Positions 1-64,000 of a DNA stretch of 64,000 nt are shown piece after piece. Both the position numbers and the translations under genes were made by a program. Below the pieces are notes generated by a model. That model worked only from the letters and a program-made list of their open reading frames with translations, had not been told where the DNA came from and searched no databases. Origin of the DNA: Carcharhinus amblyrhynchos (Eukaryota); assembly GCA_965287045.1 (NCBI GenBank), contig OZ336873.1, positions 52,018,001 to 52,082,000 of the forward strand. The letters run 5' to 3'. Numbering within the stretch: the first letter of the stretch is position 1; each line of letters starts with the position of its first letter.

Positions 1-1816
1 AGTCTATATAATGGAGAACAGTGGGATACTAACCTTATTTTAAGACTAAAAGAACTTCACAACTAAAATGTATTGAGTCCCAAGTTAGTTATAAGGATCT
101 TTTGTATGCGTGGAATAGATTCGACATGCTGGATCATTTTTATTGATCATCTCTGTCCAAAATATCAAGATGTCACCAGAGGGCATTTCATTTGTTGCTA
201 ACTCAACTGATTTAGCACTAGGTTCCTGAAAAACGCTAAATGCTAAACCTCCAAGTTGAAGTGCTACCTCTCTTAAACCTCAGTCACATCATCGAGCTTT
301 TAGTTTACATGTAATTCTGCTTTGTCTAATAGTAAACCTCCAATCAATACCTCACTTTCTGCTCTTCCCATTTTTACTTCTTTCTACAAATTTTAGTTTC
401 TTTCTAAACCTTGGTTATAGATGAGCAAAAAATATAAAGTTACATTGTCTAGCTGGCACTCCAATGTTTAAAAAGGCAACTCAATCATTTTGTACCGACT
501 CTCCAGCTAAATTTGTGTTTAAATTATGAAAGGGGTACAGACACCATATGAAGGAAACCATTGCCTAAAAATGTGTAAGTGTGTTCAAATGGGAATGATA
601 GGAAATCCTATAAACTGCAGGCCAAGGCTGTTTTACTTGGGCGTTGGACTCTGCTGGTCTAATATTGTCGCAGCCATTTAAAATGCGTAATATTAGTGTG
701 TAGGGTATTTTCAACTATATCTTGTAAATTATATATCCTCTGTGTCTTAGTATTTTACAGATCTTTATTTCCTGTAATAAGTTCTTAGTTTGAGGGAAAG
801 CTGAGATGGCAGCAAGAAAAATTTAAAAATAAAAGTGCCTTTATTTTGTAACTTATTGCCATCCATTGAAGATGAACTTTGGTCAAATCAGTTGCCAGTA
901 ATTTTCATGTTTATACCTGTGAGATCTAGGACATCATGTTAAAGTTATGATGTGGCACATATTTGATGACAAAAACCACATATATTAGATGTTTTATGTA
1001 ATAGCCCTAGCCTAGGGTTTTCGCTGCTCCGAAATCTTCATGCCCCTTCCCACTATCCTGCTGCTCCAGATCCTTCTCCCCTCCTCCTACTAACTTGATT
1101 TTGATCACCTGGCATCTGTGGTTTGGGGCAGGAAGTCAGAGATCTGTTGAAGGGAAGGGAAAGAGAGATGTCCTAACTTCTACGTTACATCAACCATACT
1201 CTGTCAGCTCTAAAGCACTTTGGAACATCCTGAAGTCACGAAAGGCTCCGGATCAATCCACGTGCACAAGAGTGGATCAAAGGTGCGTTCAATAAGATGA
1301 GGGATACAGTAAAAGAAAAATGGGACAAGGCTCTTGTGGACCCGGCAGCAAGGAGACTGGGAGACTTGAGGGAAAAAAAATCAACAGAAAATCAAATTTG
1401 ACAACTGTAAAGAAACTGCAATTTGCCAATGTCAATATTCTCCCATTATTAATATTCTAAACCTCTAATATTTCGACAGTGTAACTAGAGAGTCAGATGG
1501 CCTGGACAGTGAGGATAGTTTCCGGGAGAGAGAAAAGACTAGAAAGATGCGTTGCTAGGATGATATGAAGCAAGTAGAGTGAGCGGAGGTTTGTGTGGAG
1601 CATAAATGCCAGCATAGAGCAGCTGGGTGGAATAGATTTTATGGGCTAAATCTTACCAAAAAGTGACAAAGCTTGTTCCTGGCAAGAAAACCAGCACGCT
1701 TTTTTACTGAGAAACCAGTGGGATTTTTCTCTAGATCTTACAACGCTGTGCCAAAAAAAATGAAAGGGGGGGGTGTGATTCATGTCATCATTCATGATGC
1801 CTGTGCCAAGGGGCAG

Positions 1817-3215
1817 TCAGTAAGTAGTCTCACAACACTAGGTTAAAGTCCAACAGGTTTATTTTGGAAACACGAGCTTTCAGAGCACTGCCCCTTCATC
1901 AGCTGAGTGTAGGATTTGTTTCACAAACAGGGCATATATAGAAACAAACTCAATTACAATATAATGGTTGGAACGCGAGCCTGAACAAATAATCAAGTCT
2001 TTACAAGTACAGACAATATGAGTGAAGAGCGGGTTAAGCACAGCTTATAGAAATGTGAATTGTCTCAAGCGAGGAAAGTTAGTGAGACTTCGCAAGCCCA
2101 GGCAAGTTATGGGGGTTACAGATAGTGTGACATGAACCCAAGACTCTGGTTGCGGCTGTCCTCATCTGTGCGGAACTTGGCTATCAGTTTCTGCTCAGCG
2201 ATTCTGCATTGTCGTGTGACGTGAAGGCTGCCTTGGAGAATGCTTACCTGAAGGTCAGAGGCTGAATGCCCGTGATTGCTGAAGTGTTCCACAACAGGAA
2301 GAGAACATTCTTGCCTGGTGATTGTCGAGCAGTGTCCATTCATCCATTGTTGTAGCGTCTGCATGGTCTTGCCAATGTATGACGCCCCGCAACATCCTTT
2401 CCTGCAGCGTATCAGTTAGACAATTTTGGCCGAGTCACAAGAATACGTACTGTGTACCTGGTGAATGCTGAATCACGTGAGATGATGGCATCCATGTCAG
2501 TGATCCAGCATGCCTTGCAGAGGTTCTGTGGTAGGGTTGTGTGGTGTTGTGGTCACTTTTCTCCTGAAGGTTGGGTAGTGGTGGTGTAGGGATGACCTCG
2601 GCGAGATGTTCGTCATCATTGGTGACATGTTGAAGGTTCCGGAGAAGATGTCGTAGCTTCTTCGCTCCGGGGAATACTGGACAACGGAGGGTACTCTGTC
2701 TGCCGTGTCCCGTGTTTGTCTTCTGAGGAGGTCTGTGCAGTTTTCACTATGGCACGTTGGAACTGTCGATCAATGAGTTGAGCACCATATCCTGTTCTTA
2801 CAAGGGCATCTTTCAGTGTGTGTAGGTGTCTGTTGCGATCCTCCTCATCTGAGCAGATCCTCTTTGTACAGAGAGCTTGTCCTTAGGGGATGGCTTCTTT
2901 AATGTGTTTAGGGTGGAAGCTGGAGAAGTGGAGCATCATGAGGTTATCTATGGGCTTGCGGTACAGTGACCATCCTTGATGGAGATGTGTGTGTCCAAGA
3001 ACGCAATCGATTCTGGAGATAATCCATGGTGAGTCTGATGGTGGGATGGAACTTGTCAATTAGTTGTAGTACTTGTAGAAACTACTTGTAGTAGCTTCAG
3101 TGATTGTTCGCCATGAATCCAAATGAAGAAAGTGTGATCAGTGTATCTAGTGTAGCGTTGGTTGACGGTCCTGTGGTGAAGAAGTCTTGTTCGAACCAGT
3201 GCATGAAAATGTTGG
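1817..3215 (-). mobile_element. 5'-truncated, decayed Penelope-like retroelement (RT thumb + GIY-YIG endonuclease + 3' pLTR region)
   Basis: Minus-strand remnants MLHFSSFHPKHIKEAIP (RT thumb) and ORF 2116-2364 (PVVEHFSNHGHS...ILQG...RIAEQKLIAKFRT, typical of the GIY-YIG C-terminus). The 3' end AATAAACCTGTTGGACTTTAACCT recurs in the copies at 21461 and 56670. Confidence 0.85.
1871..1909 (-). ncRNA. Minimal hammerhead-ribozyme-like motif in Penelope 3' end
   Basis: Reverse complement reads cactcag-CTGATGA-a-ggggc-agt-gctct-GAAA-gc-TC-gtg. Core boxes are intact, stem II has 5 bp, and a palindromic AGCT replaces stem III. Stem I is weak in this copy. Confidence 0.6.
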
Positions 3216-4436
3216 CACATTGGTCCCCAGGTTCAGTGCTAGGGGACATTGCCAGACCACTACTTCGTCATGTCCCTTTCTGCCAGGGGCTATATTTTAA
3301 GCTCCAGGGAGACCCCACGATGCGAACCTATTGTAAACCACGCCAACATGACATCACATCGGCATGTTGTCAATATACAGGAAAGGGATTTGTTAATCAT
3401 ATTTAAATACATTCAAATACATGTAAATCAGGTTCCCACCTACAAGAACTGCATTGTTTGGATCTCGAACTCCTGCAACCTCGCAGATAGCAAACACAGG
3501 CTCAAGATCCCACCCTGTGTATCTTTCTTCCTTTGACAACTCTTACAACCAAGAATTTATTGATGACAACAGGTAAAAACTTGTGACATTTTCTCTGTTA
3601 TTCAGACTGTGTTGAGGTCAGATATCTCAGTCTCTTCCCCACTCAGACAACATATAAGTGGTAGTCTTGCTTCAAACTGAGGCCACTGTGCCAGCTGTTT
3701 TTACAAATTGAGATCTTGCTAAAATCCTCTGACCAACTGAATGAATGATGTGAAAAGATGTGATTCAAAGCAGCCTATGTTCACAGCTGGAACCACACTG
3801 TTCGAGGGTGGTATGGCAAAGAGCGATGGTCACTGTGGCAATATATTTCAGTCATTTCTGTTCTCTTAAGTCAACAAACAGCAGGACTTTGCCACTCAAC
3901 TGAACCTTGGTGAATGCAGAAATATCAGAGCCTTCCCCTATAACATCAAACAGTATATCAAAGTCAGCCCTGAAAAACAACAGTCATTAGCCGACATTAA
4001 ATATCCCTCATCTTGCCAAGAACAACATTTTAAAATAAACATTTTAGAAGAACATTTCACAATTTATTCTTGCTTGTACAAGACCACCATCTTCTTATGG
4101 TGGCTCCTTGTATTGGTGCTTCTTCACAAGATCACATTTATTGTTTAATTCTGGCCTCAATCCTCTCTGACGGAATTATAAGGGTAGTACTATCCATTTG
4201 AGTTGGATGGGATGCACTGCTCTGTATTATGCATGTGTTTGGAGCTTCTTGCTCCTGGATGCATAACAGTGGACTTGGACCTTGTCTAAATGCTGGGTTG
4301 ACATCCACTAAAATACTTGCATCCAATAGCAGTGGAGGGTATCCGCCTTCCCTTCTCTACCTACTCACTCCCATCATATCTGGCTATTCCTTCTAGCATT
4401 TGAGCCAGGCTAACAACAACTTGCATTGATGTAGCC

Positions 4437-5196
4437 CATAAGAACATAAGAAATAGGAGCAGGAGTAGGCCATCTAGCCCCTTGAGCCTGCCCCGCCATT
4501 CAATAAGATCATGGCTGATCTGTCGTGGCTCAGTTCCACATTCCCGCCCTCTCCCCATAACCCTTAATCCTCTTGCCTATCAAAAACCTATCAACCCCTG
4601 TCTTAAATATATTTAGCGAGGCAGCCTCCACCACTTCAACGGGCAGAGAATTCCAGAGATTCACCACCCTTTGAGTGAAGAAGTTCCTCCTCAACTCCGT
4701 TCTAAACCGCCCCCCCTTTTTCTTGAGGCTGTGCCCTCTAGTCCTACTGTCCTTTCTGAGCGGGAAGAGTCTCTCCACCTCTATCCTATCCATCCCATTC
4801 ATCATCTTATACGTCTCAATGAGATCTCCCCTCATTCTTCTAAACTCTAACGAGTACAAGCCTTGTTTATTCAGCCTCTCCTCATAGTTCAACCCCCTCA
4901 ACTCCAGTATCAGCCTAGTAAACCTCCTCTGCACTCCCTCCAAGGCCAAAATATCCTTGCGTAAGTGCGGCGACCAAAACTGCACACAGTACTCCAGCTG
5001 CGGCCCCACCAGTACCCTGTACAGTTGCAGCAAGACCTCCCTACTTTTATATTCAGTCCCCCTCGCTATGAAGGCCAGCATCCCATTTGCCTTCCTGACC
5101 ACCTGCTGCACCTGTAGGCTGGGTTTTTGCGAGTCATGCACAAGGACCCCGAGGTCCCTGTGCGTCGTCGCATGCTGCAGTTTTTCACCATGTAAG
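4437..5196 (-). mobile_element. Young CR1-clade LINE, 3' ~760 bp, inserted in the tail of an L2-like element
   Basis: ORF 4530-5231 carries CR1 RT C-terminal motifs (RDLGVLV, LEYCVQFWSP, RGHSLK, FFTQRVVNLWNSLP). It has a (CATAAGAA)n 3' tail. Confidence 0.93.
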
Positions 5197-5560
5197 CACC
5201 TTTTTAAATATAGCAGAACAACCCAAAACACTTAACAAGAGAGTTATCAAATAAAAAAAGTATCAAGACAGATGAACATAAGTTTGGTCAAAGGGTTAGG
5301 TTTTAAGGAACATTGAAGAAGGAAGGAGAGAGAGGGTGGTAGAGGTTTAGTTTGGGAATTTAAGAGCTGGGGTCCAAGACCTCAGCCACCAGTGCTGGAG
5401 AGGTTTGAATGTCGAAGTGGCTGAAACTGGAGGGGCGCTATGGGACCGGAAGAGGTGGCAAAGATTGGGATGGGGGTTTGTTAAAAGTTTTAAATCAAGG
5501 CACTGTTGGACCAGGAGACAATGTAGGTCAGTGAGCATGGGGTGATGGGTGTTTGGAGGT
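5197..5560 (-). mobile_element. Old L2-like LINE 3' fragment (tail continues at ~4410-4436)
   Basis: aacaacaacttgcatt...agcaccttt... and ggttttaagga...ggagagagag...agaggtttag...gaatt.aagagc are typical reverse-strand L2 3' sequence. Confidence 0.6.
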
Positions 5561-5859
5561 GTGTTTCTATATGCACAACAAAATATAGGGCATCATGATC
5601 CATTATGAATAATTAATCAATGTGAAACATTCCTGTTCATTAATCGAAGGATTGAATCAATAATACAACAAGAGGAAGAGCTCATCACTGAATAAGTTTA
5701 GTTATTTAAGATCGGCCTGTTGAAGTGTCTCAGTCTGGCTTGATCCTAGTCCTAGAGTAGTAGGCTTGAACAATTCAGGAACCTCTGTCAATATCAGCCA
5801 TCCAATACACATAGGAAGAGCTTCTGAGTGATTCTTCCATATTGTGCATGTTTCAAGCT

Positions 5860-6340
5860 CTGGAGAGGGACTCGCTATCACCTTGTGACTCTTAGACTTG
5901 AGCACAACCCAGGCTGACACTTAGTGCAGTACTGAAGGAATGCTCCGCTGTCAGCGATACTGGCTGTGACACCTGCCCTCCGCAGTGAGGTTTCCCATGG
6001 TGGAGCTGGCACTTCATTGGCTGCTACCTGGATCTTCCAGTCTTGCTGAAGTCAGTGGCGATTTATATGGCTCACTTGCCTGCCGCCAAGGAACGCAATG
6101 GCAGGCTCGACTTCAGCTGGACTAGAATATCCTGCTGGTGGGAAGGTCCTGAAAATCCCACCAGCCATCTTTTTGACGAGACATTAAACTGAGATCTTGA
6201 ATGCGCTTTTGATTGATGTTGAAGATCTTGTGGCACTAATTGAACAAGAATAGGGGCGCTCAGGTAGTGTTCTGGCCAATATCTGAACCATCAGCTTGCA
6301 CCTGACATGGTCATTTCATTGCTTTGTGTAAATTAGCGGA
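5860..6340 (+). mobile_element. Deu-domain (SacSINE/AmnSINE-like) SINE with a ~200-bp TIR element inserted at ~5962-6164
   Basis: gacttgagcaca...caggctgacac..agtgcagtactga.ggaatgct.c.ctgtcag resumes after the insert with catcttt...gagacattaaactgag. Confidence 0.65.
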
Positions 6341-6344
6341 TGGG

Positions 6345-6605
6345 TGTCCTGAGTTCTCCCCATGTTTGCGTGGATTTCCTCCAGATGTTCCAGTTTCCTC
6401 CAACAATCCAAAGATGTGCAGATTAGGTAGCTTGGTCATGATCAATTCTCCCTTAGTGTCCAAAGATGCATAGGTTAGAGAATTGGCAGGGTGCATGCGT
6501 GGAATTGGGTGATAGGGTGGGCCTGGGTGAGATGCTCTGTCAGGGGTTAGTGCAGACCCTATGCGCCAAGTAGCCTCCTTCTGCACTGTAAGGATTCTCT
6601 GATTC
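6345..6605 (+). mobile_element. HE1/V-SINE-like tRNA SINE fragment (nested in the Deu-SINE)
   Basis: V-domain gttctccccatgtttgcgtggatttcctcc...tccaaagatgtgcagattagg, with tail cctccttctgcactgtaaggattct. Confidence 0.75.
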
Positions 6606-7416
6606 ATTGCAACAATGATCACACCTCAAATACGTTCCTTTGTTGTTAAGTATCTTGGGAAGACCCAAGTTTGTGAAAGGCACTATGAAAATGCAGTTTT
6701 AAAAAGTTTTCTGTTTTTTTTTGTCATTTCTGATTTTCTGAGCCTTTTCCTTTCATCCTGTAAATTGTCATTCTCCAACATAAAATGAACTGAGATAGTA
6801 TTTTAAATAGTGACCTTTTCTACAGATGAGATTTAGCAGTCAACCATACAAGGTTCCAATGCTCACAGCTCAGTGCTGTCCCACCCAATGTGGATTGAAA
6901 TATTCCATTTGTGCGCTCAGGAAGAATTTGAATTGACAGATTCATTTTGTGGAACTGCACTAAGATTTGAATAATGACTAACAAACCACTACAATTTCAT
7001 TAGAGAGTTTATAACCTTTGAGTTCAGCGTTAGGATTCACTTAATTGTTGTGGCTCTTAGCAAATGAATTTGGTGGTTGTGGAGGCATTGTAAGAACCCC
7101 ACATCCATTGGAAAAACAAACAAACTATAAGTGAGCTCAACTGTTCAGAGCAAATCATAGAATCATTCACCTGTGGTGGCTGTTTTGCAGCGCTGTCCAA
7201 TTAGTCCCGCTCCCATACATGTATTTCTGAAGATTACGATTGAATCTGTTGTCATCAACCTTTTGGCTGCCTAATAATGACCCTGCTCATGTGCTGTCTG
7301 CTTTGTTGCCGATAATCTGTACTCTCCAGTTACTGATCCTCCTGCCAGTGGAAATAGTCGCTCCTTAAGTACTCCATCTATAGTCCAACATTCAGACCTT
7401 CCCCCCACCCCCAGTG

Positions 7417-7419
<3 letters not shown>

Positions 7420-7487
<68 letters not shown>
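7420..7487. repeat. (CA)n microsatellite, ~34 units
   Basis: Perfect AC run visible directly. Confidence 0.99.
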
Positions 7488-7488
<1 letters not shown>

Positions 7489-8039
7489 AGGAAACATTGC
7501 TTTAAAATGTCCCAGAATAGTGATTTTCCTGGCGTTATATATCTGTACCTTCAGGATGAAAGGTTCAGTTCAGAAGTTGCCAACTTTGGACTATGAACTG
7601 ACTTTGCATGAATGAACTCGCCTGGTGGTAATACAGAGTATGTCAAATGGAAATGAACAGTCATCTCTTCTGCAGCCCTGTTACGTGGAGTACAGAACAA
7701 GATGCGTACTGTCATCTTGTGTCGTGGCAGTCTTGTCTGTTCAGTACAGAAAGTGAGGCTGCTGCATACATAAGGGAAGAGGAGAAAATAAGAGAACTGG
7801 GGATGATCTCAACTGTCAGTAAGATGTTGGAAGTTGTAGCTTTGTTAACCTACATCCTGTGAAATTAATTTGAATTCCATATGGTGATCATTATGTATTA
7901 ACTGCAACTTAGCACCAGTGGAAAGCAGATACATCATCCTGCTGAATATAGACAGGAACTGCCCACAGCCCTCAATCAGGACTCTGTACACTGTTGACTT
8001 AGTAGAATCTCTTGATGATTGGCATGCTTCTTAGTTGTT

Positions 8040-9480
8040 ACCAGTTAATAAATTCCAAGTGGGTGTAGGCGGACTGATGGATTGGACAGACACATGACAG
8101 ATAAAATTTAATGAGAGAATTGTGATGTGACACATTTTGGTAGGAAGAATATATGTAACTGAAGGGTACAAATCTAAAGACGGTGTTGGAAGAGACAGAT
8201 CTAGCAGTAAATGTGTGCAAATTGTTGAAGTTTGCAGTGCGCGTTGAGAAAGTGTTTAGAAATACAATCTCAAAAAACAGGATTGTGGGCTTTTTAAACA
8301 AGAAGAAAGAACAAAAGGTACAGCATGGGAACAGGCCCTTTGGCCCTCCAAGCCTGTGCCGATCATGGTGCACTAAACTAGAAAATAAAATCCTTCAGCC
8401 CTTTATCAGATCGTATCCCTTTATTTCCTCCCTATTCATGTACTTGTCCAGCTGCCTCTTAAACGTTGCTAATGTACCTACTTCCACCACTTCCTCTGGC
8501 AGCACATTCCAGGCACCTATCATTTTGCGTGAAAAACTTCCCCTTCGCATCTCCCTTAAACTTTCCCCCTCTCACCTTGAATCTGTGCCCCCTTGTAATT
8601 GACATTACGCCCCCGCTAGGAAAAAGCCTCTGACTATACACCCTGTCTATACCTCTGAATATCCACCTTGTCCAAGCCTCTCATAATTTTGTAGACCTCT
8701 ATCAGGTCACCCTTCAGCCTCTGCCTTTCCTAATCCTAATTTATTCAACCTCTCCTCATAGCCAACATCCTCGACACCAGGCAACATCCTGGTGGGCCTT
8801 CTTTGCACTCTCTGCAAAGCTTCCCCATTTTTCTGGTAACATAGTGACCAGACTGCATGCAATTCTGCAAATAAAATATAAAATAGGGGCATAGAGTACA
8901 TAATAAAGTAGGGGCATAGCGTACAAAAGCAAGAATGTTCTGATGAACCTGTACAGATACTGGTTTGTTCTTAACTGGGATATTATGTCCAGTTCGGAGC
9001 ACTGCACTTTAGGAAGGATGTGAAAGCCTTTGTGAGGATTTATTGGAATGATTCAAGGGATGAGTTGACTTCAGTGATATGGATAGATTGGAGAAGCTGG
9101 GATTGTTCTCATTGGAGAAGAGAGGGTTGAGAGGAGATCTGATAATGTTCAAAATTGTGTCAAGATGGAAAAATTGTTCTCATTGGCAGAAAGATCTAGA
9201 AGCAGAAAACAGATTTAAGGTGATTAGCAAAAGATCTAGTGATGACAGGAGGAAAAATATTTTTACACAGTGAGTGGTTACAAACTACGATGTACTGATG
9301 GAAAAGGTGATGGAGACCGATTTAATTTTAGCTCTCAGTAGGGAATCAGGTGATTCTCGGAGGAAAACATTTGCAGGACTAAGGCTAAGGAGTGGAACTA
9401 GCTGAATTGCTCTTGCAGAGGGTGGTGCAGACTGGATGGGATGAATGTCCTCCTTCTGAGGTGAACCCATTCAATGATTC
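8040..9480 (+). mobile_element. Old CR1 fragment (+) interrupted by a younger CR1 (-) at ~8303-8870
   Basis: Plus-strand CR1 motifs (cattttggtaggaagaat...; LEKLGLFSLEKRGLRGDLI) flank a minus-strand CR1 3' end with an AGAACAAAAG tail and RGHRFKVRG. Confidence 0.8.
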
Positions 9481-11209
9481 TATTATTTGTTCATCTGTGA
9501 TTGAAGAAGCCCAGTAGAATTCATGGCGAATGAGATACTGTTAGGGTTGAACACAACATTTCTGGTCAGTTGCTGTGGCAATTTTAGCCACCATGTAAGA
9601 TTTGTTTTTGAGCCAAGATGAGCAACCCCAGTGGTGCTCATCCAAAATTTAAACTGATTTCTTCTCCACCCATCAACTATCCCACTACTAAGGAGAGGCA
9701 TAAAGAACAGACTTTCACAAAGGAGCCCCCTGGCAAGAACCTGCCCCCTTAATCCTTCCTAAGCAATCTAGTGGATGCCAGTGCAGCTCAGACCCTACTC
9801 AGAATTTGTAAAGCTGAGTTCAGTTTCCAGCCGAAGGTGCACGTTAACTGCAGGGACCCCTGTAGCACAAGCTGCAGGATATTCAAGGGCCATGTGAGCA
9901 AGAAGCATCAGCTGGCTGGCCGACCTCAGGTGGAAGGCATCCCCGGTGTAGCGGGGAGGCAATGTAATGGGTTACATGATTAGTTAGGAGGACATTGAGT
10001 GAGGAAAGCTTGCAGTAGGGGAGGCCCAGAGTTTGCCTGTGGGACCTTTGGAGCCCTGTTTCTCACAGATATTGGAAAATAGTTTTAAATGGTAGATGAT
10101 GTTGGGGAGGAATTCACCGATATAAAACAGGACCCCTACTGCCGGCTCTAACGAACTACTTAAAATCCTGACTGGAGGGGAAGCTGTGGGATTGGAGGAG
10201 GTCAAGCTGCTGCTGTAATTTTCATTGCCTGCATTCCACTGGGGAAACAGTGTTAAAATCAGGCCCTTGTGGATAGAATAAGAGAGCGCTCTAAGTCACC
10301 CACAGTAAAAGCGATGTTAAGGTCTCTTTGAAAGATGGCAGTGAGAAATAAATCATTTTGCAGTCATTCCAGTGTGACAGAGGCCTCATTTACAAGGACA
10401 CAGAATTCAGCTGCAGCATCTTGTACATTGTGCTGGAGTTTTAGTTAAAGGGAGGAAACAGGGACTGTGTCGGTTGTAGAGATTTCACAGCTCCCAAATT
10501 ATTTTGAAATAGATAATGTTTCATGTTCATTATATACTATGAATGAGAATGAAGAAGTTATGTACAGAAAGAATCACAAAACAATCTAGACTAATATCTG
10601 CTGTATCAGCCTGTGTCAATCAATGTACAATGTAGGTGTGACCAGAATGTTAAGTACACTTCTGCTCTTTACTGCTTTAGAGTTTTCTTTGGGCTTTCTA
10701 GTATATCTCGGTGATTACTGTGGCATATTTTGCTTCTAAATGTCTAATCCATATTACACATTTTAATTCTTTCACAGGATGGAGGTGTGTCCCTGGCTCA
10801 TGGCATTTATTTAGGGCATTTATTGCCCATTCCTGATCGCAATTATAATAGTAATCTCTTCAAACATCATATCCTCACTTGTACCTTTTGGCAAATTTGT
10901 CTGTGTTCTGCTTTTAATTAGACTAGAACTATCTTTGGGAGATCTAACTCCCTTCTCCAGTTACACTGTTGAAATATCGCAGGTTTAGACTATTGATAGT
11001 GGATGAAGGGCTCAAATTTCAAACTTTGTATACTTGTTTTCATTTTCTGGTCATTTCTAGGTGTGAACCAAAATCTTCTGGGGCTCGTACTGCCAAGGCT
11101 TTAAGCCAGGGCTTGGATCATCTTTTAGTTCAGCTATTACACGACTTAATTCAGTGTTAATGTAACAGCAACTTCATAACTGACACCTGTCCTAATTTGC
11201 CCTGTGTCC

Positions 11210-11432
11210 ATGGAATCCATAGAATGCCTACAGTGCAGAAGGAGGCCATTTGTCCTATTGAACCTCCATCGATAACAATCCTACCCAGGCCCTATCCCCA
11301 TAACCCCACCTATTTACCCTGTTAATCCCCCTGACATTTAGGGGCAATTTTAGTATGGCCAATCAATCTAACCCACACATCTTTGGCCTATGGGAGGAAA
11401 CCGAAGCACCCAAAGGAAATCCATGCAGACAG
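11210..11432 (-). mobile_element. HE1/V-SINE-like fragment
   Basis: ctacagtgcagaaggaggccatt...cacatctttggcctatgggaggaaaccg.agcaccc, the same family as 50492-50815. Confidence 0.8.
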
Positions 11433-14400
11433 CAACTTAGCCTTAAACTGAATCCCATTTACACTCCAAGAATACAATCCTTTGTGCTTTAGACGGTGTA
11501 ATGTTCCTATCCTAATATTGACTTTGACTGACTTTCTGTGAGCAATACCACAGGAGATCAGCTAACAAATTAATATACAGTGAAAAAGTTGGGTGGCTTT
11601 CATTTTCTTCCAACTTTTTTTTTATATTATGTTTCCCATTTACTTTTAAAAAGTAAAGTTTGAGATGTTGTGGCAATTGAAAGCTCTGGTGTCTGCACTG
11701 TGGCACAGAGAGGCAGATTTGACTCCAGCACATCGTCTAAGTAGCTGATCTTGGCGCGATGTTGTGGAGAGACACCAGGTGAAGATAAGCATCCACAAAG
11801 CGGAAGAACGATTGAAGAGAATGGTCTCTTGGTGCTGCTGCTCAACCCTTGGTCAGCTCATGGATTAAGTTACAATCACAGACAATATCTCTTTCAGTGT
11901 AAGCTGCAGAACAGCACAGCACAGGGGAAAAAATGAAGCTTTCTCTTGTTCCTATTGCAGCTTACGAGAGGCTTATAAATAAATCTTGTGTGACAGCAGA
12001 GGAGCGGATCGAATGAGCCTGTTGACAAAGTCACTTCTTTATTGTGAGTGAGCCACGTGTTAGCGCTCATTCTCCACAGTGTTACTGCCACAGTTCAGAT
12101 GCACTGGGCACAGCTGTGTGATTGATGCCATGGAGTGCCTTCGCTAGGACAAAGGGCTGCAATTAGAATCAGGTCATATGACGTCTTTAATAAGTGAGTG
12201 GAGCACAAGAGCCTCAGCTAGTACCAGGAGTCCTGGGCGCAGTAGGAACAATAGGACCAGCATTTGGAGGGATGAGGAAACTCCAGAATCCTGATCAAGA
12301 ACGGGATGAGTCTCAGTATGGCAGGGGTTGGGTGGCTTGATAATTACAATATTGGCATACTAGATCCCTAAATAGGTCATAACTAGCAATCATAAATCGG
12401 ACTTGTGGATTATTTGGGTAGGTTAATTTGTTGGGTAGGGGTGTTTTCTGCATCATCCTTGTATCCCACCTGATACTGAAAGCATACACTGAAATGTCTA
12501 AGGTGAAAGTTAAAGTTAGGGCACATCAAACTCAAATACAGGTTGCAAACAAGTGAAGCAGATGACAATACAGGTGTGCTGCAGTCAAGAGTTGGAATTC
12601 ACACTCCTAAACAGTGATATCAAAGCAGAACTAACGAGAAGCCTTGGCACTTAAACCAGAGTTTTCAAAGTGAAAAGAGAAGCAGCTTGAGGATCTGAAT
12701 CCATTCTCCAGGAGGGAAGGACATTACTCTGGGTTTCAGTTCCTGACCTTCAGAATGGCCGGACATTGTTCTGGGCTTGAACTGTAAGGCTGGAGTCACA
12801 TTGCCCTGGAGATGAACTTGAGTTAAGTTATGATGTACGCTATTTATATATTTTGTATCATCCAATCAGTTAGTAAGAATAAACCAAGCAGTCCAATAGG
12901 AAAATTGCACCCAGCCTCAGATTTGAATTGAACAGACTTATGCTGAATTTTCACTGTTTGCACAGGCCCAAATCCCAAATAATTTTGGGTGAGGACTGAC
13001 TTGGAATACAGTCTTACTCCTTCTGCTTTGTATAAAGTGGAAATGAGTTTGGGCCAAGAATGCATCTTGGTTCTAAACCAGAAAACTGAACTGAGATTTG
13101 AACAACTCGGACTGATTGGAGATTCCAGGAGAAGTGATTTTCCTCTTCCTCCGACCCATGTGGTAATTAATCAAATCTAACTGCTGTCGTAGGATGACTT
13201 CAGTGACAATAACTTGTAGAAATCCAAAAAATCAATAGCCATGTGAAGATTGGATTCAGTTAGCTAAGTGGTAGAAAGCTGTTAAATATTACTAAGGAAG
13301 GACTTACTTCAGTCTCAGGAAATAACTCTTCAGTTAAGCGACTGGATTTTAGAATACTATAAATAGCAAGAAAATAGTTAATAGTGGTACAGAGAAACTG
13401 CACATCCTGATCGGGAGGCTGTGCCCATATGTCACAGTGTGTCCAGTTGTTATTCCTCTGGCTAAAGAGTTACTGATTTTTTCATGTCTTGTAAACTCAG
13501 TATTTGTCTTTTTTATAATCTAGATCCAACTCTCAATTTCATTCTGTTCTTCATAAAGCCTATTCCTAGGCCTGTTCCAGTGATGGATCCACTACCACCT
13601 TAGGAAGTATCTGATCTCAGTCTGATCCCTGCATGAGCCTGAGTGGGCTTTGGGAGGGGTGGGGAGGAATTGTGACAAGCTGTCCAATTCACCATAGCAC
13701 ATAAATGGAGTAATGAGCTGCAAGACTTTTCAGTTGTTACAGCTGAGACCTCGCTAGAAAAGCGTTAAGAGATTGCCTCCATTTGGACAGGATTTTCACT
13801 TGCCCCCTGCAACCTTCTCTCTTTCCCCTTCCCACCCACTACTCCCATCCATTTGGGTCTCACTTTATCAATATAGACACGATTTCTAACATCATGGGGA
13901 AATATGTCAATGCAGCAACAGCACTAGAGGAGACAAAGCTCCTGAAGGATGAAGAAACGCCCAAAAATCAGAATGAAGCTTCCCACTGAAGGCTTCCATT
14001 ACGGATTTGGTGCTGGCTGGAGAGAGGTCCGATTTCCACACGACCCCTGTCAAGAATCGGATGAGTTTTGGGCCTTTACTGCCACCTCAGGAGTGTCTGA
14101 TGCTGTGAATGTTGGCAAATCTGGGCATATCTTCCCAGGTTTCAACATGTGATGCAATGGAATTAAGTACTAGTGTGCTCGACTCCTTTCCTCACAACAT
14201 CTGTGCACTGAGAGATGGGTGAGAGAGGCCTAGCATGTGTAGCCTTGATTCTTTCAGTCATTGATCAAACTGTTAAGTACTGAGAGGCAGACAATGTGAT
14301 TGTTATCATTCACCATTCAGTATCTGGGAGAATAATTGGTAACTCTCGGAGACTCCAGAACCGTTTAGGCTGGTTGGCTATAATAGTGGCCCCATCCACG

Positions 14401-16074
14401 TGGTGACTCCTAAGCAGCAGGAATAGTTAATATAGATGGGAGGAAAATCCACTGGGGACCCACTGGCTCCTGTTGTGTGCATGCAATGAGTCTGCAGAAG
14501 GAGCCAGTAAAATAAGACACCCACTATGAAGGACGGGTGTGGTATTACGGAAATGGGGCAAGTTTGTTGCTATGATGAAACCAACTTTCGGACAGGATCA
14601 CCAAAGAGAACTTTGTGCAGAAAGTCTTTCAGTTAGCACTCAGCAAGCTCCCACAAACAGCAGTGAGGAATGAGTAGATCATCTGTTTCAATGATGCTGG
14701 TTGAGGGATGAATGTGGGCCAGGACTCTGGGAAGAATGGCCCCTGCACTTCTTTGAAATAGGGTCTTGAAAAGACAGAGGAAGCCTGTATTTAATGGAGC
14801 ATTTCCTCAGTGTCAGCCTAAAGTTTGTACTCAAGTCACTCAATTTTTGTATGTCTTTTAGAAGGAAATGGTTGCAGTGCATTTCCACAAACAAGATTAT
14901 TGACTGCAATACTTCAGGGAGTTTTCATCATCAGAGAAGCCTGCCTGAAGCATAACATGACAATATACAGCAAGGACTGTGAAAATATTGCAGTCACTGG
15001 ACTTCTGCTCAAATATTGTGTGACTTAACTGAATCAGTGGATTAGTGTTTGAGCAAATGACAACAGGGTCAATAATCTGTTCCAGTGTAAGTACAGCCTG
15101 CGGCACTGCGTACTCCCCGCTGCAGGGAGTTTCGAGTGGCACCATTGCCATCACTCACAATCCAGAAGGCAAAGGTGGTATCCTCTGGTGAGAATCAGCA
15201 CGGTCATTTTGCTTCTTGGTCACACCACAAAGCAGCAAGGTGCATGTTATCACAAATAAACTTAGGAGGCTTGCTTGGTTGAGACTGGCAGATTTTACCC
15301 GTTTGGCCATCAAACATCAAGCTCAGTATTACATGTGATCTCTTGCATAAAGTCACAAATCTGCTCCTGACTGAAGAAAAATCACAAAATTCGTCTCATT
15401 GGCCACATGTAGTAGCTGCACCAATCACAGGAAATCTGCCTCTAGCTTAAACAAAGACCACAGGGTTAATTTCAATCCTCCCAGCCCACTGGACAGGTAA
15501 GCAATTAAAATCCACCGAGGTGAGTTGCCCAGCAGGGTCCTCCTGGGTCTTATTCGTGTCACTTTTAATCTGCTGTTATAAGCATGCAGCTAAGGCACCT
15601 GTCTGAAAGCAGCAGAGTCTTTCTTTAATAGAGCAGACTCTGGTCCATTGAGTCCATTGACATCCTGGCAATCACCCGAGCAGGGAATCCGCTGTGACCT
15701 TTCCTGACAAGTGTAGCAGGGGGAGCATCAGGAGCAGAAGAGGCTATTCCTCGTATGTTTGTTTCTTTCCTTTGTAAGATAAGGAGGATCAGATCTGCTT
15801 CCTCCTTCCGTACAGCAAGACTCCCTCAAACTCCCTTACCCACATTTAACCTGAGTGTCAATGCTGAGGACCAGCAGAATGTTTGTAGGCCAACGGCAAC
15901 TTCCCGCTGTCATAGTGCTAAAGGCCAATGGTTCAAAAGACCATGGCCACTTTCTGGTGCAAGATGTCACAAACCTAAATGAAACTCATGGCAATTAACC
16001 ATCCTTTCCAACTCTCACCAGTAGCCAAATCCTTCCCGACCAAATGTACACTTCATATCAGTGCAGAAGACTAG

Positions 16075-16832
16075 TAAAGAACAAAGAAAATTACAGCATG
16101 GGATCAGGCCGTTCGGCCCTCCAAGCCTGCACCAGTCATGCCACCTGACTTAACTAAAACCCCCTACCGTTCCAGGGATTTTATCTCTCTATTCCCATCC
16201 TATTCATGGATTTGTCAAAATGCCCTTTAAAACTCTCTATCGTACCTGCTTCCACTATCTCCCCCAGCAATGAGTTCTAGGCACCTGTTACCCTCTGCGT
16301 AAAAAATCTGCCTCATACATCTCCTTTAAACTTTGCCCCTCACACCTTAAACCTGTGCCCCCTGGTAATTGACTCTTCCATCCTGGGAAAAAGCTTCTGA
16401 CTACCCACTCTGTCCATGTCTCTCATAATGTGGTAGACTTCTATCAGATCACCCCTCGACCTCCATCGTTTCAGTGAGAACAAACCAAGTTTCTCCAATC
16501 TCTCCTCATTGCTAATGTTCTCCATACCAGGCAACATCCTGGTACATCTTTTCTGTCCCCTCTCCAAAGCCTCCACATCCTTCTGGTAGTGTGGCGACCA
16601 GAATTGAACACTATATTCCAAGTGTGGCCTCACTATGGTTCTATAAAGCTGCAACATGACTTGCCATTTTTAAATGCAATGCCCCGACCGATGAAGGCAA
16701 GCATGCCGTATGCCTTCTTGACTACCTTCTCCACCTGAATTGCCACTTTCAGTGATCTGTGTACCTGTACACCCAGGTCCCTTTGACTATCAATACTCTT
16801 AAGGGTTCTGCCATTTACTGTATATTTCCTAA
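16075..16832 (-). mobile_element. CR1 LINE 3' ~760 bp (second subfamily, AGAACAAAG tail)
   Basis: ORFs 16340-16657 and 16633-16851 (KYTVNGRTL...RDLGVQVH...PHLEYSVQFWSP...RGHRFKV), frameshifted. Confidence 0.9.
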
Positions 16833-16834
16833 TG

Positions 16835-17038
16835 CTGGGATTTTCCAGCACTTACCACCGGTGGGATCTTCCAGTCCTGCCAAAGTTGACCCTTGCTACA
16901 GCTTCTCTGGTGGCGGGACAGTGCGATCCATGCAAATTGCCAATGACTTCAGTGAGACAGACTGATCCCACCTGTAGCCAATGATGAGCCACTTCCACGA
17001 AGAAAAACCCATCGCGGTGGGGTTTGGAAAATTCCGAT
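16835..17038. mobile_element. ~200-bp TIR element (MITE-like)
   Basis: Termini ctgggattttcc ... ggaaaattccg, with internal similarity to 5962-6164 and 46906-47112. Confidence 0.6.
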
Positions 17039-19179
17039 CATCATGTTAATAGTTGCATTTCTGATGGGACTAAATGAAGTCACCAAACCCTGTGCTAATG
17101 TAGACATGGTCACTTGGCAGGAAACCCTGTGTCCTAGCAGCAGGTTATGCCAAACTGCATTGGTAAAAAAGTATGTTCTGAGTTCAACATTAACTTAAAG
17201 ACATTCAGATCAACTGAAGATTAAACCACATCCAAATCTAGAAGAATAAAAACAGAATAAATTACTGTATGAATGAGGAGAGCTTCATTAGAACCCCAGA
17301 TCACTCATTGCCCTACCCCCACATTCAGTAGTCATCTGTGGCAAGGAATTTATTTTATTTTTTATAAACTGCTTGGATGTCTACAACACTCAGGAAACCC
17401 ATTATCATAATTGACCATCCAGACCAAGCTGCATTGTCACTACACAGTCACATCCCACTTAACAGACCTTTGTCACAGGTTGCTGGAGCTGAGGTGAGGA
17501 GACCCCGAAACACACACTGGAATACAGGCAAATTTTGCCCGTCTGGTTGGGATCACCCTACTGATTCATACTTAAGAGGTTCAGCTGGAGCCTAATGGAA
17601 ACAATCCCAGCCCCTGTGACAAGTCTACCCCTCCACATTCCATTGGTGAGTCAGGCTGCCCAGTCAGCCATCAGCACAAGTTTGCTGAGCCTGTCATAAA
17701 GATTGACCTTACATTACCAGGTTCACCAGAGTGGGACCCCGAGAATCCCAGCGCACAGCGTTTTTGTGGTGACAAGCTGCCACTTTCCTATTTATTTTAC
17801 TTCATGTTTATACAGATGATTTAAACTGAGGGATATTTAAAGTTCCCAATCCGTCTTCTCTGTTACTGCAGTTCAATGTCTAGGATAAAATATGAATGTT
17901 TTATTGGCATGTTATTACTGGACCTTTACAGGATTATCATTGTCAGCGCACTTAACAAAATTGGTAAAACTGTAAGCAGCCATAATTTGCATTTACTAAT
18001 CAAGAACTGGAGCATTTGTAAACAATATTTCCAAGCTAGATTAGAAAGGGGAGTATTTGTGGGCATTGCTCTTTGTAGAGTTTACCATTTTCTTACATGT
18101 GACTTGCAAAGGAACCTTTTATAAAATGAGTAAAGGGTTAAGTTATGCTGCTCCATGTACCAACTACACAGTTGTGGTGAGGTGTTAACTAATGGCAAGT
18201 AAACCAACATATAATCTGCTGGGTTAGCTGAGGGCTTTGTTTAATCTGTCTGGAAAGATTCACTATTCTATGTACATTACAGTAAAAATGTTGGGAATTA
18301 AATGCAACAATTAACTGCCGTTTGGTCCAATTACAAAAACACTGTTCATTAAAGATGTAGCAAATCAATAGCATTAACTAGGGTTAAAGTGGGCTATGGC
18401 CATCTGGTAGACTGGTGCTGGCTCCTGTCAGGCTGATTGTTAACAGTCCCAGTTCTTCTTTATTGTCTGTGATTTTTTTTCTTGGGTCTTTTGAGAATAT
18501 AAAAATATTTTTCGTCTCTGGATTCCAGTTTAGTTCCAGAGCATCGACCTGGAACTACAGGTCAGAGTACTTTAATCTCCTCAGCCCACTGTGTTTACCC
18601 CTGCTCCACATCTTTGCTGCGCTTATGAGCCTTTACTCCCTCAGCCTCTTTCCTCTTTGTTCCTGTTGATGGTTTTAACCATCTGTTTTTGTCCTCGGCT
18701 GAGATTTGGATGTTTGAGTCAGGTTGTGTTCGATGTGGAATGAATTGCAAGATAGGATTAGTATACAGTGCCATCATCACCTGTGACAGGTGAAGTCATT
18801 CATAGTGAGTGAATGTGTAAGGGTCCTGCAAATCAGCTTCAGGAGTGCAAGTCTGCCACCATTTGTCACTTCGGTACGACTTACATAATTATCAACTTGT
18901 GTCATTGTTAGATTCATGATCGGACATTATTCCTGCAGATGTACAGAACAAATGGAGCAAATGCTACTTGATCAGGGACGGCTGTGTCAATGTGAGCTTG
19001 CAGGTTTTAGGCAGTCAGGTACTGCAAGGGGCAGGTCAGAGGTACATACTGTGGTGACAGTGAGTTCTCCTCAACCATTTCAGTTTTAATGCAAAGTCTG
19101 CTGAAAATGTTAACCTCGAATTTGAGACATTCTGTAATATGAATGCCTTGTGCATCTGCAATAAATTCATTTCTCTAAA

Positions 19180-19545
19180 TCCTTTTCTTGCATTTATATA
19201 GCATATTTCAAGACAGCTCCAATGTCCTTTACAGTTAATGAAATGTTTTCCAATTGCAAGCACCATTGTAACATGGAAAACGTGGCATCCAATTTTCACC
19301 CAGCAAGGCCCTTGAAGGTAGCAGTGAGATCAATGACCACACACACTGTTTAAGTGATGCCAAGGGCAAACTCCCTTGTTCTTTTAATAATGCCATATAA
19401 TACTTGTACATTAGAGAGCAGATTGGGCCTCCATTTAAGATCTCATTCATAAGACAATGCTGTACTCCAAGCACTGAGGCAACACTCAATTTCTGAAATG
19501 GGCCATGTACCCATTGACCTGTTGCTAGAAACTGAACCAAGGAGG
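19180..19545 (-). mobile_element. Deu-domain SINE, decayed
   Basis: ttgcatttatatagc tail, gggcctccatttaagatctcattc...agacaatgctgtactcc. Confidence 0.55.
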
Positions 19546-21460
19546 ATGCAAATATAGTAAGCATTTGTACCAAAGCTTCGCTAGCAATAGACCATAAGAC
19601 ATAGGAGAAGAAGCAGGTCATTCAGCCCATCAAATCTGCTCTGCCATTCGGAGAGATCATGACTGATCTGAAATAATTCCCAGGATTATCTGTTAATGCA
19701 AATAGGCAGGGGAGGTGTGAGTGACTATTAGTGCATAGAAATTACCACACAAAAATGGGTCATTTAATTCCGCAGCCCCTGTTTAAGTTGATGTGTGTTG
19801 TCTCTTGTAAAGAACAGAATTACTCCAGTTTAAGATTATCTGTGAATATTATTTTCAGTAAACCACACTTTTATATAAATCTTCCTGTATATATTTTGTT
19901 AAATTCACAAGGCGTGATCATGGAGAAACTGGTGAGTGACAGGAAATTGACAAAGTACACAAAGATTTAGCAGCCTGTTTAATGCCACATTGTCATCTGA
20001 GGCTGTTATTATAAAGTAACAGGAACAGTAGTGAGGTGAGCAAAGACTTTAAGGTAATACTTCCTATGAAGGATGAAAGCATTTTCTGATTCCATGTTCC
20101 ATATTACTCATTCTTTGTACAGAAACATTCTGAATCTTGGCTCTCTCTTTCTCTCCTTTCCTTTTCCCTTGCCACCACCACTCAGACCTCGGTACACTGC
20201 CAGAGTGAGCTAACCTGCACAGTTACTGCACACAACCCAATTTAATTAAAACCATCACAACTGGGGTTCAGATCCCCATCCCAAAGCCAGCACTTAGCAA
20301 AACTCTCTTGATTGAAGATGTTCTCCTGCATTGAACTTGTTTGAATCCATGGCCTGAGAGGTATGGTTTTACTAGGTCAGGAGTTAATAACACTGATATA
20401 CTTCTGCAGATCCAGCTCCCTTTCTGGATGGGAGGATGAAGGTAATCATCTTCTAACTGACCTGTAGTTTGACTGTATGCATGAGAACCAATTGTGTGAA
20501 GAAGCCGTTTAGGTGATCTGCAACACAGACCAGATCTATGCCCATTAGCAATCCAGCTTATTGAATCAGAGCTTGTGATCTTGTTCATGTTGTGTCCTAT
20601 AAAGCCTGCTCTATGGAAAGTTGGGTTGATGAATTGTGGGTTGCTTACAGAAGAAGCACATGTAAATATAGTACCGGCTCATCCAGAGGCATCTTGTTTG
20701 CCCCGTCATAGATAATGCAAATGTAAATGAAGATAAACCCTCCATTAGCCCTTACCTGAGACCCCTTACCTTTATTTTGGAGTAGCTGTCAGCCATGACT
20801 CTGGAAGTACATTGATATTTATGGGGGTTGGCTGTGTGCAATTGCTGCCTCTTTTATATTCTTAATAGTGACTACAGTTTACATTCTTATTTACTGCAAA
20901 GCACTTTGGAACAGCTGAACGTTGTGAAGGACACAATGTAAATGCAAGTTTGACTTTTCTTTTTGCATTGGTGTTCTGGGAAGTGGTGGCTTTAATTTGA
21001 GCCTGCGATCTAAGAAATAGATTTTTGATTTCCTGTTCTCATTGACCCTCGTTCCCCAATTCCCACTTCCCTCTCTACCTGTTCCACAAAACACTGGTAA
21101 GAGGAAGTTAATCATTCAGAATCAAGGCATGTTGACTGCTGAAGCACTGTTGTACTTAACTGCTCAGGGTATAATCCACACCATGTCTTTGGTGGAATCG
21201 AGTGTAGTACCATTTTAAGGAAACTTGTCACCTTATCATGTTTCCCAAATGCACCCCAAAGTTTCTCACAGACAGCTAACTGATTTGAAATCTAGAAACC
21301 ATTCGGCAAACACAGCAGTCATGTTTCTGCAGCGTAGAAATGCCAACAGCAGTGAGGTAGATGGCCAGTCAATCTGCCCTGTGTGGTGTTGTGTGAGGGA
21401 GCAATGAAACAAAGAGAAGTTTCTGTCGTGAGTGTTGTGAGATTTTGGCATACATCTGCA

Positions 21461-21852
21461 CACAGTAAGAAGTCTCACAATACCAGGTTAAAGCCCAACA
21501 GGTTTATTTGGTTGCACAAGCCACTAGCTTTTGGAGCACAGCCACTTCATCAGGTGACTGGGAGTTCTGGTCTCCAACAGGGCATACAAAGACACAAACT
21601 CAATTTACAAAATAATGAGCTAAAAATAAAGCTAGTGGCTTGTGCTACCAAATAAATCTGTTCATTATTTTAGACATTTGAGTTTATGTCTTTATATGCC
21701 CTGTTTGAGAACAGAACTCCCACTCACCTGTTGAAGGGACAGTGCTCTGAAAGCTAGTGGCTTGTGCTACCAAATAAACCTGTTGGACTTTAACCTGGTG
21801 CTGTGAGACTTCTTACTGTGTTTATCCCAGTCCAATACTGGCACCTCCACAT
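21461..21852. mobile_element. Fold-back (inverted) Penelope 3'-end element inserted in a Deu-domain SINE
   Basis: cacagtaagaagtctcaca...aactcaa (21461-~21615) is the reverse complement of cattattt...gtgagacttcttactgtg (~21663-21820). The flanks at 21220-21460 and 21855-22020 are SINE sequence. Confidence 0.85.
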
Positions 21853-22362
21853 CAGACATCTGAACAGACAGAGTCTGGGTTCCGAATTTCACCTGTCAGT
21901 AGCATCTCTGACCATGCCAGAGTCAGTAGTTCATTGCGGGTCAGCATCATTTTTGCGCTGAAGTCTGATACTGGGGCATAACCCCGAGCCTGTCTGAGGT
22001 GTCAGAGTACTATCTGAGCCATGCTGACACTTCATCCAACAACAAGCACACTATCACTCACCTCTGAGTAAGTTACACAGTGTGTCTGTACCAGTGAAAG
22101 TGTGTAACACAGTATCCAAATGAATAATCGGGAACAGTGGAAAATTGGACTTGATCTAGTGTTCTCTGCTATGGTTAATACTCCTACAATTGTCAGAAAT
22201 GTTGCAGATTGTTCAATGCTATGACCGTACTGCCTTCCTTGGAGAGTCAGTGATTAAGGGCTGTACAGTTATGAGCCATTGATGATTTTCTCATTGTTCA
22301 GTCACACTTTTCTCAGCGATGGACCAATTCCTGTTGTGACTGATTAGAATAACTCAAATGAA

Positions 22363-24348
22363 GTTGGAAAAAAAAGACATTTATTGTCAAAGCTTTTCAA
22401 CTTGCACTCAGGACAATTGCAAGAATAGCAATGTAAGGGGAATCAACAAATTTATAGTGTATGAGAAGAAAGTGCTGATTGGTTGACAAGTGGAGTCTGA
22501 TTTGTGGAGGTATTGCCATGGAGAATGCACCTGTTGAGGATGATTGACAGTCAATTACCATCCATTGTTTGAAATTTAAATCAGGCACTTTGTCTCTGGT
22601 CAAGGCATTTCCGTGAGGAATGAACCAGCAAATGGCTGTCACTTATTTTGTTTAGATGAAACTGACACAATTTATATATGTGTTGTTTATGTCTGCAAAG
22701 AACAAAGCCCTATATATTAATATATGTAGCTTCTAGTATACACAGATGTCTCTCACTGTGAACCTTACTGACAATCTTAAATTAGTTGTCAGTGTAATTT
22801 TTAGCACATGGATGATTATTTAGCAAATGTTGTCCACTCTCAGAATCATAAGAACATAAGAAATAGGAGCAGGAGTAGGCCATCTAGCCCTTCGAGCCTG
22901 CCCCGCCATTCAATAAGATCATGGCTGATCTGTCGTGGCTCAGTTCCACATTCCCGCCCTCTCCCCCTAACCCTTAATCCCCTCTCTTATCAGAAACCCA
23001 TCAACCCGCGTCTTAAAAATACTTAGCGAGGCAGCCTCCACCACTTCAATGGGCAGAGAATTCCAGAGATTCACCACCCTTTGAGTGAAGAAGTTCCTCC
23101 TCAACTCCGTTCTAAACTGTCCCCCCCTTTATCTTGAGGCTGTGCCCCCTAGTCCTACTGTCCTTTCTGAGCAGGAAGAGTCTTTCCACCTCTATCCTAT
23201 CCATCCCATTCATCATCTTTTATGTCTCAATGAGATCTCCCCTCATTCTTCTAAACTCTAACAAGTACAAGCCTAGTTTATTCAGCCTCTCCTCATAGCT
23301 CAACCCCCTCAACTCCGGCATCAGCCTAGTAAACCTCCTCTGCACTCCCTCCAAGGCCAAAATATCCTTGCTTAAGTACGGCGCCCAAAACTGCACACAG
23401 TACTCCAGCTGCGGCCTCACCAATGCCCTATATAGCCGCAGCAAGACCTCCCTACTTTTATATTCAATCCCCCTCGCTATGAAGGCCAGCATCCCATTCA
23501 CCTTCCTGACCACCTGCTGCACCTGCAAGCTGGGTTTTTGCGACTCATGCACAAGGACCCCGAGGTCCCTCTGCACCGTCGCCTGCTGCAGTTTTTCTCC
23601 ATGTAAGTAATAAAAACTTTGGGTCACATCAAATGTGCGACACAGTTTTTTGAGTTTTGCAAGCATGGATTGATCGGGTATGGGCTGTACCTAGTCTATC
23701 GCAGACAGTAGAAGAGCATGCTGTTTGATGTGATCTTCCTGTTACTTGGACGGATTGTATGAAACAGTATATCCCTTCACTGTTCACAATAGGAAAAGTA
23801 CAGCTTATACACAACTAGTCCGTGCTTGCAAACCTCAAAACATTGTGTTCAATATTAGATGTGATTCTGAGATTGGACAACATTTGCTAAATAATTCTTA
23901 GTCTACTAAGAATTACACTGACCACTAATTTAGGATTGTCAGTCAGACTTGCAGTGTGGAGCATTTCTGTGTACTGTAAGCTACATATATTAATACACAG
24001 GGCTCTGTCCTTTACAGACAGAAGAAACATAGGCACATATTGCATTTGATAAATCTAAACAAAATAAGTGATAGCCATTCACTAGTTCATTTCTCAGGGT
24101 AATGCCTTGACAAATCAGACTCCAATTGCCTAGTTTAAATTTCAAACCATGCTTGGCAGTTAATTATCAGTCACCATTAACTGGTGCATTCTCTGTGGTA
24201 ATGTCTCCACCAATCAGAGTCCACTTGCCAACCAGTCAGCACTCTCTTCTCATAGTATAAATTTGTTGATTATCCTTGCACTGTTTTTTGCGAAAGTCTT
24301 GATGAGTGCAAGTTAAAAAGCTTTGACAAATGTGTCTATTTTTTCAAC
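22363..24348. mobile_element. Second-family Penelope-like element as a ~600-bp-arm inverted repeat (centre ~23743), left arm interrupted by CR1
   Basis: 22363-22847 plus 23624-23735 is the degenerate reverse complement of ~23750-24348. The right arm shows decayed GIY-YIG C-terminal coding remnants (IGQHLLNN...KNYTD...ATYINTQG.VL.RQK). Confidence 0.85.
22847..23613 (-). mobile_element. Young CR1 LINE 3' ~766 bp
   Basis: ORF 23220-23666 motifs are near-identical to the 4437 copy; (CATAAGAA)n tail. Confidence 0.93.
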
Positions 24349-25702
24349 AAAACTTATAATTATTAAATGACCTTGAGGATGAATTTGTTCAATAGAAAAT
24401 GGACCTCGTATTGACTATGTATTTTCAAATAGAACCTGATAAAATCCAACATCCATATCATTAGAGTTCCAAAGGTAGGCTTTACATTATTTTGTAGATT
24501 AACTCTTGTGCTTGAATAGAATAAATACATGAGCTTTGACCTACGAGAGCAAAATGAGCCACAAATTAGAGTTCCGTATTCAAGATTTGAAATCTTGTTC
24601 TAAGTTGTGAGAATTTAAACCATCTGGCAAGCTTATGATTGTATTTTGTTTTAATTATTCACTTTTTTGTATATCCTTCCATGGTATCCCATCAGCCGAT
24701 CTATTCCTGAAACAATGATTCTTTTAAGCAGCAATATTGAATTAAAATGAGCAGAAACACTGGGTGAAAGGAGTGATAGCAAAGCAGGGAAGGGGAATGA
24801 TGCTGCTTTAAGCACTCAACAAAGCACCATTTGGTATGTTTGAGTGCCACTTGGTTTGCATTCAAGTGGCCTTTTATTTGCATCTTGAAAGGAATACCAA
24901 GCACAAGGTTTGGCCGGGTGACCAATTGGAACCGTCTCAAGCATGAAGTTGCTGCCTCCAACTGGCATCCCATCCAACAATCAAAAGATCCAATCTCCCA
25001 ACCGAGCTTAGACTAAGCAGGTCACATTCTGAACTGCAGAACATCACTTCCCATCGGAGCAGCCAGCTGGCATCTGTTCAAAGTCTCGATCTAATGTGAA
25101 GTATCCCTGCTCGATGATGAAGATTGGGTTATGGGAAGGACAGATCAGTGGAAAATTCTATTCATTAGCTCACCAGACATACAAACCTAAGTTCAACTGC
25201 ACAATTCTCAAGGAGAGGATTTTTTTTGTTCCGAAAACTGACAAACGTACATGAATGGCCAAGATCTGTAACTGCAGGAGATTTAAAAATTTGGTGAAAT
25301 GAATGATGAAGCTGAGGTTAGTTGACCACAGGCTTGTGTTTTTAAAAACTACAAGAGGAAACAGATGGAATTGAGGTTCCCTAGCTCAAAAGTTTGAGGA
25401 AAGAATGTGTGGTGGGGTATAGAGCTGTAAGTGTCGATTGAAATGAAGTTTGCAAGAAGGAAAAGTGCATTTTAAAAAATACGCTTGTTCCTTCAACACT
25501 GGGATCAATCGCATTCTGATGAAAACAGAGATGGGTACTATAAACCTGTGTGGGTAAAGTTGAATTTTTGACAAAGGTGGTCATGTTCTGCTTTGGTTTT
25601 CCCAACTGATGAACATTTAGGAAGATTATAGCTTCAAAATGCAACAGGAACCACAAATGGGAACAAAACCATGTCAGTAACCCATTTAAAAACTAGCATA
25701 AA

Positions 25703-26473
25703 ACATAAGAACATAAGAAATAGGAGCAGGAGTAGGCCATCTAGCCCTTCAAGCCAGCCCCGCCATTCAATAAGATCATGGCTGATCTGAAGTGGATCAG
25801 CTCCACTTTCCTGCTTTCTCCCCATAACCCTTAATTCCCCTGTCTATCAAAAACCTATCTACCCGTGACTTAAATATATTTAGCGAGGTAGCCTCCACCA
25901 CTTCAACGGGCAGAGAATTCCAGAGATTCATCACCCTCTGAGTGAAGAAGTTCCTCCTCAACTCCGATCTAAACTGTCCCCCCCCTTATCTTGAGGCTGT
26001 GCCCTCTAGTCTTGCTATCCTTTCTAAGTGGGAAGAATCTCTCTACCTCTACCCTATCCATCCCCTTCATTATCTTATACGTCTCTATAAGATCCCCCCT
26101 CATCCTTCTAAACTCCAACGAGTACAGACCTAGTCTATTTAGTCTCTCTTCATAGTCCAACCCCCTCATCTCCGATATCAGCCTGGTGAACCTCCTCTGC
26201 ACTCCCTCCAAGGCCAATATATCCTTCTGCAAGTGCGGCGACCAAAACTGCACACAGTACTCCACCTGCGGCCTCACCAGTACCCAGTACAGTTGCAGCA
26301 AGACCTCCCTGCTTTTATATTCTATCCCCCTCGCTATAAAGGCCAGCATTCCATTCGCCTTCTTGATCACTTGCTGCACCTGCAGACTGGGTTTTTGCAA
26401 CTCGTGGACAAGGACCCCCACCGCAGCATGTTGCAGCTTTTCGCCTTTTAAATAATAATCCCTTCTACTGTTA
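25703..26473 (-). mobile_element. CR1 LINE 3' ~770 bp (sister subfamily)
   Basis: ORF 25969-26490; same tail; small internal deletion near 26419. Confidence 0.92.
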
Positions 26474-26569
26474 AGTAGAATATTAAACATCTTTTCTGCA
26501 AACTTCTATGTAGAGGTTCTCAATCTCCCAGCTCCTCCCCTCATTGAATCTTTTCATTCAGAATTAGTT

Positions 26570-26757
26570 ACGTGGATTCTCCATGCTTAATTGCCCCTTG
26601 CTGTCCGAAGATGTGCAGGTTAGGTGGATTGGCAATGGGAAATGTGTGGGGTTACATGGATAAGGCAGGGGAGGTGGGCCTGAGTAAGATACTCTGTCAG
26701 AGAGTCCATGCAGACTTGTTGGGTTGAATGACCTCCTCTGCACTGTAGAATATTCTA
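26570..26757 (+). mobile_element. HE1/V-SINE-like 3' fragment
   Basis: gtccgaagatgtgcaggttaggtggattggc...cctcctctgcactgtagaatattct. Confidence 0.7.
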
Positions 26758-27346
26758 GAATTTTATTATTATCCACAAGCACTAGTCAAAGCTGTGCTTG
26801 AAAACAATTTCTTTGATTTTCTGTATTTACAGCAGCCATAGCCATTTTTCCTGAGAGGTATAACGTTGTTAGCTATAACTGATATACAAATCAAAAGGGA
26901 CAAAGACACAGTGTTGGAGAAAAGTTATATTGAGCAAAGTACGTAGGATAGAGGAGCAGGGTTAGACCATCCAGACTGAGAAGGCTGCTTTGCCATTAAA
27001 TGCCATCATGGCTAATTTTAGGCTTCAAATCCACTTTCCTGCCAGCTGCCCCCAACCCTTCATTCCCTGAGAGCAATGGGAATGCCGGTGATGATTGGGG
27101 TGAGAGAGGCCACAGATATCTCCATAGTGGAGGCAGGAGGGTGATAAATTATTTTTCAATTATCCAGCCCAAGTGAAGTCAGTTCGCAGCTCTGAGAGAC
27201 CCACTTCGCCAGAGTAACGGCACAAACCACCTCCAGAGAGAGTGGAGAGATCTGAAGAGAAAACTGGCCAGTGGAGCTGGAGAGTTCCACACTAGCTTTC
27301 TCACCAGAACTGACACTCTGCCAAATTCTCACAATATTCTGCCTGA

Positions 27347-27465
27347 TGGGTGCGATCTTACCAGTTGTTCATGCTGTGCTACCCTTCCAGCGAAGTTGGA
27401 GAATTTGGCAGCCAGTCAAGTCTCCGTTCACTGCAGCCGGATGGGAAAATCCCGCCAGTGTGAAA
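27347..27465. mobile_element. ~120-bp TIR element
   Basis: gggtgcgatcttacc...gggaaaatcccgcc; internal sequence is homologous to 53587-53719. Confidence 0.6.
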
Positions 27466-27509
27466 TAGATGTAACATTCCAGCTGAAGTCTCAGTATCTA
27501 CCCTGTCAA

Positions 27510-28248
27510 TCCCCATGCCAAATGGTAAGTGCACCACAACCTCCAGGCAATGACCTTGTTCAAGAAGATAAAATCTAACCATCTACTCTTGACATTCAGT
27601 GTCATTGCATCACCATCAGTATCATGGAGGGTTACCATTAACCGTAAGCTGAACTGAACCAACCATATAAATACTGTGGCAGTAAGAGCGGGTCAAAGAC
27701 TGCGAATCCTATGGAGAGTAACTTACCTCCTGACTCCACAAAGTCTATTCACCATCTACATGGCACAAGTCAGGAGTGATGGAATACTCTCCAGTTGCCT
27801 GGATGAATGCAACTCCAATAACGCACTCAAGAATCTTGACACCATCCAGGATGAAGCAGCCCGCTTGGTGGGCCTCATCCAGCACTTCATGCACTCACTC
27901 CCTCTGCCAAAGACTCATAGTAGCTGCTGTTTGTACCATTTACAAGATGTACTGCAGCAGCCCATGACCACTGTCATCTAGAAGGACAAGAGCAGCAAGC
28001 ATATGACCTCAAGTTCTCCTTCAAGCAACTCACCATCCTGACATGGAACTATAGCCCTGCTCCTTCACTGTTGCTGCTTCAAAATCCTGGAACTCCCTTT
28101 TTAACCACACTGTGAGGGTATCTATACCACATTGACTGCAGCGATTCAAGAAGGCAGCTCACTACCACCTTCTGAAAGACAATTAGGGATGGGCAATAAA
28201 TTCGTATCTAGCCATCGACATCCACATCCTGTGAATGAATAAAAAAAA
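27510..28248 (+). mobile_element. Non-LTR retrotransposon (CR1/L2-group) 3' fragment with A-rich tail
   Basis: Remnants LTPQSLFTIY.AQVRS.MEYSP.AWM...LDTIQDEAARL; ends caattagggatgggcaataaa...cacatcctgtgaatgaataaaaaaaa. Confidence 0.8.
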
Positions 28249-28249
28249 T

Positions 28250-29042
28250 CTTGAATGTTTCAATAAGATCTTCAGAGAATATCACTTCAATTTACACAGC
28301 CTCTCACCACAGGACAATCCTCTCACCCTTTGGATCAACCTAGTGAATCTTTGCTCTATTACCTCTACTTCAAGTACATCCTTCCTTAATATAAAATCAA
28401 AATTGTGCATAATATTCCAGGTTTGATTTTCCCAAAGTCCTGTATAACTGTAGCATCCTTTTTGCACTTAAATCCCCTTGCAATAAAGGCCAACATACCA
28501 TTTGCCTTCACTTTTTACGTTTTTGTATAGGTACATCAAGGGCTGAATTTTCCTGTGGCACCCACGATGGGAAAGGTAGCAGGCAGAGGCTGACTATGCA
28601 AAGTCTGTTCACCTCAGGCAGGAATTTCTGGCCTTGGGGCCGAGCACATCCAGAAAATCCCACCCCAAACCTTTCTGAACATCAACATTTACAAGTTCCA
28701 CTCATTTAAAGAAGAATTCTGCTTTTCTGTTCTTATAACCAAAATGAATATGCTCATACTTCCTCATATTCCCTCTGCCACCTGGTTGCCCTCTGTCTAA
28801 TCTGTCTAAAACTCTTGGCAGCCTCTCTGTCCGCTTCACAGTTTGCATTCATTCCCACCAAGCCTTGATTCATCAACAAACTTAGCTACGTTTCTCTTTA
28901 TCTCTTGGCTATTTAAAGTCTGTTATCTATACCAGAGGCCCCAGAAGTGATCCTTGCAGCTCTCAGTAGTCACAACCTGCCAATCTGAGAATGTCCCATT
29001 TATCCCTACTTTCTGCTTCCTGTCTGTTAACCAATCTCTCCA
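28250..29042 (-). mobile_element. Old CR1 fragment containing a TIR-element insertion
   Basis: ORF 28282-28467 (LRKDVLEVEVIEQRFTRLI...GLSCGERL). Confidence 0.75.
28540..28665. mobile_element. 126-bp TIR element with 3-bp TSD (CAA)
   Basis: caa|gggctgaattttcc ... agaaaatcccaccc|caa; reverse-complement homolog at ~49450-49575. Confidence 0.75.
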
Positions 29043-29169
29043 TGGTACCACAGATCAAATATCCTCTATCCGTACATTTGAGAACCGAAAGCATCCAAAA
29101 ACTGAACATTTTTCTGATGGTTATGCCGTTAATTTTAATGTTAATAAAGCAATATGATATATTACAGGT

Positions 29170-29680
29170 GTGTGGAGGGTGATGACTGAAGTCTACACGG
29201 TGATTGGTGTGGGGAGGATGATGACTGTAGTCTGCAGGTTGTTTGGTGTGGGGAGGATGATGACTGTAGTCTGCAGGTTGTTTGATGTGGGGAGGATGAT
29301 GACTGTTGTCTGCAGGTTTGATGTGGGGAGGATGATGACTGTAGTCTACATGGTGATTGGTGTGGGGAGGATGATGACTGTAGTCTGCAGGTTGTTTGAT
29401 GTGGGGAGGATGATGACTGAAGTCTACACGGTGATTGGTGTGGGGAGGATGATGACTGTAGTCTGCAGGTTGTTTGATGTGGGGAGGATGATGACTGTAG
29501 TCTGCAGGTTGTTTCGCGTGGGGAGGATGATAACTGTAGTCTACAGATTGTGGGGAGGATGATGACTAGTCTGCAGGTTCATTGATGCGGTGAGGATGAT
29601 GGCTGTAAACTGCAGGTTGATTAGTGTGGGGAGGATGATGACTAGTCTGGTGCGGGATTTAGTTGGTATGGAGAGGATTA
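29170..29680. repeat. 39-bp minisatellite, ~13 copies (consensus gtggggaggatgatgactgtagtctgcaggttgtttgat)
   Basis: Tandem units are visible directly and degenerate at the 3' end. Confidence 0.95.
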
Positions 29681-30113
29681 TGGTTATGGTTTTGAGGCAG
29701 TTTGTGGAATGAAAAAGTTCTAATTTGAAACATTTTAAGCCTGGGAACCGTTGTTAGAAATTGAGATATAAGATGATATAGGATGGAATGACGTTATCAG
29801 TAAAATGCTGAGTGCAGGTGGTGCAAGGGGCCTTTCTCTGAGGTAAATACGAGGTAGATGATTTGTTGTAGAGATTTTGTGACAATATTTAAATAGTTAT
29901 ATAGTAATGTTTGAGGTAAAGCATGTGGTTTTCTTGTATAATGGCCCTGCTGCTCTGAGTGAGATTCCAGATAAGATGCTTCAAAGAGAATTTGAAAAAC
30001 CTATAGGACAGTTGTTGGGATAAATTATAAACACCACAGGTATTCTGAAGCCAATGTAATGTCGCTAGGGCCACTTCTGGTGTTGACAGGTCTGCAGTTC
30101 AGTTGGATACTTG

Positions 30114-30238
30114 GGCTGGAATTTTACCAACATGCACACCTGAGGCTCATGAGATTGTGCCTGAAGCCAACGGAGAACGTCATATGTGAGCCTCGTCTAC
30201 TGTGGTTTCAGGGCAGACGTGCCTGTAAAATCAGGCCC
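30114..30238. mobile_element. ~125-bp TIR element, possible TSD TTG
   Basis: ttg|ggctggaattttac ... gtaaaatcaggccc|ttg. Confidence 0.65.
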
Positions 30239-30569
30239 TTGGCTTTGGTTTGTGTAAAGAAAAACTAATTTGAACTGGAATGAATTTTGGAGAAAGCATA
30301 ACTGTTTAGCAAAGCAAGATGATATCAAAATAAAGAGAGGGAAATTAGGGCAGAATTTGTACAAGATCAGTATTGAGAAATATTTAATTAGAAACAGAAA
30401 AGAAAATAGGAAGAATTTATGTTTGCCTGAGAATGTTTCTGAAGCATCCAATATAAATTGCTTTGTAGTTCAGGAGATGGATACGCTGCCCATTTTGAAG
30501 AAGGCAACAATGTGAATTAGCAGATTATCTGTTTTTGACATATAGACTAAGGGAAAAATTTGGCAAAGG

Positions 30570-30820
30570 GACCAAGATAGAGACTCTCTGCTCCATTTGA
30601 ATTATAGCCATGGGGATTTGAATATCCATCATTCGAACCAACAGATTGAGTTCTGGTTAAACATTTCATTTGAAAGGCAGTACTTTCAACACTGTTGTAA
30701 TGCCTCAGTGCTACACTGAAGTCCAGCCCAGATCAGGTGCTCAAGTCTCTGGATTAGGATTTGAACTCACAAGTCTCTGGTTCCAGAGGCGAGAATGTTA
30801 CCAGTTGAGCTGAGCCGATA
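30570..30820 (-). mobile_element. Deu-domain tRNA SINE
   Basis: gccatggggatttgaatatcc...ctcagtgctacactgaagtccagccc...gtgctcaagtctctgg...gatttgaactcac (B-box, reverse complement). Confidence 0.65.
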
Positions 30821-31102
30821 GATAGAGTTAAAGGTAGCATATTCATGATAACAGAGCTGAAATATTAAGAAAACAGCAAATGAAAATCAATAAACGAGTA
30901 CTTGCAGCATTCATTGTGCTGTTGATAGAATAAAGTGTTTTTGCACCACTATAAAGAGTACTGCAGCTTCAGGGTTATTGGGAGAGAGAAAACATGGATA
31001 ATCTGCAGCTCATAGAGACCAAGTTAAAATCTGGGCACCAAGGATTTCATTGCAGTAATACACTCCCTTGCGGACAACGTGTAACTACTCCACAAATGTG
31101 TA

Positions 31103-31233
31103 TAAGAACATAAGAAATAGGAGCAGGAGTAGGACATCTAGCCCCTCGAGCCTGCCCCGCCATTCAATAAGATCATGGCTGATCTGTCGTGTCTCAGTTC
31201 CACATTCCCGCCCTCTCCCCATAACCCTTAATC
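31103..31233 (-). mobile_element. 130-bp 3' stub of the young CR1 family
   Basis: Near-identical to 4437-4570. Confidence 0.9.
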
Positions 31234-32271
31234 CTGTATGAACAGGAAAAAGTTTTAAATATTCAGAATGGACAAAAAACACTGTACAGGTTTCATAAAA
31301 AAATGTGCACAGATGAGGAAGGATCTAACATTTACTTGAAGACTGGATCATCTTTGCTCAACAGGAGTGTTGAATTAATTTGAATGGAAATCCATGATGT
31401 TCAGAACAGCAACATGGGAGTTCCTATTGTAGATCAGAGCAGTAAGGGAATGGATTTGAAATTATTTGAACCTACACAGAGAAACAAGAGCATGGATAAT
31501 GAAGGATTTTAATGGCACTGAATCCAGTGGCAATCTTTCAAAAAGGATAAATCTGTGCCGCTGGTAGAATTGTTACTGGATATATAACATATTAATAGGA
31601 GATCAAGGAAAAAACATCTTCCAATCATTTAGTCTGAGGTGATGGAAAATTTTGAAGGTTAGCAACACTTGAGCAGCAGTGGAGGGCAGGACCGAGGAAT
31701 AAAACAGGAGACTAATATTTACTATGTAGTCCTGTACTACCTAATACGGGTTGTAGATATGGACAGTGTGATGCTTTTAGACACACTAATTTTAGTAGAA
31801 ACCTTTTACATAGACACAATACAAGTAAATATACTTCTTGAGTGTGTATATTTACTCAATGAACATCTACCTCCAGTCAGTAACTAAGGAAGTCAAGCAC
31901 TCACAAGGATGGAAAAGCACTCACACATTTTTGTCTTGTCATTTCATCACTAAATGCCCACAAAGGTTAAAGTCCAAATGCACACCTTGTGTGAAAATGA
32001 ACATTTAGATTACATGCCCTATAATTTAGTAATCAATTACAATTTGCCACATCTGGACTCCCGATTAGACACATGTGGTTAGAAGAAGGTTAATATTGGA
32101 GACCTGGAACAAGGTTGCTAAATAGTGAGATTAATAATCAATAAGATATAGGAAAAACACAAGATGCTTTAAAAAGGGTTTCAAACAGTCAGGTGGAAGC
32201 TCATAAAAGGTGACCAGGAATCTAAAGGATAAATTCTAAAAATGAAATTTAACAAGATATTCAGAGAATAA

Positions 32272-32613
<342 letters not shown>

Positions 32614-33144
32614 TAATCGAACCAGGGCAACATCAGCATGAGGCATGCATGTGCGATAAATGTTGGCTTTGTTTGATTAAATGGTCAGCACTGGAATTTA
32701 CATAGTTCTTTCTCAAATCAGAAGTTGGATATTGGAATTTGCTTGTCAAACAAACAACAAAAGACTCTTGTGGCATTAGTGGAATCTCAAGTACAAGATA
32801 CATTTTGGATGTGGATTGATCCTTTTCGTCCGTGTTCAGTTGACTGTCTGTGCTCAACTGTCCCAATGTGGCTGCTTTTAAGTTTAGAATTTAAATGGAA
32901 TACATGATGTAACTCTGTATCTGTCATACTTGACTCCTTGACTGATAGTCATCAATGATGCTACTTAGCAAGTCCAGCACAAATCAACTTGAGGTGCTTA
33001 CAGTGGCCTCCATGTGTTATATTAAAACAAACTTGTGTTTTGTTTCCTGGAGAGCAAAGGCATTGATGATTTGTTCACATTAAAAATGCTGAGTTTGCCA
33101 ATTCAGTTGTGCCCAGTGCTTATAATGCCCAGAGAGAGTATATG

Positions 33145-33952
33145 GGTGGAGTTCTCCCATTCTGAGACTAAGTGCTGTGGTGAGGGGGTGGGAACGTGGA
33201 GTGTTTTCCACTCTGGAGGCTGGCGGGAAATGACACCAAAACCTTTGTCCTGATCTTATTACTTATGCATGTGAGTTTTTCACATCATATTCAGTGGCGG
33301 GTCAGGCCTAGAAGTCATGTAGTTCATCATCAAGTCCAGGCGTCATATTGAAAAGGCACCAACATCGCTGACCCACTATTGAAGAAAGAAGGTGGACCTC
33401 CTGATAATGAAGATGGGTCTCTGTGAGCGTTCCAAGATGAGAAGATAGACCTCCAGACAAAGAATTTGGACCTCCAGGAACGTTTTTGAGGCTGGAAAGT
33501 GACTCCTCTCCAGGACATCAAATCTGGAAGGTTCCCCCTGAAGATGCTCTCCCCACCCACTGCTGCAGTGTTCAGGGTTGCCAGCGGCCTCCATCCTGAA
33601 CTCTGGAGGCAGCCTCTGGCATTATTTAGATGAGTCCTGAGATCCACACAGAACCATAGAACATTGTTCCAAACATGTTCCATGCCATTGGGTTTTCTTG
33701 CCAGTATTGTGGAAACTATGGCAGGGGGACGGGGGGAATTGGGGAGACGGACAACTTCATAGTCATCCCATTAACAGGATACAAATGAGGTTCAGTTTGG
33801 CTTCTGACAAGTTTCCTGACCTGCCGTGGCAGAACAGCTGTGGATCCCATCATAAATTCACATTGGATGAAACCAATTTTTTGGCCTCCCATCATATTTT
33901 TCACCCGCACCTGCCATCAAACTCGCCAGTGGGGGCTTGGGAGAATTCCGCT
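33145..33952. mobile_element. ~810-bp TIR element (Harbinger-like non-autonomous), possible TSD ATG
   Basis: atg|ggtggagttctccc ... gggagaattccgct|atg; GC-richer than its flanks. Confidence 0.6.
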
Positions 33953-36149
33953 ATGTCTCTACCAGATTTGAACTTTACTCCAGATTCAAATCCCAATCAT
34001 GTTATGAATTGGATCACACAGCCAGCTCAGAACAAAATGGATAACGTGTGCCACCATCGCACTTGGAACATGTACATTACCTTTACGAAAAGCAGCTGAT
34101 GTTAATAGATTTTAAACAGAGCATTAGTCCCTCTGTTGCCTTCAGCTGTTTTGTCATGATCATGCATATGTGCAGTTGTATGTGTGCCGAGTATGTGTAC
34201 TCCCTCCAGTGGTTTGGTGATTGCACCATTTCCTCAGTGATTTTTGAATTGATGTTTGTATAAAATTGCAGCCTCAGGCTTGATACGGAGTTCGTTTTGC
34301 TATTGGGTTACAATTCTGGCATTATTGTTAAAGGCCTGAGCTGACTGAATTACAGACTTCTAGACCCATCCTCAATGCATCCACACAACATAACCCTCAG
34401 GCATAATATCAACCAATCCTGATGGTAGAATGTGGTAACCTTTCTACTTCTAGCATCCATTCATTGTACCCATTAAATAAAAAACTGTAAAACCCATTTA
34501 GATGCAATGGATTAATACCCAGTTTGCAGACTCCTTTACTTACTTCATAGAGATATAAATTTGTAATTGCTATGGTAACATTTTTGAGATGTTAGTAGAA
34601 AGCTGACCAACACATGAAGCTGCATGATCTTTCCTTGTGCTGTGCAATGCATTAGTGAAAAAAAATTGTGATGTAAGAACCCAGAATCTGAAATGTACAA
34701 AGATGACCATCTTCTCTGAAGGTACAGATCATGTAGTATTTAGTTCTGCCATCTGATCAGCATCCTGTGTTTACTTCTGAGAAATTCCTCATAGTCACTC
34801 AATTATTTTTCTATTACAATCTCCTGGTGTAGGGTCATCTCCAGAAGCCAAGTAAGGGTTAAGGGTTTCAAAGCTAACATTGAGATATTGACAGTTGTTA
34901 AGTTAGAATCCTAATGGGAGGGGTGCATTCGATCCCCATGTAGGAGTGATGAAGAGATATGGACCGGAATTTTATTGCCTGATTTCGGGGCAGGCGAGGC
35001 TCGCAGAACGGAATCCTTCCTTCGCCTCAAAAGGGATTGTATGAGTCTTTCCTGGACAAAGTCGCAAAATCCCGATGATGGTTTGAATTCCTTTTTTGGT
35101 TGTGAGCTGTCTTTGGGAACATTTCAGATTTTACATCCAGCGTAAATGACACACAATAACTCCATTTGCTTAGAAATGGTGGGCTAAAATAGCATAGTGA
35201 ACAGTTAAAGTTGCACAGTCACTGTTTATGGCATCATGTGAACCTCTTTCTTCAAGCAAGTAGGTTGTAGCTTGCTTGCAATCATCTAGTTTGTTATAGA
35301 AGCCTTGACTTTTAATGTTACAGAGTGCAGCCCTCGTCCACCGCAATTAGACTTTAATGTATTTTGCTAAAAGCTTGCTGGACTATTCCGTTGCAAGACT
35401 ATCTAACTTAGAGCATTTGTAGAATATGATAACTTTACTTGTAGCACAATGGATACTTCTTCTCTGCTTTTTTCTCTGCGCCCTACTCCTCTTACTCCCA
35501 GTGGTTTTGACTCTGTAATGGAATATGAATCCAGGACCAGGCTTCCTTTGCTAGCACACCAGTGGCCATGTGTAGATTTTCACAGACAGAGTTATCAGCC
35601 TGATCCATGATGGGTACACTCCCAGCTAAGCACAATGCCATGATACCTGATCACACGTTCGCAGTTTCAGCAGGAATTATTGGTTAGTGAAAAGGAGCAG
35701 GCATACTGGCCAATCTTTTTCTCCCTAACCCACAGGTGCTGAGGCAGAATTGCAGCTTTGCCTGAGATTCATCACCTTGGACTAGATATTAAATGTATGG
35801 CTGTTTAGTTTGTACAGTTTCTGTTTCAAATGACCTTAATTCGATTGTAAGAGATACCCCACTGTGAAAGTTAAAGGACACAGCATATGCAGTATGATAT
35901 ACCTTATGGCACTGGGCATGGAAAAAGTAAATAAACTAAGGGTTAATATTAGAAAGTGCTCATCCAGGCCTGATGGGTCACAAGCGTGTGTATTCTATAG
36001 CTGGTAACTCCCTTGAGTCCAGTGTGATATGATTATAGTTGTTATGTAGAGGATATTCCCTTAAGACTGTGTAATGTGATTAGAGGTGTTTTTGTAGAAG
36101 ATATTTCTGTGGGTATAATTAGAAGTGCTATACAGAGGATACTCTGTGG

Positions 36150-37570
36150 CCAAACAACTCCCTGCTCCAGGTTCATGCAAGAGACCATTGGCAACACTTT
36201 CAGAATAAACAACCTTCTGCAAGCTTCCCTTCTCCATTTACTCCATTCTCAGTTCTTACGCCTGAAGCAAGAAGATAATGACAACTTCCTCAAAATTGAT
36301 GCTATCCACCAGCTGCCCAATTATCTTCCTATCCTGCAACACTTGTTCATCTTCAACCAGCTCTTGTCAGTTTCATCTTCCTCTGAGAAATGCTCATGCT
36401 TTTAAAATTGAAATGCCTATCAACTTTCCTGTCCTCTCAGCCTAGAACCACCCCCCTCCAAAATTATCTTCAACCAAACACCTTGAATCTATTGGTTCCA
36501 CTCAACCCATCCACCATTCCCTGCTTCAGTTCTTCCAGTCTGGTGCTATCCATGTCCAACTCAGACTCTCTTGCTCAGAGTCATCATTGACAACTTATGT
36601 GAGTGATTGTGGTGTTCTCTTCCTTCTCCATCTCTCTGTGACTTGTACGATTAACCATTCCATTCTCTTCCATCGCTAGTCCTCTACAGCTCACCTCAGC
36701 AGCATTGTATTCTTCTGGTTCCATTCTATGTTATTGAAATGAATTAAACATATATTTTACAATATTTCAGCTTCCAATGCCCAATCGTTCATTACTGATA
36801 GGCCCAGAAGGTCAATTCCTGGTTTCTCTCCTATTCATAACTTCTATAATGCTTTTTGCCAATAATATAAAGATATATGTCTGCCCAGAGTATCACACTG
36901 TTTCGTGTTTGATTCCATAACTGGCATTTTTATATCTGACACTTTTTGCATTGGATCCTGAACTAGCTGAAATTTTGTTCAGTTCGTGCGAACAGGAGTG
37001 AAGTCATTCTGATCGGCTTAAATCAAATGATGTTGATTTTGCCTTTGTCCGATGCTGCTTGATGGAACTCAACTGTGCACCACCCAGGCCCTGTGCTTAG
37101 TCTATAGCTAAATATCTTTGCGTTCACCTCTGAAACTGTTCAGTCTAATGCCCTGACAACATTCCCACAACTGCTGAGACTTTCAGTCATTCCTTCATCA
37201 TTTTCGGCATTCTTTGAGCCACAGTGATGAAGCTGTCATACAATAGAAATCTCTGCATACTCATTACTCCTGTCCTTGCTAACCTCTGCTGATTTCCAGA
37301 ATATTAATTTCAAAATCCTAGCTGCCATCTTGTTCTTACTCCTTTGACCCTCCCCAGTCTTTCTTTCAATCCAAGATTTCAGCAGGTACCCTCTGCCCTA
37401 AGTCAAATTATTTTGTGCCCTTAACATTCTGCTTTTCTTTGATCTCTTGTCCTGCACATTTTCTCCTTTCCTTCAAAAACCTCCTCAAAATCCATGACCA
37501 AGTTTTTCACTCTTCTCCTCTTCCCCTGAGCTTCCCAGTTCTGAGACAGCTGAAAGGTATCTTGTGACGA
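36150..37570 (+). mobile_element. Old, heavily decayed L2-like LINE
   Basis: Pyrimidine-rich plus strand; ccttcaaaaacctcctcaaaatcc..gaccaagttttt is a typical L2 3' motif. Confidence 0.55.
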
Positions 37571-40500
37571 GTGGTGTTATGTAGAGACTATTCCCTGAAG
37601 ACTGGTGTGATATGGTTAGCTACACTTCAGAGGTTATTCGCTCAGGACTGATTTATTTAGAGATGTGTACAGAAGGTATTGACTTGGAATGGAATTGATG
37701 GGGGACTAGGTTATCCTCCTGAGATTGCCAGCTGGTAATGCCTGCATGCTAATGGCATTGCAGTGTCCTAGGAATAGGTTACATATTTACCCTTTGTGGT
37801 CAGTGCATCTTATAGACCTAGCTGTTCAAAAGATTCGGGAAAAATTAAAAATACCATTGTTTATTAGAAGGAGTTGCAGTTCCGCACTATTTTTCTTTAT
37901 TCTGATGTTAGTATAATCAGGCATAATACAACTCAGTTCAAATACCACCTAGCCTCCTTCAAATATGCATGTACCGAGTTATATCTTCTGTGTTTGTAGC
38001 CCTTTGCATAAACTACGTGATAACACTTCTGATAAGTCTCTATATACAGTACTTATTGGCAGCACATCCCAGCTGAGGAAGGAGTGTGGAGAATTTAATT
38101 CTCACTTTGGGTTATTAATAACTCCTTATCTTTCCTTCTCTCATCTAAAGAGAGCTCAAGTGTTAGTGACTAGGATTGGTTTCTAAAACTTGGACCCTTG
38201 ACTGTGGTCATATGGGAATACATTCACATAGAAATTCTGCAGAAATTTCTCAAGTCATAGTCATTTTTATTCGGCTCCTGCTGTGCCGGTCTGATTTTCA
38301 TGTTTGGGCATTTAAATTAATTTGTTTAGTTCTGATTACTTTCTATTACTGTTCAATCTATTTTTTTGAAACTTGCTTCATCAAACCAGCTGATTGCAAG
38401 TGATTACTTCAGCTGCCATTTTTAGAATTGTTTTAAAATTAAAAAGATCCCTTTTTGAAAAAAAAATCCTTGTTAGACAAATTTACAAAATGCAAAGTGC
38501 CATTGTACTTTTAAATGATGCAGTACCAATTCAGCCAGTCACAGATTTAACATGAGTGACGTGTTATTGAGCGTGGAACTGCTGATATTATTTTGTGATT
38601 CTACCACTTCTGTAAACAGCCAGTTAAAAATCATTTTTTCATTTAAAGTATACCAATATAGTTAGCTATCATGGTATGACAAGATTTTCATCCAAATTGA
38701 AGAGCATTAGACAATACGTGAACTAACAACCATTAACTGAAGAGTGGTTATAGGTGCATCTCTGAGACTGGCCATATTATTAATCAGGATAATTAATGGA
38801 GAAGAAAATAAAATGCTTTGGGTTTCTCTATCTCACTGCCTGTTTGACTACTTGTTACTTCATGTATCTCAGAATCATATGTTGGTATAAGAGGCAAATG
38901 TGAGCTCACCTGATGAAACCTAACCAAAAGGTTCCAAGTATGAAGCAGAATCTCTACTGGCCTAGCCAGTGCTGTTGCCTGATGAATAGTCGGTTTTAGT
39001 GCCCTTAACAAAAGGTGGGGGAATAAAATAATCTTAAAGTTTGCGCTCCTTATTGCTGTCCAGTGACTGTCTCACCTGGCCTCAAACAGACTCCCAGAGA
39101 GAATGTCCCTTCCATTATGCCCCTGCCTTCACTTGGAAAGTGCACTTTGTACAAGCAGAGATTGGGCTCATCTGTAATGTCTTGATAGTCAAATAGCCTA
39201 CAAAATTTACTGTCTACAGTCAAACATGCAAAAAAAAACACCCTCTTGGGCAAGGTACTGGAGGGGCCCAAGTGGGGTGGAAGAAGGAATAGTTTTTATG
39301 CACAACTGCACACAAATGTAAGGCTTCAGAGGATTGGTAAAGCATTTAGGTGAATATTAACCGCTGAAGCGTAATCCCATGGGTAAACCCAGGCCTGGCA
39401 GATTAACTCATGGCATACCAGATGCTGTAACCAACTGTAAATGTCAGTAATAATGGATTGTCCCACTATACGTTGACAATTCCACTAAGTTCTTCACCTT
39501 AAAGAAAATCAAGCAAAAGAAGTTATATCTATCGCCTGAGGAGAAACATTTTATGTCTGAAACTAACAGGTTGATAGAACAAATAAATATTAAATGGGTT
39601 TCTAGAAGGGACTAACCAGGTCCCTGTTAACAAGTGAAATTTAGGTTGTTAGAAAAGTGGATGGGTGGGCTGGATGAGTTGGAAATCCTCTCTCATCTGC
39701 AACTGATGCAAGGTTCTGAAACAATTAATTGAAGCAACCACAACCAGAGACAGTGTTATTTTGAGTTGCCACGCCAGTCAGAAGTAAAAGAATTGTGTTT
39801 TGAGATGCCATGAGTTAGTAAATTGAAAATGAGCGGAGTCCCACAAGGGTAGCGAGGATGTCTTCAATTTCACCAGTGTTTGGTACCAATACCACTCATA
39901 TCAATTGGGATTACAGAAAGAGCATAAATAAAGTTCTTTAATCTCTGCAGCATGGGTTTAAATCCACTCCAAATAGTGAAGCTCGAAAGAGTGGAGTGGA
40001 ACACTCCCGCTTTGACTCTGGATTTGAAGTGGATTTGACTTCAACTTGATCTGGATTAACTGGTTTTGAATGAGATATTGAGGTAATTGGGAACATGTTC
40101 TCATCTCCCTATTGACTGTCATAGATTCTGAGGGCGTATTTGCCTTGTTTTATTACAGCTCCCAGCAAATGTCTGCTTAAGCTTAGATTTTGGCATCTTG
40201 GTCGGGTAAAATAGAGTAAGACTTAGAATGCAACTCATCCATCCATGGACATTAATTCTAAAGATTATTATTTGCTTGATTACATCAATATAGCTAGAAA
40301 AAATGTTCAAGACAGTATTGAGGAGAAAAGTCTGGGAACAGTGACACATTCAGATAGAGTCACCTAGGTCCGGCTGAGAGCAGAAGGCCCAGGCGACAGT
40401 CCCTCTGCCTCACTCAGTAGGTATCACACAAGCTTCCAGTGCAGTTAGGAAGTAAAGATATGAGCGCTTTTATTCAATTTTCTTGCATTGGTGGCATTTC

Positions 40501-41417
40501 TGTATCCTTTCTGAGCACAAATAATTCCTTAGCAATTGTTTATTAGCTTATCATATCAACTCATCTATGCTTAACCTTAGTAAACTCAGAATCTGCAGTT
40601 CACTTGGGTGCTACTGATGTGCAGAATGATAGTTGCATTAAAAGTTATGGTAACAGTGTAGGTGTATGAATTCACAACCCTCACGCAAATGCTGCATTCT
40701 TGTGAAAGGGTTGATGGTTTGGGCTAAACAATTTTGCAGGGCAGGGAATGAGGCTTTGAACAGTCCAAGGAATGGTAGAAGGGATACGATTTCAAAATTG
40801 GAACAGATATAGGCCATTCAACCTGATCCACCCATCAATTAGATCATGCCTCATCTGCCATGAAGCTCCTCTTAACTCAGATTGGATGTTCAGGGACTCT
40901 GCTCATTTCTGGGAGAAGGGGGCTAGAAAGTGCTTGGTATGCACTACAAGCAGCCAGTAACACTTGAGGCAAAAGCCAGCTCCCTTGGTGGAGATTTCCA
41001 CTTTTTGTTTAACTGAAGTCCACACCAGCCTATTAAATACAATGTCAGGTCAGTATGTTTGACAATCTACAGATTCTTGCACGGTTTTAATTTGCGATGG
41101 AACAAATTTTAACATAAGCCAATTCCAGCTCAAAGGGCCCATTAACGAGTCATGGGCTTGACACCAGTTGATTCAAGTCAATTGAAAGTCATTGAACACT
41201 ATGGAATTGGAAATTAGACCAGAGTACAGAATTTCCCTTTCTGATTTCCCCCTCTCATTCAATCGCTCCCAAAATCTGGGACTCCGATTTGCAAACAAAC
41301 ACAAATGCCTGCTTAGTTTGTGCTCCCTGAGTCACTCGGGTTAATCTCAGTGACTTTCTTCAACAAGGATCTTGGATCAAAAACCAACAGGCAAAATAAG
41401 GAAGTGCCTGAATGCTG

Positions 41418-41438
41418 TGCTCTGTCCAGGGTACTGAA
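41418..41438 (-). promoter_or_regulatory. Candidate RE1/NRSE (REST-binding) element
   Basis: Reverse complement TTCAGTACCCTGGACAGAGCA versus consensus TTCAGCACCnnGGACAGnGCC. Canonical 2-bp spacer; mismatches at positions 6 and 21. Confidence 0.5.
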
Positions 41439-41983
41439 AAGTCACTTTACTCCAGCAGTTAATAATCAGTCACATAAGGTTTTGTTATCACTGTGATGCA
41501 GACTTGAAATACATCTCACAGTTAAGAATGGGCCAATTTAGGTCATCTCCTCTAGCAAAAGACTTTTTAAAAAATTGCATATTTAAGTTTAGATATTCAG
41601 TATGGATTCCTAAGAAGAAGCTAATTTGGAGGAATCATAGCTGAGAAGCCGTTTGTGTGCCTGCAGTCTTGAAACATACAGTCTCATTAATCGTAGTAAA
41701 GAGTCTTTTCACCTTATATACTGACCCCATATTTATAATAGGAATTTAAGGATATTACAACAAATCAAATGCATGGCAATCAGCAAAGTCTGCATTTCTT
41801 GTAATGTGGTAGGAATTGAATTTATATAGCAGCTTTCACAACTTCAGAACATGCCAACACCAGTGAAGAACCTATTGAATTGTAGTAGCAGTTGTCATAT
41901 AGAAAATATGATGGTCAATCTGCACATGGCCACCTGAAAGGATAGGCACTGCCTTATCCACAAGATGGCACCTCTGATAATGA

Positions 41984-42450
41984 ATGAGGGGGTTGAGCTA
42001 TGAGGAGAGGCTGAATAAACTAGGCTTGTACTCGTTAGAGTTTAGAAGAATGAGGGGAGATCTCATTGAGACGTATAAGATGATGAATGGGATGGATAGG
42101 ATAGAGGTGGAGAGACTCTTCCCGCTCAGAAAGGACAGTAGGACTAGGGGGCACAGCCTCAAGATAAAGGGGGGGGGGGTTTAGAACGGAGTCGAGGAAG
42201 AACTTCTTCACTCAAAGGGTGGTGAATCTCTGGAATTCTCTGCCCGTTGAGGTGATGGAGGCTGCCTCGCTAAATATTTTTAAGATGCGGGTTGATGGGT
42301 TTTTGATAAGAGAGGGGATTAAGGGTTGTGGGGAGAGGGCGGGAATGTGGAACTGAGCCACGACAGATCAGCCATGATCTTATTGAATGGCGGGGCAGGC
42401 TCGAAGGGCTAGATGGCCTACTCCTGCTCCTATTTCTTATGTTCTTATGT
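41984..42450 (+). mobile_element. Young CR1 LINE 3' ~465 bp, inserted into a minus-strand Deu-SINE (~41810-42540)
   Basis: ORF 41984-42184 is near-identical to the copies at 4437 and 22847 but in the opposite orientation; tail cttatgttcttatgt. Confidence 0.93.
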
Positions 42451-45400
42451 AAATGCTCATCTGGACATTGTGTTCAAGTATCTGGAGAGAGACCTGAACC
42501 TTTAGCCTGAAAGGTGAGTGTGCTACCATCAGCTGTGCTAACTATAGTGATGGTTTATTAGCAGGAAATGGATATTGAGTGGTACAGAGACTTCTGTTGT
42601 TTGAGCTGGGATTTCCAATGCCGTTCAGTTTACTGATAAACAATGCAAGTGGCAAACAATGGTTAATACAAGGTACCCATTTACTTTTGGTGAATCTCTC
42701 CATTCTTCTCTCACCCACCTTGTATTAATGAACACTTGACAAACCAAAAAATTGACACACAATCTGATGGCAAGTGGTGTAATTAGCCTCTAGGCAGGCT
42801 ACTAGAGCAGCTTCCAATGATTTGCTTGATAACTTTCCCATCCTCCCTATTGGGAAGCTGCTGTTCCTCATTCACTACTTCCCTGAGATGGCATTGTCTA
42901 GATCAGTAACTCTCTGCAAGGAGCTGGGTTAATTTAGGATCTCATTAGTGACAGAAAATTAGTGGCATAAATCAGGCAAACTGTGTCACACATGAACAAG
43001 CATTTTCATATTGTGACCTCTCTGATCCCAAGTGAATGTAAGAGCAAGTGTATCTTCTGAGACCGTAACCATGTGCTATGTACCAGGAATATCCAGGCAC
43101 CATTTCACTCATCTGATGCATGCAAACATGTACACACCCATTCTTGCATCATTATGGTCCTTTTGCTACTGCTGATTTAGCCTTAAAGCCTGGACTGGAA
43201 TGTTTTCCCTAACCACCTTACTACCATTAGTTTACATTATTGCTTTAGACCTCCAGATTGTCTGGACTGTAGACGTTGCTGGTTCAAAAACTGCCGCAGA
43301 TGAATGAATAAAATCTCAGCATTAATAGACCAGCTCTTTTTAGATTGACCAATCCTGATCTTAGGAATTGAAAGTATACTTTTTGATTATAAGAAACCAA
43401 GTGGAGTGCTATGGGTTTAAAAAAAAGACAAGCATGCTCAATCAATAATTGAAATGGTTAATGGAACCGCTGGATACACTGAGGCACATTGTTCAGAAGC
43501 ATGTGCAGGGATGAGCTCATCTATTGTTTTCTTCAGGGGCACAGAGCAAGCACTGAGCTCTCCTGTAAACTCCAATGGAGTGGTCATCCTTCAGATCTAA
43601 TTATAGATGAGCAAAAAACTGAAGAATCACATTTGAAAACATCCCAACCCTCTGGTAAACCGCATCCCTGTTTTTTTTTTGCGTGCAATGTGATATAATC
43701 GCCAGAGTTTAGTTTGCGTTAACCCTGAGGATGACACTTGTTCATTGGCTTTGCTCCTGGGCACTGTTTCCAGCCAGTGCACAGCCCCAGTGAGTCAATT
43801 GGAAATTGCAGTACTTCTCACCGCACATGTATTGTGATTTTGGAGGATTAGAACAGTGCTGTCAGATTTTACTTGGGATATTATTGGGGAGGGCATATTC
43901 CTCATACCTTCCCTTGTGAATATTCTAATCTTGTAGTAATTTACTGAGAACTTTGTATCAATTATAATTTTGTCAAGCTGCTAATTATGGATGAATTCAT
44001 TGTACCTTTTGCCAGTTATTGTAACTGTGCCAGAAGTCAGATTATATTTAAGTGACTGCTGCAGTAGTGTGAATTGGCAGACTAGATTAAAGTATTGCCA
44101 AATATTGTGCCTAGCCCACAGCAAAGCTTGGGATGCCAGGAAGATGGTTCATTATTTTTATACAAAATTGTAATGAGTTCAATCATTAGATTAGTTTGAT
44201 TCAAAAAAGCAGTGTGAAATAGTCACATTTACAGATCCTATTGAACTACCAGGAGCAATGGAATCCGAAGAGAGAGTTCAGTGTACAAAATGAGTTGAAC
44301 AAGGTATACCAGTGGGCAGAGCAATGGTGAATGAAGTTCAGTTCAGATGGTGTAAAGTACTATGCAGAGTAAAGAGAAATAAGCAACATTTGTACTTGAT
44401 GAATCATGTTGAACCAGCTAAAGAGGAAACTGAAAGAGACCTAGATGTAATATTTCAGTTTGAGGTAAACCAGTAAAGTGGATTGTCCAGCACTTATAGA
44501 ACACACCTGACCTTTCATTTCCATTGGAGAAATGTGGGATTTTCACCTGACAGGGACGGTTTTTTTTAAGTCAACAAGAAGGAATGGGAAAAGTTAATCC
44601 AGAAAATTAGTTTAAATTCTCGTAGAATAGTGACACGATGAGGGTCATTTTAGGAGTCATAACAGGAAATAGTTAAGCACCCTGAATAAACTTCCAGATG
44701 GAGCAATGGGGGTAAAAATCCTGGAATTGTTTGAAAAGTTGGATGTTGAAATGGTGGGAGAGCAGGGCAAGAATCACGAGGATGTTTCCAGATGGTTAAT
44801 CTTAAGGCAGCTTCACTCTTGTCACCCCTAGTTAACCAAAGAAGGGAACAGATTGGCTGAAGTGACTTTGTTTCTGTACAAAAAGAAACAGGGGCTGCTC
44901 TGGCAATCTCCATTGGGTGGGTGTTGCCCTCATGTATGTTGATGAGGATTCCCTTATTCATTGAGGCGGGGGGAGGGGAGTGGATTTTATCTATCACGCA
45001 TCGGGGTGATCTCTGCCAGCAGTATTAGGCCATACCCGTGACAGGGCCATGCTATGCGATTTCTACTGTGCAGAGTGCTGCTGAATGTGTCGAGAAAAGT
45101 CGACAGTGCAGCCAGCGAGCTGCATGAGGGTTTACTCACCTCAGTCTGCACTCTGCAAATACTGGAAAATTCCACCATTACCTTGAAGATTTTAATGTGC
45201 CTCTAAGGTTTAAGTCACAGTGACAAAGGAGTTGCTTTGAACTTCTTAATTCAGACATTGTGGACCTGATCATGCCAGCTCTGAAATGGCTGCCTTCACT
45301 TCATCATTTTGACCTCTAGCAGGCGTAGCTGCACCTTATGAAAATTTCAGTCACACTTGTCTAACACCTGTCAAATCATATCAACTTGGAGCAACTAACG

Positions 45401-46224
45401 TGCCCTTGAATTTTGCTTCCTTTTCTCTGTTCTGTGGCATTGAGTAGCATCACACAGGAACACTGAACCCTTCCTTCAACACTGTGCTGAGAGCTTTATT
45501 TCCACCACAACCAAATCTCAGGCCTTTTCTGCCAATTTGGAGCCAACTGATGTACAATAATGAAGAGCTTGAAGCTGTTGGCTTATGCCAGATGAAATTG
45601 AGTTGTAACAATGCAAGGTGAAAATCTGGAAACAGAGCCATTGGGAGGCAGTGTATTTATTACAATCCTTCCTAAGACTTCTAAAAGAAAAAATCTGAAA
45701 GGGTAACTGTAGATTTTCCAATGGAACAATGCTTTTGATCTGTTTTTGCATTTAATAAGATATATCTGAAGCATTGTGAGATGCAGTACAGTAGTTTTGG
45801 CAATGTGATCAACTGGCTAATTACTCAGAATTGTCTGCTATTTTGGGATAATCAGCTTTAAATTTTATGCTAAAAAACAAGCAGTTACGAATGTAAATCA
45901 TTTAGATTCTAGTAATTAATGGATCTGTAATCCATAAAGGTCACTGATCCCTTTAGAACTACAGGAGGGCCATTTGCATTTTCTGTGCATCTGTTGAGTA
46001 AATCCTGGGTCTGCATTTGAAATATAAGAGTTCAGGGAAGTTGAATCCCACGAATCTACAAATGTGGGCCATATTTTTGACCATCAAGTGTTTTATAAGT
46101 TGGGCATCTACTCATTGAAGCATTTTTTTAAAAACAAAGGGTATTTACTTGTCAAGTGAGCATTGTTTGGAAAGCCATCTGTTTGTCCCCGTGTTCGAAA
46201 ACTGACATTGCCTCATTTCACAGC

Positions 46225-46862
46225 AGTGACTCAGCTGGTAGCAGTCTTGTATCTGAGTCAGAAGGTTGTGGGTTCAGGCTCCACTCCAGAGACTTTAAGC
46301 ACAAATTCTGGACTAACAGCGCCATACTGAGGGAATGCTGCACTGTCAGGTGTTCTCGTCAAGCAGATGTTAAAGCAAGGCCCTATCTGCCGCCTTGGGT
46401 GAACATAGACAAACCCAAAATACAGTGATGAAGTAAAGCAAGAGGGCTATTCCTGATCTCTTTGCTAATATTTATCCATCAGTTAAAAATAAATTATCTG
46501 GTCATTATTCTATTGCTCTTTGCGTAAACTTCCTGTGTATAAATTGGCTGCCACCTTTGAAAAATTACAACATTGTGCGAGGTTTTTTTGGTCTCCCCTT
46601 AGCCTTTTCCTTGGTGACGGAGGCAACGCACCATTCGCCAATCCTCTTGCCTCACCATTGCCAATGGCAGTTCACATTGAAGCCAAACCCATACTGCGGA
46701 AAACCTGCAGCAGGGCGTGCGCTGCCAGAGGGACCAGAGAATCCTGCCAGCATGAACAGCTGGAAAATTCCAATCAATGACTATACTTCAAAAGTACTTC
46801 ATTGGCTATAATTTGCATTGGGTCTTTCTAAGGTGAAAGATCATATTATTTTATTGCAGGTT
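46225..46862 (+). mobile_element. Near full-length Deu-domain tRNA SINE with TIR element inserted at ~46575-46772
   Basis: tRNA-like head agctggtagcagtcttg..tctgagtcagaaggttgtgggttcaggctcc, Deu domain, and tail cttcaaaagtacttcattggct. Confidence 0.7.
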
Positions 46863-46905
46863 TTTAAAATGGAAACATAAATGGCTCCAAGGTCAGAGCC
46901 ATTTA

Positions 46906-47112
46906 GCCCTGGATTTTCCATCCCCCTGTGGCAGGTTTTTTTGACAGCGGAAGCAGTTCATCCTTGGCCACTGGTGGGGTTTTCAGGTCCTGCGGAAGTG
47001 AATGGCCATTTGCATTGCTCACAGGCTGCACAGCCGGGGGTGCCCACCACAGGAGGTTGCTTCAGTGGGACTGGAATATGGCGCCAGCGAGAAGTGTAGA
47101 AAAATCTTGCTC
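46906..47112. mobile_element. ~200-bp TIR element
   Basis: gccctggattttcc ... gaaaaatcttgctc; homologous to 5962-6164. Confidence 0.6.
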
Positions 47113-47909
47113 TTGGTTACAAACCAGGCTGGTGGATTTTTATGGTGGGTTCCAAATGGAACCTATGTGGCTTGTGACCTAGGACTTTTAAAAATAAAGA
47201 TTGTCTGGTTACACCACCCAAGCTGACTACACTTTTTTTAAAAAAAACTCATGTCACTATGGTTATTTTGCCCAATGTATAGTATCTGGACTGGCCAAAA
47301 CATCTGGTTGCAATCACTGCATCCAATTCCTTCACCATGTTGGCAAGATCCTGTGATGATGAGTGGGATACTGTCCAAGGCTATTTCCTAGTTGTTGGAA
47401 ATCATTTTTTTAGATGATACCTCCAGATCCGTTTCTAGTGGGCCTTAAGTTGTCACCAACAGCTTCCATTTTCTGGCTTCTGTATGATCAATTTGATGTT
47501 TAGGCTTTAAACTTAAATTGTGCTTGGATCCAGGGCGGCATGAGCACTTACTGTTGTATGGGGAAGAGTGTCATCAAAATATACACTGCTTCAAAGCAGT
47601 TTAAGTTGGTGATATGGTGGTTTTTTTCAAATCTTGCCCCAGGGCTGTGTTGCAATATATTAATTGAATCTGAGCCTTTGAAATACAAACTAATAGTGCA
47701 AGGAATACTTAGAGAAAAATTAAAATTTCATGTACTTAAACACCTTGAAATAAACTAACATCCAGAACAGAAAGGTATTGTTCCTACAAAGGACCGGGAA
47801 ATGGAAGCAGGGAAGGCAATCCTTATGGCACCTATTCCAAAAATAATCCAATTTTCAACCAGTTCAAAACTCTGTCACTAGCGTTAAAATCAGGCATGCT
47901 GAAGACTAA

Positions 47910-48390
47910 TAGGAAAAGATAAGAGGCATTGGTGAAGGTATTAAAAAAATTCCAAGGAGAATACTAGAACTGAGCAGCTAAAACCGTAGGGAAAAAACTG
48001 AATAGGCTGAGGCTCTTCTCTCTAGAAAAGAGAAGGCTGAGGGGTGACACAATAGAGGTCCTTAAAATTAGGAAAGGGTTTGATAGGACAGATGTAGAGA
48101 AGATTTTCTACTTGTGTGGAGGGAGGGAGTCATAAATTAAAACAGTTGCTCATAAATCCAGTCAGGAAGTAGAGAACCATTTCCTGGAGAGTGGTTTATA
48201 AGGCAAACTTTCTAACAGATGAGGTTAATAGCACTGATGGCTTGAAGTGGAAAGCTACATCAGCAAGGGGAAGGTGTAGAAGGATATGTTGATGGGGTTA
48301 AATTAAATAGAGTGGGAGGAAGCTAGTGCAGAGCATAAACTTTGACGCGTCAGTTAGTCTAAATGGTGTCCTTTTTTGTGTTATAAATTC
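47910..48390 (+). mobile_element. Old CR1 3' fragment
   Basis: ctgaataggctgaggctcttctctctagaaaagagaaggctgaggggtgac (LNRLRLFSLEKRRLRGD). Confidence 0.8.
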
Positions 48391-50491
48391 AATGAAAGTC
48401 AACTGTTAACTCCTGCTTGGCACTTGTGGTATACAACTGTTAGATTCTTCGATTTTTTTTTAAATTGACCATTAACAAACAGAAAATAGCATTGGTTAAA
48501 TAAAGTTGTAACTTCAATGTCAAATTGCTTCATACATTGGCTGTGACACTGACTTAAACCACTGATCGTTTGGCAAGGGTGAACAGAAGAGATTTTGCCA
48601 GCGCGACCACTGTCAATTTCAAATGGAAAGCTGTTTTTGGGTACTGTTGTAATAAAGCAATGGGGGAAAACCTGATTCCAGTAAAAGTTGGGAGTACCCT
48701 TGATAATATATATATTAAAAAGGTTACTCACAGAAATCTGATAGTTGGGAGGCGCAGTCAGATTTTAGAAGTCTGCACGTTGCAGTTTCCATCTTTTAAT
48801 AACCCAAACTAACTGCACAACTTCTGTTTCAGGATTTTAGGTAAGGAAACCCTGGCGATGTGGTATCTTTCAAAAAATAAATTAAAGTGGAAAATGGTAC
48901 AAATAGCTGGTCCCGGTTAATTTTCCAAACTGTTTAGGAGCCAGACATACTTTGGACACTTGCTGTGTGCAAATTAGCTCCTGGGTTTCCGGGCATGGCT
49001 CTTTTTCATTAACTATGTAATATTTTGCAAAGTCCAGAGGTCATGGAAGGCCTGTGTTGTTCTTTCCTTCACTGCTACTGGAGTGCCCTTGGAACTGCCT
49101 AACCATAAACTCCACAGTTCTCATCCAGTTCAGTTTCTGAGCTCAGAGGGATTTGGTCGTGTCCATTGATATGGCATTAGCTTCTGAGAGTTACTGCCCT
49201 CTTCCCATGCACTCTCTCTCAATTCCTGTGAAATACCTCTTGCCCCTGTTATGAGCACCTTTCCTTGGTGTAGTCTTTTTTGGCTCCCTTTGTAAGCTTT
49301 TAATTGCCTTTTGGATATTTGCATTATTCTCAGAGGTATAAGGTTTGCCACTTCAAACCGGGGACATAGATCAACTGCAAAATAATTCTTAGTCTTCCTT
49401 TGCTGGATGGCTCTTTTCTCAGGAATCATTTTGGACCTGTCCATGTTTTGGGTGGGATTTTCCGGCCTCGCTCGCCCGAAACCAGAAAATCTAGCCCAAG
49501 GTCACTGGACTTTTCTATATTCCATCCCTTGCCTACTCTGATTCCCGTGGTGGGCGGGACAATGTAACTCACTCACCTGTAAAATAAAAGCAAAATACTG
49601 CAGATGCTAGAAGTCTGAAACAAAAAAACAGAAAGTGTTGGAAACACTCAGCAGCATCTATAGGGAGAGAAATTGTGTTGAAGTTTTAAGGCAAATATAA
49701 CTGCTGTTCCTGCTTTGAGGGTTTTCTGCTTCTGTTCCATATTCCATCTCATCGTATCTGGCTGTTCCACAAAAATCTCACTGCCTTGATTAGGGTATTT
49801 GATGGTTTTAATGTTGTATATTAGTTCTCGGCTTCAAATTTCACAATCAAATGAACTTTGTTCATCATTGTTTAACATGTTCCTCATTTCAGTGGATTAA
49901 TTCCACTTTGTATTTTCACTGTTATAATTTTGTGAAGTGAAAAAATTACAGAAAGAAGTGCTTTCCTTGGTTAAGTGACAATACAAAAGAGTTTGTGTGG
50001 TGTGCGATGCTGAACAGTCACTCATGGGCAACGCAAAGCTGAAGCCACATAGGAGGCAGTTGGAAAATGAAGTTGCTAATATTTGATTTTTTTTTTGTCG
50101 CAAACAGTGCACTGAATTGCTGAGTACACGGACATTTAATATTGGCTTCAGTGATTAGCCATGTGAATTTCTGCAACAACTCATTTTTATAATCTTTCAA
50201 ATTGATATGGGCACTAGGATTTGGCTGGCAGGATTACCAGATTGGATTTTAAAATTTGAGTATCCTTTTTTCTTGTTAATCCTTAGGACCTGGGTGAATG
50301 GCAAGAAGTATTTATTTGTCCATCATTCCTTGGCCTGTCGCAGGAACAAATAAACTTTTTTTAAAAAAACAGTTGAATGAATGAAGCTTTTAAGGTTTTG
50401 AAATGTTATGCCTCAAAATTCAATCTCATCTCCAGCCTAAGATGATATTGTTCGGCCTTTTCCCTGCAAGTTATCGTTTTGACAGATCTTT

Positions 50492-50815
50492 CATGGAATC
50501 AGAATAGAATCCCTACAGTGCAGAAAGAAGACATTTGGCCCATCAAGTCTGCACCAACAACAATCCCAGCCCCTATCCCCATAACCCTACATATTTACCT
50601 ACTAGTCCCCCACACTAAGGAGCAATTTAACATGGCCAATCCACCTAACTTGCACATCTTTGGACTCTGGAAGGAAACCGGAGCACCTGGAAGAAACCCA
50701 CGCAGACACCGGGAGAACGTGCAAACTCCACACAGACAATACCCAAGGCCAAATTGAACCTGGGTCCCTGGCACTGTGAAGCAGCAGTGCTAACCACTGT
50801 GCCACCGTACTGCCC
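50492..50815 (-). mobile_element. Full-length HE1/V-SINE-like tRNA-derived SINE
   Basis: Reverse complement has A-box TGGCACAGTGG, B-box GGTTCAATT, V-domain tgtgtggagtttgcacgttctccc..gtgtctgcgtgggttt, and a LINE-derived tail. Confidence 0.88.
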
Positions 50816-53586
50816 AATATGGTTTCATGCAATTTGAACAATCACCAGAATCTTCACGTCTTTTTGTATAAGACAAGTTCCTCTTTAAGGCAATGACATA
50901 TTTAAATGGAATCTAACACCAATCAGAGGCATAACTCAGTAGCTATTGAGGCAAACATCTTATAAAGATGATGTTGTCCTCATGATCTTTGAGGCCAAGA
51001 TTCTTTTGGTTTGTAAAGATCTTCTGACGTGAACATCCAGCAAAGGTGTATAATCCACCTTATTCACCTTCACCTCAGCAAAGACACTAGAGATTAACGG
51101 ACGTAGTTAAAAAATCCGTGGTGAAAGATGCAAAACTTAAAATTCTGATTGTATTCAAAGTTGGCAAATATCGTTGGTTAAACCTCCTTAAATTGAAATG
51201 TGATTTGAGGGTGTTGTGCATTAATTCGAGCAGCTGAATTGTGTGAGCTTGCCAGCGAGAAGAGATGTACCTCGTTTAAAAGAAATTTCTAATAAGATTG
51301 TCGAATAGTGGTTTCATCAATCTTTGTTATTACTGTTTCATCTTATAATTCCCTCCTGTGATCTATAGAAGCATTTGGCATCATTGTGAGACTACGTTAT
51401 GAAAATGAAGGTAAGTGCTTCAGACTGTCGTTATAAATCTATTACTGCAAAATACTGAGTTAGAAATACAGGAAATTGCATCACAGGAGCCCCTGAGCAT
51501 CAGCTGTGTTTAATGTGTTGTGATTGGTAAAGCCAATGTTATGTCATGATGACTCCCTTCGGTTCCAATCAAAAACAGCAGCTCTTTATAAGGTACTGTA
51601 CTGGGAACGTTTAAAACAAACATAGCCCTGCCTGTTTTGCTCTATACGTGTTTACTATAAACCGAATGTTATTCGTCTGCCAACATAAATAACAAAACAG
51701 CGATAGAGCGCATCACAAGAGAGTGCCCTCGGTACCACATTATCTACCGTGATGCGATATGAATGCTTTAGTTTGTGGCAGGGATGTGATCTGAAATTCT
51801 AGTCAGTGTTTCCCAAACTTTTTCAGTCCTTCCATGGCGCCAGGATTGTCTGTATCCCTTAGCATCTGGAATTTCTTTCACTTCTTTCCCATCTTCAGAA
51901 TGATCCAAAACATTTTTTAGACAAGAGGTTTTTCTTTAAAGAATGGTTGCTCAGTGTATCAGCAAAGCCAACAGCTGCTTTGCACATTCCAGGGTCCTGT
52001 GTTCCTCATTGTGGAAAAGGCTCAAGGAGCCGTATGGTCTCCCCCTCGCTCCTTGTGCTTATGCTCTCATAAACAGCAATTAAATAAATGACATTTAAAT
52101 GTGTTGTTGGTATCGATTGAAGTGTAAATTTTGACCAAGGTACTGGCAGCAATGTTACCCCTCCCCCGACTCACCACCACACCCGTTCCACATACCCGTT
52201 GTTCAAAAAAATAGTACCTCAAGGTAATTGACTTCCTTCTAAACAAATATTCGAAGATTTTGTTTAACATCTCATCTGAAAGTTGGCACCTCAGATTGTG
52301 CAGTACTCCTCCATATTGGACTTAAACAGAATTTCTGACTTGAGTGAGATTGTGATCAGGAAACAAAGGCAATCTCAAGCTTATATATAAACACATGCGA
52401 GAGATTCAAGATCATTATCTAGTGTGAAAATGTTTTCAAGATTGCCTGAAATAATGTGGCAGCCGATACCTTGTCCAAACATTGCAGGACTAGATGCTCT
52501 GGGTTTTTGGTGGCTGGTGTATGTTGACAGTCCTACCTGAATGCACAGATATCAGATTTCAGAAACCTCTTTGAAAGCAGCAGTGGTCATTTTCAGATTG
52601 TGATCTGAATGAGCTCAGCTGTCACAGGGGGCCACAGGGTCTGAGGAATGCAGCGTTTCAGGAAAACCTGCTGCTTTCTCGGCTGGATCTTTGTCCACAC
52701 CTTGAGAACAGATCAGAAAAACAACACCAACGGTGCTTTCTCCAGTGTTATTAAATCAATAAAAACCTGAGGTTGTTACTCCTAATCTTCATCCAGAGGC
52801 TTGAGTCTCATATTGATATAACCCTGGCTATCCTGCAAAACATGCCTTATTAAAATTAACATGTTTAAAATTAACATGATTAAATTTTGAAATTAACATA
52901 TTGATTCTTTGCTTTAGTGAAAATCTATTGCAGAAGGTAAAGAGCAATTAACCTGATACTTTGCTAAATCACATGCAATACGATAATCGTTCCTATTGAA
53001 ACTTTGCTCCTTAATCAGCTAGTGCCACTTCAGCAATAAGCCCTGTACATTGAAAACTGCAAGTCAATAATGCCAGCTTACATCCTGATGGAAGAGGCAT
53101 GGATACCAATAATCTGTTCTGTTTTGCACACCTGCTGATTTCCCCTGCTCTTCTCTCAAGTGAGCACATTTTAAAAGAAATTTTCTGGAGTTTCCTCCCT
53201 TGCCTCCGTTCTCCAGATAGGTGATTTGTCACTCCATTACGGCCCTCTGCTGTCTCACTCAAGAGGCTCTCTGCTGCACTGTGGCAGTGACACTGTTCTT
53301 GGAGAATGGCCCTTTAAACCACGCAGGCAGTCAGTGCAGAGTCTCATGCAGTCCTCAGGCCCAAGCAGTATGAAAGTAGGGCCATTACTAGTAGGGAGCA
53401 CTGCAGAGTTATTAAAAGGAGAATAAGTTTTCCTTTTACCTATATTTACCATTCACCTGGCAGGCAGGGCCTTGTATACCTATCTGTATTATTAAATACC
53501 ATGTGCGTTTGTGCAATGATTAGAGTACGTCTCTAACTTTACTGACTGGAGGGCAATGAATCCTATCACTCAGTTCCACACTAGTT

Positions 53587-53719
53587 GGCTGGAATTCTCC
53601 AGCTGTTCATGCTCCACTACTGGCGGTGAGAATGGAGAATTCGGCATTCAGTCAAATCTCCATTCACTGCAGTGGGACCAGAGAATCTCAGCTGCGGGCG
53701 AGGTCAGAGAATCCAGCCC
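53587..53719. mobile_element. 133-bp TIR element with 3-bp TSD (GTT)
   Basis: gtt|ggctggaattctcc ... agagaatccagccc|gtt. Confidence 0.75.
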
Positions 53720-56669
53720 GTTGCCTCGGAATTTGCAAGTGAGGAAACCGTGAGCCAAAAACCGCAGAGCCCAACCACATTGTGGCTGAAGAGCAGTAAG
53801 TAGTAGGGAGATTGTTGCCTTGCCTTCAAAAAGGCAATTGAATGCTTCTAGCACATAGACAAAAGGGAGGTGGTGGACACCAGCCTCAGGATTGCAAAGG
53901 CAACAAGGTCCTGTGGAAAGTATTGAAGGAGTGGTTTTCATTCACAAAATACACAAGGGAGCCGTGTCTTTTCAAGGGTGGGTAAACTGCATAACACATG
54001 CCTCACAAGCAGCAATCCTCTGCTGGCTGTCTGGTCCACCATCTACACCCAGCAGCTGACCGGCTGCCAAGGTGTGAGTGGCTTCACTCACTCAGTCTAT
54101 TTCCAGTCACCTGGAACCCTGGGGTTTCTTCATTTCCCTATGCAAGGCTGTGAGTGACACCAGGATAATGTGCGGTGAGTACATAGGAATATGCCTTTCC
54201 CTTTGCCAGTAAACAACAGAGGAAAAATACAGAATTCAGCAGTAAACTGAAGCCAAATCCCAACTGCTTCTCATTCTGCTCAAACAATCAGACAGCAGGT
54301 GCAACCTGGTAAGGCTGTCAACACCACCAGATTAGGGCTAGGTGGAGATCGAGGTCACTGAGTGCCCTGCAAAGCAAGCAACAAAACAGAACAAAACCCT
54401 GATGAGGCTAGTCTCCTTGACTGATTTAGCAGGCTTACTATGGACCTGTACAAACAATGTTCCAAAGTTATGTCCACCAACAAACCAAACTAGATTACAA
54501 TCTCTAAGATCTGTGAAGCATCCTGTATTAGGGAGAGGTGATCTTTGTTTTTCTCTGGTTTTACTTGTTTCAAGAGTACAAGTTTAAAATGCGAATTCTC
54601 CTGTTGAAATTTGTGCTGTCACAGAGATTTTCAAGCTGCAGCATGAATGTCCTCCTGCCTTTTGCACCTAAAATCTGCTTTTAACTTGGGGTATGGACGT
54701 TCATTTAGCTTGTATGGCTGCACTGATGAGACCAGGGCCACTTCAAGCGCAGACAATCCATTCCACAAGTCTGCCACACCATCCTTGAGCCAGATGGTTA
54801 GAAAGTTTGAGAGAGTTCTCTGCTGATCAGTTTACCAACTTCACTCCCTTCCCTTGCCCACACGTTCATTGGCAGAGCTTCCCAGGATTTTTCCTTCTAA
54901 ATGTTGCATGTAACTGTAGATGTAAAAGATGTTTTCAGTCCCCTGGAGCTGCCTGTAGATCATACAAGAGGCACTGACACCATCTTTTCAAACAAAGGCT
55001 TTACTTCCATATAATCTACCAGAGAGGAAGCATGCACCCAAGGTGTGAGTGCGATGCCCATGAGTTCCATGTTAAGACCCCTGCATGCTATGAAGCAGAT
55101 GGCATTTTAACATGCTCTTCCTGTGAGCCCGGGAGATGCTTGTTTACTATAGAGAATATGGTACTGATTGTAACCTCAGCTGCTGCCTGTCCAGTGCACC
55201 CTGCTTTGCATCAGTCGACACCTGCAGAACAAGGCTGGAGGCTGCTGCCACAGCTACATTTAAAAAAAGGTTTAAGGCCAAAGAGAATTCTGTGCATCAG
55301 TCCCAGCACACACAAGATATGTTGAGCAGCTGAATCAACCAGACTGTCTTATGGTGACCTGTTAATCATGGTGCAAGTAGTTGTATCATTCCTGTTCTAG
55401 CTGTTTGATTGGCCAAATCAATTGACTCAATCGTACAATGTTTGCTGAATTCTGTCCTTCAAAGAGGCTTGAGGCAGATAGCTTCATTTTCTGAAGGAAA
55501 TACACTTTCATTGTGGGAATAAGTCAGAGCCAAACTCGTTGGAAGCCAGGAAGTGCCACGGAAATTAGACAAATTAGTGAGCGAATCATTAGGACACATT
55601 TAGCTGAAGGTTGACATTACAGAACTGAGACCAATTTGTCCCCTTCTTCCCCCATTCCCTGACCCCACCACTGCTCAACACAGCCTGGTTGTGCCCACAG
55701 AGGGCAGAAAATAAATGACTTATAACTTCAAACACCCCAACCTTGACTAAATCATTGGTTCTTAACATATGAATCAGTGGGACATAAGGAAGAGTATGCA
55801 CATGATGGACCAGGCATGTGTACAGCTGGTCTTTTTCCAGCCAGCTTTTTTGCACGTTTGTACGTAAAGATGGGACAATTGCAACTGAACAAATTCAAGC
55901 AGCAAGGTTGGATCATGTTTCTGCTGAAAAGGATTTATTTAGATGTTATCCAAAGACTCAGCTCTGAACAGGACAATGAGCAGAAATGGGAGGCTGCACC
56001 AATGTTGGGCCCATCTGGTTTGATGGATCGAAGTGGGGAACATGAACCAGACAATGACATCTGATATCACTGCCTGTGAATTCAATACAGCAATCTATCG
56101 TTGTGCTATCACTGCCGTCCTTCCATTGCCATCGACCATTTGCAGATTTGGCACTGCTTCAATTATTTATTTACCCATCATTATAGCACACAGGTGTTTG
56201 CGTTTTATCATTTAACATTGGTGTGGCACAGGGAAATGATACCCTAGCCTGAAAGAGTGGTGGGGGCAAATTCAACAGAAACTTTCAAAAGGAATTTGAT
56301 AGTTAAAAAGGAAACATTTACAGGTCAGTAGTGTGAGAGCAGGGCTGTTGGACCCATTGGATATCTCTTTGGAGGTCAAAAGAGATTTGTGCTCCATGTT
56401 CATGGAAAATAATCCAAAAACCTAATGTAATGTGGGATTTTATATCTCAAGGACTGAAGCACGAAGGAACCACTCTCTCTTTCTTTAGATACAAAAAAGA
56501 CAGTTGGGAAAAGACTAGCTGGCCCTCAAGCCTGCTCTACGCATGATACCTGGACTCTTCCCTATGCCCCACAGCTACAGATGCTAAAAGCTAATAATTA
56601 GTGGGCTGCTTGAACCCAGTGTTAATTTCTCCCCCCTAGAAAAATGACTGGGTTGTGTTGAGTATAGGT

Positions 56670-57020
56670 AGGCACAGTAAGAAGTTCCACAACATCAGGT
56701 TAAAATCCAACAGGTTTATTTGCTCCTTCACCAGATGAGCGGAGAGCTGGGTTCACAAATACGGCATATATAGGCAGAGACACAATTGCAAAATAATGGT
56801 TGGAATGCGGATCTTTATAGATAATCAAGTCTTTGCACGTACAGAGAATGCGAGTGGAGAGAGGCATAATCACAGGTTAAAGAGGTGTGAATTGTCTCAA
56901 AGCAGGACAGTTAGTAGGATTTTGCAAGCCCAAAGTTTGTGATTCCAAATAAACCTGTTGGAATTTAACCTGATATTGTGAGACTTCTTACTGTGCCCAC
57001 CCCAGTCAAACGCCAGCACA
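56670..57020. mobile_element. Penelope 3'-end fragment with inverted terminal copy
   Basis: ggcacagtaagaagt...caacaggtttatttg (56670-56721) inverts caaataaacctgttgg...cttcttactgtgcc (56946-56997). The interior matches 1890-2100. Confidence 0.85.
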
Positions 57021-57064
57021 TTGAGGATTGGTGGGGGATGGGGAAATTGATCCCATGAAGTCTG

Positions 57065-57590
57065 TTGCATTTATGCAATGCTTTGGTTAGGCCACACATG
57101 GAGTATTATGGGCAGTTCTAGGCATCATGTCTTTGGAGAAAATATTGTCCTTTAAAGGAGTACTGCCTAAATTTACAAGACTGATATGTGGACTCAGGGT
57201 TAAATTACAAACTAGGAATTTATTCTACTAGTGTTTTATTCCCTGAACTTGGACAGATTATGTATGTTTTCAAGGTACTAAATGGAGCAATGGAAACTAT
57301 TTCTGCTGTTTGGGAGGCCTGTGATAAATTAATATAGTCTAAAATTTAGAGTTGGACTTTTCATAAGTGAAGTTAGGAAACACTTCTACACATGAATGGT
57401 GGTAAAGGTTTGAAAAATTCTTCAGGAATAGGAATTGATTAATTTTAAATCTGTGATTGAAGTTATTAAGGGACATGGGCCAAAGACAGGTAAATGGAGC
57501 TTGATCACAGATTAGCCATGATCTCATTGAATAATTGAACAGGCTCAATGGGCTAAACGGCCCATTCCTGTTCCTGTGTCCCATTAAATA
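57065..57590 (+). mobile_element. Old CR1 3' fragment
   Basis: ttggttaggccacacatggagta...gttaggaaacacttctacac...gccatgatctcattgaat...gggctaaacggcc. Confidence 0.75.
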
Positions 57591-60500
57591 GCTGGCACAG
57601 GCACGTTGCCTGAATGGCCTCCTTCCATGCTATACGAATCTCTGATATCACAAAACCTTGAGTAATGTATCATCACTCAATTCAATGATTCTGATCTATT
57701 TGAATTCTATTTAAATTTTCAGGCTTTATTCTGAAATGACTCATTTGGATGGTTACCTCTGGCATCCAACACAGTCACAAACAGTTTTTGTTCACTTGAT
57801 TTTGGCGATGGGCAGTCCCTTTTAGATTAGAGATTCCCATTGGGTTCCTCCACTGCACTGGCTTCACACTCTCACATGCAATAACTAAAATAGAATTGCT
57901 TCACTTGAGAACTATTTCAGAATTCAAAGCTCATCCTGTTTGTTGGAAATCTTATTGACATAGTTGTCAAATTGGTGGTATGTCACTTTCTCTTTTGTGT
58001 CACTTTTCCTCTTAGTTTTTTCTCTTGTATCCCTCAGTCTTTCACTGAGCTGTTTATTTCCTTTCTGTCTGTCCTTCCCACTGTTTCCGAAAGGGTGAAT
58101 CGCCAGCCTGCTCCCAGGCTTCTGGCAATGCTGTGCTCTTCCAGTCATCCTTGCCCCAATTGTGTGTGGCTTCATTTGCCAACTTGCCTTTTGATTTTGC
58201 CATCACCTGCGTACCTGCCCCAATGTCAGCCCAGTTACTGTGAGACTTCCTGATACCATAGCATTCTAGTTTACTGTCGTTGCAGTTTACTGGGAATACC
58301 TACCACTTAGGAACTCACTGGTAAGCTATTTCCACTGATATCTCAAATTTCAGCAAAGTTCAGGAATTACTTTTGAAAGTCACGCATACAAATACTACTG
58401 CTTACACAGGACATATCTTGAATGCCAGGTGTGTCCAGCTCTTATTCGCTTCTAATGCCACTGTGCATCTGGCTACCTGAAGATGTGGGTATACTTGATT
58501 TGCCTTGGATTTTCCATCTGTGCCTGTAAGCATCAGTGTGAGCTTCCAGTCAGTTGGATAGCTGAGATTATATGGGGGTAACTCGCAGCCGCAGCTCCAT
58601 GCAGAGTACAGGAAATCAACGTTACATTATAATCCGAAAGGCTTAGCAGGCTATCCCTGAAGCAGTAGTGGTTGCCTTGTAGAAGATTGACAGGGCTTTG
58701 AAAGCAGGTGCATAACCCACTGTGACTCACTCTCTGGGGACAAGCAAGGCAACAATTGGCTCAGGTGTGCAATATTGGCTCAGGTGAATGTTAGCTGTAA
58801 TTAGCTGAGGAGTGATTGTATAATACAGTGCAACGGGGACAACATTTTCCCCTCGTTTAACATTATCTACAATTGTGGAGTTGCATTCTGTTGTTTGAAA
58901 CAGATTCTGCAGCACATTAATTAGTCTTGTTTGTTCCAGTTGCACCAGCCACTTCAACCTAACTGAAAGTACAACTAGTCAGAGAGATTATGTAGCAGGG
59001 ATCTGGGTGGGAGCTCAGAGTGCCAGGATTTGGCGGGTGGGTTGGGGGGGGTGGAGTGGGAGTGGGGAGTGGGTGGTTGTTGTCATGGGAGCAGAGTGCT
59101 AGGGAGATGGGGTTATTCATAGGTGCAGGGTTTCAGGAGGGAGCAGCGGTGATATCAAGTGAGGGGAATCATGGGTGCTGGGTGGAGTTCATGGACCTAG
59201 GGTGCTGGGAGCAGTGCTGATGGGATGGCTCATGGTGACAAGATAGAGAGATTATGGGGTCAGTAGAAGCTTGCAGCTTAAGGAAAGACCAGGACAATGA
59301 CAAGCTGAGTCTTCAGTAAAACTACAGTCTTGAAGAAAGTGGCATTTCCTATTTATATAGCATCAGGAGAACGTTTACTTTTTCAGTGCACTCAACATCT
59401 TGTTTACTTCATAAATGCCACTCATCTTTAACCCATGGGCAGACATCATGCAGATGAAATTTAATGTAGAGGAGTGTAGGAAGAATAGGAGACGTAATAT
59501 CAAGGGTACAATGCTAAAATTTTATGGGACAAGGCGGAGGAGTGGGACCAGCTAAATTGTTGTTGCAGAGAGCTAGCACAAACTCAAAAGGATGACTAGC
59601 CACCCTCTGTGCTTGTGATTCTTGTGGTGGTTGGGTTGTGCACATCAGCTGACCAAAACTGTAGAGAAACCATAGACCTTTATCTTTAGTCGTTAGTGTC
59701 AGATCCAATAGGGTTTCCTCTCTTATTGGAAGAGAACAGCCAAGGAAAATGATACAGCATTTAACAATAGAGATAGTCATTGGCTTCACTGGAAATTAGA
59801 TCTAGCAGATATGTATAATGGTGGCTGAATTGATATTGTCTGTTGTACTATCAATCAAAGTTAAAATTAACCCCAGGAAGATATTAGTTTGGAAAGGATA
59901 GGATGACTAGTTTTATCTCTCCCTATTTTCCCATGTTTAGAAAAGGCCGATTAAAACCTGATTATATCTTGTCAGTGCATTAATGACTCTATATTTAGAG
60001 AATGTAAAAACATGCTGCGAGTTCTTTTCTACATAACATCTTGCAGTAGGTGAACCTGTGGTGTGGTGGATTGAAGGTAGGTTTGTGTGTCTTCATACTG
60101 CAGATAATGGATCATTGACCCAAATTTCTTAACAGAACAATTGGAGTTGCTGTGGTCTGATCTTTGATATTCAGTGTCGTGGTCATCAGAAAGAGGGGAT
60201 AAATTGGCTGCATTTACAAATCCAGCAGCATTAAGTAGTTATAAGTAGCTCTTGGCAGGGATTCTTTCCCCTCCAGTGCCCATCCCCGCCCAACCTAGTT
60301 GTTGAGTAGTTTCAGAATTATGCGCATGGCTGGCCATCAATATAAAAATAGCACAGCATACCAGTGATGATGATTACTGTCTCTGCTTCACTGAAGGGAT
60401 GGGCTTCTGAACAAAAGGCAAAATAACTCTCAAGGCTTGGATCTCCACTCTCCTGGATTGTATCAGCGAGGAATGAGTAAATGTAGTGATGTGGGCTGAG

Positions 60501-61349
60501 TTTGTGACATCTGTTATGTCCCTTGCCTTTGCTTTGAATGACATTAGGGAATGGCAGGTTACTGCCTATAGCCTTTCAAAGGGCTGTGAATGGCAATTAA
60601 TGTTAGCACTAGAATCATTAACAGCAATTTGATCAGCAACAATTTGTAAAATTAAATACGAGTAATACTTTGAAGATACTTTACTCCTGGCTGCAGTATA
60701 GGGCACTGAATGATGAGGACAACCGTGCATCAGGGATCCTTGAACTTGGATTTCAGGGAATGGGACCATAAGTCTGTTTTGGGAAATAGCAAGGGTGGGA
60801 AGGAGTGAATAATTTGATGTAAACAACAGTGTTCCAAGCAGGGCTTCTGTGGTAAAGATGTCCTAATAGATGTTGTGCCAAAGTAGTGGGGGTTGGGAAT
60901 ATGAGAGCAAACTTGAGAGCAAACTAAGGGATAGTTTAAAAAAAGTGAGGGTTCGCCCATTAATATCCACTTTTATATGGCAGGAACTCAGATGGACACA
61001 TTTTCAGTTCTGCCAAAAGTAGTGTCCAGATTAAATTACATTCACCATTAATTGAACAGGTTGGTGGGGTCTGTAATGGAAAGGGTTCTAAACATCATGC
61101 ATTGGAATCAGACTCAGTAGAGGTAAAGGGGGGCTTATTATGCTTATTCTCTATTCATTAACAAATCTTTCCTTGTCAACATCTTAGAAACATCTTTAGG
61201 ATCATCTTTTACAGCACTTGAACTGAGCAAATCTGACCCTTTACATCCTGTTATTCTCCAGCTTCCTTTCTCCCTTCCTTTCTGCAGTGAGAGAGTTCCA
61301 ATTACAAAAGGCTCTAAAGAGCCCAGTGTTTCCTCTAGATGGGACCATT

Positions 61350-61930
61350 CCCTTATGTTTATTCTATTTTTTATGAGGCCACCTAATGAACACTTGTTAG
61401 GCTACAACTGGGGTACTGCATGCAATTCTCGTCATCGCGTAAGGTGAAGGATGTGATTGTACTGCAGAGGGTACAGAGGAAATTTACCAGGATGCTGCCT
61501 CGGCTGGAGGGTCTGAGCTATGAGGGAAGATTGGGAAGGCTGAGGCTGTTTTCCTTTGAGCAGTGAAGATTGAGAGGGGACCTGATAGTGGGGTACGATA
61601 TTATGGGGGGCATCAAGAGGCTGGATGGGAAGGCACTTTTTTCATTAGCAGAGGTGTCAATAACCAGGGGCATAGATTTAAGGTAAGAGGTAGAAGGCTA
61701 AGAGAGGAATTGGTGGTGGAAGTCTGGAACTCACTGTTGAAAAGGTGGTTGAGTCAGAAACTCTTGTAACATTTAAGAAGTATTTAGACATTCACTTGCA
61801 GTGCCATATCTTCCAGGACTTTGGGCCACCTGCTGGAAAATGTGATTAGTGTAGTCAGATCTTTGTTGACCAGTGTAGACAAGATGGGCCGAATGGCCTC
61901 TTTCTGTGTTGTAAACATCTATAAATCGAT
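61350..61930 (+). mobile_element. CR1 3' fragment
   Basis: gggtacagaggaaatttaccaggatgctgcct...accaggggcatagatttaaggt (QGHRFKVRG)...gggccgaatggcctc. Confidence 0.85.
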
Positions 61931-62111
61931 GATTCTCTGCTGACCCCATTCTGATTTAATTTTTCAGGGGAGAACACAGTTAGATTCCTCTCTTGGGATA
62001 GGGAGCTCACTAATGAGGTTGGCTAGAAATCGTCGCTGCAATGCAGCGATACAGACAATGATGAACATAGAAATACGAACTGGCCCATTCAGTTTGACCC
62101 ACACAGTAGCA

Positions 62112-62443
62112 GAGATGGTGGTAATGGCACTGGGCTAGACATCCTGAGGCCCAGGCTAATGCTCTGGTAGTTGGTACTATGTCTGCCGCTGGAATTTATA
62201 TTCAGTTAATCTGGAATTGAAAGCTGGTTTCGTTAGCTTTTCATCATTACCATCAATTATCATAAAACCCACTAATGTCCTTTTGGAGAGGAAATCTTGT
62301 CTAAATGTCACACCAGGTCCACAGCAATGTGTGTGGTTGATTTTTATCTGCCTTCTGAACTTGCCAAGCCACTCAGTTCAGAGGCATTTAGGGATGAGAA
62401 ACAAATGCTGGCTGAGCTTCTCATGAAAGAATAAAGAAAAAAA
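62112..62443 (+). mobile_element. tRNA-derived SINE sharing its 3' tail with the LINE at 27510-28248
   Basis: Head gtggtaatggcactgggctag...ggcccaggctaatgctctgg; tail ttagggatgagaaacaaatgctggc...atgaaagaataaagaaaaaaa. Confidence 0.65.
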
Positions 62444-64000
62444 ACGCCTTGTGCAATAATATAGACGTCCCCCCCTCATCAGAGACACAAGATCACCTGA
62501 CAGAGGTTAAAAACAGATGAAAATCTAGGCCAACTGGACAGTGGAGGAAGGTATGGAAAATCTCTGCCTGGACTCCTTAAGGTGGTTAATAGTATCTACA
62601 GCAGTTTCAAGTGAGGAGTCAGATTTTGACTCAGAATAATTCATCTATCTTCACTGGATTGGCCAATTCTGTTCATGTGGAGCTGCCAATCCATTGCCTG
62701 TAACAGCCTATTTTTGTGATTATTTTTGATGCTTCCCCCAGTAAAAAAAAACCATGTTGAAGGCTGATGTTAGCAATCAGCGTTGTAAAGGTGATTATGA
62801 TGTTACTCCTTTCTTTCATTATGGCCTAATTTACATGTTCCTACCACACACTATTTCCAGCAGAAATTGTATGTGGTGCAAGAATCATGTGGGCGTCAAC
62901 TCTACAGGTCTCAGCTCACTCCTTAACTGCCGCTAAAGAGAGGAAGATGCTGCCTTGAGTCTCTGGCTAATAGGTTTTAATAACTAATAGGTTTTATCTC
63001 CCTCCAGCACTGGTAAGCAGCGGAGGAGCTCAAGTCTTCCATATGATCAACTCCTAATGAAAATGATGTTGCCTGCGCAAACAAGCCGGGAAGAATGAGA
63101 TGATTATATTTGAAGGAATTATCATGACCTCCGTTTGTAGCAATTACTCTTTATTTATCTGATAGCCATGATGGGCAGAGCCTGTGATGCTGGAGCTAAC
63201 AACAAGGGGTAATATATGGAAACCAACTGAGCAATAAGGGCAGGCCCCAGCACGAAAACGATCGCTTTCTGCAATCTGTGTGTATTTAAACGTTTATTAT
63301 AGTTTTCGCTTCAGATTCCTGCCACAAAGCAGTGACACATTGTTGTTAATAATTCATTTGCATCCCTGGAGGAGACTCTCCAAAGAAAGAGTTTGCAGTC
63401 TTGTTGCTAGGGTGTTGCTAAGGGGTTGCCTAGGCAGGTTGTGAGGTTGAACATGGTAGAGCTCGTTGCTGAGGGCTCTGATGGATGTCTTGTGATAGCG
63501 GGAAGAGAGCAACAGAATTAGCTCCAAATGCAGATACGCTCTTTCATTCTGTCCTCTGGGAGAAAGAAAATTAAAAATAATATTCACAGCTATTGCACAT
63601 TACTTCATTGGGGATATGTCCTGCATTTTGCCTTTCCCTGGATTTAGCAATCAAGTCTAATATTTCTTACTTGTGTTGGATAAATGTGCAAAGTGCTATT
63701 TGCATTAGTGGGGTAAACAGGAAATAGATTTGTGTGCAGGAAGGAATTATTCTTCCTCTGCTGGCTCAAGTGGGGCTGCTTCATTTTCCATTTGCCGTAA
63801 CTCCTCAATGCCTTTGTATTTTACTATATGAGGTGTCCACATGTGGGCATATCTCCAAGTCGATTCTACCCAGGGGTCCACTCGACCCAAATGCAAAACG
63901 ATGAATCTCTAACCACACCATCTGCCGCTGAGTGCCACACTGATCAAGACCTGATCATGGAGGTGAGGGAATTCCAACAAAGGAGAATGTTAAATCAAGG

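Follow-up and report, generated by a model that had tools for sequence, protein, structure and literature searches.

Results

The locus and its host gene

The window analysed here, a 64,000-nt stretch of the Carcharhinus amblyrhynchos genome, carries exon 3 of a G-alpha gene (142 nt, 32397-32538, plus strand) which, from its peptide motifs, we take to be GNAO1-like. Exons 1 and 2 are located about 53 kb upstream of the window. The element examined here resides within the ~85-kb intron 2, between exon 2 and exon 3, in agreement with the initial annotation that had placed it in the GNAO1 pre-mRNA. Judged by sequence comparison, the locus is an old and decayed two-armed Penelope-like insertion that was later split by a CR1-type LINE.

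The left arm is inverted (minus strand) and, by comparison with its family, has two parts. The outer part (22351-22848) is a 5'-truncated Penelope-like copy running from family position ~630 to the 3' end; the inner part (23624-23752) is a remnant of the GIY-YIG coding region (family ~501-632). The right arm (23749-24356, plus strand) is a 5'-truncated sense copy of family positions ~514-1124 without tail, made up of a C-terminal GIY-YIG remnant to a stop at ~24071 and then the 3' UTR/pLTR. Both arms meet head to head at 23740-23752. There, folding predicts an 8-nt loop (23740-23747) on a 4-bp stem, and in the family alignment a GG(A)CG overlap common to both arms (23748-23752) joins them at family positions ~501 and ~514, positions that are blurred by several nucleotides, the copies being ~15% diverged from the family majority. 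The central loop of 15-20 nt claimed previously is not borne out by the folding.

With the LINE sliced out, left-arm segments 22367-22846 and 23614-23729 were aligned with the reverse complement of 23759-24345. Of the 604 columns 454 matched, 125 mismatched and 25 held a gap, which amounts to 78.4% identity (454/579 ungapped columns), and the score of 593 compares with a best of 40 in 100 shuffles. The arms align over most of their length, and the description of two ~600-nt reverse-complementary arms holds. Self-comparison of 21500-25200 gave two inverted matches, one between 22367-22848 and 23862-24345 (489 nt at 77.7% identity, E 1e-106) and one of 23624-23864 with itself.

Both arms derive from one Penelope-like family

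The 2.92-Gb genome was searched with the right arm as a query. This gave 5,770 first-look candidates; the 40 that were scored had 74-78% identity. At 28 other loci homology ended sharply just past the hammerhead end and faded gradually past the position of the hairpin centre, the pattern of a 5'-truncated retrotransposon. Accordingly, family copies have a fixed 3' end, a variable 5' truncation and an optional tail. Translation of the family majority sequence yielded an RT-thumb-like segment and GIY-YIG-like motifs, in this order, followed by a stop, about 230 nt of UTR and the hammerhead. The family profile covers ~830 coding nt and reaches the RT thumb region only. A stop-free ORF piece from one copy (L024) matched GIY-YIG (PF01541) protein-atlas clusters at 0.94 in 13 of 30 matches; 51% of the members of the best such cluster are GIY-YIG (PF01541). 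Thus, majority sequence and ORF piece display the C-terminal GIY-YIG downstream of RT that characterizes EN+ Penelope-like elements (PLEs). Pfam HMM scans of three decayed single copies had no GIY-YIG match, decayed ORF pieces matched neither GIY-YIG nor RT in Pfam, and a homolog search among longer proteins returned nothing, which is weak evidence. Scored protein matches in the genome numbered 150, every one of them decayed.

Against the family majority each arm has 84-86% identity. The family has two subfamilies. Paired arms were concordant by inspection, and both arms of this locus carry the marks of the commoner one, so they do not come from different subfamilies. Taken together, both arms are 5'-truncated copies of a single Penelope-like family extending from the GIY-YIG coding region to the 3' end. 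The fixed 3' end, the GIY-YIG cluster matches and a minimal hammerhead in the family uphold the Penelope-like assignment of the initial annotation. In passing, the family 3' UTR contains a ~57-nt direct repeat (79%; here 24075-24130 and 24174-24229) with CCAAT boxes, seen in many copies.

A CR1-type LINE has split the left arm

The insert is the 3' end of a 5'-truncated CR1-type LINE on the minus strand (22849-23623), located between TCA triplets at 22846-22848 and 23624-23626. Its identities to three other copies in the window are 94, 86 and 96%, the copy at 4437-5196 being the one with 94%. The insert ORF resembles clusters named 'RNA-directed DNA polymerase from mobile element jockey-like'; the cluster comparison gave a jockey-like RT only, and CR1 is a putative name. 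Because 11 extra nucleotides adjoin the insert in the left arm and orthologous contigs of related organisms resume at 23624, the insert is delimited to 22849-23623. The presence of a CR1 had been recognized correctly; its right end had been put at 23613, 10 nt short of the true end.

The LINE was missing from orthologous contigs of relatives in runs X19, X20 and X22 (three of four runs, two studies; run X23 had no contig over the hairpin centre). In these contigs arm sequence replaces the LINE to the left of ~23624-23631 (an opposite-strand joint to 23858-23865). Therefore, the CR1 is younger than the hairpin, as had been proposed, and is absent in those relatives.

Decayed minimal hammerheads at both outer ends

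A hammerhead-like motif had been reported at each outer end, and both were found again. The left one (22384-22416, minus strand) is a decayed minimal hammerhead in which 3 nt of the CUGAUGA core are deleted; it is antisense to the host pre-mRNA. The right one (24294-24329, plus strand), sense in the pre-mRNA, carries C3>U and G12>A next to mismatches in stems I and II. G12 has a role in hammerhead catalysis. Neither motif of the locus retains an intact core, and both putative ribozymes are broken in the catalytic core. Changes at C3 abolish cleavage in PAc, a PLE of Anolis, as described in PMC11167929.

The family motif consists of a helix I strand, CUGAUGA, a helix II of 2 bp with a 5-nt loop, GAAA, AGCU, UC and the second helix I strand. 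The motif that had been reconstructed by combining the two arms equals this majority sequence, which is derived from other loci. Likewise, the CUGANGA/GAAA/UH core in the family columns agrees with the reading as a minimal type I hammerhead. The palindromic AAGCTT that replaces helix III, and that would allow dimers, is present in the family and in both arms. The 33-nt motif had 90 exact matches in the genome compared to none for a reversed control. Core columns were counted in 72 arms that had been chosen independently of the motif; the core was intact in 19 of the 60 that were scorable. Two variable dinucleotides showed CpG decay; from 36 TG, 14 CA and 4 CG an ancestral CpG at 11.1-G12 can be inferred. 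The core was better conserved (91% against 85%). This was rejected as a sign of selection: the core columns are A-rich and the CpG column of G12 had been left out.

Rfam covariance searches up to E = 10 detected no hammerhead family, neither in 21500-25200 nor in a well-kept copy (L054). Matches to miRNA families at 21525-21756 stayed below gathering scores and reflect only the neighbouring hairpin. Single hammerhead motifs had no stable fold (z -1.1 to +1.0).

The minimal hammerheads of PLEs described by Cervera and de la Pena (2014; PMC4209133) share with the family type I topology, the CUGANGA/GAAA/UH core, G10.1-C11.1 and a palindromic 15.2-16.2/loop 3. Differences are helix II (2 bp and a 5-nt loop here, 6-8 bp in the examples of that paper) and an unpaired base between A9 and 10.1, which the family lacks. 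According to this source metazoan PLEs carry dual hammerheads ~100-700 bp apart on opposite strands, and activity of the minimal forms is low and dimer-dependent. Compared with those hammerheads, both copies at this locus are core-broken and on opposite strands, so that a dimer between them is impossible.

Three side observations concern this region. In the 3' strand of helix II both arms have an A>T change (22400-22402 and 24313-24314) that is otherwise rare, with 3 occurrences in 149 other arms; this suggests that the source RNA of the arms may already have had a 1-bp helix II. At three loci inverted arms start at family 1060-1067, just before helix I and not at the cleavage site (L015:1208-1286, L020:899-971, L046:779-846). 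A tiny palindrome (L065:2427-2586) has both arms starting in this same interval just ahead of helix I. The sample containing these starts was biased by the motif search.

Two-armed copies are frequent in the family

We examined 118 selected copies, viz. 28 top BLAST loci from among the 5,770 candidates and all 90 exact motif matches; two rows (L001, L012) were dropped as being this locus. An inverted partner on the 5' side was present in 40 of the 118 (12/28 top-BLAST, 8/30 and 20/60 motif-matched copies), which supplies the fraction of fold-back-shaped copies that the initial annotation had called for. Partners abutted within 45 nt in 28 of the 40. On the 3' side, where 1.5 kb was examined, an inverted partner was found at 1 of 58 loci (1/28 and 0/30); for the last 60 motif-matched loci only 300 nt were covered on that side.

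Among 29 abutting pairs, including this locus, centres differed from locus to locus and the lengths of the two arms were uncorrelated (rho 0.12, p = 0.53). This indicates that the hairpin is not a mobile unit. Centres symmetric within 25 nt were seen in 6 of 29 pairs with this copy (2.9 expected, p = 0.047), a value which includes a case picked for its symmetry; without it the excess was not significant (5 of 28 against 2.9, p = 0.13). The two-armed shape is ordinary and already published for PLEs, and with its length and symmetry the present copy stands at the extreme of a frequent by-product. With about one third of the sampled copies two-armed, such elements likely supply intronic inverted repeats to this genome in bulk.

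The closest published counterparts are insertion units of EN+ PLEs (Pen2a_Av, PMC3846280; scheme in Figure 2 of PMC8557442). As depicted there, they share a head-to-head inverted 5' copy with 3' ends pointing outward, a tail on one end, a C-terminal GIY-YIG, a hammerhead in the terminal repeat and a short target site duplication (TSD) around the whole unit, the latter seen here in other two-armed units of the family. Compared to those units, the locus lacks a full ORF and a direct pLTR, both arms are stubs of considerable and nearly equal length (600 nt) that begin inside the endonuclease region, and the tail of the family is ~23-26 nt instead of the 30-40 nt quoted in these papers.

One sampled locus (L021:1253-2061) is built differently. 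Unlike in the units with duplicated arms, its arms are adjacent and non-overlapping (family 263-403 inverted, then 409-1078). This arrangement resembles twin priming of the L1 type.

Kinship of the arms, tail and target site

In 38 pairs, arms were closer to each other than unpaired copies over the same columns, by 1.9 points on average (Wilcoxon p = 0.0013). The pair at this locus was 77.8% identical compared to 75.6 ± 2.4% for unpaired copies (89th percentile). Rare shared changes over all pairs numbered 52 against 30 expected, a figure which finer subfamily structure could inflate; L005 was left out of this sum (partner 1 kb away and of the other subfamily). At this locus there were 5 rare shared changes against 1.8 expected; the total of 13 shared changes was inside the range of unpaired copies (3-20).

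The family tail adds ~23-26 nt to the proximal end. Both ends could be scored in 35 two-armed units. Of these, 26 carried the tail on a single arm, none had it on both and 9 lacked it; the 9 include this locus, as counted before the ortholog evidence given below. L097 (flank cut by the locus end) and nine units with one arm short of the hammerhead (L005, L018, L021, L033, L039, L042, L072, L078, L115) were excluded from the tail and TSD counts. Exclusivity of the tail was significant at a score threshold of 18 (Fisher p = 0.0007) and at 17, 20 and 22 (p = 0.002-0.005), and weaker at the lax thresholds 15-16 (p = 0.06). Among the 26 one-tailed units, the longer arm was the tailed one in 11 and the shorter in 8, and 7 were near-symmetric; the shorter arm thus bears the tail in 8 of 19 asymmetric units. 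Mutual exclusion of the tail between arms, independent of arm length, bears on the origin of the inverted ends of PLEs and of their one-sided tail. A caveat to these counts is that tails can be lost later, as happened at this locus. Relatives in runs X20 and X23, and not X19, have 19 more nucleotides behind 22350 which, as reverse complement, agree by eye with the tail of the family at 16 positions out of 19; in the present genome these are deleted at 22350/22351, between short AACTCA repeats. The left arm therefore once had a tail, most of which was lost in this genome. The right arm was tail-less in all three DNA runs.

Repeats flanking the 26 one-tailed units scored higher than mismatched pairs (mean 11.8 versus 7.0, p = 4e-6). 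They exceeded the 95th percentile of the null in 7 units, and those of L007, L020, L025 and L081 are 12-15 nt long. In L007, L008 and L099 the flanking repeat abuts the tail-less longer arm; consequently, later loss of a tail is no explanation in these cases. At this locus a 17-nt candidate TSD (22344-22361 and 24354-24370) scored above 300 random flanks and above 198 of 200 shuffles. The relatives place its left copy partly within the 3' end of the element itself and the deleted tail, for which reason the candidate was rejected.

Discussion

Origin of the two arms

Probably the unit was made in one event in which both cut target strands primed reverse transcription close to the RNA 3' end. 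The steps can be outlined as follows, all of them inferred. The enzyme of the element would cut both strands of an AT-rich target with a stagger of ~12-15 nt. With one RNA or two sister RNAs as template, one end would prime at the distal start site, yielding the tail, and the other end at the proximal one. Both cDNAs would end prematurely, at this locus ~13 nt or less apart and perhaps at a broken RNA end that they shared. The two cDNA ends would then be joined via a few bases of microhomology and the host would fill in. The hammerheads would be passengers of the 3' repeat. Most likely the unit today is neutral intronic DNA.

Twin priming of L1 offers a known parallel. There, cDNA is primed from both nicked strands of the target, and microhomology joins the products head to head; the second priming is internal, so that the arms are different parts of the RNA. 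In the present family, in contrast, the two arms begin alike at the 3' end and repeat one sequence. A biochemical precedent is the Poseidon PLE of Anolis (PAc; Frangieh et al. 2024, PMC11167929). In vitro its protein cleaves and extends both strands, and the tail is defined by the two sites where it starts. The likeness extends to two adjacent 3' end points defining a tail, a hammerhead just upstream of them and AT-rich landing sites; in the account given there two-strand extension is not tied to inverted copies. Our search of open literature listings found no paper that states two-ended priming for the inverted ends of PLEs, whose cycle is 'still undefined' according to PMC8557442.

The initial annotation had termed the unit a fold-back product, and self-priming on an antisense template has already been proposed (Arkhipova et al. 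2013, PMC3846280). At this locus cDNA synthesis would have proceeded from the tailed left end to family ~501, the cDNA would have folded on the 4-bp stem and copied itself to a point short of the tail. This copy alone fits such a snap-back equally well: its two halves mirror each other almost symmetrically over ~600 nt, the loop measures 8 nt, the GG(A)CG overlap is present, and its arms have more rare changes in common than expected. That the tail sits on the arm that is longer by ~13 nt and that stem and loop are as a snap-back leaves them is the weak point of two-ended priming here. Across the family the evidence points the other way. In a snap-back the shorter arm is a copy of the longer one and cannot hold a tail which the longer one lacks, and a hairpin cut of fixed polarity would always tail the same arm, contrary to the 11 longer and 8 shorter arms observed. 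Tails on the shorter arm in 8 of 19 units, together with tails on both arms in 0 of 35, argue against a simple fold-back and favour two-ended priming. In addition, with uncorrelated arm lengths most 'loops' would span hundreds of nucleotides, and the excess of symmetric centres hinges on a copy picked for symmetry. We consider a snap-back less likely than two-ended priming at this locus; as a general mechanism fold-back is not supported, since across two-armed units the shorter and the longer arm are tailed about equally often.

It is highly improbable that two independent insertions, or a later inverted duplication via DNA repair, made the hairpin by chance. The identity of the two arms is inside the range of unpaired copies and no TSD is assignable at this copy, as such an origin would allow. 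Yet inverted partners are found almost exclusively on the 5' side, paired arms are concordant in subfamily, the tail is one-sided, and both arms stop at the element's own 3' end without duplicated host flank. We give equally little credence to the view that the hairpin moves as a unit in its own right (MITE-like or bounded by ribozymes) or was retained because its dsRNA serves the GNAO1 pre-mRNA, for instance in editing or delay of splicing. The predicted duplex (see below) includes 4 helices of at least 20 bp, at least three related organisms also carry the unit, and G.U-compatible mismatches number 46 on the pre-mRNA strand and 33 on the opposite one, a difference that by hand estimate is not significant. 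Against this stand the absence of the same centre at any other of the 118 loci, arms as decayed as unpaired copies (85-86% identity to the family majority), the CR1 that landed in one arm, two broken ribozyme cores and 7 other inverted pairs of at least 100 nt in the window, one of them 96% identical.

Returning to two-ended priming, we tentatively suggest that head-to-head Penelope insertions may come from one enzyme dimer that primes both cut strands on a single RNA, one subunit per start site. If true, this would explain the inverted copy and the one-sided tail in one step; near-perfect palindromes such as the present one would arise when the polymerases run off the same broken RNA end. The published explanation by self-priming would then be replaced.

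Duplex potential in the host pre-mRNA

Folding of the plus strand predicts 503 arm-arm pairs in 63 helices, the longest of 28 bp, with or without the CR1. The predicted arm duplex may plausibly be an editing substrate in the pre-mRNA. One presumed RNA run had no coverage on the unique flanks, which speaks neither for nor against expression or editing. Nothing shows selection on the hairpin, considering decay as in unpaired copies, a LINE in one arm and seven other pairs in the window. Two CR1 copies (22847-23311 and 41985-42449), 96% identical, in opposite orientation and 19 kb apart, flank exon 3; this pair is a more perfect potential duplex than the Penelope arms. Further CR1 partners are at 4437, 25703 and 31102.

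Other repeats in the window

A second, unrelated hairpin (21460-21821) lies 530 nt upstream. It is 82.5% self-inverted over 366 columns, has hammerhead-like cores of another family and an internal duplication of 35 nt (21628-21662 and 21750-21784), and likely is another two-armed PLE unit. Relatives of it are present at 1818-1966, 56673-56798 and 56937-57010; in one of them an intact-looking hammerhead core (CTGATGA...GAAA...TC) is seen at 1902 (1870-1910, minus strand). Finally, a 39-nt minisatellite at 29167-29643 has 12.5 copies with 83% matches and open frames on both strands.
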